In this document: positions 1 through 64,000 of the stretch, piece by piece
Layout: every line of letters begins with the position of its first letter
How positions within the stretch are numbered: the stretch's first letter is position 1
DNA from: Eledone cirrhosa
Taxonomy: Eukaryota
DNA: 64,000 bases
Direction: 5' to 3'
Assembly (NCBI GenBank): GCA_964016885.1
Contig: OZ024742.1
Location: 176,762,001 to 176,826,000 of the forward strand
Translations under genes and position numbers: made by a program
Notes under the pieces: generated by a model
Databases searched by the model: none
What the model saw: only the letters and a program-made list of their open reading frames with translations
Told to the model about the DNA's origin: nothing

Positions 1-1408
1 AATAAAAATTTCTCTGCATGAAAAAAGCACCCGGAGCTTGATCGTTTAAGTAAAAAATTTTAATTGGGAACAAAATAATCATTAAGAAGCTGTCTCTCTG
101 GAGCCAAGTTAGGAGACAAGAATTTAGTTTCACTGTCTATATTATTCACTGCTGCTGCATTGCAGAATATGTAGAGCTGGTGTATTGAGGAAATAATTAA
201 ATCCATTGAAGTTATGTCTATGTTCTGAGTTCAAATCTCCCCGAATTTAGCTGCTTTTGATTTTTCGGTAATCAACAAAATCCAAAGGGGCTGATCGTCA
301 GTAAGGAAATAATGTTTACTTTAATATATCCATTACTGATACGATCTGCCGGCCGCAACTGACGAAATACTATCTGAGGAAAGGAGCCAGGTGTCTTCGT
401 TAGATCGAACCAAGATAATACTGTTTTTATTGGTCTTTCCATTGGTTGCAATATCTTCAAATCGAAACTCCTCGTACAAGGAAACGGGATTTGAGCTGAG
501 AATTCACGGAACTTGATCAGATTCCGCAAAGCATCTGACTCTTTAACAATCAATCGCTTCTAGAAAGATACTTTATTTAGCGATCCAAACTTATGAAAGA
601 TAATGTTATTTTTGGTATATGATCCGAATCTGTGCCTTTCTTCCCCACATCATGCCTTCTTCTGTCATGAGTTTCGACTGATAGGCAGTATCAGAAATGA
701 AAAAAACATTGGCAACTTTGTTTCCTTGGTCCCATCGGCGATTTTATTTTGTGTCGCATGAAACAGATAGAGATTCCTTAGTTCAGCGTATGATAAATGA
801 ATGGTTCTGTTCTTGTTACAGTCTCTGTAGTGTGTGCTTAATTCTGAAACGGCTCAATCTGTCGAGATGTAAACAGTTAACATCGAATAGCATAAACATG
901 TGCTCTTTCTAAGCATAACAAACACTCTAAATCAATGAATGATTTGTAGTGTGGTTTCCAACTATTCATGTGAATTTATTTTCCCAAAATGTAGTCTCCA
1001 GACAGTTGAATTACTCTGGATGTTCCGCCGCAGAAATATCAAACTCATCATATATGTACCATTGTTTCTATCTCATTAAAGATTGCCCCCCCCCCCTTGA
1101 TCTCTCAACATTATAAAACCTGGTGGAGCTCATCTCCTCTGCAAGATTGAACACAGTGGATTTCCTCCAAAGAAGGATAAAGAGTTTGTGAAACTAAGTG
1201 AGAAAAAGATATTCTAAAAACCATCCCCAGTATCAGAATGGTAGATTTATATAGATCTCGAAATTTTGAAAAGCAAAGTTGACTTTGTCTAGATTGACTC
1301 TGTCAATTTGCCGCCTATATAAAACATTTTAATAAAAAAAAATGTATATCTCTATATAACTCTCTCTTTCCCACTCTCCCCCTCTCTCTCCCTTTCTCTT
1401 TCTCTGTC

Positions 1409-1482
<74 letters not shown>

Positions 1483-1752
1483 ATTTCTCATCAAAGTGGG
1501 ATATATAATCTACCTTCATATATTAGCGTTTTGACACCTCGGTCACGGAGGATTACAATTAACTATGTTTAAAATATCATTTTAGCGGTTAAAACCGTGA
1601 TAGATGATAGCTCGTAAGTACTTTTAGTACTAAACTTTATTTTTCTCTGAGCCCATTACGTTACATTAGTGCGTATAAATTTTACTGAACCATTGGGTTC
1701 ATTTAAGAATCTTTAGGGAACTTTGTCAGACGGAATCTATGAAGAAGCCATT

Positions 1753-1922
1753 CGGTGAATTGGCAGTATCGGTAAAGGGTCGGACATGCTTTCCAGCATA
1801 GTTACGTCCCTTTATGATCTGAGTTCAAATCCCGCCGAGGTTAACTTTGCCTTTCATCGATAAAATAAAGTACCAGTAATGTATGGGTAATAGCTGGCCT
1901 TGTGCCAAAACTAGAAACAATT
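1753..1922 (+). mobile_element. tRNA-derived SINE (family S1; central domain resembles the Meta domain)
   Basis: Head CGGTGAATTGGCAGTATCGG (A-box-like), GAGTTCAAATCCC (B-box-like), central GCCTTTCATC..GATAAAATAAAGTACCAG, tail ending TAGAAACAATT. About 10 further copies in the window. Confidence 0.85.
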
Positions 1923-2285
1923 AGGATTAACTGCAACTGATCATCGGTTTTTTTATATTTAATCTATTGTCTGCTTTAGCAACACCACTCAGGCACCTGC
2001 CAAGAGTTTTTACAGCTCCTTTGTGCACCATATTTTGGAAGCATCGTGAAATGTTTATGGGCACCACTCTTCCTCCACACAAGCAATAACGCCAAAGCAG
2101 AAGTGAATATATCCAAATACATAAACTATTGAACAACCACTCAAGCTCATCTGCACCGATAGAAATAATAACGAAATATCCTCCGAAATCTCCGCATTCC
2201 AGCTTGGGAAATTAACTCTTTCAATACCGAACATCCAGAAACCGCCTCAGCTTTTTTGACACAAAATTGTGTCTTTTAAAATGTT

Positions 2286-2500
2286 TACGAGGGTAGGGTG
2301 AAAAGTTCTTACGCTGACTACAATCGATTTATGCTAAAAATGTGAAATCTTGCATGCATTAATTTCAACTCTTTCTAAAAACTGAATTGTGTCTTTCTAA
2401 GGACTATGTTGTAAAATAAACCTTATTTGATCATGCCATGAGAATATCTTGGTAAGGCTATGAACGTTTCAGCCTAAGAAATTTTCAGCCGACCCTTATA
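2286..2500. mobile_element. Tc1/mariner-type MITE
   Basis: Imperfect TIRs TACGAGGGTAGGGTGAAAAGTT ... AATTTTCAGCCGACCCTTATA, with TA at both ends and no ORF. Confidence 0.65.
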
Positions 2501-3054
2501 TGTGTATCTAAATAACGTGCTCTGATGTTGGGATTGAATAGTGTTTAGGATTCCCCAGTTCAGCAACCACTACGTTAAAGAAAATTGATTGTTACAACAA
2601 TAAAGGCTGAAAAGAGAACACATTTGTTAACAACCTTTACAATAATTTGTACAACCATAATGGAAATTCCAAGTAACTGGAAATACATAAATTACATTGT
2701 TAGAGCCTCTGAGTATACAATATTTTTTGTTCGGCCCTCGGGAGAAAAGATGAAGATATTGTTTGCTGAGCTCACCCTAGAGCATCCTACATAAAATTGA
2801 CCATGGGAGAAGTATGGTTTTCCCAGATGAAGGCCAGCCCCTTTTAGGCTTTGTTCATGGTAATCGCTAAGCTTAGTCTCTCTGTTGCTCTAGTAACATT
2901 TTTTTCTTCTGGAAAATGGGATTTTGCGGCCAGGCTGGGACTTTTTGGGTGGCATATTGGCAGTAACAATTACGATAAACCGTCTGAGCTTTCGTGAAAT
3001 AAATACGTTTGTTTATATTCGTTTTTGTGTATGCAAAAATATCTGTACACGAAT

Positions 3055-3220
3055 ATATATATTAAAATAACATATTAATGTTTCAGCAAAGAATCGCTGC
3101 TTTCACTCTTAACGGGATCTTCTGCAACAAAAAAAATCAGTCTGTGAACGCAGAAGTAAATATTTCGAAAAACGTTGCAACCGAAGGACAACCGGAAGAC
3201 GATGATTTGGTTCCTGAAGA
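3055..3220 (-). mobile_element. Solo PLE pseudo-LTR fragment (family A) with variant HHR at 3079-3129
   Basis: Reverse complement of 36385-36590 and 20947-21150. Confidence 0.75.
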
Positions 3221-3523
3221 CAGACAGATATTATAAGGGCGCGACGTTATAGCTATGTATCTATCTAAAAAGACAGACTAAGAAAGAGAGGGGAATGTCG
3301 TATAACTGGAAGTGTTGACATTTACAAATTTTAAAGAAGTGAATATTTAAATAAACGATAAAATATCTTTAATCTTTTGACGAAATTTAGAAGACAAAAA
3401 TACGCCCACTTTCTTACTTGGAAAAAGTTACATCTATGGTGCAAATCTGGTGTTGTTTGGTCTAGCCGTTTGGCGAAATGTTTGTTACATAGATACGGCC
3501 GTCTGCTTTATAATATAGATATA

Positions 3524-3574
<51 letters not shown>

Positions 3575-3663
3575 GGAAACAATGAAACGAAATTTCATTT
3601 CCCACTCTTAGTACGGCTGTTACTTAAATATATATATATATATATATATTATGCATACATATG

Positions 3664-3710
<47 letters not shown>

Positions 3711-3730
3711 TACACACACATACACACAAA

Positions 3731-3819
<89 letters not shown>

Positions 3820-4141
3820 CAATTTGAAAGCACACACGCACACACATCATTATGTAGTTGATGTAACACATAGGTTGGTATATATTTTATATCAGATCAG
3901 CTATAAAACTTATCTGATAACGGAACGTTATATATTGTGTGAATTGTTAAAACGTATAGTTGAATAGTTAAGGTTTTCGGTTAAGGATCGGAAGCGGGGG
4001 AGTTCCATTCTCACTGACATGTTATGCTATTGCTGGTATACATTTTCAAGCAACGTGAAATGAAATGTTTTGCTCAAGAGCCTACAACTTTATCATCATA
4101 AGACCAACACCCTTACCCCAGGACATGTTCCTCCGCCAACC

Positions 4142-4175
<34 letters not shown>

Positions 4176-4176
<1 letters not shown>

Positions 4177-4360
4177 ATTGTTTCTACTTTAGGCACAAGG
4201 CCAGCAATTACCCAGTGCATTACTGGTACTTTATTTTATCGACGTCGTAAGGATGAAAGGCAAAGTCAATCTCGGCGAGATTTGAACTCAGATCGTAAAG
4301 GGACGTAACTATGCTGGAAAGCATAGCGTCCGACCCTCTACCGATACTGCCAATCCACCA
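4176..4360 (-). mobile_element. SINE S1, near full length
   Basis: Reverse complement of 1753-1922; the tail abuts (TA)n. Confidence 0.9.
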
Positions 4361-4407
4361 TAATGACGAAACATAAGTCAATTGCATGAACACATAATCC
4401 TTTATTT

Positions 4408-4463
4408 ACTGCTATATATATTTCGATTATAGCTATTGAATGGCTATGACCCCATCAGGCACT
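4408..4463 (-). ncRNA. Type-I hammerhead ribozyme motif (family D, copy 1) within a ~165-bp dispersed repeat (4362-4528)
   Basis: Minus strand reads gtgc CTGATGG ggtc-atagccattcaatagctat-aatc GAAA t-atat-a TA gcag. The second copy at 44030-44085 has TTGATGA, so the consensus is CTGATGA. Confidence 0.65.
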
Positions 4464-4546
4464 TAGTCAGTTCTTAGATACGCCAGCTCTGTGTTTATAG
4501 TGTTGATGGTATCAGAGCCTTGGGACATATATATATATATATGTGC

Positions 4547-4599
<53 letters not shown>

Positions 4600-5277
4600 T
4601 ATCTCTCTTTCTCTCTCTCTATACATACATGTACACACACACATATATGTACTTAGGTGATTGCGTCACTCAGTGAAATGTATATTTTATGTGAACCTGG
4701 TGGTTTGGCATCTAATTAGGAGTATGCTATGCTAAACCTCTAAACACCTGATGCCGTATTCTCTAAATTGTCCAATATCTTCGACAGTAAAATAAAATCA
4801 TGTAGTGTAATATGGCAGACATACCAATTAGTAATTTATATGATCAATACCCGATTGATTTTTCCTTACAGTAGTTGCACCGCTTGTTAATTTTTTATTC
4901 AACAATAAACGAAGAATTCGATATTTGAATATCTTAGCTGAAAATAGAAAAAAATTGTAAATAATAAATAAATTCAAAAAATAGCTATAAATATAAATAA
5001 ATTTAAATTAAACGAAATAAAATATAATATATATCAAATAAAATGGTGTCTGGATGAAAAACTAGAAACATATTTGGCAATATCAATCGATTTAACTATT
5101 ACGTATAACTCGACATAACTGAAAGTCGCCGTTTGTATTTAGGCAGTAGACTGGATAGTGAGTTTATTGAGTTAGAATCGAACACTTGATGAAGCTAATG
5201 GATGTCTGACTTGTACATATTTGTATACATACAAACCTATATATACATATATATATATTTATACACGTCATATATGA

Positions 5278-5343
<66 letters not shown>

Positions 5344-5719
5344 ACGTGTGTGTATCTGTATGTTCCTTTGTGTATTTTTGTGTGAAAATATTAAAACTTT
5401 AGAAGTTTCTTTACAAATCATGTGTTATAGGAGAATAGGGTTTAGAAAATGTAACGACTGACCTTTTGATAATTTGAAAAGTTCCTGTATTAGTGTGCAA
5501 AATAATTTGATGATTATTTATATATTTTTGTTTACTTTTACCGATTTCAACTTCATTTACAGTATTTTTAAAAAGATTATCTTTATCGTCTTCCGAAACA
5601 GGTTTTTCGTTTATGTTTTTATGTTTATCACACCTGCTTGGCCGCTTATGCCCTTGCTGTATACAAGGGATGCAACTGGTTTTATCTTCGTCCCTTACAT
5701 TGAGGAGAACATTTTTTAA

Positions 5720-6800
5720 TAAAAGAAAAAATTATGTATGTAAAAAATTGAATTTTCCTTATTAATACGTTTTCCCTGGGTTGAATTTTTCACTTCACTG
5801 TTAGAATGTAGAAACATCGATACTTGGCAAAATTCGTTCTCCACATTCCTCTATATTTTTGCTTAGAGGTATTTTTCTGGTGTGTGTGTCCCTTATTTGT
5901 TGACGGTGAATTGTCATTCGTCTTCGGAGGGAAGTGCCTGTTTGTCCAATATAAAGTTCGTTGCAGCCTTTATATTTTATAATGTGTTTCTCCGAGTTGC
6001 AAGAGAAGTCATTTTTAATTTCAAAGCCGGGACCGTCTTTCAAATAAAGTTATTGCCCTCTAAGAGATAGTTGTATACTCTGCAGTGAGGTTCATTGTAC
6101 CTTTTTACTTTAGGTAACGGTTTTCAGTTTTGCATTCGTTAGTATCTTGTTTTAGTGACTTTGGTTGTCGTTTACTCTTTACGATTGTTTTTGTAAGATG
6201 TTTCTTATTTGCGTCGTTTAGTAAGGTAGGTACATTTAGTCGTAAGTGTGTGTATATCTCTGTTCTTTGGATCGAAAGTTCAAATGTATGGTCTGACCTT
6301 TTATACTGTTTTGTTTTTGTTTCTCGTCGTGTTTGGATATTTATTTAACTTGCATTTTGGATACTATTGTTAATTCAATTACGAAGATATTTTATCTTGA
6401 TAAGTATTTGTTGATCTCTTCTAGTTTGTGGTCTCTGGAAGTTGGGTTTGAAACTAGTGGCTAAAGTTACAAGAGATGTCGGTATGGGTGTGTGATGGAT
6501 GAGAAGATGTAAAAAGGAGGGATTGTGGTAAGTCAGAAGGTTTGAAATATAGATCAGAAATATATGTTTTCTGTATCTTGTTATTAGAATATCTAAAAAT
6601 GGAAGTTTCGTATTGCTAAAGCCCATAGTAAATTGGATACTCTGGTTGATATCATTGATGAGGGTTTGAAGTTTCTTAAGTTGGTAAAAAATCCCCCTCC
6701 ACAATATGAAGCAGCTGTGCAGTTCTTCTAGTTTTTTTATGTAGTCCATCACACGTGCGGGACAAGTAACTAGTAATTTTTCTATAATATGAGACATATA
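5720..6800 (-). mobile_element. Decayed Penelope-like element fragment (RT C-terminus plus GIY-YIG endonuclease), Neptune-like
   Basis: ORF pieces 'IQFTMGFSNTKLPFLDILI' and 'FSCNSEKHIIKYKGCNELYIGQTGTSLRRRMTIHRQQI'; similar to the element at 22826-26050. Confidence 0.85.
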
Positions 6801-7089
6801 TATAAACCCAAACTTACCTATAAAGGAAATAGTTGTCTTTAGATGATAATTACTAAAATCGATAATTTGTGATTAATACTACTTACTAATTTCGATGATA
6901 TGCGACTTTGTTTCCAGTTCATGAACCTCTTTTCATGAGAAACATAATCGATATATATTTTTTTTATGCATCGATCAAATTTAGTATATTTCTATATATA
7001 TATGAATGAATGTATAGTATATTTGATAATATACTGTATGTTTGTTTAAAAACATTTTGAAGACCATTCGCTATGAGTTTTAAAGTAGT

Positions 7090-7166
<77 letters not shown>

Positions 7167-7254
7167 TATATATATACATACACATATATATATATATATA
7201 TATATGGATGCATATGTGTGTTTGTCTGTGTTTGCGTGTATACTCTAGGGGATT

Positions 7255-7380
7255 TTGTACTGTTTCCTCTATACAAAATTGCTTAAGCTGTAGTTATAGT
7301 TCAAGACACTTGCCCTAGGTATCTTGCAGTGAAATTGAAGCCGAAAGAACGCAGTTGCGAAGCTACATCCTTACCGACCC
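7255..7380 (-). mobile_element. Old SINE fragment (family S2)
   Basis: Motif AAGACACTTGCCCTAGG..GCAGTGAAATTGAA. Related fragments lie near 10970-11090, 20200-20275, 53970-54290 and 63860-63985. Confidence 0.55.
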
Positions 7381-8395
7381 ACCCGTTCAAATAATGTATG
7401 TATCCTTGCTGTATAATGCGTGGCTAATAGAATGCAGTTTCATACACAAATGATATGAAATATTCCCCTGACGAGATATAAACCAAGAACTTTTTAACTT
7501 AAAGATGCAAAACTAAATGTTACTGGAAACTGCGAATATAAACATTAAAGATTATGTAAATTTACGTTTTCGAGACAATTTGCATATTGAAATAATATCA
7601 GCAATATATTTCATTTGTAATTAACGTATGTATAATGGTTTGTCTAGATCAGATTCATAATATCTTTTTCTGTATTGTTCTTTTTTATATATATCTGTCT
7701 ATGTTTGTGAAGGTTAGATACTTAAACGTACGTCCGTAATAAATTGGGTTCGAATGCCCTGCTTGGTTTTATTTTTTTCTTGAGTAAATCCCTTTATTTC
7801 ACATTGACTGGACAATGAATAATGGCAGTAATAGGGGATTATGTCTGCGATGTATTAACGTCGTCTTTAGAACATAATTCTTGTAATGTCAATATAAATG
7901 AATAAAACAAAATGCATATACTGTGATTTAGTCATTTAGAGGGATACTGTCCTAGCAATTACTTGAAGTTTCATAGATAAGTGCTTGTCTTTTGTATTTA
8001 ATTACAATCTGAAATGTAAGTCGTAGTTATTTCGTTGATTTCTTGTGTTTGAACCAACATCATATACATTCGCCTTCGTAGCGTGCAACTTAATATATAT
8101 AGGAATGAAATACCAGCTTCAGCACTAATTATATGCAAATTAGTATGTCAGTTTAAGTATACTACTAAAAGTGATCGGGTATATAAGCACCGTGGTAACC
8201 GTTTTACTTGTGGTTATTCAGATGACAAATGAACATACTAAAGAGTAACGCCACTAGGTTTTAAAATAGATTCATGGTATTTACCCTGATTCCAGTATAT
8301 AGAGAAATACCTACATTTGGAATGTTTATATGTCTATAAGTTTGTGTAAATGTATATATACGTTTGTTTAGTTTCAGTTACATCTACATCTATTC

Positions 8396-8427
<32 letters not shown>

Positions 8428-9449
8428 AACGTATGTTATTACTCTAAGGGTTTACCTTATTGAGTGCTTTGCTACTCATTTCTAATTGTAGGTCGAATTT
8501 GCTTGGCCGCAGCCAAAGCTTCGATTTTACTAAGATTACACTTGTATTATTATCTCCTAGACCTAATAATTCATTAATTCATTTTATTAGACAATTCTGT
8601 TGATTGGTTAATTATTTATGTTTGTTTAATAACGTCTAGTCGAGAGAGCTTTTATTCGGAATGTTGAGCGGAATTATTTTACTTTGTTAACACTTTGAAT
8701 TTGCCCTCCAAAAATCGGGGTTACTTCCCTTGTGGAAATAACACGTGACAACGAAAGACTGAATGCTGTCTATTGTAGCAGTCGTCCTGAGGCATAGGCA
8801 TAGAACATACACCGGCTTGAGGCATAGAACAAAATACATGCCGATGACGTGAATCCCCTGTATTGACTTGTGGGCGAAATTGGATAAACGGAAACTGTTG
8901 GAAGCCCCCTCGGATGTATTGTATATGAAATTCAAAGAGCCAACTTTGTCACTCACCGTGTCAAGATGAATGCCATAGAAAATTACGCTGTGAAATGTTT
9001 GGGTATTTACTCTTAAATTTCATGAGCAGGCTGTTTCCTTTCATTGAACTGGGATTGATGAAATCTAGGGAGGCCCCATTTTACTCGTTACATCAATTTT
9101 CTTTTGAGTTATATATAATACTTCTCATGTTCTCCTTTGTCTTTTTATTTGACTTTATAACCTGTGTATACATTTCTATCTGTTTTGGAAAACATTCAAG
9201 TTATACCAAACATTTAAACAAAAAATAATATAAAATGCCTATATCTTTTTAGGTATAAACAACAAAAAAGAAAGAAAATATAACATATAGGAGAGTAGCC
9301 TAAAAGAATTATATTCATTAAATATTAACAATGGAGTGAGATTTACATTACACTGCTGTCTGTTTACCGGAAGTTTATTACGATCATCAAACAACAAACA
9401 CTAAACCACATTTGGGAAATAATTGAATAATATATGTATGCATATATAT

Positions 9450-9600
<151 letters not shown>

Positions 9601-11112
9601 CATACAAATATATATACATACATACATATGTCTCTGTGTCTGTGTTTTCTTTTATGTGAGTGTGTGTATGTGTGAGGATGTATACATACCTACGGACGTA
9701 CATATCTCTGTTCATAAGTCACTATTTTACATTATAAACACACATCTAACCATTTTCTGCAGTGCAATAACACATTGCGATAACATTTTACATAAAATGG
9801 AAAATATGGAAAGGAAAAGTACTGCATACTGTTCCATCCACCTCTGATATTGAAAACTGGAGCTGTGGTGTCTGTATTGTTAAAGTTTTAAGTGTAGATA
9901 TTCTCCTAATTCAAGAATGTTTCTATATTCTCTGAATTGCATCCTATATAATTCATCTTATTTGCATCCTATAATTTTACCTTATTGTCTTTAATTTAGA
10001 TTCACATCTTTGAATCTAATCAATCTGGAATTGAACGTTCTCTGATTGTTATGCTCTCGTTGATCTCATCTTGAGAACGTGGAAACTAAAAGCAATTGTC
10101 TCCAAAATCCAATTTCCTTTTGCTACTGTCAGTGTAATTTAATTTTTGGCAAATTGTAGAAACCCTATCAGGAACTAATCCCTTGGTTTAGCAAGGTGTT
10201 TGACATTCTCAGCTTTGTTTTTGTCTCTAGTAAATACGAAACGCTAGATGTGTAATTTAGCATATATAACGACTTGTCAGATGACGACTAGAATCTACAG
10301 AACGATGCTTCAACATCACAAACAAGTAAATGTGACAGAAAAAATATAAAAAATGCCTTATTAGAAAGCAAGAGGTGACTTGATTTTATAAGGAAATTGC
10401 ATAATAAACAAACACGCCCGTTGTTCAAGTCTAAGAACAAATCACAGTGAAGTATTCCAGAAGAGAAAGACATTTATTGGAATCAGAGGTGTGCCAAAAT
10501 TGCTAAATACGAATATAAATAATGAAATTGAAAAGAGTTATGTTGAATACAAAAAATAATAGTTTACAGGAAAAGAAATGCTGTTTTGTTATGTTTGAGA
10601 GGGTCATGTTGTCAATAAAAGAGAGACGCACCAGTGACTTTGTCTTTTGTCTTTATTATTAAGCAGGTAATTAATCCGTTCTTCGTTTGATTTAACAGCA
10701 AGATGGATTTTTATTTGTCTTTCGTCACAGATTCTGTACCACACTATGTTGGTCCTGTGTGTTTCTTCTTCGTTTCAATTGTATTTTGCATTCTTTTATT
10801 CCAAGCTACGTCTATGCTGGAGCATCATCATCAAGGGATTTAGTTGACTGTATCGCCCACAATACTTAAATTTGTCACATCTAGTATTTACTTTATCTAC
10901 CTATTTTCATCGAACTTCACATGCTGTCATATAGAAACATATATATACCTAAACACCGAGCTTCCACATAGTTTTCACCTACTAAGTTTCACTCACAAGC
11001 CATTTGTAACTACGACGCTATAGTGGAAGATATTTGCTTAAGAGGCGACACGGTGTAACTGAAACCACAACCACGAAGTTGTGAAGTGACTGTCTGAATA
11101 CTCGAAATATAA

Positions 11113-11146
11113 CAATGCCCAATGCCCAATGCCCAATGCCCAATGC
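11113..11146. repeat. (AATGCCC)n heptamer microsatellite
   Basis: About 4.7 direct copies of AATGCCC. Confidence 0.9.
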
Positions 11147-11855
11147 GGAAATGCTTTTGCGGTCTTGTACGCGGGCGCAGCCTCTTTACCGCCGTACGCT
11201 AGCCCCAGAGCCGAATCATCTCTCTTTCCCCTCCCCATTCCTCTGTGACACTAGAGTCCTTGCTATTCCCGCCTTTTCTGTTTTTTTCTTTATATTTTCC
11301 TATTATACATTCCATTCTTCTCAATCTAAATTTTCTTTCTTTCTTTTTCTTTTAAACTGTATTTACATGACATATTCCATAAATAATATTACCCATATAT
11401 TAAGCTTATTGGTTATTTATATCCGAAGGATCATTGGCTGGTAGAAACTGTTACCTGATTTAACACCACCGAGTGTTCCTTACGTGCCATCACCGGAGTG
11501 TATGTGCTGCAGCGTTTGTTTCAGGTTTTCTGTTCGATGTGCCAAGTGGCACATTGAACAGAAAGCGTTTCCACTTCACATCATGTAAACCTTTTCTGTT
11601 ATAGTGCTATGCATCCTATTCAACGTATAAGTTACCATCATAAAATATTGGTCTGAAATATTTCGAACATTGGTTATATTGCTATGGGACTTCATTTTAA
11701 AACATCTTTTTAAAGTTTTCGCCGTGTTTTATTCACCATTGAAAAACAAAAGATGTGAAAGCGTGTGGTGTTTTATGAAATAAAAAAAATAAACAAATGA
11801 CGAAACATCCTTTAAAATCTAAAATTCTTTTTCTTTACCAAATACTTTTTAAATG

Positions 11856-11906
<51 letters not shown>

Positions 11907-12047
11907 ACACCCACACACACATCTATATACATAAACGGCAATTTCTGTCCGTTTGTTTATGGATTTGTTTGTGAACCTAAAACTAAAAAAATACCAAAGC
12001 AAAAATACTTTTGCCGTACTTATTATATTTACAATAATAATAATAAT

Positions 12048-12130
12048 AATTGTTTCTACTTTAGGCACAAGGCCAGCAATTACCCAGTGCATTACTGGTA
12101 CTTTATTTTATCGACCCCGTAAGGATGAAA
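12048..12130 (-). mobile_element. 5'-truncated SINE S1 abutting a LINE 3' tail
   Basis: SINE 3' half with an (ATT)n tail; it stops at GGATGAAA, where the LINE tail begins. Confidence 0.85.
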
Positions 12131-15100
12131 TAATAATAATAATAATGAAATTATTGTGTAAAGTACTCAGGGGCACTACGACTCATCAAAGGTGCATGTA
12201 TAGTACATAGAATAATATACAAATGTCAGGAAAGTGAATAGTGTTTGAGTCATGATATACATGTGTGTATGTGTGTGGAGGCGGAACATTAGGTGTTGGC
12301 GAATCTCGGGAAGCATGGAGGTTTTAAAGGATGCAGTGTCTCGACAGCTAACAACTGATGCAAGTAGTTTTTTCCCTGCTTCAGCAACTCTGAGCGTGAA
12401 AAAATGTTTCAGAAATTCATCGGAACTGTGCTGTTTTCTGACTTTGTGGGCATGTTCACGTGTTTTAGACACATGGAAATCAAAAAGGTACTGAGGGTTG
12501 TTGTTGGCAAGATGGTTAACAATTTTGTGGGTGTTTACCAAGTCAGTTGCCGGGCGTCGGAGCTTCAATGTATCCATGGCCAGGGAAGCAAGGCGTTCAG
12601 AGTATGGTAGATACCTGATGGAGGGTATTCGCTTGGTTGCACATCTCTGAACAGTTTCCAGGCGGTCAATGTTCTGAGCAAGATAGGGGTTCCAGACTGG
12701 TGATACAAATTCTAAGTGTGGCCGCACCATTGCCATGTACAGCCTTAAATAGATAGCTGGAGAGCGGCTGACAAAGGTCTTGCTGAGTAATGCTAAGACA
12801 CCCTCAGCTCTCTTGACACTTTTAGAGACGTGCTTCGTCCAACGCAAATCGCTGCTGACCCTAATGCCCGCGTCACGTTACGAGAAAACTTCTTGATATT
12901 AGTGCTGTGGAGGGAGTATGTGGACGTTGGGTTTTTCTCCCAAAAGGCATGGTGGTGCACTTGTCCAGAGCTAGCTTGAATTGCCAGTCTGAGATCCATT
13001 GTTGCATTGTGTCTAGGTCAGACTGCAAGCAAGATCTATAGTGTTCAGGATCTGTCCTTTTTATCTCAAGGTACAGCTTGATGTCATCTGCGTACTTTAG
13101 TACTGTGGCATTCTTTAAGTTTGCATCTATGTCATTAATATATGTCACAAACAAAAGGGGGCCAAGAACAGAACCCTGTGGTACACCAGATAACATCTCA
13201 TATGGTGAGGAATGCTGTCCTAGAATCGTGACTACCTCTCTTCGACTGAGAATAAAGGACTTTAACAAGTTAAAAAAGATCATCCTTCACACCCATTGCA
13301 GAGAGTTTTGCCATAAGCCTTTTTTGTGGCACAGAATTGAAAGTTTTCGCAAAGTCAAGGTAAACAACATCCACCCATGAGCCGCCATCAGTGATCCAGG
13401 TGATGTCTTCAAGAAACTCGATAAGTTGATCACAGCATCTGGAGTTGGGGATAAATCTAAATTGCGAGGGCCGGATAAGACTGAGAGAGTTCCAGAAGTT
13501 CCAAAGTGTTTCTCTGACACAGGGTTCCATCAGTTTGGCAATGCAACTAGTAAGACTGACTGGACGATAGTTCACAGGTGATGTGCGGTCACCCTTTTTT
13601 GAACAGAGGAATGACACTGGCTGTTCTGGAGTAGCACCGTTGTTCAGACAGAATTGGAAGAAGCGTGATAGCTGGTGCAGAAGGTAGTACCCACCACGTT
13701 TAAGAAGCAGGTACGTAACACCATCAAGACCAGAAGAGGCATGGTTGCATTTATCTTTTAGGTGACGTCGCAGCATTGCAGGTGTAAATTCCATGGTTGT
13801 AATAGAGTCCGGTGTCATAGGTGGTGGAGACGGCATACTCTGGTCTTCAATAGTGAAAATGCCTGCATAGCATTCAACAATGAGCTTTGCACATTCTTGG
13901 GGTCGTCAGTAACCTGGCTTGTGTGGGGAATGTGAAGAGGACCAACTGGAGAGTGAGGCCTCTGCTTTGAGTGAACATACTTCCAGAACACCTTACTGTC
14001 AGGGCTGGTTGCTATGCACTGCTCAAATTGAAGCACTGCCTCTTTTGTCACCTGTTTGAGGTGGTTGGACGAATTATTTCGCCTCTTCCTATTGATGTCT
14101 GATTTGTGCAGTTTGTACTCACGTTCAGCATTGCGACGTTCTTTTCTGGCAAGACGGACTGCTGCAGTCTCCAAAATTGTACTTTTGGGATGTTTGTTCC
14201 GTTTACGTGGCACCGATGCTGCTCATGCTGTCCATATTGAGCTCAGGATGTTCTGGAGTACAGTATTGACATCTCCAGAGTCGTAGATCTCAAACCAGTT
14301 TGGACGTTGCAGCTCGGTGCAGTAACAGTTCCAGTCTGCTTTATTTCAGTCAAAGTGAGCAGTTTGGAGATGGTTGTGGTTCTTGTTGCTGCCCATGAGG
14401 GATAGATTGGCAATGATCATAGCATGATCAGAGTCACCTAAAGGTTCCTCAGCAGTATCACTAATGACCGTGTCAAGAGTAGTGGTGAAGAGTAGGTCCT
14501 AAATGTTGTCACCACTTGTTGGGAAGGTGACTACTTGGGACAATTCGAGTCCAGCACTAGCACAAGGAAGTCATTTGCACTTGGCGGCCAACGAAAGGTT
14601 TCCCAGTCAATCTCAGGGTGATTGAAGTCTCCTGCAATAAAAACATAAGTGGCTGTTTTCCTGGCAGCAGCTCTGAGGATATCACAAAGTTGAGTGTCCT
14701 GATGGTAATTTGAGGGACGGTAAATGACTCCAAGTAGCAGTGTTGACATGGTCATACGTATAACGCAGAAAAAAACTTCCTGCTGTGATTGGTTCAAATC
14801 AACACAAGGAATTGCAGACAAATTTGACCGAACGTAGAATATTACACCACCACCACCACGATTAATGCGGTCTTTACGAAACAGGTTGTAGCCAGTTATA
14901 CTGAAAACCCCATTACAGAGTAAGGGATGTGCCCAAGTTTCCATGGCTGTAATGAAGTCAGGGTTGATACTTTTGACGTAGGAGTCAAAAAGATGAATCG
15001 TATTGCATAGAATACCTGCATTCAAGGACAACAATTTGTAACTTGATTCCAGTATATGATTATGTTCAGGGGTGGCAGGTTGTGCTGATTTAGTTTCCCA

Positions 15101-16450
15101 GAGTTTTTTCAGTTTTTTTTATTGTCAGTTGTTGTGGGTACAGTGTTTTCAGACCAGCTGGTATCTCTTTTCGATGTTTCACCAGCCTTAACAAACTTCC
15201 ATATCTGCCCATCATCACGTAGGCTTAAGCTTTCATGTTCTGCCAAGCTGCGGTTTAAGGAAGCTGCAGCACGCAACTTTGGGCGGACATCAGGTTGAAG
15301 ACCAGGGCGTGTTCGGAAAGCAATCCGACATTCACGCCTAGCTTTATCAGAGGCTACAAGGTATGAACGTGCCTCAGTTGAGTTCGAAAAAGACAGTCTA
15401 GTTAGCCTGGGTTTCGGGCCTGGTCGGCCAAGGCGTACAGCACCCTTCGCGGAAGCACAGCCCAAGTATTTGGATGAACTGACAGCAAATGACTGAAGAT
15501 CAACTCTGTCTTCTGGTACACCAATGGCAATCACTTCGTGGTTTGCAGATTCAGTGGCATTCTCAATGAGTTTAGGTTCTACATGAGTTACACGGAGATT
15601 GTTTAACAAGGCACTCCGGTAAGATCCCTCATTGTCAGGTTCTACACAAACACTTGATTTTATTCCCGCTATTTCTCGGCTTAAAGCGGAAATCATTTGC
15701 CTATTTCCTCAAACTCCGTATTGACGGTCGATTTTTGTTGTTCTTCTTCTTCAGCAGGCATGGTAGGGGAAGACACAGTCGTCGGTTGTTGTTGTTGAAA
15801 AGTAACAGGGGAGGAAGACATGGGTTGTTGTTGTTGATGAAGTCCTTCAACGGGGGTAGTAGCATGAGCTACGGTCGTTGGTTTTTGCTGTTGTTCAGGA
15901 ACAATGGTAGAGGAAGACATGATCTTCGGGTTTTTTGTTGTTGTTCAGCAGCAATGGTAGAGGCAGACATACAAGAGGAAGACACGATCTTCGGTTTTTG
16001 TTGTTGTTGTTGTTGTTCAGGAACAATAGTAATGGAAGACTCGATCTTCAGTTTTTGTTGTTGTTGTTCAGCAGCAATGGTAGAAGCAGACATACAAGAG
16101 GAAGACACGATCTTCGGTTTTTGTTGTTGTTCAGTAGCAACAATTTGTTAGCTGGACCATCTCCCAGAGTCCATCCATCATAGCAATATGATGTCTCTTT
16201 TTTTGGCCTGGGATCTTCCGGAAGCATGTGGCGCATGTATAATTAAAATGTGTATGTGGGTTAGAAGCGAAGTCAATGTTCAGAAATATTTTACAAATGT
16301 ACGTAAGATTGGCCGGTATAGTGTCTCACACGAAATAGTGTGGTTGCTTTTCATTTGTGTGTATATGTGTGTGGTATGTATCTGTATATAGATTTGTGTG
16401 TATTTTGTTGTTTATATGTTTTGTGAAGTACTTACTGCGATCCCTAAGGG
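12131..16450 (-). mobile_element. Near full-length decayed CR1/L2-group non-LTR retrotransposon (ORF1 plus APE-RT ORF2); 5' boundary approximate
   Basis: APE motifs (SLNA, METW, RKDR, IYRP, GDFNHP) in 15034-14531; RT motifs YLDFAKTFNSV, GVPQGSVLGPLLF, KYADD and VRPHLEF..VWNP; ORF1-like RLGR region at 15696-15109; (ATT)n 3' tail at about 12131-12145; several frameshifts. Confidence 0.93.
15770..16145 (-). repeat. Imperfect minisatellite with poly-Gln-coding units at the ORF1 N-terminus of the LINE
   Basis: Repeated GATCTTCGGTTTTTGTTGTTGTTCAG..AATGGTAGAGG units of about 45-70 bp; two ~120-bp near-identical blocks. Confidence 0.8.
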
Positions 16451-17039
16451 ATGTAGTGATTTGTTTTTTGTTTTTGTTTTTTGTTTTTCCCTGTCCATGG
16501 TCACACGTGGTTTGTTGGCGAATATCAAATCAAATCAAATATGCTTTGTTAAAATAATTCTATGTTGAAGCTGGTACTAGTTGTTAGGAAACAGTCAAAG
16601 TATTTGTAATAATGAATATTGTAATCCATTTGACATGTGTTTAGAGGGCAATTTTTTGTGAAAATATTATATTTTGTTTGGTCAAGACGTGGTAAAGCGT
16701 ACTTCATTGTCGCCATTTTTTTCAGCAGACGCAATCTTCTTCAGCACCTAATTGTGTCTCCATATGTATCTACCCTCTGCTAGTGCTACTCTGCTTGAGC
16801 TCAGAACGTGTTCCACTGTCTGTCTACTCTGTGAGAGTGGGCACTTGCGGTTATCTGATTTGCCTTGCTCCATTTGACTAAATTCGTGTTATGGACAGAT
16901 CTGAAGAGACAACTAATTCTGAGAGGCCCCCATATGCCACAAATTATTCCAACTGAGACACTTCTGAAGTGCTTCTTCCAACGTCGTCATCTGGCCCCGT
17001 TGGCTCTGCCAAACTACCTTCCGGAGTCTTTATAAATAA

Positions 17040-20000
17040 TCCCAGCAATCCACGCCTCAAACATGCCTTTGTGTATGTTGGAAGAACTTGTCCGTCTAAC
17101 GTTCGGAGATCATCAAAGCAGGTAGGCCCCCTGACCTCATGTAGTAGCATGCGAAGATAGAAGCACTCGTGTTGGTTTGGGGGCACAGTATAAACTCTGC
17201 CCAAGCACTCGTTGAACTTGATGCCTGGATAACCTTCGACACACTGTCCTGTTTTTCTTCGCTTCCATGTATTTTTGTCCCAGGTATAGTAAGATGGGAC
17301 TTGTGGATATAGTAAGGTTTTAGCAAATTGATCTTCTTGACATAGTTTAAAGAAAGCGGTAAGAGTAGTATCCTTTGGTTCTTGTGCTAAGTGAGCAGCT
17401 GATACATTCGTAAAATATATTCTCTGACCGTTCTCCAGGTGCACTTGAAGTTTTTGAACAGCAGGATGCCGTTGATTTATAAAAAATACGAAAATCCGCC
17501 AGAGTTAATGTATCTTCAAATCCGCATTAGAGTTAATGTATCTTCCAGTTTTGTACTGGGTCACTTCATCTCGGCTGTTTTCCCGAAGTAATCCAAACAT
17601 AGCAGCATCAGAGCCTTTATTAATGTACTTACAAACAAATGTATTTCATAGATTTAATCGAATTACAGTATTCTACGTTTATGTGTGCATCAAAAATCTT
17701 TATAAGGAGTGGATTATATGGAACAACCCATCTGTTGTCGGCCTCATGTTTGCCAACCCTTGCTGTGAATCCACCATGTTTGGATCTTCTCCGGCGATTT
17801 AGTGGGTATCCATCATGACCAGTCTGAGTGTCCTTAAGGAACTGTCGGGGACATTTCTTTGAGCTTCTAGACTCGTCCTTAACACACGGTAGGTTGCTGT
17901 GAAATCCATGTCCACATGGGCCATGCACCATGAGTGCTTTAACTTTTTGGTAAAGGTCCCTGTCGATTGCCGGATCCGGAAACTCAGCATAAAGGACATT
18001 GTCAATTTCATCTGATCTAAGTTTTGTCTTTAACCAGATCAGAATGTTGGCATGTGGCAAGCCTCGTTTTTGCCACTCAATTGTAAGCATGTCACATTGT
18101 ACTGGGCCAAAGATTTCACCTGTTTTGATCAGTTCCATGAGCTTAATTAACTTAAGATGGAAAACTCTGGCAATAAGATCCTGCCTGGCTGCGGCCTTTT
18201 GACCTGAAAAGAGTTCTTTCTGAATCTCTTCCCATTTTGGGTTTGAAGTGAAAGTAATAAACAAATCTTGTTTACCGAAAAGGCGCACAAAAGTTAAAGC
18301 ATCTTGAAATGTTTCGAGAAAGAACCGAGGACTTCCTGTGAAAGATGAAGGAAGGATGCACAACAGTCCAATACTATCAGTATCTGCATCATTGTTCATT
18401 CCATCACGAAGGTGAATGTAAGTGTCACAGCGAAGTTGTTTCTGATTAAGTCGAATGAAGCCTAATCTCTCGGACTCCATTCTTGCGAACATGTCAACTG
18501 CCAATTGATTGAAGAGGTATTGTGATCGGTGCAGCTGGTTGAAGCAGTTGTCGCGGATCATGAACCGGAAACCGTAAAGATCCATGCACGTGACAATTTT
18601 CGTGGTATGCTCATCTTGTTTGTGGAATTAATTTGATGAATTCCGAAATGGTATCCATCCTCACCATAAACAAATATTAGCGGATACTGGAATGCGTCGT
18701 AAGATCGATGGCTTTCACTTATTCTGTTAAGGCTGTTGTCTCGTCGCTTGATAATAATGTCTCTCTGATTGTGCTCCTCTCCACTAATAACGATGGCTAC
18801 CTCATTACAAGTAAGTGCATTATACCGGCCCGCATACTCCCCAGATGGTCTCTCATCAGCGTAAATGACGATATCGTAATTTGGCGAAGGTTCTTCTTCT
18901 AAAGCACACTTGAAGCTTTGAATGTAGCTATTGTTAGAGTGAAGCATGTCTTGGAAATCAATCAAGAGTTCCAGTTTAGTGTCTGAAGTGTACGATTGCC
19001 GTAGATCTGTTTGCTGATGACAGTTAACAATAAAGTAAAGCAGTACAAATTGTGGCTCTTCAGTAGGCAACGGTTGCAGTGATCCAATGAGATGATACAG
19101 CTGGCCCTGTACTTTGAAAGTCGGCATAAATCCATCTTCCTTCAGACGTTTTGCACCGAAAGAGGTCATTTGAAACGCAATATTGTACTGTCGGATATGC
19201 TTCATAAAATCACGTGATTGTGAATGCTTACCTGTTAGAAGCATCTGGAGAGGTTGCGGTGGGCAAATTAACCTTACCGTTGGAGCAGCACATTCCAGTT
19301 GATCCCCGCCGAAACACTTTTTAGCTTTACAATGTTGGCAAGTATTTGACATGGCATATATTTGAATATCAGGATGGATTTGATAGTTTACATTAGGGCC
19401 ATAATTAACTGCTTATGGTACCATCGTGAGCGTGATGCCTTTGAAATACCCCGCGATAAAGCTCTACGTTGGGCGTTACCCTCCAGCCGAATAGCTCGAC
19501 TTGTTACAGTATCTACAGCTCGTGCCGTAGCAGTAGCTGAAGTATTTCTCAAATGCCGACTTTGATGTTCTTGCTCAGTCTCAATTGCTCTTGCTGCAAC
19601 ATAGGTCCCAATTGTTTGAATGGAAAGTCCCATACGATTGTTCTAAAATTAAACAAACCATCATCAACATCTCGTCAATTCAAGAATGCTGCGAGATTAT
19701 GCCCTTAATGTGAAAATGAACACTTAATATAGTGAAACAAGTTAAAACAACAAGTGTTTTTTTAACTTTGAAAGTGCAACAAAGAATAAACAAGAAACAA
19801 ACGCTCGTCAATCAAATGAATGTGATGTTTATATTGAAAAGTATGTTATATCCCTTTTTTATAAGGATTGTCAATAAATTTTCCCTTACATCAATTTTTC
19901 TACCAAACAGTTTGATATCGATTTTTTATTGCTGAACGTGGGTCGATTTGAAAAATGTTTGTGATGTAACAATCTTATCGACCTGTGGAACGTGCCCAGA

Positions 20001-20093
20001 AAGTTTGGTCAAATTCAGTTGGTAATTCTGAAAGCCTTATACATGCCAAGTTGTACACTGACACACACATCCTCGCTTTTATATATATAAAGA
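17040..20093 (-). mobile_element. Helitron, Rep (HUH) region only, frameshifted, helicase absent
   Basis: YNIAFQMTSFG, SYDAFQYPLIF..GEDGY, LPSSFTGSPR, DLFITFTSNPKW, IEWQKRGLPHANIL, WVVPYNPLL, HINVEYC and HLENGQRIYF. Likely 5' end A|TCTTTATATATATAAAAGCGAGG at 20093. Confidence 0.93.
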
Positions 20094-20719
20094 TATATAT
20101 ATATAAAACAGAATCTTAGATCGAATTTCCACCTGCAAATATTCCATTGACATGTTATTTGTGAAACTGAAGCTCCATGGCTCTCGAATAAATTGTTCAC
20201 TTTATCTTACGAGGATTCTGATTCCAAAACACCATGTGGTTACGAAACAAACGTCGAAACCACACAACCATGTTGCACCCATATGTCGGAGATGGTGAAA
20301 TATAACATGGGCCAGTATCAAAAGAAATGGTTAAGTTCTAAACGAATATTATAGAACGAAATTTAAACCCTTTGAAGATAATATCTATTAGTGAATGCCT
20401 TCAAACTAGTGCATACATTAATTAGTTATCAATTAATAGCAGCAACTGATGCTAATAACTGAACCATGTATATCAATGTTCTTCTTTGAAGCTGTCGATT
20501 AGTTGTTAAAAGATAGGTGGAGCAGACAAGACATCTGAATAGTTAAATAGTTCAGTGTTAAGATTCCACGTACCATAGACGGCAACACAATAATTATCTG
20601 GTCGAAGAAACTTATAATTCACTTTATTGTCAATCGGAGGAAAAAGTAAATAGTAAATTACCTATAGAGTGAATAATGCAGCCAAATCTTATATATATAT
20701 GTATATATATATATATAGT

Positions 20720-20903
20720 AATTGTTTCTACTTTTGCCACAAGGCCAGCAATTAACCAGTACATTACTGGTACTTTATTTTATCGACCCCGTAAGGAGGA
20801 AAGGCAAAGTTGACCTCGGATTTGAACTCAGAATGGAAAGGGCCGTAACTCTATGCGTCAAAGCATGACGTCCGACCATCCACCGATACTGCCAATCTAC
20901 CGC
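20720..20903 (-). mobile_element. SINE S1
   Basis: Full-length match to the other S1 copies. Confidence 0.9.
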
Positions 20904-20946
20904 CCTATATATATAGAAATAATAATAAATTTGAAGACTAAATTTA

Positions 20947-21150
20947 ATGACGTATTATGTTCGCTTATTTTCCGTCCATTGCCAGGGAACGTCTCCACAA
21001 ACCAAAGTATCCTCTTACTGTTTTCCTTCGGTTGCAACGTTTTTCGAAATATTTACTTGTGCGTTCACAGAGTGATATTTTTTAGTTTCAGAAGATCCCG
21101 TTAAGGGTGAAAGTAGCGATTCTTTGCTTAAACTTTAATTTTTAATTTTA
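20947..21150 (+). mobile_element. Solo PLE pseudo-LTR fragment (family A) with variant HHR at 21084-21134
   Basis: agttt CAGAAGA t-ccc-gttaa-ggg-t GAAA gtag-cgattct-ttgc TT aaact, followed by AATAAA and (TA)n. Confidence 0.75.
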
Positions 21151-21154
21151 ATAA

Positions 21155-21187
<33 letters not shown>

Positions 21188-21540
21188 CTTAATACATTAA
21201 CAGAGAAAGCTATTAGCGATACTGCGACCAAATTCCATCTCACTCAACAAACATTTGGAAATACCTAGGTATATTCCCAATTACACGTTTGGGGTGCTAA
21301 CTATATTGTATTATGTGGAGAGTCGGCTTTATTATTTTATATGAGACATAATTAAATAAATCTCACTTTCCATACAATCGTTTCGTTATAAGATTTCTAC
21401 AAGGTGGGAGTAAAAAGTCCAAGTTAAGTTGAAGCTTGCATATGATCAACAGATTTACGTGCAAGTGGGCTCTTATAACTCTTCAGTGGAATGCCAAAGC
21501 AATATCAATATAAAAAACTACATCGATATTAATATTCAAT

Positions 21541-21617
21541 GACGGACACGTGTAATGATTTCGGAGGAAATTCCTTCACTGGAGGAATTTGCTCCGAAAT
21601 CATTAGACGTGTCCGTC
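21541..21617. other. 77-nt near-perfect hairpin
   Basis: 35-bp arms, 7-nt loop, two single mismatches. Confidence 0.9.
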
Positions 21618-21733
21618 GAACCTGCAGATCCAGAAGCAGACAGATCCACACAATGATCGTGTCTCCAGCTGTCCGCCGGCCAAACAATTGTAACATACAA
21701 TAAATTGAGTTCAGATGCATCACTGATTTTTCG

Positions 21734-21804
<71 letters not shown>

Positions 21805-21806
<2 letters not shown>

Positions 21807-22826
21807 GTTCAATCATCTGGCTGGATGATATACGTTGCTGACGATAGCTAATAAGCTTGAAAATAGTACACGTTCCTTTGTCAGTGTTGAATAAACGAGC
21901 AACGATGGTTGCTAGACACTACGGCTTAATACGGGATGTTTGTTTACAAACACACCGAGCATTATAATAACTGTTCGCTGAATCCATACGTACATTTATA
22001 TATGTGTGCATGTATGCATATATATATACATACTACTGTACGTCTGTATACATATATGTATGTACGTATACATACTTATATTTAAGTGACAGCCGTACTA
22101 GGAGTGGTAAACGAAATTTCGTTTCATTTTTTCCGTTTATCGTTTTCGTTGGACCCGGCCGAATAACCCACTCGATATGAAAATTAGGCTGCTCAGCCGT
22201 TAATATGCATAAGGAATGTATATACTTTCAGACGTTCAATCATCTGGCAGGAAGGTATACCTTGCTTACGAAGCTAATAAGCTTGAAACTAGTACAGCGT
22301 TCCTTTGTCAGTGTTGAACAAACGATCAACGATGGTTGCTAGACACTACGGCTTAATAAGGGATGTTTGTTTACAAACACACCGAGCATTATAATAAATG
22401 TTGGGTGAATCTATACGTACATATATATATGTGTGCATGTATGTATATATATATACATACTACTGTACGTCTGTATACATATATGTATGTACGTATACAT
22501 ACTTATATTTAAGTAACAGCCGTACTAAGAGTGGGAAATGAAATTACGTTTCATCTTTTTCGGTGCACCTGGCCGATTAACCCACTCGATATACAAATTA
22601 GTCTGCTCAGCCGTTAATATGCATAAGGAAAGTATATACTTTCAGACGTTCAATCATCTGGCAGGAAGGTATATGTTGCTGACGATAACTAATAAGCTTG
22701 AAACTAGTACAGCGTTCGTTTGTCAGTGTTGAACAAACGAGCAACGATGGTTGCTAGACACTACGACTTAATACGGGATGTTTGTTTACTAACACACCGA
22801 GCATTATAATAAATGTTCGGTGAATC
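21805..22826 (+). mobile_element. Tandem array (~2.4 units of ~420 bp), one type-I HHR per unit (family B; retrozyme-like)
   Basis: Unit starts at 21805, 22232 and 22646. HHR cores at 21838, 22265 and 22679; consensus cgttg CTGACGA t-agc-taataa-gct-t GAAAC-ta-GTA cagcg. No ORF. Confidence 0.8.
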
Positions 22827-25800
22827 TTCAGTGCATCCTTTATATTTAATGGCATAAAATAGATGTTTTGATGAGCAAGTGAAGTGATTTTTTGGAGTAA
22901 AATTTTGTTCTGATTTAAATGTATACGTGTTGCCTTCAATGAGGTGAGTGGAGGTTCCACAATTAGAGCGACCACATTTTTTGACACTTGGTTGAGGGTT
23001 TGTGGTAGGTAATTTGGCATTGGTGAGTAATGTTTTCAGTGATTTCGGTTGTCTTTTGCTTTTGATTATTGTGTGTGTTTCAAGGGCTTTTTTTCATTCT
23101 TGGGTTTTGTTTTAGTAGTGGGATGTTCTTGTGAATAGTGTTGTAAGCTTCCGCACTTCTTGTGTTGTGTGTTGAGATATATGATAGAATATTGGACGTA
23201 CCTTGAATTTGTTTCTGTTTTCGTAATTCATCAATGTCTATTGCTTTAGCCCTTTCTATTCCATTATTTATTAGTAATAGTGGGTACTCTCTTTCGAGTA
23301 GAATTTCCTTTAATTCTTGAAGTCTTTTATTTCGCGTTTCATAATTGGAGACAATTGCGCAAATTCTTCTTGCTAGGTTAAAAGGAATGTTCGTTTTCGT
23401 GTGCTCTGGATGGTTGGAGGTGAATAGCAGGTATTGTTTGGAATCTGTTGGTTTGTAGCGATATTTGTTTCTTTTTTTAAGATTAAGATGTCCAGAAATG
23501 GGAGTTGATCTTGGCTGTATTCCATTGTGAATTGGATGTGGTTATTGATGCCGTTTATTAAGTTTTTGAAATCCTTCAGTTGGTCGAGTGTGTGGGACCA
23601 AAGAATGAGACAATCATCCAAGTAGCGTTTCCAATTCTCTGATAAATATTTGTGGACGTTCAATCCGGATTTTGATTTGAACTCTTCATATACCTGGACT
23701 TCTAAGTATGCCATGACTAAGTTGGCATAAGTTGGAGCGGCTTTTGTACCCGTCGCAGTCCCCGATATTTGCTTATAAGTACTGCCATCAAAATCAAAAA
23801 AGTTGTTCTGTAAGATGAATTTTAATCCCTCGGGGATGAAGCTTTGTTCTATTCTGTCAGGTATCTCATTGGGATATTTCTCTAGCCAGAATCCTATTGC
23901 TTCTACTCCGTATTGGTGTGGGATCGTTGTGTAGAGATTCACTACATCGAAAGACACAATAATAGTGTCGTTGTTGACATGTTTGGGGAGGTGGTTTAAG
24001 AGGTCCAGATCGTCTCTTACAAGGCTTAGTATGTGTTTGAGAATTGGTTTTAGTAGTATGTCTATAAAGTTGCTCAGTCTGTGTGTTTCACATTGTGGGC
24101 CCGCTACAATTGGTCTTAATTTAAGGTCTGTGGGTATTGTGTGTTCACGCAGGCTGAGGTGGATTGTTTACAGGCATCGTTAATTATTTTACACTTGTGG
24201 ATCTTCGGAAGTCCGTAAAGGTTGCTGGTTTTGTATTCAAAATGTGTTAAATAATCGCGTTCCTTTTTATTTAGGTCTTCCTGGTATCGATAAATCAGTG
24301 TGTTTAATCTGGTCATTGTTTTTGATTGCTGGTAGTTTTTTACTCTTTCATAGTAATTAGTATTTTGTAAGAGAGAGAACATAGAATGTTTATATTTTTC
24401 AGCCATTCATAATGACAACAGTACTTCCCTTGACTGCTTCCTTAATTATAATGTACGTATTTTTTTTTAGTTCATGGATAATCTCCCATTCCCTTCGACT
24501 CGTGTTGGGTTTGGGTTTAGGTTGCGGTATTTCATGGTATGGGAAGGTAGCTATGTGGTCACAAAATTTGTCCAGAACTATGTTTCTACTTTTTGTTGGG
24601 TTGTAGCTGCTTTTATTCCGTACAATTGATTCGTCGTTATTCTCCTTGTCAAAGAATTCCTCTGTGAGACGTAATTTTCTACAGAAGTGTGAGATATCGT
24701 CATTTATCTCATTGGGGTTAGAGTATTGTGGTGTTGGTGTGAATTTCAGTCCTTTGGAGAGATTTTTACTTGTTGGGCTGAGAGGTTTGTATTTGAAAGG
24801 TTGATTATTTTCGGTTTTTCAAAATCGGTTTGTGCCACCGAGTGTCGTGAGTTCTGTAGCCTTGGTCTAAACAATGATTTTTCTGGAATGTTTTTTCAAT
24901 GGTATTATTATATCTAATGGTATTTCCCCTGTTGTTGTGTGGTCTTGTATAGAAGTTTCGGACGTATTGAGGTTCGGTTTGTTGATAGTCCGGGTTGTAG
25001 ATTTTCTTCCTTTGTGTGGGTTGTGATCTACGGTTTTGGAACAGGCTCTGTGTGGGCAGGGGTCTACGGTTTTCGAATAGGTTTTGTGTGGGTTGTGATC
25101 TGCGGATCGGGTCTTGCCTTGTGTTCGGGGATCTTCGGTTTTTGTTAGTAGGGTTATAGTTTTGTCTATGGTTTCTGGGATTATCGTTATAGTTTTGCTG
25201 GGGTGTGTTGGACGTTTTGTTACTTTTTTTGTTATTTGTTGTGCATGTGGTGTGTGAGTTTTAGTTTGTTTTAGAAATGGGTTAACTGTATGTTGTTCAT
25301 TTTTGAAGTCCATTTCGTAGTTGTTGAACCAGGTGGCGTTTTTTTCCCATCGCTGGAGGGATGATAGTTCTTCATCCTCACAGTTTTCCTTCCACAGTTT
25401 TAAGGTTTTTTCGTAGAGTAGGCTTTCAGAGTGCTTTGATATTTCTGTGTCCATCTGTTGGTCGAGTGACTTGAATTTTTCTTCGTTGGAGTTGGCTCTT
25501 AATCTCAACAGTTCTATTTCTATTTTAAATTTTTCTAACGCCATCTTTTCCCTAAGTCTTTGTTGGTTTTCTGGTTCATTTGGGATGGATTTTATTTGGA
25601 GTTTTTTGGGGAGGATGATTGGGGTATAGTTTAGCCACTTTTCATATATGTCTGCCTTGCCATTATTTTTTTAGGAAATTCCAAAGGGCGAATTTGAGGC
25701 CTGTGAGCTTTTGACTCAATATGTTGATTAGGGTGCTTTTCACTGAGTGGATATCTCGTAGATTGGGTTCTAACGGTTGTTCCAGCTTTTGGAGCATTGC

Positions 25801-26050
25801 TGTTTCAATGGTTTCGATTAGCTTAGTTAATACTGGAGTAATATTCGTCTCTTGGGTATTTTCTGTTTCTTCGTGGGGTTCTTTTTTATAGATGTGTATT
25901 TGGTCCACTTTGTTGGTCAAAATTGAGAGTTTAGAGGAAATCTCTTTGAGTTCATTTAAGATGTCCTGGTTCAGTGAGTTGTTGTTTTGTTGAGACTTTG
26001 GTGGCATTTTCGGTCTTCGTGTGGTGGGTATATATTAGAAAGTGAGGTTT
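22826..26050 (-). mobile_element. Penelope-like element (Neptune-like): N-terminal region plus RT, truncated at the start of GIY-YIG, frameshifted
   Basis: LYGLPKIHK, SFDVVNLYTTIP, KQISGTATGTKAAPTYANL, WKRYLDD, LPFLD, a Cys-rich linker (KKCGRSNCG) and FTCSSKHLFYAI at the break. Confidence 0.93.
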
Positions 26051-26450
26051 TTTTTACAAAATGAAAAATAACCGAGGTGTCCCACACGAGTTAAAGTAGA
26101 AAGAAAAAAAGATGAAATCGAAAATGCAACTGGAGTCAGCCATAATTTCACTTGTAACCAATCAAATTACGCTTATTTAAAAAAAAAGCCTTCGTGAGCC
26201 CCCTTTTTTCAAGTAAAAAGAAATTTAAACACTCATATATGAAAAAAAAACCCTTTGACCCCCCCCCCCCCCATTGTTTGAAGAACTTTGTAACGCGAAC
26301 TGGCGCGAAATTTATTATAATTATTGACCAACCAATCAAATTACTTCTCGAAAAACCTGGCATTTCGAGCCACTTTTTCCATATAAAACAAGTAAGATTC
26401 AGAGACCAACCAGATGTGAGAAAAACCACAGACCCTCCATCTCAACTCTA

Positions 26451-26486
26451 CTTTTGAAAAGCAGAAGAACTGCGAAACCGGTAAAG
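26451..26486 (+). ncRNA. Minimal HHR with U3/A8 core, in the putative inverted 5' pseudo-LTR (about 26095-26565) of the adjacent PLE
   Basis: ctt TTGAAAA gcag-aagaa-ctgc GAAAC-cg-GTA aag; stem I is only 3 bp. Confidence 0.65.
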
Positions 26487-26565
26487 AAACCAAATAAGTA
26501 TATATATTTTTTAAAAATAAGACTCCAGTTGCATTTTCGATTTCATCTTCTTTTTTTTTTCTTTT

Positions 26566-26616
<51 letters not shown>

Positions 26617-27624
26617 GTGCAAGTTCTGGAAATTATTGACGTTGTTAATCTTCTAGGTTAACGACATATGAAAAGCCACATGCGCAAAGAAAGGACTCGA
26701 TGTGGTAGTTAGTGTGGGACCTGGGAAGTTTGATAGATAATTAAGAATAAAAGGTGTAAGTAGCGTCTCTGAAGGGCGAAAGGGAGGTGGTACATGATAG
26801 TAGCGATAGAAAAAGCAGATTGATGAAGCAGTATGTCTGTGGGTAAAGTACTGAGGTTGGTATAATCGATTTCCCCTCTCTCAAATTGTCTAGATTTTTG
26901 CTGAAGTTATAAAGGCACTCCGCCCTCATCCAGTTGTTTATTGAGGCTACAACGCCAGCTGTCTCTTTGATGTCGTTAGTGTGCGGGGTCGAGGTGTCTC
27001 TGTTGTAAAAAATTGAGCCAAGTCTCTAGTATGGGGTTACTATGTTCACATCATGTTGCAAGAAGTCCGGACGGGTCTCCGGCCTAAGCCTAATCTGTTT
27101 CAACATGTGCAGCACTTTGTGACAGGCCTCCTCTCTAGGTTTAATGTGTTCCCATCACTTCTATACAGATACCTTTCCTTCTCTAACTAAGCCACTATCT
27201 CTTCCCACAAGTCATGCGGAGTTACTCTTACTCTTTTAACTCTGCTTCTAATTCAAACGAGAATATCAACAACTTTCTTCAATTGATTAAGTCGACAAAA
27301 TCTTACCCCGAAGGAATTAGGTTATGCTTATTGAAAGGTAATCAATAAAACAAACACCGACGTTGTATAATTCCATTGATTGGTATTCTTTTGAGGCCTA
27401 ACACTATATTTGATATGTTCCTTTTGAAAATATAACAATATGTTCGTAGATGATGTTCTACTTCAGGTGTGATATTTGATTTCACAGCACTGTTGATTGA
27501 TGTCTGCAATCCTCAAGCAATCTTCTTAATAACATTCTGGGAGATACACATACTTTGTGTTCGTATCTAATATAACTTTGTATGTATAAATGTTAGTAGA
27601 CTTATTACTGAAACGTCAGTTTAC

Positions 27625-28930
27625 ACACTACAATATAAACACACACATAAACACGCGCGAAAATACACGCACACGAACATACACATTAACACAAGCGCCT
27701 GTATGTACTCTCTTATATACAAATGCATGTACACACATGCATACACTCAACCACCAGCACGTGCTCACATGTACATACACGCACTCATACACATATGCAC
27801 ACACACGCACACCTACGCACATGAATCCCTACCTGCCTCGAGACTGAACATATTTGACGACGTAAATGAGAATTTTCTAGTGTTATATCACGACAACATA
27901 TCAACGACGCTTAGAGTCTTGCAATACACATGTGCACGCATATTACATGTGTACATATTACATGCCTAAATTTCCCATACACAGCAGATCTACACACAAG
28001 GGTATGGTATCACACATACTTACACATCACATATGCTCATATGAACATGGTATAACATACTCATATATATATACACACATTGTGTTACACATATTCACAC
28101 ATAACACATGCACATATTATCATACATCACACATACACGCATACACATTGAATCGCACATACTCACACATCACACATGTACACATGGACATATAGATATG
28201 GTATCACAGATACTCACACATCACACATACTCACATGCACATGGTATCACACATACACATGGTATCACATATACTCACACATCACACATGCACACATGCA
28301 CTCATATGATATCGCATATACTCAAACACCACATTCCCCATACTACACACCAAACATGCAAACATATGCAGAGGTCATACACACGCCCACACACTTACAC
28401 ACATACACTCACAAACATCGTGTGAAACATGCTCACACATCCCATCGCTCTCGCACACACACCTAACGTCGCATATACTACCACATCTCACATCATACGT
28501 CATGATTATCACATAATCATACACACCATATAGAAGATATACACACATCATATGTACACATGTGCACACAACACGTACATCACACATACAAATTACAGGC
28601 ACTACACGTACACACCACGCACCCAAGCACCATACACAACACACTCCGAAGCACACATACATATCGTCGCTCACCACATATACATGCTATTCAACTTAGC
28701 TCACACCACATACACACAGCAAAGCAATCATATATACACAACATTCACCGAAGCACACATAACATGATGCCCCTCATACACATCACACGCAACATATACA
28801 CAACATCCAACCACACATGTACACACCACACGCACATATTACACATCATACATACACTTCGCACAGCCAGGCACACATACATCACCCATACCAACCATAC
28901 ACACAACATGCACACACAAACAAACACAAA
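27625..28930. repeat. Degenerate CA-rich low-complexity tract
   Basis: Decayed (CA)n/(CACAT)n; source of the His/Thr-rich spurious ORFs. Confidence 0.9.
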
Positions 28931-29178
28931 TGGAAAGAAGCAGCTGCCTGATAATGGTGTGTTTTTCATTTCAACAAAATTCAAACTAATATGAGATAAC
29001 AGTTGTATTTTAACGCATATTATACTTCTCCTGAGAGAGTCAACTATGATATTTAAGGCAGAGAACAAACGTGCTAACTTTGCTTTCACTGTTATATCTT
29101 TAATCAAGAGAATTCCATAACATTTGATATCAACATTTCATTGACATCCTCAACACTTTAACACTTTTGATAAAACAA

Positions 29179-29250
29179 AAACCGCCTGAAACCGACTATA
29201 ACCAACTTTAACCGTCTCTAACCGTATCTAACGACTTGTAACCGCCTCTG
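29179..29250. repeat. 10-bp degenerate tandem repeat (TAACCGNCTN)
   Basis: About 7 units: aaaccgcctg aaaccgacta taaccaactt taaccgtctc taaccgtatc taacgacttg taaccgcctc. Confidence 0.75.
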
Positions 29251-29884
29251 GTTCTATGATAGTATATTTATTTAAAATCATTCTATCATAACTTTATGTA
29301 AGAAACCTTGTTAAACACCAGCTTAATAGTGAGTAATTATTTCAATGCCTTAGGCCGTGTGTTTCATTAAATGTATATTAATTAATGAAATGGTTAAAGT
29401 AATTATATTTATTTGAACGCATTCCGTCTGAATTCTAGTTCTATGTAAGAACCTGTGTTAAGTTATATTCCAAACACCAGCTTAATAAGGAGAAAATTAG
29501 TTATTTTACTAAATACTTCCAAATACTTGTTTATTTTTAAAATTATTTCAATAGAATTTCAAATGTTTATCATTAGAAATGCAGTAAAGAAATGGCTAAC
29601 GGGTTTTGAAGTAAAACATATGAATATGAGGTTGTTATTGTTTTGTGCTAGAAACAGCCGCCACATATTTCTTACATCACCCCTTCTGTTTTACACGTAT
29701 GGTTTCCTCTTTCTTTCCGGTGGTATTTAATGTAGTAAAAGGTGCAATCTATGGATGCTGACTGAATGAAATATCGAAATTGGTGCTTAACGCCATTAAA
29801 GTCGAAATCAGCAGACCTTATGATCAAAAGTGTTCTAATTGTGACAATCCTGCTTTTGTTCTAGAATTATTATTAATTAGTGTG

Positions 29885-30105
29885 TGGTGTTGGATTGGGA
29901 GTGTCGTTAGAGCGTCGGATATAATGTTGTACAACAGTCATTTTTCGAATTCTGCGTTCTAAGTTCAAATCCTCTCATTGTCAATTTGCATTTCACCTAT
30001 TCAGTGGTCGATAAAATAAAGTGCATCTAAAGTACCGAGGTCAATATAATCGACTTTCATCCCACTTCTAAATCATTGGCCTGATACCTAAATTTGAAAC
30101 AATTA
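29885..30105 (+). mobile_element. Older, longer SINE of the S1 superfamily
   Basis: GGTGTTGGATTGG..AGTTCAAATCC..GGTCGATAAAATAAAG..GAAACAATT. Similar old copies at 39210-39430(-), 59076-59280(+), 57440-57545(-) and 60885-61025(-). Confidence 0.7.
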
Positions 30106-30977
30106 TTGCGGTGACTGCGAATCTGTGGATATTTATATAATATGTCTAGCTTGTCGAGAGATCACGTCAGGGTTTTCTCCACTCTACAACTGTGTCGGGT
30201 TTTATGACGGGAAAATAGAAATGAATATTTGATGAAAGATTTGCCTAGATGATGGCGAAAGAGGATTTCAGTTAAACATAGTCATGAATACTACAGTAAA
30301 AACAATGTATTCTATGAGATAACGAACGAATCTATATATTGTTACCTGATCTTCAGGAAAAAGAAAAAGGGAAAAATCCTGAATGGATTTTCAAACCAAT
30401 AGACCCCATCAAGTAACACCATGGCTAACTGGTAGTTATCCTAACCCCTGATAGAACTGAACCACATGGGTCAAATTTGATAGACTGTTTGGAAGTCAAT
30501 CTGATTGTCTGTACATGATGTCACACTAAATTCTCCTTGAAAATTGTGATAATCGTACATGTGTTTGTGGAATGTCTAGGCTCTACCGTTATTCAAAGAG
30601 TTGGAACATTTCTCGGTACATCAAGTACAACATGTTTTTCGCATGAATGTTGGCTCGTGATACTTAGAGACAGAAAGGTGAATGCCTTACTAAAATAGAT
30701 GTAAAAACGAAAATGTATTGATTTCTAGCACGAGTTTGTTCTCTGATACAAAATTATATCTATGTTACGCTTTACGGGTAATAATATAATTATTATTTAT
30801 CGTTATCCTCATGTTTGTTCGTTTGGCAATATTAAAGCACGTAATATTACTAACATTGAAGTTGATTATATCATCCAAATCAGGCGAATTCACGATTCGT
30901 ATAGCTAATTATTGCTTTCAAAGTCTCTTTCTCACTTTCCCCGTCTCCCTCCTCCCTCTCGCTCCTCCCTACCGCTC

Positions 30978-31027
<50 letters not shown>

Positions 31028-31155
31028 GATATACATATATATAGAGATAGATGCATAAATATACAGAGAGATAGAGAGATTCATTTCCTACTATATCAAA
31101 TATTACACATATAGAGACTGGTGGATAGATAGATCAATTTCCTTTCATGTATATT

Positions 31156-31221
<66 letters not shown>

Positions 31222-31670
31222 TTTATATTTTATAACCTCTCACATTCTATATCCATATCATCTCCAACACACTGTAAATCGTGCTCAACACGATATTTCG
31301 TTCGTTAACCCCGTATTTTATCCAAAAGGTTGATAGCATTCGTACAAATTCTTTATATCTAATCATCAAACGGTCATATCACGGCTGGCCAGATCCGAAT
31401 CAAATATAAACTGCAAACGTGATTTCATTAAGAAAGACCATTGCAGTTGCATTAAATAATATCCAAATTCTCTGTCGTCACCATGAGTATGATAATAGCA
31501 AATAGATGATGTTTTGAAAGATTCATGCCCCAAATAACAAGACAATATACACGAGAACATGAAGTTCTAATCAGTAGAGCAGATATTGAAATAGTGTTGA
31601 TATAATCTCCTATGTTTTCAATTATACTCAAACACACTATCAAACACACACAAACACCACACGCACACAC

Positions 31671-32146
<476 letters not shown>

Positions 32147-32150
<4 letters not shown>

Positions 32151-32480
32151 GTTTCTACTTTTAGGCACAAGGCCAGCAGTTACCCAGTGCATTACTGGTG
32201 CATTATTTTATCGACCCCGTAAGGAAGAGAGGCAAAGTCAACCTCGGCGGTATTTGAACTCAGATCGTAAAGGGATATTATATATATATATATATATATA
32301 TAATTGTTTCTACTTTAGGCACAAGGCCAGCAATTACCCAGTGCATGACTGGTACTTTATTTTATCGACCCCGTAAGGATGAAAGGCAAAGTCAACCTCG
32401 GCGGGATTTGAACTCAGATCGTAAAGGGACGTAACTATGCTAGAAAGCATGGCGTCCGACACTCTACCGATACTGCCAAA
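32147..32480 (-). mobile_element. Two tandem SINE S1 copies (32147-32273 truncated; 32302-32480)
   Basis: Direct matches to S1, separated by (TA)n. Confidence 0.9.
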
Positions 32481-32859
32481 TGCAGCCTCGACAGATAAAT
32501 ACTGCTTGATTATGGCTGACAACTGATGCAACGAAGACACCATAGTAACAACCAATATAAGGACCATTATATTATGTAACATTTTCCCATTATCTTAATT
32601 TACACTCCTTTGAAGTTCCGATGATCCACTCTGTCTTTTAAATATGTTAATTATTTTCAACTGAACCAGATCAATTATGATATATAGTCATCTGATCCAG
32701 AAATATTATATGGAGTAGCGAAACAATTGTAAACGGACATTATTATTATTAATATTATTATTATTATTCACTACATTCCGTACATCAAACTAAAATATGT
32801 TAACACACTTTTAATAATGTCTTCCTTGTGAAATTTGTGGTCTTGTTTTGCTTAACTAA

Positions 32860-33508
<649 letters not shown>

Positions 33509-33604
33509 ATATATAGTAATAATAATAAATGTGAAGACTAAACTCCAAAGAGGTCTCGATAAGGGTAAATATATATAAAATATATAAGAACCGTAGAGCA
33601 AATA

Positions 33605-36595
33605 TTTATTAAAATAACAGATTAAAGTTTAAGTAAAGAATCGCTGCTTTCACCCTTAACGGGATCTTCTGAAACTAAACAATTCAATCTGTGAACGCAG
33701 AAGTAAATATTTCGAAATACGTTGCAAACGAAGGAAGTCAGGAAGACGTTACTTTGGTTCGTGGAAACGTTCCCTGGCAAAGAACGATCACAAATCCAAT
33801 TTCCCGAACAACCCATCTATTCGGCTTATTAACCCTACGAAGTCCGATTTAGGTAGACTTAGTAAAACGATTTTAGATAGAATTATACCTCAAATTAGAA
33901 GTTTGGCCTCTCTTGCACCGTGGAAGAAATCTTTCGCGGTGATTGATTGGTTCAACGTCATACGTAACAAGGAACATTACTGTTTTATCTAATTCGATAT
34001 CAATAATTACTACTCCTCCATCACTTTACCACTTCTTCTTAGAGCTATCAATTTCGCTAAAACACTCAGTGGTTAAGGATTTCGAAGTTGATGTCATCCT
34101 CAATGCCCGTAAGTCGGTGATTAATTTCGACGACTCTATTTGGATTAAAAAATCTAATAGTACCCAATTCGACATGAGTATGGGCGCCAGCGATTCGGCA
34201 GAGGTTACTGATCTTATCGGCCATTTCCTTCTTTTCTCTATAAAGGAAGAATTCTCCAACGTGGGCGGTTGTTTGTACCGTCATGAAGGTGGTCTGTACA
34301 GTGCGGCCCATATACTTGCGACAGGTTCAGAAAAGAACTCACAGCCTCCTTTAACGGCTTCAACTTCTCCATACAGGTTGAGGCCAACCTCTCGGTCGTT
34401 AATTACCTCGACGTTACCCACAATTTGTCGAATGGCTTGCACTACCCGTATAGTAAGCTGAATGATACCCTTAATTAAATAACTAAACATTCTAACCATC
34501 CTGCCAGCATAACCAAGAATCTGGTAAGAAACGTCTCTTTGAGGCTTTCCCGTCTATCTACAAACGAGCATATTTTCACCGACCATTCTACATATTACAA
34601 TGAAGCTCTTGCTCGGAGTGGATTTGTCGATAAGGTAGCATATAGAGAGTATGAGAATAGACCTTGGAAAAATAGATCCTTACGCATTATATGGTATAAC
34701 CCACTATATAATATGGAGGTGGCCACACCATTAGCTAAGATCTTTCTCTCCCTTAATATGAAGCATTTCCTCCAGCACATGAATATAGTAAAGTTTTTAA
34801 TAGAAATACCATTAAAATCTCTTACTCTACGACTCCTAACCTTGCACATAACATCACTGCTTCAAATCTAGCTAAATTACCTAGCCGTAGGAACACGTGC
34901 AACCCTGTAGCTAGTACTAACTGTAATTGTAGGAATCAGGCTTACTGCCCCCTATCCGGGAAATGCCTCACTAGTAACTTTGTCTACAAATGTAAGGTGT
35001 AACATCCACGTCCCTTTGGGCATACATAGGGTTAACCACCAAGAGATTCAAGCTCGTCTTTATACGCACTCCCATTCTTTTCTTAACCCTTTAAGAAGGA
35101 ATATGACTTCACTTTTTGCTTATATCTGGAGTCTAAAAGACAACCACACCCAATATATGTTACACTGGGCGATCCTAGCAAGGGCTCGATCGTATAACGG
35201 AAATAAAAGACAATTTGACAGCTGCGCCGCTGAAGCCATGGAAATACTCTACGCCAAATACCACATCTCAAACAAAAAAATCTGAGGGAATTTCGGCTTG
35301 TAAACATAAATTGCACAACACTTTCCTGTATTACAGCCACACATTTTACCCTAACGGATAGTACGAACTATACGCGGATAATTTACGTCTTGATGTGGTA
35401 GCTAAGTATATGTTATGTTTATACCATTACTTATTTGTATAGGTAAGTATATATTACCTGTATGTGTTGTGAAGGTACGTATACTTTCTCGTACGTATAT
35501 TTGCTTGTATATGTTATAGGCGTATATATTATACTATATACTGGTACATGCGCATATGGTTATGTGTATACGTAAGTTTTGCGTCTGTGTGAGTATGCGG
35601 GTTTGCACGTATGTAGGGTGTGTGTATTTGTGTACTCTGTGTTTTGGTTGACGTTTGTTTAGCGAACATTTCTGCATTTATATGTAGGTATGTGTGTGCG
35701 CGCGTTATATACGTATTTATGTGTGTATATTTCTATACATTTATATCATTATATGAATACACGCACACACACACATGTATATATATATATTTTTAAATAT
35801 ATATTTGCATGTGTATTTGGTGTATACATTCGTATGTGTGTGGGTATAGTCGTTGCGTGGGTTCTGTATGTGCGTGCGTGTTTTTTTGTGTACGTGCTCG
35901 TATGTGCATACCCATGGCGGGCGTTTATGCGTATAAATGTGTATGTACGTATATGGATGCGTGCATGTTTATATTTTTGTTGACTTCAATTACCTCTGTA
36001 ATTTATTTACACTATCCTTAACTCTGAAGCCGAGAATCATTCGGTTTCCTAAATAGAATATTAGTCTACGACTTCAGTTTTACAATAAACGTGGTTTTGT
36101 CTTTGCGTGTATTTGTTCTCATCGCTCCACATCATGACGTATTATGTTCGATTTTTTCGTTCATTGCCAGAGAACGTCTCCACGAACCACCTATTAGAAT
36201 ATTAGACTAGACTTCATTTATACCATAAACGTATTTTTGTCTTGGCGTGTAATTGTTTCCACGCTCTAAATAATTGTTTCTACTTTTGGAAAAAGGTCAG
36301 CAATTACCCAGTGTATTACTTGTACTTTATTTTATCGACCCCGTAAGGATGAAAGGCAAAGTCTTTACGGGGTCCACGCTCTAAATAATGACGTATTATC
36401 TTCGTTTTTTTTCCGTTCTTTGCCAGGGAACGTTTCCACGAACCAAAGTATCGTCTTCCTGTCTTCCTTCGGTTGCAACGTTTTTCGAAATATTTACTTC
36501 TGCGTCCACAGATTGATTTTTTTAATTTCAGAAGATCCCGTTAAGGTGAAAGCAGCGATTCTTTGCTTAAACTTTAATGTGTTATTTTAATAAGT
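33605..36595 (+). mobile_element. 5'-truncated Penelope-like element (family A) with inverted 5' pseudo-LTR (33605-33790), decayed RT/GIY-YIG (33800-35340) and 3' pseudo-LTR (about 36050-36595)
   Basis: IRLINPTKSDLG, FDMSMGASDSAEVTDLIG, IIWYNPLY, and a GIY-YIG-like C-terminus. Homologous to the protein at 40866-42720. The terminal segments are inverted copies of each other. Confidence 0.88.
36271..36374 (-). mobile_element. 5'-truncated SINE S1 inserted into the pseudo-LTR, with a 17-bp TSD
   Basis: TCCACGCTCTAAATAAT at 36258-36274 and 36373-36389. Confidence 0.85.
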
Positions 36596-36619
36596 AAATA
36601 TATATATGTATATATATAT

Positions 36620-37820
<1,201 letters not shown>

Positions 37821-38307
37821 CAATTACGACAGTTGCATACGCAGGTACTTAACTTATGTTGGTTTTACCACAACTAATTCAGTCACCCATACTGTGATGG
37901 AGTACTACCGGGGAGATTCTTATCAATATAGGAGAGTTCTAAATCTAAAGACGGGGAACTATAAAACATCTCAATAAATTAAATAAATAAATTATGATTA
38001 AACTTTCATATGTAGGGACATCATTCTAACAAGAAAGAAATGGGAGGGTAACTTGTGTGCAGAAGTAGATTGCACGAAACAAAGGTTAAATCGAAAGTTT
38101 TTGTCCGGCTTAGACCATCTTTTCAGAAAGAGGAATAGATTCGTAAGGACATCGAATGAAGGACTCCAGCTGTGTGTTTTCACAAGATTAGTGTAAGAAT
38201 ATATTACAATTTGTCATGTTAGATAAATAACATGTTTTCGCTTCTGTAATGTAGAGTGTGGAGTTTCCAGTACTCTCCATTTTATGGAGGATCCTATGCA
38301 AAAAATG

Positions 38308-38743
38308 TGTCTCAGATTGCTATATATTTGAAGTAAAACTTGATAGGTGGAGGAAGCTCACGTGATTAGGCATTGAATTTGATGGTACATTCCCGCCAAA
38401 AGACGGAATGTCATGGTTTAGTGAACATACATAGTGGGATTCTCAAATGTAATTCTAATCTGATTTTTGTGTGTTTAGTAATCAAGGGAAATTGTTATTG
38501 TCTTTATGGCGATCGCAAATATTTGAAATTACAGGAATTTGTTTACGTATGTGTGTGTGTAGAATTAGTTTTGGGGTTCCCGGCTATCCGAATAGTAATG
38601 ACAATAATAACAGCAACAACGACAAAAATAATAATAATTATTACTATCATACGGCGCGAAATTACCACACAATTCGATGCCTAATCACGTGTTCTTCCTT
38701 GGTCTATCAAATTGTACTTTAAACATATAGCAATCTGAGCCAC
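38308..38743. mobile_element. Putative MITE with ~70-bp imperfect TIRs
   Basis: CTCAGATTGCTATATATTTGAAGTA..CACGTGATTAGGCATTGAATT (38311-38379) is inverted at 38671-38739. Confidence 0.6.
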
Positions 38744-38899
38744 TGAAACTGAAAGTAATACTGAACATCAGCGTGTGGCAACTCGGCACAGCGACACGTT
38801 TCTCCACCTGTCCTAAAATTTGAAAATCATGAAACTTGTGAAACCAGTAAAGTTATTGTATAAGTTTTTGTAAATAAGTTTTCTTAAAGACTCCAATTA

Positions 38900-39067
38900 C
38901 CGTATTTCCCGGCGCCGAAGACGCTTCGTCCTCGAAGAAGCACCCTAATTTGGACAATCAAAAATTTGAAAAAAAATCATAAACAACCTTCAGCCTCCAG
39001 GGCGCATGGTAGATTTTTTAGATTTATTTTAGGAAAAAAGTAGCTCCTTCGACGCCGGAAAATACGG
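38900..39067. mobile_element. Tc1/mariner(pogo)-type MITE, 168 bp
   Basis: TA|CCGTATTTCCCGGCGCCGAAG ... CTTCGACGCCGGAAAATACGG|TA. Confidence 0.85.
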
Positions 39068-39698
39068 TACATTTTCAACTTCGTTTTCCTATATGTTTAT
39101 CTGCGTGGGGATATACTAAAGAAAACCTTACTTTTTGCTATGGCTCGTTCCTTTGGTAAAGTGTTGGTATAACATCTACCAGAATAAAAGCGTTACGAAT
39201 AATAGCAATACATTTTTCTACTTTGGGCACAAGGCAAGCAATTTGAAGGGGAGGGGCAAGTCGATTAAATAAACCCCAGTGCATTACTTGTCCTTTATGT
39301 TATCGACCCTGCAAGGATGAAAGGCAAAGCTACCGTCGGTGAGATTTGACCTCAGAAGCTAAAAGGCCGTAACTCGATGCCGTAAATCACATTCTTCGGC
39401 TCTCTGCCGATACCGGCAATCCACCGCCCTAGGAATAATAGTAATAATAAAATACATTTATAGAAATAATCCATATAATTTTGCATAGGAAATACAAACA
39501 CACAGTACAGACACTTTAACAATTAATTTTACAATTATAATTACATTAAATAAATTGAGTAGAATCCCAAACATTAATTGGCGGCATGAAGCTGTGTTGA
39601 GAATGTATTTATAATAATAGACTTCAGATCTGTTCTTAACATCAAACGTCCTTTTTTCTTTATTTTGTCTACGGAGACTCATGACAACCCCCCATATA

Positions 39699-39749
<51 letters not shown>

Positions 39750-40011
39750 GAAATCCAACCAAAATTAAATAGAAAACATGAATGGAGCAGCAACATCACA
39801 ACTTACAATTAAGGACAAAATGAAAACACACACACACATACAACAAACAACCAAACAGTTACATGTAAATAAACAAATAAATAAATAAATATAAACACAC
39901 ACATACACTCGGATGTAACACATGCGCAAACTAAGCACACAAGACACACAAAAACAATATGGCGTAGTATAGAACAAAGGAGAGGCACAAAAACAAAGAA
40001 AATAATCCACA

Positions 40012-40054
40012 GCCACTGAAGAGGTCACAGAATGTGTGACGAAAGAACTTTGAC
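40012..40054 (+). ncRNA. Minimal type-I HHR motif (family E)
   Basis: gcca CTGAAGA g-gtcaca-gaatg-tgtgac GAAA g-aa-c TT tgac; stem I has one mismatch. Confidence 0.55.
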
Positions 40055-40246
40055 AATATATGAACAATCGTCTGGTCGTGGAACCAACCAACCAACCGGA
40101 AATTTATAAATTTAATTTATAATAAATTGAAGTGAAAGCAACTGGTGCGTGTGTTTCTTATTGGCAACATGACCCTCCCAAAGCATAAGAATATCGGTTT
40201 CTACACATGTTTTCAGATAAAGAATCTTGCTAAACAAATTCAGAAA

Positions 40247-40360
<114 letters not shown>

Positions 40361-40391
40361 ATTTAAATGGATACAGTTCAGTAAAAGGAAT

Positions 40392-40512
40392 TTATTGACA
40401 CGTGTTTCAATAACAGTTGTATAACCTGAAAATAGCTGCTATCTACAAAGTACTAATTATGCAGACACTCAATATTTCAATGTTATTTTCAACTACCATT
40501 TCATCAGAATAA
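40392..40512 (-). ncRNA. Type-I HHR with 92-nt stem II (inverted pseudo-LTR copy, family C)
   Basis: Reverse complement of 43657-43777. Confidence 0.8.
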
Positions 40513-43154
40513 TATCATTGAGAACTTGTTTGTTTTTTATAGAGAATATTAAGAGGGAGGAGTGAAGTTGTTAGAAGAATAGTTAAGGGAGTGGATAGAA
40601 ATGTTTGATAGCAGTGGGTAATTAGATTCCCATCTGTTATTTCGTTAGTTGAGTTTGACATTTTTATAGAATATTCATTATTTGGCGTTGGTTGTATTGG
40701 TTATTTTTCTAAATCTATTGAAGGATTAGAGATAGTAAAGATATGCATGGTTGGTTTTGTGTTTGCACTTAATTCACATACAGCCTTAAATTTTTCTTTC
40801 AAGTGTACGTATCCGTTTGCCCACACATAAATATATGCGTATACATACTTATTTTTTTAAAAAGCACATCAATGATGAGGCATGCGAAATAGTGAAAAAT
40901 CTCGGGATCGAAGATAGGACAGGACCACTCTTACCGGCAGTACCCACCTTCAATCTTAAGGACCATAAGGTAAACTTTGATAATGACCCTAAAATTAGAC
41001 TAATCTGCCCCTCTAAATCAGATATAGGTAAAATAAGCAAATATATCTTAGATAGAATCATCCCCCAAATTAAGGCTAAGGTTAACATTAAACTCTTGAG
41101 GAAGACCCAAGAAGCAATAAGATGGTTTAATAGCATTAGCAATAAGAATAAATCTAAGTTTATCCAGTTTGATATCGATGAATATTACTCATCGATATCA
41201 CCTGAAACTCTGAATAGAGCCATTGAGTTTGCTAAGGATAACTCTGACCTTACAAACGAAGACATTACGATTATATTAGATGCTAGGAAAACTATAGTAC
41301 AATTTGAGAACAGTTATTGGGTTCGTAAAGATAGACCCTCCAACTTTGACATAACAATGGGCTCTAACGATTCGGCGGAAATAATTAATAATGTGGGGTT
41401 ATTTATCACCTTTAGACTCAAGAAAAAATTCAGTAATCTCCACGGTGGAATATACCGCGATGATGCTCTCCTCCTAGTTAAAAACCTAAATAACCCAAAA
41501 CTAGAAAAACTACGCAAATATATAAGAAAGGTACTACTTGAAATAGGACTAACTATAACATATGAATCACAACCTTAAAGTAGTTAACTTCATGGATGTC
41601 ACACTCAATTTAAACTCTGGTCTGATTAAACCGTTTCATAAATTGAATGAAAATCTCAAGTACGTGAATGTTGTGTCTAACCACCCCATCTCTATAATTA
41701 AATCTATCCCTAAAAATATTTCCCTTAGAATCTCGGGTCTATCTTCTTACATACAAGTATTTAAGGAACACGCCGAGTACTACGAAAACGCCCTTAGTAA
41801 AGCAGGCTACCTCAACAAAATAGAATATATAGATGAAAACAATCAAAACACCCGAAATAAATCCCACATAGGTAGAAATAATAACACAACACCAAACCAC
41901 ACTTACTACCATAATGTACATACCAATAAACCAACAAACAAAACTAATAGGAAGCGATGCAAAGAATACTTATGGTATAACCCTGAATACAATAGTTCCA
42001 TTAGTACACATTTACCAGTACTCTTCTTTAAAATAGTTAGGAAACATTTTCCTACATCACCCAAATACCACAAAATCCTAAACCCTACCACTATAAGATT
42101 GTCATACTCTACAGCGTTAAATCTTGAACAATACATAAAAAAGATTAATACTAGAAGGTGAAACGAAAACACTAAAAACTTAAGTACAAAGAGCACAAAA
42201 AACAGTAGACAATACACTACAGAACATAAATAAACCACACCTAAGTTCGTCCGCAATACTACTCCAGAGTGAACCTAACTACAAAACCAACGTACACACA
42301 ACTGTAACTGCACCTATCCTGACAATTTCCTGCTCGGCAATAACTGTCTTGAAAAAAATATCAGCTATAAGTGTACCATTGAATCCGGAGGCAACGAGTG
42401 GTATTACGTGGGATCAACGGCAACATCGTTTAAATCTCGATTATATAGGCATTCTTACTCAATAAAACACCAGAGCCAAAGAAATATAACAACTTTAGCA
42501 GAAAAAGCTTGGACGCTCAGAGATAGCGATCAAAGGTTTACCCGAAAATGGGAGAAATTAGCTAAACCCAAAGCTTTTCCAGAAGCCAACATTTCTACAA
42601 ATTATGTAATCTTGAGATTTATTACATAATCACACACAAGAAGAAATTGCTTAATAACAGAATTGAACGAACATTATTCTGCCGTCACCGAACTAAAACC
42701 CTTTTTTCCCACTACAAGCTGAATATTACATAAACGAGGGACATCCTCCCAACTATACAAATCTTCAATCTAGTTAGAAATATAAAAACAATCTCTTCTC
42801 AACATATATATGTACTATTAATAATCTTAAATTATCACACTAATAATGGATAAATATGCTGGTGAGAATAGGTGCGAATATGCTATGATGAATGTGTCTA
42901 AAAGCGACCATATGTATGTATATATGTGAAAATGTATACAAATAAGTAAATAAGTGGGTGAGTGTATATATATATATGTTTGATGTGTATAATTAAATGT
43001 ATGTGTATGCATGTATATGTGTATTTATATATATATATATATACACATGGACAAGAGTATGTATGTATATATGTGTGTGTCTATATGTGTGTATATGAAG
43101 ATAAGTAGAGTATGAAAGTGTATATACATGAATGCGTATGTATGTACATATATA

Positions 43155-43205
<51 letters not shown>

Positions 43206-43656
43206 ACAGGTATATATGTATGTAAGTATGAGCATGTAAGTATGTGTATGTGAGTGTATGAATTTGTAGAGTTGTACATATATGTATGTGTGTGAATGTG
43301 TATGTTTTTAAAAAAAATAAGTATATATACGCCTATATTTATGTGTGGGCGAACGGATACGTACACTGGAAAGAAAAATTTAAGTCTGTATGTGAATTAA
43401 GTGCAAACACAAAACCAACCATGCATATCTTTACTATCTCTAATCCTTCGATAGATTTAGAAAAATAACCAATACAACCAACGCCAAATAATGAATATTC
43501 TATAAAAATGTCAAACTCAACTAACAAAATAACAGATGGGAATCTAATTACCCACTGCTATCAAACATTTCTATCCACTCCCTTAACTATTCTTCTAACA
43601 ACTTCACTCCTCCCCCATAATATTCTCTATAAAAACCAAACAAGTTCTCAATGATA

Positions 43657-43777
43657 TTATTCTGATGAAATGGTAGTTGAAAATAACATTGAAATATTGA
43701 GTGTCTGCATAATTAATACTTTGTAGATAGCAGCTATTTTCAGGTTATATAACTGTTATTGAAACACGTGTCAATAA
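43657..43777 (+). ncRNA. Type-I HHR with 92-nt stem II (family C)
   Basis: ttatt CTGATGA [aatggtagttg...taactgttatt] GAAAC-acgt-GTC aataa; intact core. Confidence 0.82.
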
Positions 43778-43920
43778 ATTCCTTTTACTGAACTGTATCC
43801 ATTTAAATCCTTCTATTTTCTCCGGATTACTTTTGAAACTACAACTGGAAGCGTCGATCAAAACATACGTGAGCTGTCCATCTACTGTGTGTAATATTCA
43901 TATTACAACACTACGGATAA

Positions 43921-43990
<70 letters not shown>

Positions 43991-44029
43991 GAAAATAAGT
44001 TAATTGCATGAACTCATAATCCTTCATTT

Positions 44030-44085
44030 ACTGCTATATATATTTCGATGATAGCCATTGAATGGCTATGACCTCATCAAGCAGT
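44030..44085 (-). ncRNA. Type-I HHR motif (family D, copy 2) within the repeat at 43986-44152
   Basis: actgc TTGATGA ggtc-atagccatt-c-aatggctat-catc GAAA t-atat-a TA gcagt. Confidence 0.65.
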
Positions 44086-44392
44086 TAGTCAGTTCTTAGG
44101 TATGCCAGCTCTGTGTTTTTGGTGTTGATGGTTTTAGAGTCTTGGGACATATGAGATTGTTAGAGATAATTTAATGTTGTCAGCAGAAATAATCTTAATT
44201 CTCATTGGTTAGTTTGTAGATGGTAGTAGGGTTGGTATTTGACCTCAAAGAGGCAGGTGGTGTTGTAAATTTCAAACCGTCAGGCAAGATGACAATAGTT
44301 CTATATGACTGATTTTCACAAAAAGCATTCCTGGTCAGATATATATTCAATTGAGTTTTATAGTATGAAATTCGATACTTCAGGTCATTCTT

Positions 44393-44690
44393 AAATTGAG
44401 GAATTTATGTGGGGTGGTATTACTTAAAATTATGGTTAGAGTCAAATACTAGAAAGTTTACATATAAAAAGACTTATGTTGGTTGACTTGCACATACACT
44501 CACACCCACCCCCACAGAGACACACACACATCCACACATACAAATTGAGGAATGTATGTGGGGTGGTAATACTGAAAATTATGGTTAGAATCAAATAATT
44601 AGAAAGTTTACAAATAAAAAGAGTTATGTTGGTTGACTTGTACATACACTCACACCTACCCGACAGACACACACACACACATCTACACCC
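44393..44690. repeat. Tandem duplication, period about 149 bp
   Basis: AAATTGAGGAAT..GTGGGGTGG..GGTTGACTTG..CACACACA occurs twice (44393 and 44542). Confidence 0.85.
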
Positions 44691-45559
44691 ACAAATCCAT
44701 ACAGATGTGTATATATATGTATGTACGCACAAGTGCATATATATATACAACAGAGGGCCCCGAATCCAAGTATATGGCAGACATTAAACGAGGTGGGTGT
44801 TATTTTTAAAGTAAAGTGGATGTTTGGAAAAGTTGTTGTTTAGACTAGACAAAAGTAGTGTGTGATATATGTCTTCACAGCAATAGCTTAGTGGCTTTGG
44901 AGCTTAGGCGAATCCCTTAGTACAGACATATATAGGTACACGCACCGACACCACACTTGTATACCTCTGGATGCGTGTGTATGTCTACATACACATGTGC
45001 ACTCATACAAGAGAGCATATACAAATATACTCTTAAGCATACACTCGAAAATGTTTCAAATGCAACCTGGGGTATTAGTATTTCGTTGCGTTCACCTAAG
45101 TGTGTACATTCACGTAATCCCAGTATACACTCACAACGCAGGGTTGCGGGCATGTATTCATGCGTATAGTGTTAGTACCTTAGGATAATTGTTCTTCCTG
45201 TGTGGGCCACTCCCGGTGTGGTTTTGCTGACTCCTAATCAGTAGAGGATCCGGTGGACAATCCACCGTAGGGACCACAAACTATGGATTGGTGTTGTTGC
45301 CCATTGGTTATTGGTACGGGTGTAGGGGACCTACAGGGGGGGGGGGGGGGTTGTGGAAGGCCATAACCGGGGTTTATTCATATAGCTTGAGGAAAGTTCC
45401 CGTCCTTAGGTGTCTGCAGGCACCGAATAAGTTGGCCCTTCTGTTTAATAACTTGGTTCCGCCATGAAGTATCTCGAGTGTCTCACTAACACAAATACCA
45501 GACCCACCTCAGTCTGGGGGAACCTTTCTAACCACGGACCAGACCAGAGAGTGCGGAGT

Positions 45560-45594
<35 letters not shown>

Positions 45595-45610
45595 GTGTGT
45601 GTGTGCGTGC

Positions 45611-45724
<114 letters not shown>

Positions 45725-46631
45725 GTGTGTGTTTATTTAATAGAAAAAAACGAGGAAGATATGTATTCTACAAAGAAATATAACGACCCTTAACAGGTGA
45801 TGGAGTCGTAGTGTCGCTATCTTGACAAATTGTGTGCCTTGGGCATTTCAAAAGAGGTGGAACCTCTCTCTCTACAGGTCGGAACAAAGTCGAATTCTTC
45901 CGAAAAAAGAAAGAGATACATAGATCCAGTACTGGACGGGTTACTAAATTTATGAAGCATCAATCGTTGATAGGCAAAGATGATCCGGTGGGGATTTACT
46001 CTCAGTGGGGTGTTGTGAGTTGGAACAAGTATAGAGGCATTTAAATCCTACACCATAATGACTAATCCTATTTGTCGCTTTATAGACTATGTACATAAAT
46101 TACATCAAATGATATTGTCATATGTTTTAAGGGAGCTAAAATCAATGGAGAAATATAACAATTGCTATATAGTGAAGTGTTTAGGAACATGCAGACTGAT
46201 CTTAATAATCTGAAAAATTCCTATGATTCCATCTTAAACATATAGACATGTTAACATATTGCTTCTGTCAGTCATTGTTGATTATGCTAGAGAAAAACCA
46301 AGTGGGCATCTACGGTGTAACTATTTGTAAAGAATAAATAGACTATATAGTCTAGAGTATATATATAGATAGAATAAATAGAATAAATAGACGCTTTTAC
46401 TTACTTGAAACAACTCGGTCAATACTTAACAGCCTAACGCAAGGGATTGTTGCCGCCATGACAATAAAGAAATTCTAAAACAGTTTAGTGACCTGCAAAT
46501 AAGTTTATATATATATATATATTTATTTATTTATTTATATACATAATATATATGTGTGTACATATATATATATATACATATATATATACATATATATTTA
46601 CACACACACACCCATACACACACATCCACAT

Positions 46632-46692
<61 letters not shown>

Positions 46693-47669
46693 TACACATA
46701 TATATGTATGTATCTATGCTCATTGAGCTAAGATGATAATTTATCAAATTTCTTTCTGTTTACTCTGCAGTTATTTATTACATACCACGACGAATACTTT
46801 CAGCCAGTTCAGTGCCAATACTTCTGCCTGTTCTTAACAGAAGTCTAGCCAATAAAGACATATCAACACGTAATTGCATTCAAATCAATATCACTTATCT
46901 TGCTGGTTGTGCTAAAACTTTACTCGGTCAAGTAGCCAAAATTGAAAATACTTAAAATATTGTCTATTATATCCGAAGAGGGAAGAGATGAAGAGGAGAC
47001 GAAATGAAAGAGAAAATGCAGCAATGTCTTTTGATGGAAGAGATGCGATGTTATTTTTAAGTATTCCATTTAGAATTATTTCAGTCCAGAAGTGTAGCTC
47101 CACGCTTCGAAATCTGTTCAAAGTTTACGATTACAATGAAATGGAATGGAATGGAGAGGAAGTCAATGGAATGGTCTTCCGTCAGTTTTTACGATGAGTG
47201 TTCCTGTTGTTCAGTCAACGAAACATATTATTCATGAAATTTACGAACACGTGTCTGCGTGTTTCACAAGTATGGGTACACTTAATGTACTTCTCGAAGA
47301 AGTCCAGTCCAGCAAGACGCATTGTTTGAATTACCGTTACAATATCACACAGTTTCCGTTTCTGTCTATTTAACTTCCCCACAAGACCTTATGAATTCGA
47401 ACCAAACCTTTTAACCATTTGATCTTGTTGTTCCTTTGCGTTTATATATAATTATTTATGACAGACGGTAAAAGGTGTCTGATACCCATTATAATTAAGA
47501 AATAAAAACAATAGCGAGACAGAGAAGAAAATGTTTCCATCTATATCGATACAGCTATGTAACAAGACAAATACAGTATCTATAAGATAGCGAGTTCACG
47601 TATTTATATATAGAGAGACTGAGGGAGAGAAAAATTCGCAAATAAATATAATAAAAAGATGAAAAGAAG

Positions 47670-49060
47670 AGGCAACATTGCCCGCTCTAATTGCACGTCA
47701 ACTGTCAAGACTGACTGCTAACATCGTTGCTCTCAGTGAAGTCCGCTTTCCAGAGGAAGGCAGCTTACCTGAGCTTGGAGCCAGATACCCCCTCTACTTT
47801 TCAGGTTAACCATCAGCGGGGCGACGCCAACAGGTGTGGGTTTCATGGTCAGGAACTCTATCGCTTCCAAGCTTGAAACCCTGCCAACAGGGTATTCTGA
47901 CCGCATCATCGCTATGTGACCCTCACTAAGCAATCAGCAATATGCCACACACGTCAGTGTGAACTGCACAACTCTTGAAGCATATTCTGCGGAAAAGAAC
48001 AAATCTCCCTTGAAAACTACAAGTCCATAATCCTTGGCAATTTCAACGCCAGAGAGGGTCGTGATTCTGTAGCTTATGGAGGCGTGCGTGGGCGACATGG
48101 CGTTGGTAACTGCAATGACTATGGGCACATTCTTTTAGAAATCTACATGTATGAACCCAGTCCAAATATCGGCATCTCATTGATTATAATCTAGTGCGTC
48201 AATGTGAACGGAATGATGTCCTGCTACAAAGACAAGCTTCACTATAGACCCAAACCAAAGAAACGAGAAGCCCTCAGGTAAACGTTCAATGTCAGCAGTT
48301 TCCAGTTGGCTGATGTGAAAGTTAATTTTCAGGCAGCCTTTCAGTTGAAGCTTGAAGCTGCAAGTGTTGCCACAAATCCCTCTCCTGAAATATATTGGGA
48401 ATAACTCAAAACTCTCATTCCGCAGACATCTGGGGAAGTCTTTGTGTTCACCATAAAGGAGAGTAATGAGAAGTTTGATGAAAACTTCAAGGAAATTCAA
48501 GAATGGCTGGTGAAAAAAGGATCCACCCATCAGACACACTTAGATCAGCCATCCTGTTCCAAGAAGAAAGTTGCATTCCTCTGCTTATGCAGTAACGACC
48601 AGTTAGTGTTCGAGAGTTCCAGAACAAGTGATGGACCAACCTTTCTGAGAGAGCTCAACTGTGCGCAGGCACCGAATGTTACAGGGGTTTCTAGGAAGCC
48701 TTAATGTGTTGAATCGCCGTACATATCAAGTCCAGAGTCCTCTCTGGAATGCATACAGTCAGGCGCTTCGCAAAGACCCGTCCATTCGATGCCGTTTATC
48801 AGAACATTTCCAGGTCCTCTTCAGCACTAACAGCATTCTCCGGAAATTAGCAATTCTCTAAATTCCCCAACAACCAGTAAACGCAGAGCTCGTTGAGTTG
48901 CCCACTATTGAGGAGACCACCAAGCAGCTATATAATGGCAAAGCAGCAGACATCAAATGAATTCCATCTGATATTTGGAAGATACGGTGGCCCAGTGCTA
49001 CAAACAAAACTCGATGAGCTCTTCGTATGTTGCTGGGAGCAGGACAATCTACCACACGAA
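47670..49060 (+). mobile_element. Highly decayed RTE-clade LINE fragment (APE to start of RT)
   Basis: Translation gives ALIARQLSRLTANIVALSEVRFPEEGSL, GVGFMVRN, LGNFNAR, HGVGNCNDYG, RLSEHFQVLF and KLDELFVCCWEQDNLP. Confidence 0.85.
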
Positions 49061-50588
49061 AAGGTAGAGGAGGAAGAATGCACAAGACTACGTCATCCAG
49101 AGCTGACCAGTCATTTAGCTGTTGCTGCTGCAGCCATGCCTGCCTCTCCCGCATTGGCCTGAATAATCACGAGTCTTTCTGCAGTCAACGTGGACTGCTC
49201 CTTCTTAATCTTCGTTTCGCGAAGCCAACTCATGATAGCTGTTGACTAGCGGTTACACAATGTATTTATTAAAGAAAGAAGGTCACTTGAACGTTATTGC
49301 TAATTAAGCTAAAAGTTATTATTTAAAGAGAAAGAAGAATAGAAATGAATTTAAAACATATGGGTTCAAGTGAGAAGTAATCTTTCTTTAGTGGATGTTT
49401 CGATTCAGGTACAAAGTAGTTTATTAAAAGGTCACATCCTGCCTCCGCTGCGAAAGACTCGAACTGATGGCGTTATGTTCGTGAGTTCACTCCTAAAGAG
49501 ATATCCCAAATGAATTTGTTTTTCAGCAAGTAACTAATTAAGGACTAAAATCACGCAACAATCTGTCAAAGCAGTTAACTTATATCTATTACGAATTCGG
49601 AATTTGCAGAATAATTAATAAATTACATTGTCGTGAAGATTAACGTTTTGAGCTCTTATCTTTTCATTCGTATTTTGATTTACTTTACCTACACGGAACC
49701 TTTGTTGTTTCTTCAGATTATGCGAGTTTTAAACATGTATTATTTTCTTCTTTGTGAAACGTGTAAGCAAAGCACTCTGGTACAAATTAGATATACGTTC
49801 GAGTAACATGGGCGATGCTAGCCAATTATTTCCGTTTCCGGGTGTTTTATGGCCAACTTTTAAGTAGTTTAAAATACAGAAAGCATATTTGTACTGATTT
49901 CTTTTATTAGACTGTAGTGATGATTCCAGTTTTCGCCCTTATTGCTTATTTACTTCTCTGTGATTGAAACCTATTAACTTAACTCAATTCTTTTCAGCAA
50001 TTTCAACATTCTTTATCTCTTAGAATTCCATATTGTCTTTTTTCTTTCATTTTGTCTTTCATGTCTCCTTCCATTGAAGATGATAAACGACAGCTGTTTT
50101 AAAACTCGAATAAGTGTCTTCTTATTGTAATTGCATTGGCTTTGTACTCTTATTCAATGCATGTGTCCTACTTTTGAATCTGTCTTAACCTCGATATACA
50201 CTTATCTCACTAAAGTCAACCTAACTTGGATTATCGATACTGCCAGTATTATATTTCTAAACTCTGCCTAAAATTTTCAAAATTAATTGAAATTGCTTCC
50301 AATTATAAAACTAAGGCCCATCGTATTTGCGTGCAGTTTAGATTGCAATAAATGATATTATAAAAGCAATTTTGTAAACAATTTACTCAATTCAACCGTT
50401 TACTTTTCTCTCCCTTCTCACTCTCCTCTTTATCCTCTATCACTCTCCTTCCATATTTCCCCCTCCCCTGTTCGAGCCCGTTTACCCTACATTCGCCAAA
50501 TATAACAGACCGTTACCACCAATTATAATTTTGGTATATAACGTTACTAATATATACAGTATCGTTCTTCGTCTTCATTACATTACTT

Positions 50589-50642
<54 letters not shown>

Positions 50643-50899
50643 TGAGAGGGAGGGAGGGTAAGGAGGAGAACAAAAGCTAAGGAGATTGAGAGGCATTATG
50701 TATAAGAAGAAAGTATGAGTAGTAAAACGTGATGCTCTAATAATAAACGCTTCCGTAAGACAGAACGACTCCAGTTGGGAAAAAATGTTGAGATATGCTG
50801 TGAAATCTGGTTCCAATATGGCTACAGTCAATATTTTGTTAATATAGTGCTATTAACCTTTTTTTCCTCTTTCATAGCAGCAGCAGTTATTGCGGCTGC

Positions 50900-51100
50900 A
50901 GTACTGTTGTTGTTGTTGTTGTTACTGTTGATGATGATGATGATAATGGATGCTCTTCATCTTATTCTTGATGAGGTTATTGTTGACTATGCGTTTCTTA
51001 TTGGTGGTGTTGTTGTTGTTGATGATGCTTATGATGTTGTTGGTGTTGATGATGATGATGATGATGTTGTCGGTGCTAATGATGATGATGATGATGGTGA

Positions 51101-51149
<49 letters not shown>

Positions 51150-51436
51150 GATGGTGGCGATGTTGTTGTTGTTGATGATGATGGTGGTGGTGTTGTTGTT
51201 GTTGTTGATGATGGTGATAGTGTTGGTGCTGATGATGATGGTGATATTGTCGGTGTAGATGATGGTGATGTTGTAATTGTTGATGATGATGGCGATATTG
51301 TCGGTGTAGGTGATGGTGATGTTGTAGTTGTTGATGATGATGGCGATGTTGTAGTTGTTGATGATGATGGCGATGTTGTTGTTGTTGTTGTTGATTGATG
51401 ATGGTGATGCTGTTGGTGTTGATGATTATGGTGATA

Positions 51437-51467
<31 letters not shown>

Positions 51468-51916
51468 TGGTAGTGCTGATCTTTATACGATGGTTCTTTC
51501 AGATATTATCGGTAATATTGTTGTAATTGTGGCTGTTGATAATTTTAGTAGCTGGTATAATTGTTCATAATATCGTTGATGACGTCATTGTTGTTGTTGA
51601 AGATAGTGGTGTTGATAGGGGAGGGGCACCCTCGTAGTTATGATATTGATAGTTTGGGAAGTATGAGTGATGATATATGTGGTGATGGTGTCTGTAGTGA
51701 TATGTGCGGTAATGAAAATTAAGGTAATGCGGTGGTAGTAGTAGTAGTAGTGATGGTGTTGATAGCAATAGCATTGCTGACGCTTGTGATGTTGGTAGGA
51801 GGGGATGTAGGTGTTGATGATATTGGTGAGAATTATGCTGATGCTGGTGACGGTGGTGGCGATTATATGGAGTAGGTGAACTGCTTTTCATGGTGGTGGT
51901 GGTGGTGGTGGTGGTG
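50900..51916. repeat. Mosaic trinucleotide tract (GTT/GAT/GGT)n
   Basis: About 1 kb; source of the Val/Asp/Gly-rich spurious ORFs. A similar mosaic lies at 54575-54830. Confidence 0.9.
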
Positions 51917-53211
51917 TTAGTCCTTATAAGGAAAGGGACACGTGATCGTGATGGAGACGCTGCTCTAATTTTATGGTTTTGTGAAATCTGGATGTGACTA
52001 ATAAGTTTTCAACCGGATTTGATCGCACTTTTATTTCATCCGAACGTACAGAAATCACTCTGTTGTACACGCACACACACACACACACACGCACAAACAC
52101 ACACACACATACACACACACACATATACGCACGCACACACATATGCACACGCACACGCACACACACACGCACATATATATATATATGTTTACATTACAAA
52201 ATTATATAAATTTATGTATATACACATGTATATATGTGAATATATATATACACATATATATATATATATATATGTGGATATATATATATACACATATAAA
52301 CATATATTTATATATGCGTCAGTGTGTGTAAACCTTTGCATGTGGATATGTGTGTATGTGTTTGAAGGGGTACTTGTGAATGCATGTATTATTATGAAGC
52401 TGAAAATCATAAATACTGGTAACTGATAGTGTTGTAATATTATGTAATATAATATGTCCAGTAGAATATAAAACAAAGAGAAATTTAAATCCGATATCCA
52501 TGGTTCCATAAATCTTGAGCTTTTCTTTGCCAAGTGATTAAATTTTATGCTTTAAACCGGTGCTGCAAATAAAACTGAGAGAATAAAATTGATAGAAACT
52601 TTTAACCTAACACCAGACGTTCTATGTTTGTGAGTAATTAATTTTGGCAAAGTGATGATTTTGGCCTGCAGGGATTATCAATTTTTACGAGCCGAATACT
52701 TTGGAGCAGCTTTCATTTGATCCTCTAAGTTATCGATCGAAGCTCTTTTACGAAGTTATCCTGAATAATAACAACTTCAAATAAAGCTGAATTTGAAATA
52801 TTATCAACGGATCTTTCATCAAGCAATAGTGCAAAAATAACGCTAAATATATGGTTAAATAATTACACCCTATGTAGATTTAACGAATCACAGCCGATAG
52901 ATAAGTAAAAGATGGACTAGCTATAAATTTCAGTTTTAACATTATAGGCCATCAGCCATTTATTCAAAGACAATAACTTACAAGCAAAAATATGTATGTT
53001 CCTACATTGACAGACGCAGCTTAGTGTAAAGCAGTTGTAAACCATTGGTTCCAGATAGCATTTACACCATTTCACCCAACTATCATCACGATTTATCTTC
53101 TTTCTGCATTCACAATGACACTTATTACGACACACACACACACACACACACACACATATCTATATATATATAAATATATATATGTGTATGTATATATGTA
53201 TATATGTATAT

Positions 53212-53249
<38 letters not shown>

Positions 53250-54723
53250 ATATGTATTTATTAAAATAACAGATTAAAGTTTAAGCAAAGAATCGCTGCT
53301 TTCACCCTGAAACTGATATATACATATGTATGTATATACGTATCGTACGCACAGGTTTATAAACATATATACATACATATGTATATATATGTGTGTGTGT
53401 GTGTGTATTGCAACACTAAAACATATTGAGGCTTTGTTCTAGCATGGTTTTACAATGGGATATGTACTGATAATCATTTGGAATGCGGGTGTCTCAATGC
53501 AAATGACCATATATATAGTCTATCAAGATAAATAATAGTTGAGAGAATTAGGTGAAGCACCTTTGAAGAGGCCAACATTGGAAAGAGGCGGCTGCAATGT
53601 AACAAATCCAACATCTCTCATATACTGGTCGGGTGCCTTAAACATTGCGGTAAAGACCTGTTGGTTACCAATTCTGTTTTTTCACATTTCAAAGATGTAG
53701 AGTTTGAGAAATAACAGACACACATGTAGAGTTAATAGTACGAGAAAGAATAGAGCTACAGAATAATCGAACAACAGAATAATAGAACGATAGAATAAAA
53801 GAATTTCATTATTTTTGATATGACACATTATTGTAATCTCTTCTTCATATTTGTTCAATATTGAATTATAAGATTGCATTGTATTTTACAAATGATGTTC
53901 TTTTTTGTTTTGACTATTGTACAGAAATCAGTTATCTATCCTCGATAGTTCTATTGTTTCGCTAAACACTTATAGCTCAGTAGTTATGGTATTTGGCTCA
54001 CGATCTTAAAGTTTTGAGTCAAATTACCGGCGCCGCATAGCATTCTTGAGCAAGACACTATATTTCACTTTGAGCCCTGAGGCAAAAAATGAGTTGTATC
54101 CATAATTCAAAGAGCTAGCCTGCCGTGAAACCCACACTGTGCCGTGCTGAATCTCCCTGAAAACTACCTGAGCGGTTAACTTGTCTGTGGAATGATCAGT
54201 CACATGCGCGTTACTTTTACTAAGAAGGAGTTTTATTCATCAAATCAACTGGAACACTCATCATCTAAACAGACGGAGGTCCAACACATTTTCTTCCTTC
54301 ATTGCTGTCATCTGAGAACTAAGACATACTAACACACCCACTCACATACACACATATTACGTGGTTGAAAGAATAAATATAAAAATAGAAATAAAATAAT
54401 CAACAAAAAAATATGATTGAATTAAATAAAAACCCGCGTGGTGCAATGTCTTTGTGTGTGTGTGTGTGTGTGTGTTTTGTGCGTGCGTGCGTGTGTGTGC
54501 GTGAGTGCGTGTGTGTGTGTGCTAGTGTTGGATTCCTCGTTCGTCTTTGAAAGCAGATACACATCTAAGACAGAAAAGAAGAACAAGAACCAACAATACC
54601 ACCTCCAACACCAACAACACCAACAACACCACCACCACCACCAATAATAAGATTAAGAGTAATCATAACAATAACAATGATAATAGCAATAACGGCGGGC
54701 AACAAAAGCAGCAGCAGCAGCAA

Positions 54724-54755
<32 letters not shown>

Positions 54756-54761
54756 GAAGAA

Positions 54762-54796
<35 letters not shown>

Positions 54797-55602
54797 AGAA
54801 GAATGATATTTGCAGCAACAACCACCGACACCAAATTATAAATAACACACACCTTAATTGAATTATCGTAAATGATTTCTAACAAAAGCTAAACAGAACA
54901 AAACAAACAAACAAAAGAAGAAATCAGTCATTTGAAAATCTAAACAATTGTGATATTTTCCAAAATATTTTCGCTCTATTATTATCACATTAATGTTTAA
55001 TGTAACATTTAAAATCAAATTCTCATCTCTATTCCACATTTCATCTTACTGAACTGACCGTAAATTTAAAAGTATTAAAATTACTGAAAACCTTTTCTTT
55101 TGTCAATATTTTAGTTAATAGAAAGTTTCTATTCAAACAATATGTTGGAGTGGTTTCAAAGCATATTTTCCAATTCCACACATTTCTGAAGTCTTTATAA
55201 AACACTTTTAATTATACGAGTTAAATATCACATTACATTAATTTAAGTATATTTCCTTACGTTAATGTAATTCGTTTGAAAGGAACTTTCTGGATCGTAT
55301 TATATTTCATATTGTTTGCATAACAAATAAATTAGAATTATCAGCAACAGTAATTTCATCACTACTGGTTTAATACAGCTGATTAGTAAAGTAATCCGTT
55401 TGTTTTAATTCAGTCTTGCTGACAGTGTTGTTTACTGCTTCATTAGATGGTGAGATCACACACAACTACAAACAAACATGGACATAGTCATAAACACACA
55501 AACACATGTTCACACAGATTTTATACACACATATGCACACATATGTATGTGCGTGTGCCTGTAGACGTAGAATGGGAGAATGTATATATACAAACACAAA
55601 TG

Positions 55603-55657
<55 letters not shown>

Positions 55658-55763
55658 CATTTCAGGTTATCAATAATGTAGTGATAATATATCGTTACGT
55701 TAGAGATGAACAGCGTACGTGCAGGTTAGCTCAACGAGTATAAATTATATTCCAGAGAAAATG

Positions 55764-55980
55764 TAGAAAGGATGAATATAAAATGAAAGTGCTTTTTTTT
55801 TAAATTTATCCAAAATCTCTGAAGAAGTGACAACTGATTATACATTTGCTATCGAATACTTGCTAACATTATATAATTACGCAAGCAGCGATACATAGGT
55901 ATTTCGTCTGTTACAGAAACATATGTCAATACCTAATAAATTCTTTTTTAAAAAAAGCACTTTCATTTTATATTCATCCT

Positions 55981-55985
<5 letters not shown>
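55764..55985 (+). ncRNA. HHR-like motif with 90-nt stem II (55819-55927), bracketed by ~42-bp inverted repeats
   Basis: CTGAAGA a-gtgaca...tgttac-a GAAAC-atat-GTC; stem I pairs poorly. Arms at 55764-55806 and about 55940-55985. Confidence 0.6.
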
Positions 55986-56049
<64 letters not shown>

Positions 56050-56628
56050 GGCGTTATGTGTGTGTGTGAACGCAGCACAATCGAATGATTAAGAAGTTTG
56101 CTTTGAAAATGTTTCGTTCCAGGTTCGATTACATTGTTACTTAGTGCTGTAGTACGAAGGGGAAAGACGGTTAACTCTCAATGGATTTGTAGGGAAGCCA
56201 TTCAAACACAAGACGTATCATGAGTATTTTAATTTGGGCGACTTCATTTATCTCCATATTACATACACTACGTTATGAATATCAAAAGGAAAGAGAAAGA
56301 GGTGTTCGTTAGATTGGACAATGGAAACACTTTTTCCGTTGTTCTTTCCTATTCTGACACTATCTGTCAGTCGGAGGAAGGCAGATTTGAACTTAGAACG
56401 CCATGAATCGGAACTGATACAACAAAGCATCTCGTCTTATTCATTAATAATTTTGACAATCCACCGCCTCGGGATTGGTAATGTGTTAATGGTTCCACAA
56501 GATATATGGACACCTCTCGTGGATCTATATCCACACAAATAAATATAACACTTTGTTAAAACACTGTTCTATATATAACATCTTTATTCACCCGTTAATT
56601 GTATGCTGCAACTATATACATAAGTAAC

Positions 56629-56662
<34 letters not shown>

Positions 56663-56897
56663 ATAATAGGATATGTGTTCCTTCACGCACAAGGCGCTAA
56701 GGGACGCATGTATTGTCCAACCAAATGCCAATGTGGTTCAATGGCAGGTTAATAAATTAACGAGCCAGAACATATATCTTTACTTCGGCCCTTGAAAAAA
56801 TTGATTCCACTTCATTCACTCTCATCTCGGGAACAGTTTTGGATAGCGCTATTTCGTAATTTAAATTCATGAATGTTATATTCTTCGAATGAAAAGA

Positions 56898-56980
56898 ACC
56901 TTCTGACGAGAATCTTTCTTTGCAACGAAGGCCGTATGGTCTCCGTTTATTTTTGGTATTCGAAACCGATCGGTAAAGGT
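56898..56980 (+). ncRNA. Type-I HHR with 52-nt stem II and perfect core
   Basis: acctt CTGACGA gaat-...aacg-aggcc-gtat-ggtct-cgtt...-attc GAAAC-cgatcg-GTA aaggt. Confidence 0.82.
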
Positions 56981-57047
56981 AACCATAGTAGGTAAAGTCA
57001 ATTTTTTTAAATTTACTTTGAAACTTTTTCATTATTTGCTAAACCTT

Positions 57048-57106
<59 letters not shown>

Positions 57107-57882
57107 TAATGTACAGTCACATAAATATCATATGTATATACATATATATAAATAACGCATATATATATATACCTAGGTGAAATCTATATACATAAGCAAC
57201 GTAAATATACATAAATAATGTGTACATACACGAGAAACTGATGGAGTCGTAAGGGTGCCATCATGATAAAAGGTGTACCTCGGACATTTTGAACCTACTG
57301 AACTGATCCCTCTTCATGTCTAATCAGCCTAATTCTCCAGGAAAAAGGAGGACAGATAAGTGAATGGCTGAAAAAAAACGGCATCAACAGGAAAAATGAT
57401 CTCCAGTACTGATACAATGTACATCAAATCTGAAAGAATAAAATACAAGATTGACTTCGGTGATGTTTGAACTCAGAGTACAGTAAGCCGGAATATATAC
57501 TGAGTTGTTTAATCCAATGGCTTTCGGACCCTGCCTATTCACTACTGTCAGTAACCTTGACATCACATGAGAAATAAAACCACCTCACTTCTGTTGGTTA
57601 AGCGGCAAGACTTTGCTATAACACATCCGTTATATTCTACTTTCATATATAAATCGACATATATACCTGAAACGATAGATTTTCTGTTATAATAGTTTTT
57701 AACATAAGCTCATTTGTTCCGAAATATCATTTATTGTAGAAATATAGGAAAGAGGATTATTCCACCTCTGCAATCCGGTGCAGTTTACCTGTTGATCGAT
57801 TGCTTCACTCTAATCTAAGATTTAGAAGTCAGTAAATGAAATATGAATTACTTTGCTATATAGAAACTATACACACCCACAC

Positions 57883-57920
<38 letters not shown>

Positions 57921-58124
57921 TATATATACATATATTTATATATATATGCACATATGTGTATATATATACATATATATAGATATATATGTATATATGTATA
58001 CATGTATATGTAAATATACATATATATATATGCCTATACATAAAGACAGTAATAAAACAATGAATTATTGGAAATATAAGATGTTATCCTAATTTAACAA
58101 CCACGCACATACAGACACACACAT

Positions 58125-58163
<39 letters not shown>

Positions 58164-58212
58164 GAGAGAGAGAGATACATACACTGTCGCATATATTTAT
58201 ATGAATATAAAT

Positions 58213-58256
<44 letters not shown>

Positions 58257-58257
58257 A

Positions 58258-58446
58258 TAATTGTTTCTACTTTAGGCACAAGGCCAGCAATTACCCAGTG
58301 CATTACTGGTACTTTATTTTATCGACCCCGTAAGGATGAAAGGCAAAGTCAACCTCGGCGGGATTTGAACTCAGATCGTAAAGGGACGTAACTATGCTGG
58401 AAAGCATGGCGTCCGACCCTCTACCGATACTGCTAATCCACCGCCT
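58258..58446 (-). mobile_element. SINE S1, full length, close to consensus
   Basis: Match to S1; TATATATAGTAATAAT on both flanks is a possible TSD. Confidence 0.9.
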
Positions 58447-59344
58447 ATATATAGTAATAATGAGTTCTATATATATATATAGTAATAATAAATACAAGAA
58501 ACAAAATCCGAATACTATATATATATATAGTCAGTAACAAAACAAAGAATCATTGGATATAGAAAAAGGTTAAGCTTAATGCAAGAGAAGATTCGTATTA
58601 GATGTCTTATTTTATCGTTATAGAAATATTGTAGTATGTGCATTAATTCACGAGTTCTGTTCTTGTAGAAGTAGGCTGGTTGGTGGCGAGCTTTAAATTA
58701 AGATTCATGGTGTAGATATTTCTATTCTTCCTCTCCCAATAAAGCGGCGAATTAGTACAGTCTTTAAATAGCATCGGATTAAAATTATCCAGGTATTTAT
58801 TCCAGGTCACTGCGCTCTGAGTTCAAACCTACTGATATCAACATTGGTTTCCATTTTTTCCGAAATCGCTGTTTATTTACGTCAAATGATGAAACTTATT
58901 CTTGTTTTCTCTGGAAGAAATCGGATGTTTTCCGGCCTGGTTAAAGAGTGGATTTGTCTGTTTTAACATGCCCACGACACAGGGGTCTGAACTACGCCCT
59001 AAAAATCCAGTTTCAGTTGCTTGCCCTTTATGTTTTACTTCACTATGCCCACAGTCAATATTATGATATTCACACGGGTGGTGGATTGGTAGAATCTGTA
59101 GAACGTTGGCGAAGAGACTTTGCAACAATCAGATATGATTTCAAATCTCCCTGAGGTCAAGGTCGCATTTCATCCTACCACTCTCAATACAATAAAGTGC
59201 CAGTCAGGTAAGGAGGTCGATATAATCGACTTTCCAACCCCCTCCAATTGTTGGCCATGTGCTAAAATTAGAAACCAATATTATGATATTTCCGTCAGAA
59301 TCATTATTATTGACTAGTTATAGATAACACTTTTTTTTCTTTGG

Positions 59345-60164
59345 TCAATAAGTGCTATTTCCTGCTTTCGTGTGCTTTTGTGACTTGGACAGCCACTGAT
59401 TGATGATCCCCAGAATGAATTGTTCCCACCACTTCACTTAGAATTGAACCTTATGAAACATTTTGTCACAGCTCTAGATAAGGAATCGGCAGCCTTGAAG
59501 TACCTTCGAGAATTCTTCCCTAAGATGTCTGAGGCAAAAGTGAAAGCTAGTGTCTTCGTCGCTCCACAAATAAGGAAGGTCATGGTTTGCAAGGAATTCC
59601 CCAAGAAGCTCACTAAGGCAGAGGAGGAAGCGTGGAAAAGCTGAAACTGATGTGGAGCTTGTTGAGACCCTGGTGAATAACGTCGGCAAAATGGGTTGCA
59701 GGAGGTCTCTCAAAGTACATATCCTTGATAAATTGAAGGGTAACATTGGAGCATACTCTGAAGTGCAAGGCGAGCCTTTCCACCAGGATATACTTGACTT
59801 TGAACGTCGCTACCAAGAGTCAGGTAATGAAAATATGATGGGAGACTATATATGGGGATTGATTCGTGAAAGCAATTTCTAGCTTAAGCGTAAATCCCGA
59901 AAACCCAATCACTTTATTTTGTATAATCCTAGAATAAATAAATGCTTCTTTTTGAAACATATGTCATTCTATTCCAAATTTGCTTGAACGAGAATGTTCA
60001 CATTCGTCAGTTGTCCGAATGGGATTAGGTAAATATAGAAATATCATTGTCATGGCCATAAAAGCAAGATTTTAAGGAAATATTAGCCATTTTTCATACT
60101 TTCTAGGCATAAGGAAATAAAAAATAATAGTTGCTACCTAAGGACAAAATCTTGTTACACTGTG
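59345..60164 (+). mobile_element. Decayed Chapaev3-like (CMC) DNA transposon: C-terminal transposase fragment and right end
   Basis: FPPLHLELNLMKHFVTALDK..SEAKVKASVFVAPQIR, MGCRRSLKVHIL and YSEVQGEPFHQDI..ERRYQ..MMGDYIW; the terminus reads CACAGTGTAACAAG on the minus strand. The family assignment is from recalled motifs. Confidence 0.7.
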
Positions 60165-60504
60165 TAATTATCAGTCAATAACACGCTTGAAAATATAACG
60201 TAAAGCATTTGTATAATCTTCTGAGATTTCTCACAATCACCGACCTATTATAATATGTCAATGGATTGAGAGGAACGTTGGAACATGGTCCAAGTGCTTT
60301 GCGTTATATTGTCAGGCATTTTATGTGTTGAAACCAAATTTGAAAATTGCTGCCTCAAATTTCAGTGGCGTCGATAATTTATAGTTGGTTTTGCTGTCGT
60401 AAAAGAAAAGACCAGCCAGGTAATATGTTTGATGATATTGATCATATCGGTCTCACCAAAGCCAGTAATTTGAGTACTGTATGTTTTAGAAATCGTTTAT
60501 TGTT

Positions 60505-60812
60505 CCCTAACACCATTAAAGAAAAATATAAAATGTTTGTAACACCCGATGTATCATAGGACGGAGCTGTATGGGCACTGTCATTGAACATGGCATGTCT
60601 TGGGAACAACATTAAAGAAAAATATAAAAGGTTTGTAAACCCCGATGGAGACACAGGGGCCTCGGCTTGAAATACGATGTATCGCAGGACGGAGTCGTAT
60701 GGGCACTGTCTTTAAACATGACATGTCTTGGAGGCATATGGGTACCGTCTTTTGACATGGCCTTTCATATGACGGAGCCGTATGGGTGCCGTCTTTAAAG
60801 ATGGCTTGTCGT
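60505..60812. repeat. Modular imperfect tandem repeat
   Basis: CATTAAAGAAAAATATAAAA.GTTTGTAA occurs twice and GACGGAG..GTATGGG.ACTGTC.TT.AACATGG three to four times. Confidence 0.7.
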
Positions 60813-61244
60813 AGACTCTATAAACATAATAAATTGTATTGCTTCCCTCCTGAATGATGAGACGAAGAATCGTCTCCAGGGGTGGACTGGTGATTTATTT
60901 ATCGACCTCGAAAGATGTAACAGGAACTTTGACTTCAGTGGGATTTGATCTCAGAGCACAGTGAGTCAGGACAAATGCTGTATTTCTAATAGGACGCGCT
61001 CCTTTCTTTACGAAACTCGCCGCCATTCTAAAGCCATTAGTCTTGTAAATCATTATATGTTTCCCACTAAAACCGTTAGAAAAGCCATAAAACATTGTTG
61101 CGAAATCATTACTGAGAATAATCCTTTCATTGAATTGGATAGCATGCATTGTGATTGTTAAGTTTGACAGCGGGGATATGGGCTCCTATAATAAATATTT
61201 ATTTCAGGACGGAAAGAGACAGCAGTTTTAGATGCTGATGTACA

Positions 61245-61336
<92 letters not shown>

Positions 61337-61484
61337 AAATATCTAATAAATATATATATTATATATATTTTATATATATATATATATGATATATATATAT
61401 ATATATTATATATATATATTATATATGTATATATATTTATAATATATATATATATTATATATATATATATATATAATTTATATA

Positions 61485-61529
<45 letters not shown>

Positions 61530-61545
61530 ATATATATAATATATA

Positions 61546-61580
<35 letters not shown>

Positions 61581-61638
61581 CATATATATATATAATAAAT
61601 ATATATATATGCATATATATAATATATATATTTATTAG

Positions 61639-61691
<53 letters not shown>

Positions 61692-62596
61692 ATGTGTGTC
61701 TGTGTGTGTATGTGTGCACGATTGTATGTATATATTCCCAACAAATGTCATTAGTACGTTGTTGTGGTAAGTGATATATCTTCTCTTAATGATCATGAAT
61801 TAAAAGTGCTTAGCAGTGTATGTTTGTAGTTAGATTACGACTCCCCCCTTCCTCAAGATGTTTTCAATCAACCGGGGGAGAAAGCCTCCAAATTACACGC
61901 AAGAGTATATGCAATTGCGTGATATTTATGCCATTGTATGCATATTAGCATCATAAGGGAATAAAATAGAAAATAATATATATAAAAAATCGTAATGAAA
62001 TTTACCAGTGCTGGAAATTTCACTCAATCCGTAGCTCACATCAATTATTTGTTATTTGAATATCATTTTTCATTTCTGGGGGGAGAAAGTCAATTAGATT
62101 GAAGAACATCGTCCCTATGGATACACATAGATATTTAAAACGGGTCTGAAAATATTTATTTTCAGACGTACACGATGATGATATTACTTAAAAACAAACT
62201 AAATATATCAAAACAATAAATAGGAAAGGAGAGAAAAAAGGAGACAGGCAGTAGGTCACCAATTCATATACTTCTGGCTAGGTGGTATAAATCAGTTCCA
62301 CCTCGTGGTAGAAAGGGCAAAAGCATTGTCATGGAGAACGACTAGGTATACCTGCTGCTCCATCGGGCGCACCCCTTCATACCCTTTTTTCTCAATTGAA
62401 ATCTCTATATTTGGGAAGTTAAACGGACGTCTCGACGGCAAATGACAGGAAAAGCAGTCAGTCATTTTCCGGTACTTAAATATCTTCAACTCCTCAGTGT
62501 TATGGGTGGCAGTGGTGTAGATTTTCATGGAGGTGACAAGGCTGGACCCAGTAAACGAGTCGCACGTACATAATAAATAAGTATTAATTTCCTCTA

Positions 62597-63191
62597 ATCG
62601 ATAAAATAAAGTACCAGTAATGCACTGTGTAATTGCTGGCCTTGTGCCTAACGTAGAAACAATTAATTTCCTCTAATCATGAATAAAATAATTGTTTCTA
62701 CTTTTGGCGCAAGGCCAGCAATTATCCCAATGTATTACTGGTACTTTAATTCCTCGACCCCCATAAGGATGAAAGGCAAAGTTAACCTCGGCGGGATTTG
62801 AACTCAGATCAAGAATAAAATAATTGTTTCTACTTTAGGCACAAGGCCAGCAAATAACCAGTGCATTACTGGTACTTTATTTTATCGACCCCGCAAGGAC
62901 GAAAGGCAAAGACAACATCGGCGGGATTTGAACTCAGATCGTAAAGGGACGTAACTATGCTGGAAAGCATCGCGTCCGACCCTCTATAGACACTTAAAAT
63001 AAGTGTTTCTACTTTTGGCACCAGGCCAGCAATTATCCGAGTGCATTATTGGTACTTTATTCTATCGACCCCGTAAGGATGAAAGGCAAAGTTAACCTCG
63101 GCGGGATTTGAAATCAGATCATAAAGGGAGGTAACTCTATGCTTCAAAGCATGGCGTCCGACCCTCTACCGATACTGCCAATCCACCGCCC
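62597..63191 (-). mobile_element. Cluster of SINE S1 copies: one + fragment (62597-62663) and three head-to-tail - copies (62689-62811, 62821-62990, 63001-63191)
   Basis: Direct sequence matches; truncation decreases along the cluster. Confidence 0.88.
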
Positions 63192-64000
63192 TCAGATACT
63201 TAAAATAATGATTTCTAATTTAGGCACAAGGTCATCAATTTGTTAGAGTGGAATACAGATTATATTGAACCCAGTACTTAAGTTATCCCTGACACGATGC
63301 GATGTCAGAACATAGAGAGCCAGAGCAAATACGAAAACGCATCATATCCAACTTTCATACACTTCCAACCCACCAATCTTAAATGAAATAATAGTTGCAT
63401 TGGAACCACTAGGAATAAATGGCAACTGCTTGAATAAAGAAATGTTGAATTATATTGAGGGTAGTAACTGTAAATCACTTTAGCTACAATACATGGTTGT
63501 GCTAGTGATAAAATTATAACCTTGACATTTTATCTACATTTTATGTATCTACTATCGACGAGGTCGTATCTCATTGAATTTCTATCTGGTTTTATAAGAT
63601 TGAGAGAACAGGGCAGCGTCCCTGCACACATGAGAATTTCCTAGACTAGTGAAGTTTATGTGGTTGATGTTCCGCTTTAATATTTATATAGCAATCACAG
63701 CGTAGAAAACATTGCTGGCAGAAAATATAAACCGGCTACAATCTGGAGAGAAAAGAATGGGAGGATATTTTAAAGGTAGAAATTAGATGATAGTTAGTAA
63801 CGATGGTGAGCAGAAGAGAGAAGAGAGAAAATGTGGTACTAATGGAGACTGGCATTTCACTGTGTTAGTGGAGGCATCAGGAGTTCTATTTTAACCATAA
63901 AATCTCGAGTTTGATCCCACTGATCCCACTGTATGACATCTTGTACAAGTGGCATTTACAACATCTTCGGAACAAGCCAAATGTTATGAATAAAATGGGG

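Follow-up and report, generated by a model that had tools for sequence, protein, structure and literature searches.

A truncated, two-armed retrozyme copy with a long-stem-II hammerhead in Eledone cirrhosa, and the Penelope-like insertion footprint of its repeat family

The hammerhead and the insertion that carries it

The window, by which we mean the whole 64,000-nt stretch of the Eledone cirrhosa assembly analysed here (contig OZ024742.1, positions 176,762,001 to 176,826,000), contains a type I hammerhead at 56898..56980 on the plus strand. The CUGANGA core (CUGACGA, 56903-56909), the GAAA at 56962-56965 and an NUH site (GUA, with a predicted cut after 56975) lie around three helices, namely an open 5-bp stem I (56898-56902/56976-56980 of the window sequence), a 52-nt stem II (56910..56961, plus strand) and a palindromic stem III (56965-56974), which would form 3 bp and a 4-nt loop in the monomer and 10 bp in the dimer. 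Stem II comprises a basal helix (56910-56916/56955-56961), of 7 bp in the family to which this copy belongs and interrupted in the copy itself, an internal loop and an apical hairpin (56924-56947). The 5' strand of the internal loop (56917..56924, plus strand), an 8-mer unchanged in 75 of 77 family loci, is the predicted partner of a purine-rich leader 5' of stem I (56890..56897, plus strand), the two forming the strands of a predicted pseudoknot. The parts listed in an initial annotation (5-bp stem I, core, 52-nt stem II, palindromic stem III and GUA) were all borne out, as were the (TA)n tracts on both sides and the statement that no reverse transcriptase lies nearby, no ORF of at least 150 aa being found within 4 kb of the hammerhead. 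The motif exceeds chance expectation: a strict hammerhead descriptor gave no match in 40 Markov-3 control windows, where loose matches averaged 0.125. The 83-mer folded no better than its shuffles (z -0.33) and the signal for the circular unit was weak (z -3.0); in the family unit the hammerhead is not the predicted minimum-energy fold, being 2.7-6.8 kcal/mol costlier. No Rfam hammerhead model matched, either at gathering score or when E values of up to 10 were allowed; the long stem II is the probable reason.

Aligned with the 485-nt family unit (numbered M1-485 after a reference copy at locus L034), the segment that had been suggested to be a solo pseudo-LTR or a monomer resolves into two opposed arms. 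The left arm (56658..56777, minus strand) is M278-397 reversed and is 100% identical to the young family unit; it is the 'tail' between two priming sites, A and B, and ends at B. The right arm (56775..57057, plus strand) is M1-283, ends at site A and differs from the young unit at 8 positions (97.2% identity). According to the arm alignment the two meet head to head with a 3-nt overlap (TAT, 56775..56777), and they are bordered by (TA)n tracts, the insertion target, at 56630..56659 and at 57051..57103, the latter overlapping the AT-rich end of site A. Two hairpins are predicted in the tail on the minus strand: hairpin B, just inside site B (56677..56706), from covariation across 14 sister tails, and the bulged hairpin A, which starts at site A (56736..56771), from the abundance of its motif. 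The window copy is, then, a two-armed, inverted, 5'-truncated insertion in (TA)n from which about 90 nt of the unit are missing.

The initial annotation had also named this hammerhead the best local candidate for a still-active ribozyme, an expectation that was not sustained. The window copy, alone among 77 loci, carries a G-to-T change at M183 (G183T; 56957..56957, plus strand), which disrupts the fifth pair of basal stem II and of which there are 9 copies genome-wide, against 1,206 exact copies of a 24-nt half-core of the ribozyme. With G183T the predicted cost of the hammerhead fold rises from 2.7 to 4.7 kcal/mol in the 83-mer and from 5.9 to 11.7 kcal/mol in a 121-mer, and this rare change makes the copy a poor candidate for the active form. 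As it is truncated and two-armed and has a single ribozyme, release of unit-length RNA from it is impossible. On these fold predictions the window copy is likely to be a dead end with a weakened ribozyme, and the young arrays of the family are the better candidates for activity. The hammerhead itself is real. It is a variant ribozyme carried by a decayed copy of an element whose kind is already known, and this single copy is of little weight by itself.

The 485-nt family and the structure of its ribozyme

Within a genome of 3.0 Gb that is rich in (TA)n, the hammerhead is not isolated, nor is its segment unique, as had been supposed: the 391-bp segment has at least 199 genome matches and the 24-nt half-core has 1,206 exact genome copies, compared with 0 for the control. 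The family unit is 485 nt long and non-coding, has a GC content of about 41% and forms head-to-tail arrays in which an arm can reach about 10 units, with an identity of 99-100% in a young subfamily and about 89% in older ones; by extrapolation the family numbers roughly 550 loci. A complete type I hammerhead occurs in consecutive units (180 units, 77 loci). The family thereby has the repeats, small size, lack of coding capacity and GC content below 50% expected of a non-LTR retrozyme, and with its 485-nt non-coding unit, one hammerhead per unit and head-to-tail arrangement it supports the retrozyme reading offered earlier.

Conservation of the core in homologous copies had been proposed as a check, and the core indeed shows 3 changes in 930 cells (0.3%). 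Change rates in the family are 0.2-0.4% for stems I and III and 1.6% for stem II, compared with 5-13% in the parts of the unit outside ribozyme and tail. Among 12 aligned sister sequences, 12 of 20 helix pairs have both sides changed and all four helices hold; pairing stands at 92.9%, slid controls reach 25-52%, and none of 500 shuffles was as high, a count that is not a probability because the rows are related. Judged from these sequence comparisons, the family ribozyme is under selection on RNA structure.

The motif of tail hairpin A is found at 4,724 places genome-wide, as opposed to 2 for the control, and these belong to several sister families with units of about 460-520 nt and the same long stem II. 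The statement that the hammerhead is unrelated to other hammerhead families is correct by sequence inside the window, but sister long-stem-II families abound genome-wide. The alignment of 14 sister tails shows two hairpins, a bulged one that begins at site A and a covarying one that stops short of site B; in the latter, hairpin B, 9 of 14 predicted pairs have both sides changed, while hairpin A is invariant in this alignment solely because its motif selected the rows. The twin-hairpin tail may plausibly serve as a docking site. Arrays with units of 467/468 nt were considered as relatives of the 485-nt unit and set aside as unrelated in sequence, and ARAGORN returned nothing relevant.

In stem II, the 5' strand of the internal loop is complementary to the purine leader 5' of stem I, and leader and loop vary in concert from one sequence to another (GGAAAA/UUUUCC, GAGAAG/CUUCUC, GAGAAA/UUUCUC). 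Across the sister families the mean predicted pairing is -6.0 kcal/mol for cognate and -3.7 kcal/mol for non-cognate combinations (permutation p 0.0 in 20,000 trials, a test that overstates independence because the sister sequences represent about four related lineages only), and 0 of 300 loop shuffles reached the cognate pairing. Both sides are changed in 3 of 6 aligned leader-loop pairs, which is not above shuffles (236/500). The pairing is weakest in the window's 485-nt family (-2.9 kcal/mol), where the loop of sister L176 would be a better partner for the leader (-7.4 kcal/mol), and in a plain fold it makes a hairpin that buries the core. Taking these predictions together, we lean towards a leader-loop pseudoknot that braces stems I and II. 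The 52-nt stem II would then amount to a normal helix II of 7 bp with its loop opened out to form an internal loop, and the 5' strand of this internal loop would pair with the purine leader to form the brace. Stem I-stem II pseudoknots are known and are needed for fast cleavage, and the part of PMC3088659 available to us reports a Watson-Crick contact between the flank of one stem and the loop of the other in about 40% of hammerhead representatives (PMC3088659). The predicted contact is of this type; it differs from what that part describes in that the partner would be the internal loop of an extended stem II, in a repeat-borne type I hammerhead. So long a stem II suggests a specific and mutable contact, which may address the question, posed in PMC7229834, of how a hammerhead is prevented from cutting its circle open again.

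The insertion footprint and candidate helper elements

Since similarity ranking biases the choice of loci, the arm ends were counted in a positional sample consisting of every insertion, 46 in number, to which the first 100 matches of the 24-mer on contig C1 belong (its first 168 Mb), a sample that is conditioned on the exact 24-mer and in which tail-only copies are missing. Of 71 arm ends in these 46 loci, 65 fall at site A or site B, two windows that make up 7% of the unit. Site A (M281-285) accounts for 38 of them and site B (M375-397) for 27, of which 24 are at 389-397; the other 6 arm ends lie elsewhere. The sites are about 110 nt apart (tail about 106-114 nt). Every one of the 65 regular ends adjoins (TA)n, against a background of 16%. 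There are 21 two-armed insertions, 4 of them with one irregular end; those with both ends regular combine A with B in 16 cases, A with A in one and B with B in none (p 1.3e-4). The arms overlap by 1-9 nt at 11 of the 21 junctions, are bluntly joined at 6 and enclose 4-19 extra nt at 4. The 5' ends of the 71 arms are scattered, and a pile-up at M1 and M278 among similarity-ranked loci, which faded in the positional sample, was attributed to query bias and TA microhomology.

This is the pattern shown by Penelope-like elements (PLEs). For one such element, the purified protein was found to nick AT-rich DNA on both strands and to initiate reverse transcription from two internal positions, which bound the genomic tail (PMC11167929); tails, (TA)n targeting and arms that are inverted and truncated count as hallmarks of PLEs (PMC8557442). 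The family shows two fixed 3' ends bounding a tail, an inverted 5'-truncated arm and a microsatellite target; as its fixed ends, A/B pairing and (TA)n target match those of PLEs, the retrozyme carries a PLE footprint despite having no ORF of its own. It is very probably a PLE-mobilised retrozyme. The same distribution bears on a DNA-level satellite that would have spread through recombination or as extrachromosomal DNA circles and gained its inversions by fold-back repair, a proposal that would suit tandem arrays of near-identical units and for which birth by unequal crossover is discussed in bioRxiv 10.64898/2026.07.22.740005. The family has 3' ends that are fixed and specific to a strand, 5' ends that vary, A/B complementarity and copies at (TA)n sites by the hundred, all of them signs of target-primed reverse transcription, and a satellite would leave the selection on RNA structure unexplained; the proposal is already largely refuted by the arm-end distribution, and we regard it as barely credible.

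No PLE-type ORF was found at 30 tail-motif loci or at the window copy, no terminal repeat joined to an RT + GIY-YIG ORF in the 46 positional and 30 tail-motif loci, and no LTR layout in the sampled loci, any target-site duplication being unreadable inside (TA)n. These counts weigh against the initial annotation's suggestion of a solo pseudo-LTR, according to which the window segment would be the 5'-truncated end of an unsampled autonomous PLE family. Short two-armed PLE insertions are alike in outline, retrozymes derive from pseudo-LTRs according to bioRxiv 10.64898/2026.07.22.740005, and the places examined amount to about 130 of the 4,724 with the tail motif. The copy is nevertheless 97-100% identical to a young 485-nt array unit, and the longer sampled arms always enter the previous unit and never continue 5' into an RT ORF, so that we judge this origin highly improbable. 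The check on copy number and PLE linkage that had been recommended gave at least 199 matches to the 391-bp segment and no sampled arm joined to an RT ORF.

Possible sources of the enzyme for this PLE-mobilised retrozyme are present in the genome. One young PLE family has intact ORFs of 409 aa and 775 aa, the latter encoding RT + GIY-YIG with the motifs DKG and CX4CxxC, and is Neptune-like; it bears a minimal hammerhead with a retrozyme-like stem I and palindromic stem III type, and its site A lies 79 nt after the cut (80 in the retrozyme), with a tail of 63 nt. The other has one intact 785-aa ORF with the motifs RWK, DKT and CxCX5C, which fit the description of the Hydra type in PMC8557442; stem II of its hammerhead measures 92 nt and its tail about 110 nt. 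A third family, also of Hydra type, is mostly broken and has a tail near 97 nt; the many TGA stops met in the search for its ORF were taken as an artefact of a frameshifted query. An autonomous element with the 485-nt family's own tail sequence was absent from 76 PLE-centred loci, and identification of a helper by sequence match was abandoned, as none of the three PLE families shares the tail sequence. Should the length of the tail mirror the distance between the two active sites, the best match would be the 785-aa family. This Hydra-clade family (L193-L198) resembles the retrozyme in its (TA)n target, two arms, long stem II and ~110-nt tail, and differs in lacking detectable similarity of ribozyme or tail and in a site A about 45 nt after the cut rather than 80; in ribozyme and cut-to-A distance the 775-aa family is the closer. 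The 785-aa Hydra-type family is our best guess as helper, though a tentative one that we put at somewhat below even chances.

Several observations on these elements were made along the way. At L084 (2233-2855) about 260 nt of a Hydra-type PLE 3' end are joined to a retrozyme arm at M257 by template switch or deletion; as a single case that goes against the A/B rule it was left uncounted and rejected as evidence of linkage. In both young families (L143-L150 and L193-L198) a (TA)n run stands at a constant place in the 3' UTR, about 210 and 270 nt after the stop, so that both bring along a target sequence of their own. The hammerhead of the 775-aa family at L146:6906-6943 has U3/A8 instead of C3-G8, a reciprocal core change; its stem II has 4 bp and its palindromic stem III is 6 nt long. 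The window itself contains, at 40355-43925, a decayed Hydra-type PLE that lies with two arms in (TA)n and has a tail of about 108 nt, frameshifted ORF pieces at 40790-42161 (plus strand) and hammerheads with a 92-nt stem II at 43657-43777 (plus strand) and 40392-40512 (minus strand); its young sister has many intact 785-aa ORFs.

The template and the relation to known elements

The 71 arms pass the cut site (M195-207 region) 107 times, and 33 are longer than one unit, although copying of a cut linear monomer would have to end after 80 nt if started at A and after 190 nt if started at B. Long arms could still arise from linear cut monomers if the reverse transcriptase, on reaching the 5' end of a monomer, jumped to a 3' end, be it of that monomer or of a different one. 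Such end-to-end template jumping is known for some non-LTR reverse transcriptases (R2), and a few 5' ends do lie near the cut (4 of 71 within M195-207; L042 and L047 at M200). These 4 are not enriched over a uniform expectation of about 2 and are accounted for by TA microhomology at M200; the joint is free of indels, and jumps between molecules should mix subfamilies inside arrays, whereas no mixing was seen. We consider template jumping very unlikely.

The sequence variants within loci speak to whether both arms copy one RNA. In 28 two-armed loci the distance between the arms is 0-3.1%, in each below the median distance to other loci; no other locus is closer than the partner arm in 20 of the 28, and another is closer in 8. 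Of the alleles private to one locus, as judged against 78 sampled loci out of roughly 550, fifteen are fixed in all units that cover them, several of these across both arms (5 of 5 at L103), and 201 are not so fixed. Divergence within arrays is 0-1% in 14 arrays, the family as a whole spanning about 11%, and long arrays can be highly uniform (8 units within 0.1% at L083 and 10 units within 0.04% at L031). Variants within arrays are common to several loci in 29 of 292 cases, mostly at homopolymers, arm ends or two-insertion loci. Shared haplotypes and run-through arms favour, and do not prove, a circular template, which accounts for these observations in a simple way and to which we give moderate preference; the haplotypes could also stem from a homogeneous source array or gene conversion.

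The strongest competitor keeps the two-site priming by a PLE and replaces the circle by a long uncut multimeric transcript of a source array, the hammerhead being slow or switched off by the leader-loop hairpin and the arrays being uniform by way of young or homogenised sources. It agrees with the disfavoured hammerhead fold in silico, with the 64 of 71 arms that are shorter than two units, and with the lack of any junction scar or indel at the cut site in 77 loci; purified PLE, moreover, used mainly uncut RNA and transposed in vitro without need for cleavage (PMC11167929). On the other hand, 5'-truncated copying can only shorten arrays, and yet lineages about 11% apart hold long uniform arrays; within-array variants are rarely common to loci (the 29 of 292 above), and the strong conservation of the core would be left to explain. 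We rate an uncut template as unlikely, though clearly ahead of jumping between monomers. Scars of RNA editing were likewise absent, with no A>G excess on the ribozyme strand among four change classes; shared alleles comprised 11 A>G and 29 T>C (p 0.08), in the direction opposite to editing (polarity by majority allele, excluding 3 multi-insertion loci and ambiguous end columns). Sequencing run X1, whose kind is not on record, contains a unit with the head-to-tail joint, from contigs that cannot tell a circle from an array; X1 gives no cover on a 3.85-kb non-tandem stretch of the window, of which run X2 covers 24 of 30 bins, and it was set aside as evidence.

On balance we favour, with reservations, a reading of the window segment as a truncated two-armed copy of a non-LTR retrozyme, made by a PLE enzyme from two fixed start sites on what is probably circular RNA. 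By analogy with known retrozymes, arrays would be transcribed and cut at each GUA, and the unit-length RNA ligated into circles. A PLE-like RT/GIY-YIG dimer may then bind the twin-hairpin tail and nick both strands of a (TA)n tract, one cDNA being primed at site A (80 nt past the cut) and the other at site B (about 110 nt further). Both cDNAs would copy one RNA species, passing through the ribozyme site for up to 10 turns before stopping at variable points, and would be joined head to head, with single-armed copies resulting when one cDNA is lost or very short. It is a good deal less likely, though worth stating, that the whole superfamily (about 4,700 tail motifs) combines a new stem II variant and a switch between brace and protective hairpin with a Hydra-type dimer seated on a 110-nt tail that copies one circle from both DNA ends. 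If that were true, leader pairing would brace the growing transcript and flip to a core-burying hairpin that protects the finished circle, and every insertion would record a rolling-circle, double-primed retrotransposition.

Compared with metazoan non-LTR retrozymes as described in the parts of PMC7229834 and bioRxiv 10.64898/2026.07.22.740005 available to us, the family agrees in having short tandem units that are non-coding and bear a single type I hammerhead apiece, in a GC content below 50%, in its dispersed monomers and multimers and in its coexistence with PLEs. The unit of 485 nt compares with 150-450 nt in PMC7229834 and 51-972 nt in bioRxiv 10.64898/2026.07.22.740005. A 52-nt stem II with internal loop and apical hairpin has no counterpart in those parts, and neither two fixed ends nor inverted two-armed arrays, both features of the 485-nt family, are described there. 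Expression and circles have been demonstrated for published retrozymes, and mobilisation by PLEs has been proposed from co-occurrence and pseudo-LTR phylogeny (PMC7229834; bioRxiv 10.64898/2026.07.22.740005, parts available); among Xenopus retrozyme dimers only 1 of 9 cleaved in vitro (bioRxiv 10.64898/2026.07.22.740005, same part). With PLEs (Poseidon PAc, PMC11167929; PMC8557442, as far as these extracts go) the family has in common two RT start sites bounding a tail, priming on both DNA strands, an inverted 5'-truncated arm, an AT-rich or (TA)n target and a hammerhead upstream of the start sites; unlike them it has no ORF, its tail is about 106-114 nt rather than 30-40 nt, and its arms may be multi-unit arrays. 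Our literature search found no paper on cephalopod retrozymes or on two-armed, two-site retrozyme arrays. The return of retrozymes to DNA by PLE enzymes and a circular template is, in the literature available to us in part, proposed and not shown; the family offers countable genomic footprints of that proposed route, and the young intact PLE proteins of this genome make the pairing of enzyme and RNA testable in the published in vitro assay.

Other elements of the window and of the sampled loci are recorded here. A 427-bp repeat at 21805-22827 (2.4 copies, with a hammerhead-like core on the plus strand) resembles 468-nt arrays in L229/L230 and is likely to be another retrozyme; it adjoins a broken Neptune-like PLE at about 22830-25670 (minus strand). 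A type I hammerhead with a 95-nt stem II lies at 21368-21491 (minus strand); in L106, sequence related to it adjoins one of the family's arms directly at a join. Two-armed or tandem retrozymes of 465, about 470 and 459 nt stand in (TA)n beside unrelated elements at L143:7488-8984, L088:3646-4630 and L148:7000-7920, respectively. The window further contains a broken LINE with endonuclease and RT domains (12176-15118, minus strand) and a Helitron remnant (Helitron_like_N; 16944-19412, minus strand). Finally, an abundant short repeat, which also starts at (TA)n, is present at 58254-58450, 32119-32429 and 62676-63168; near its end it has a 9-nt motif in common with the reversed retrozyme tail, and it may share the mobilisation route.
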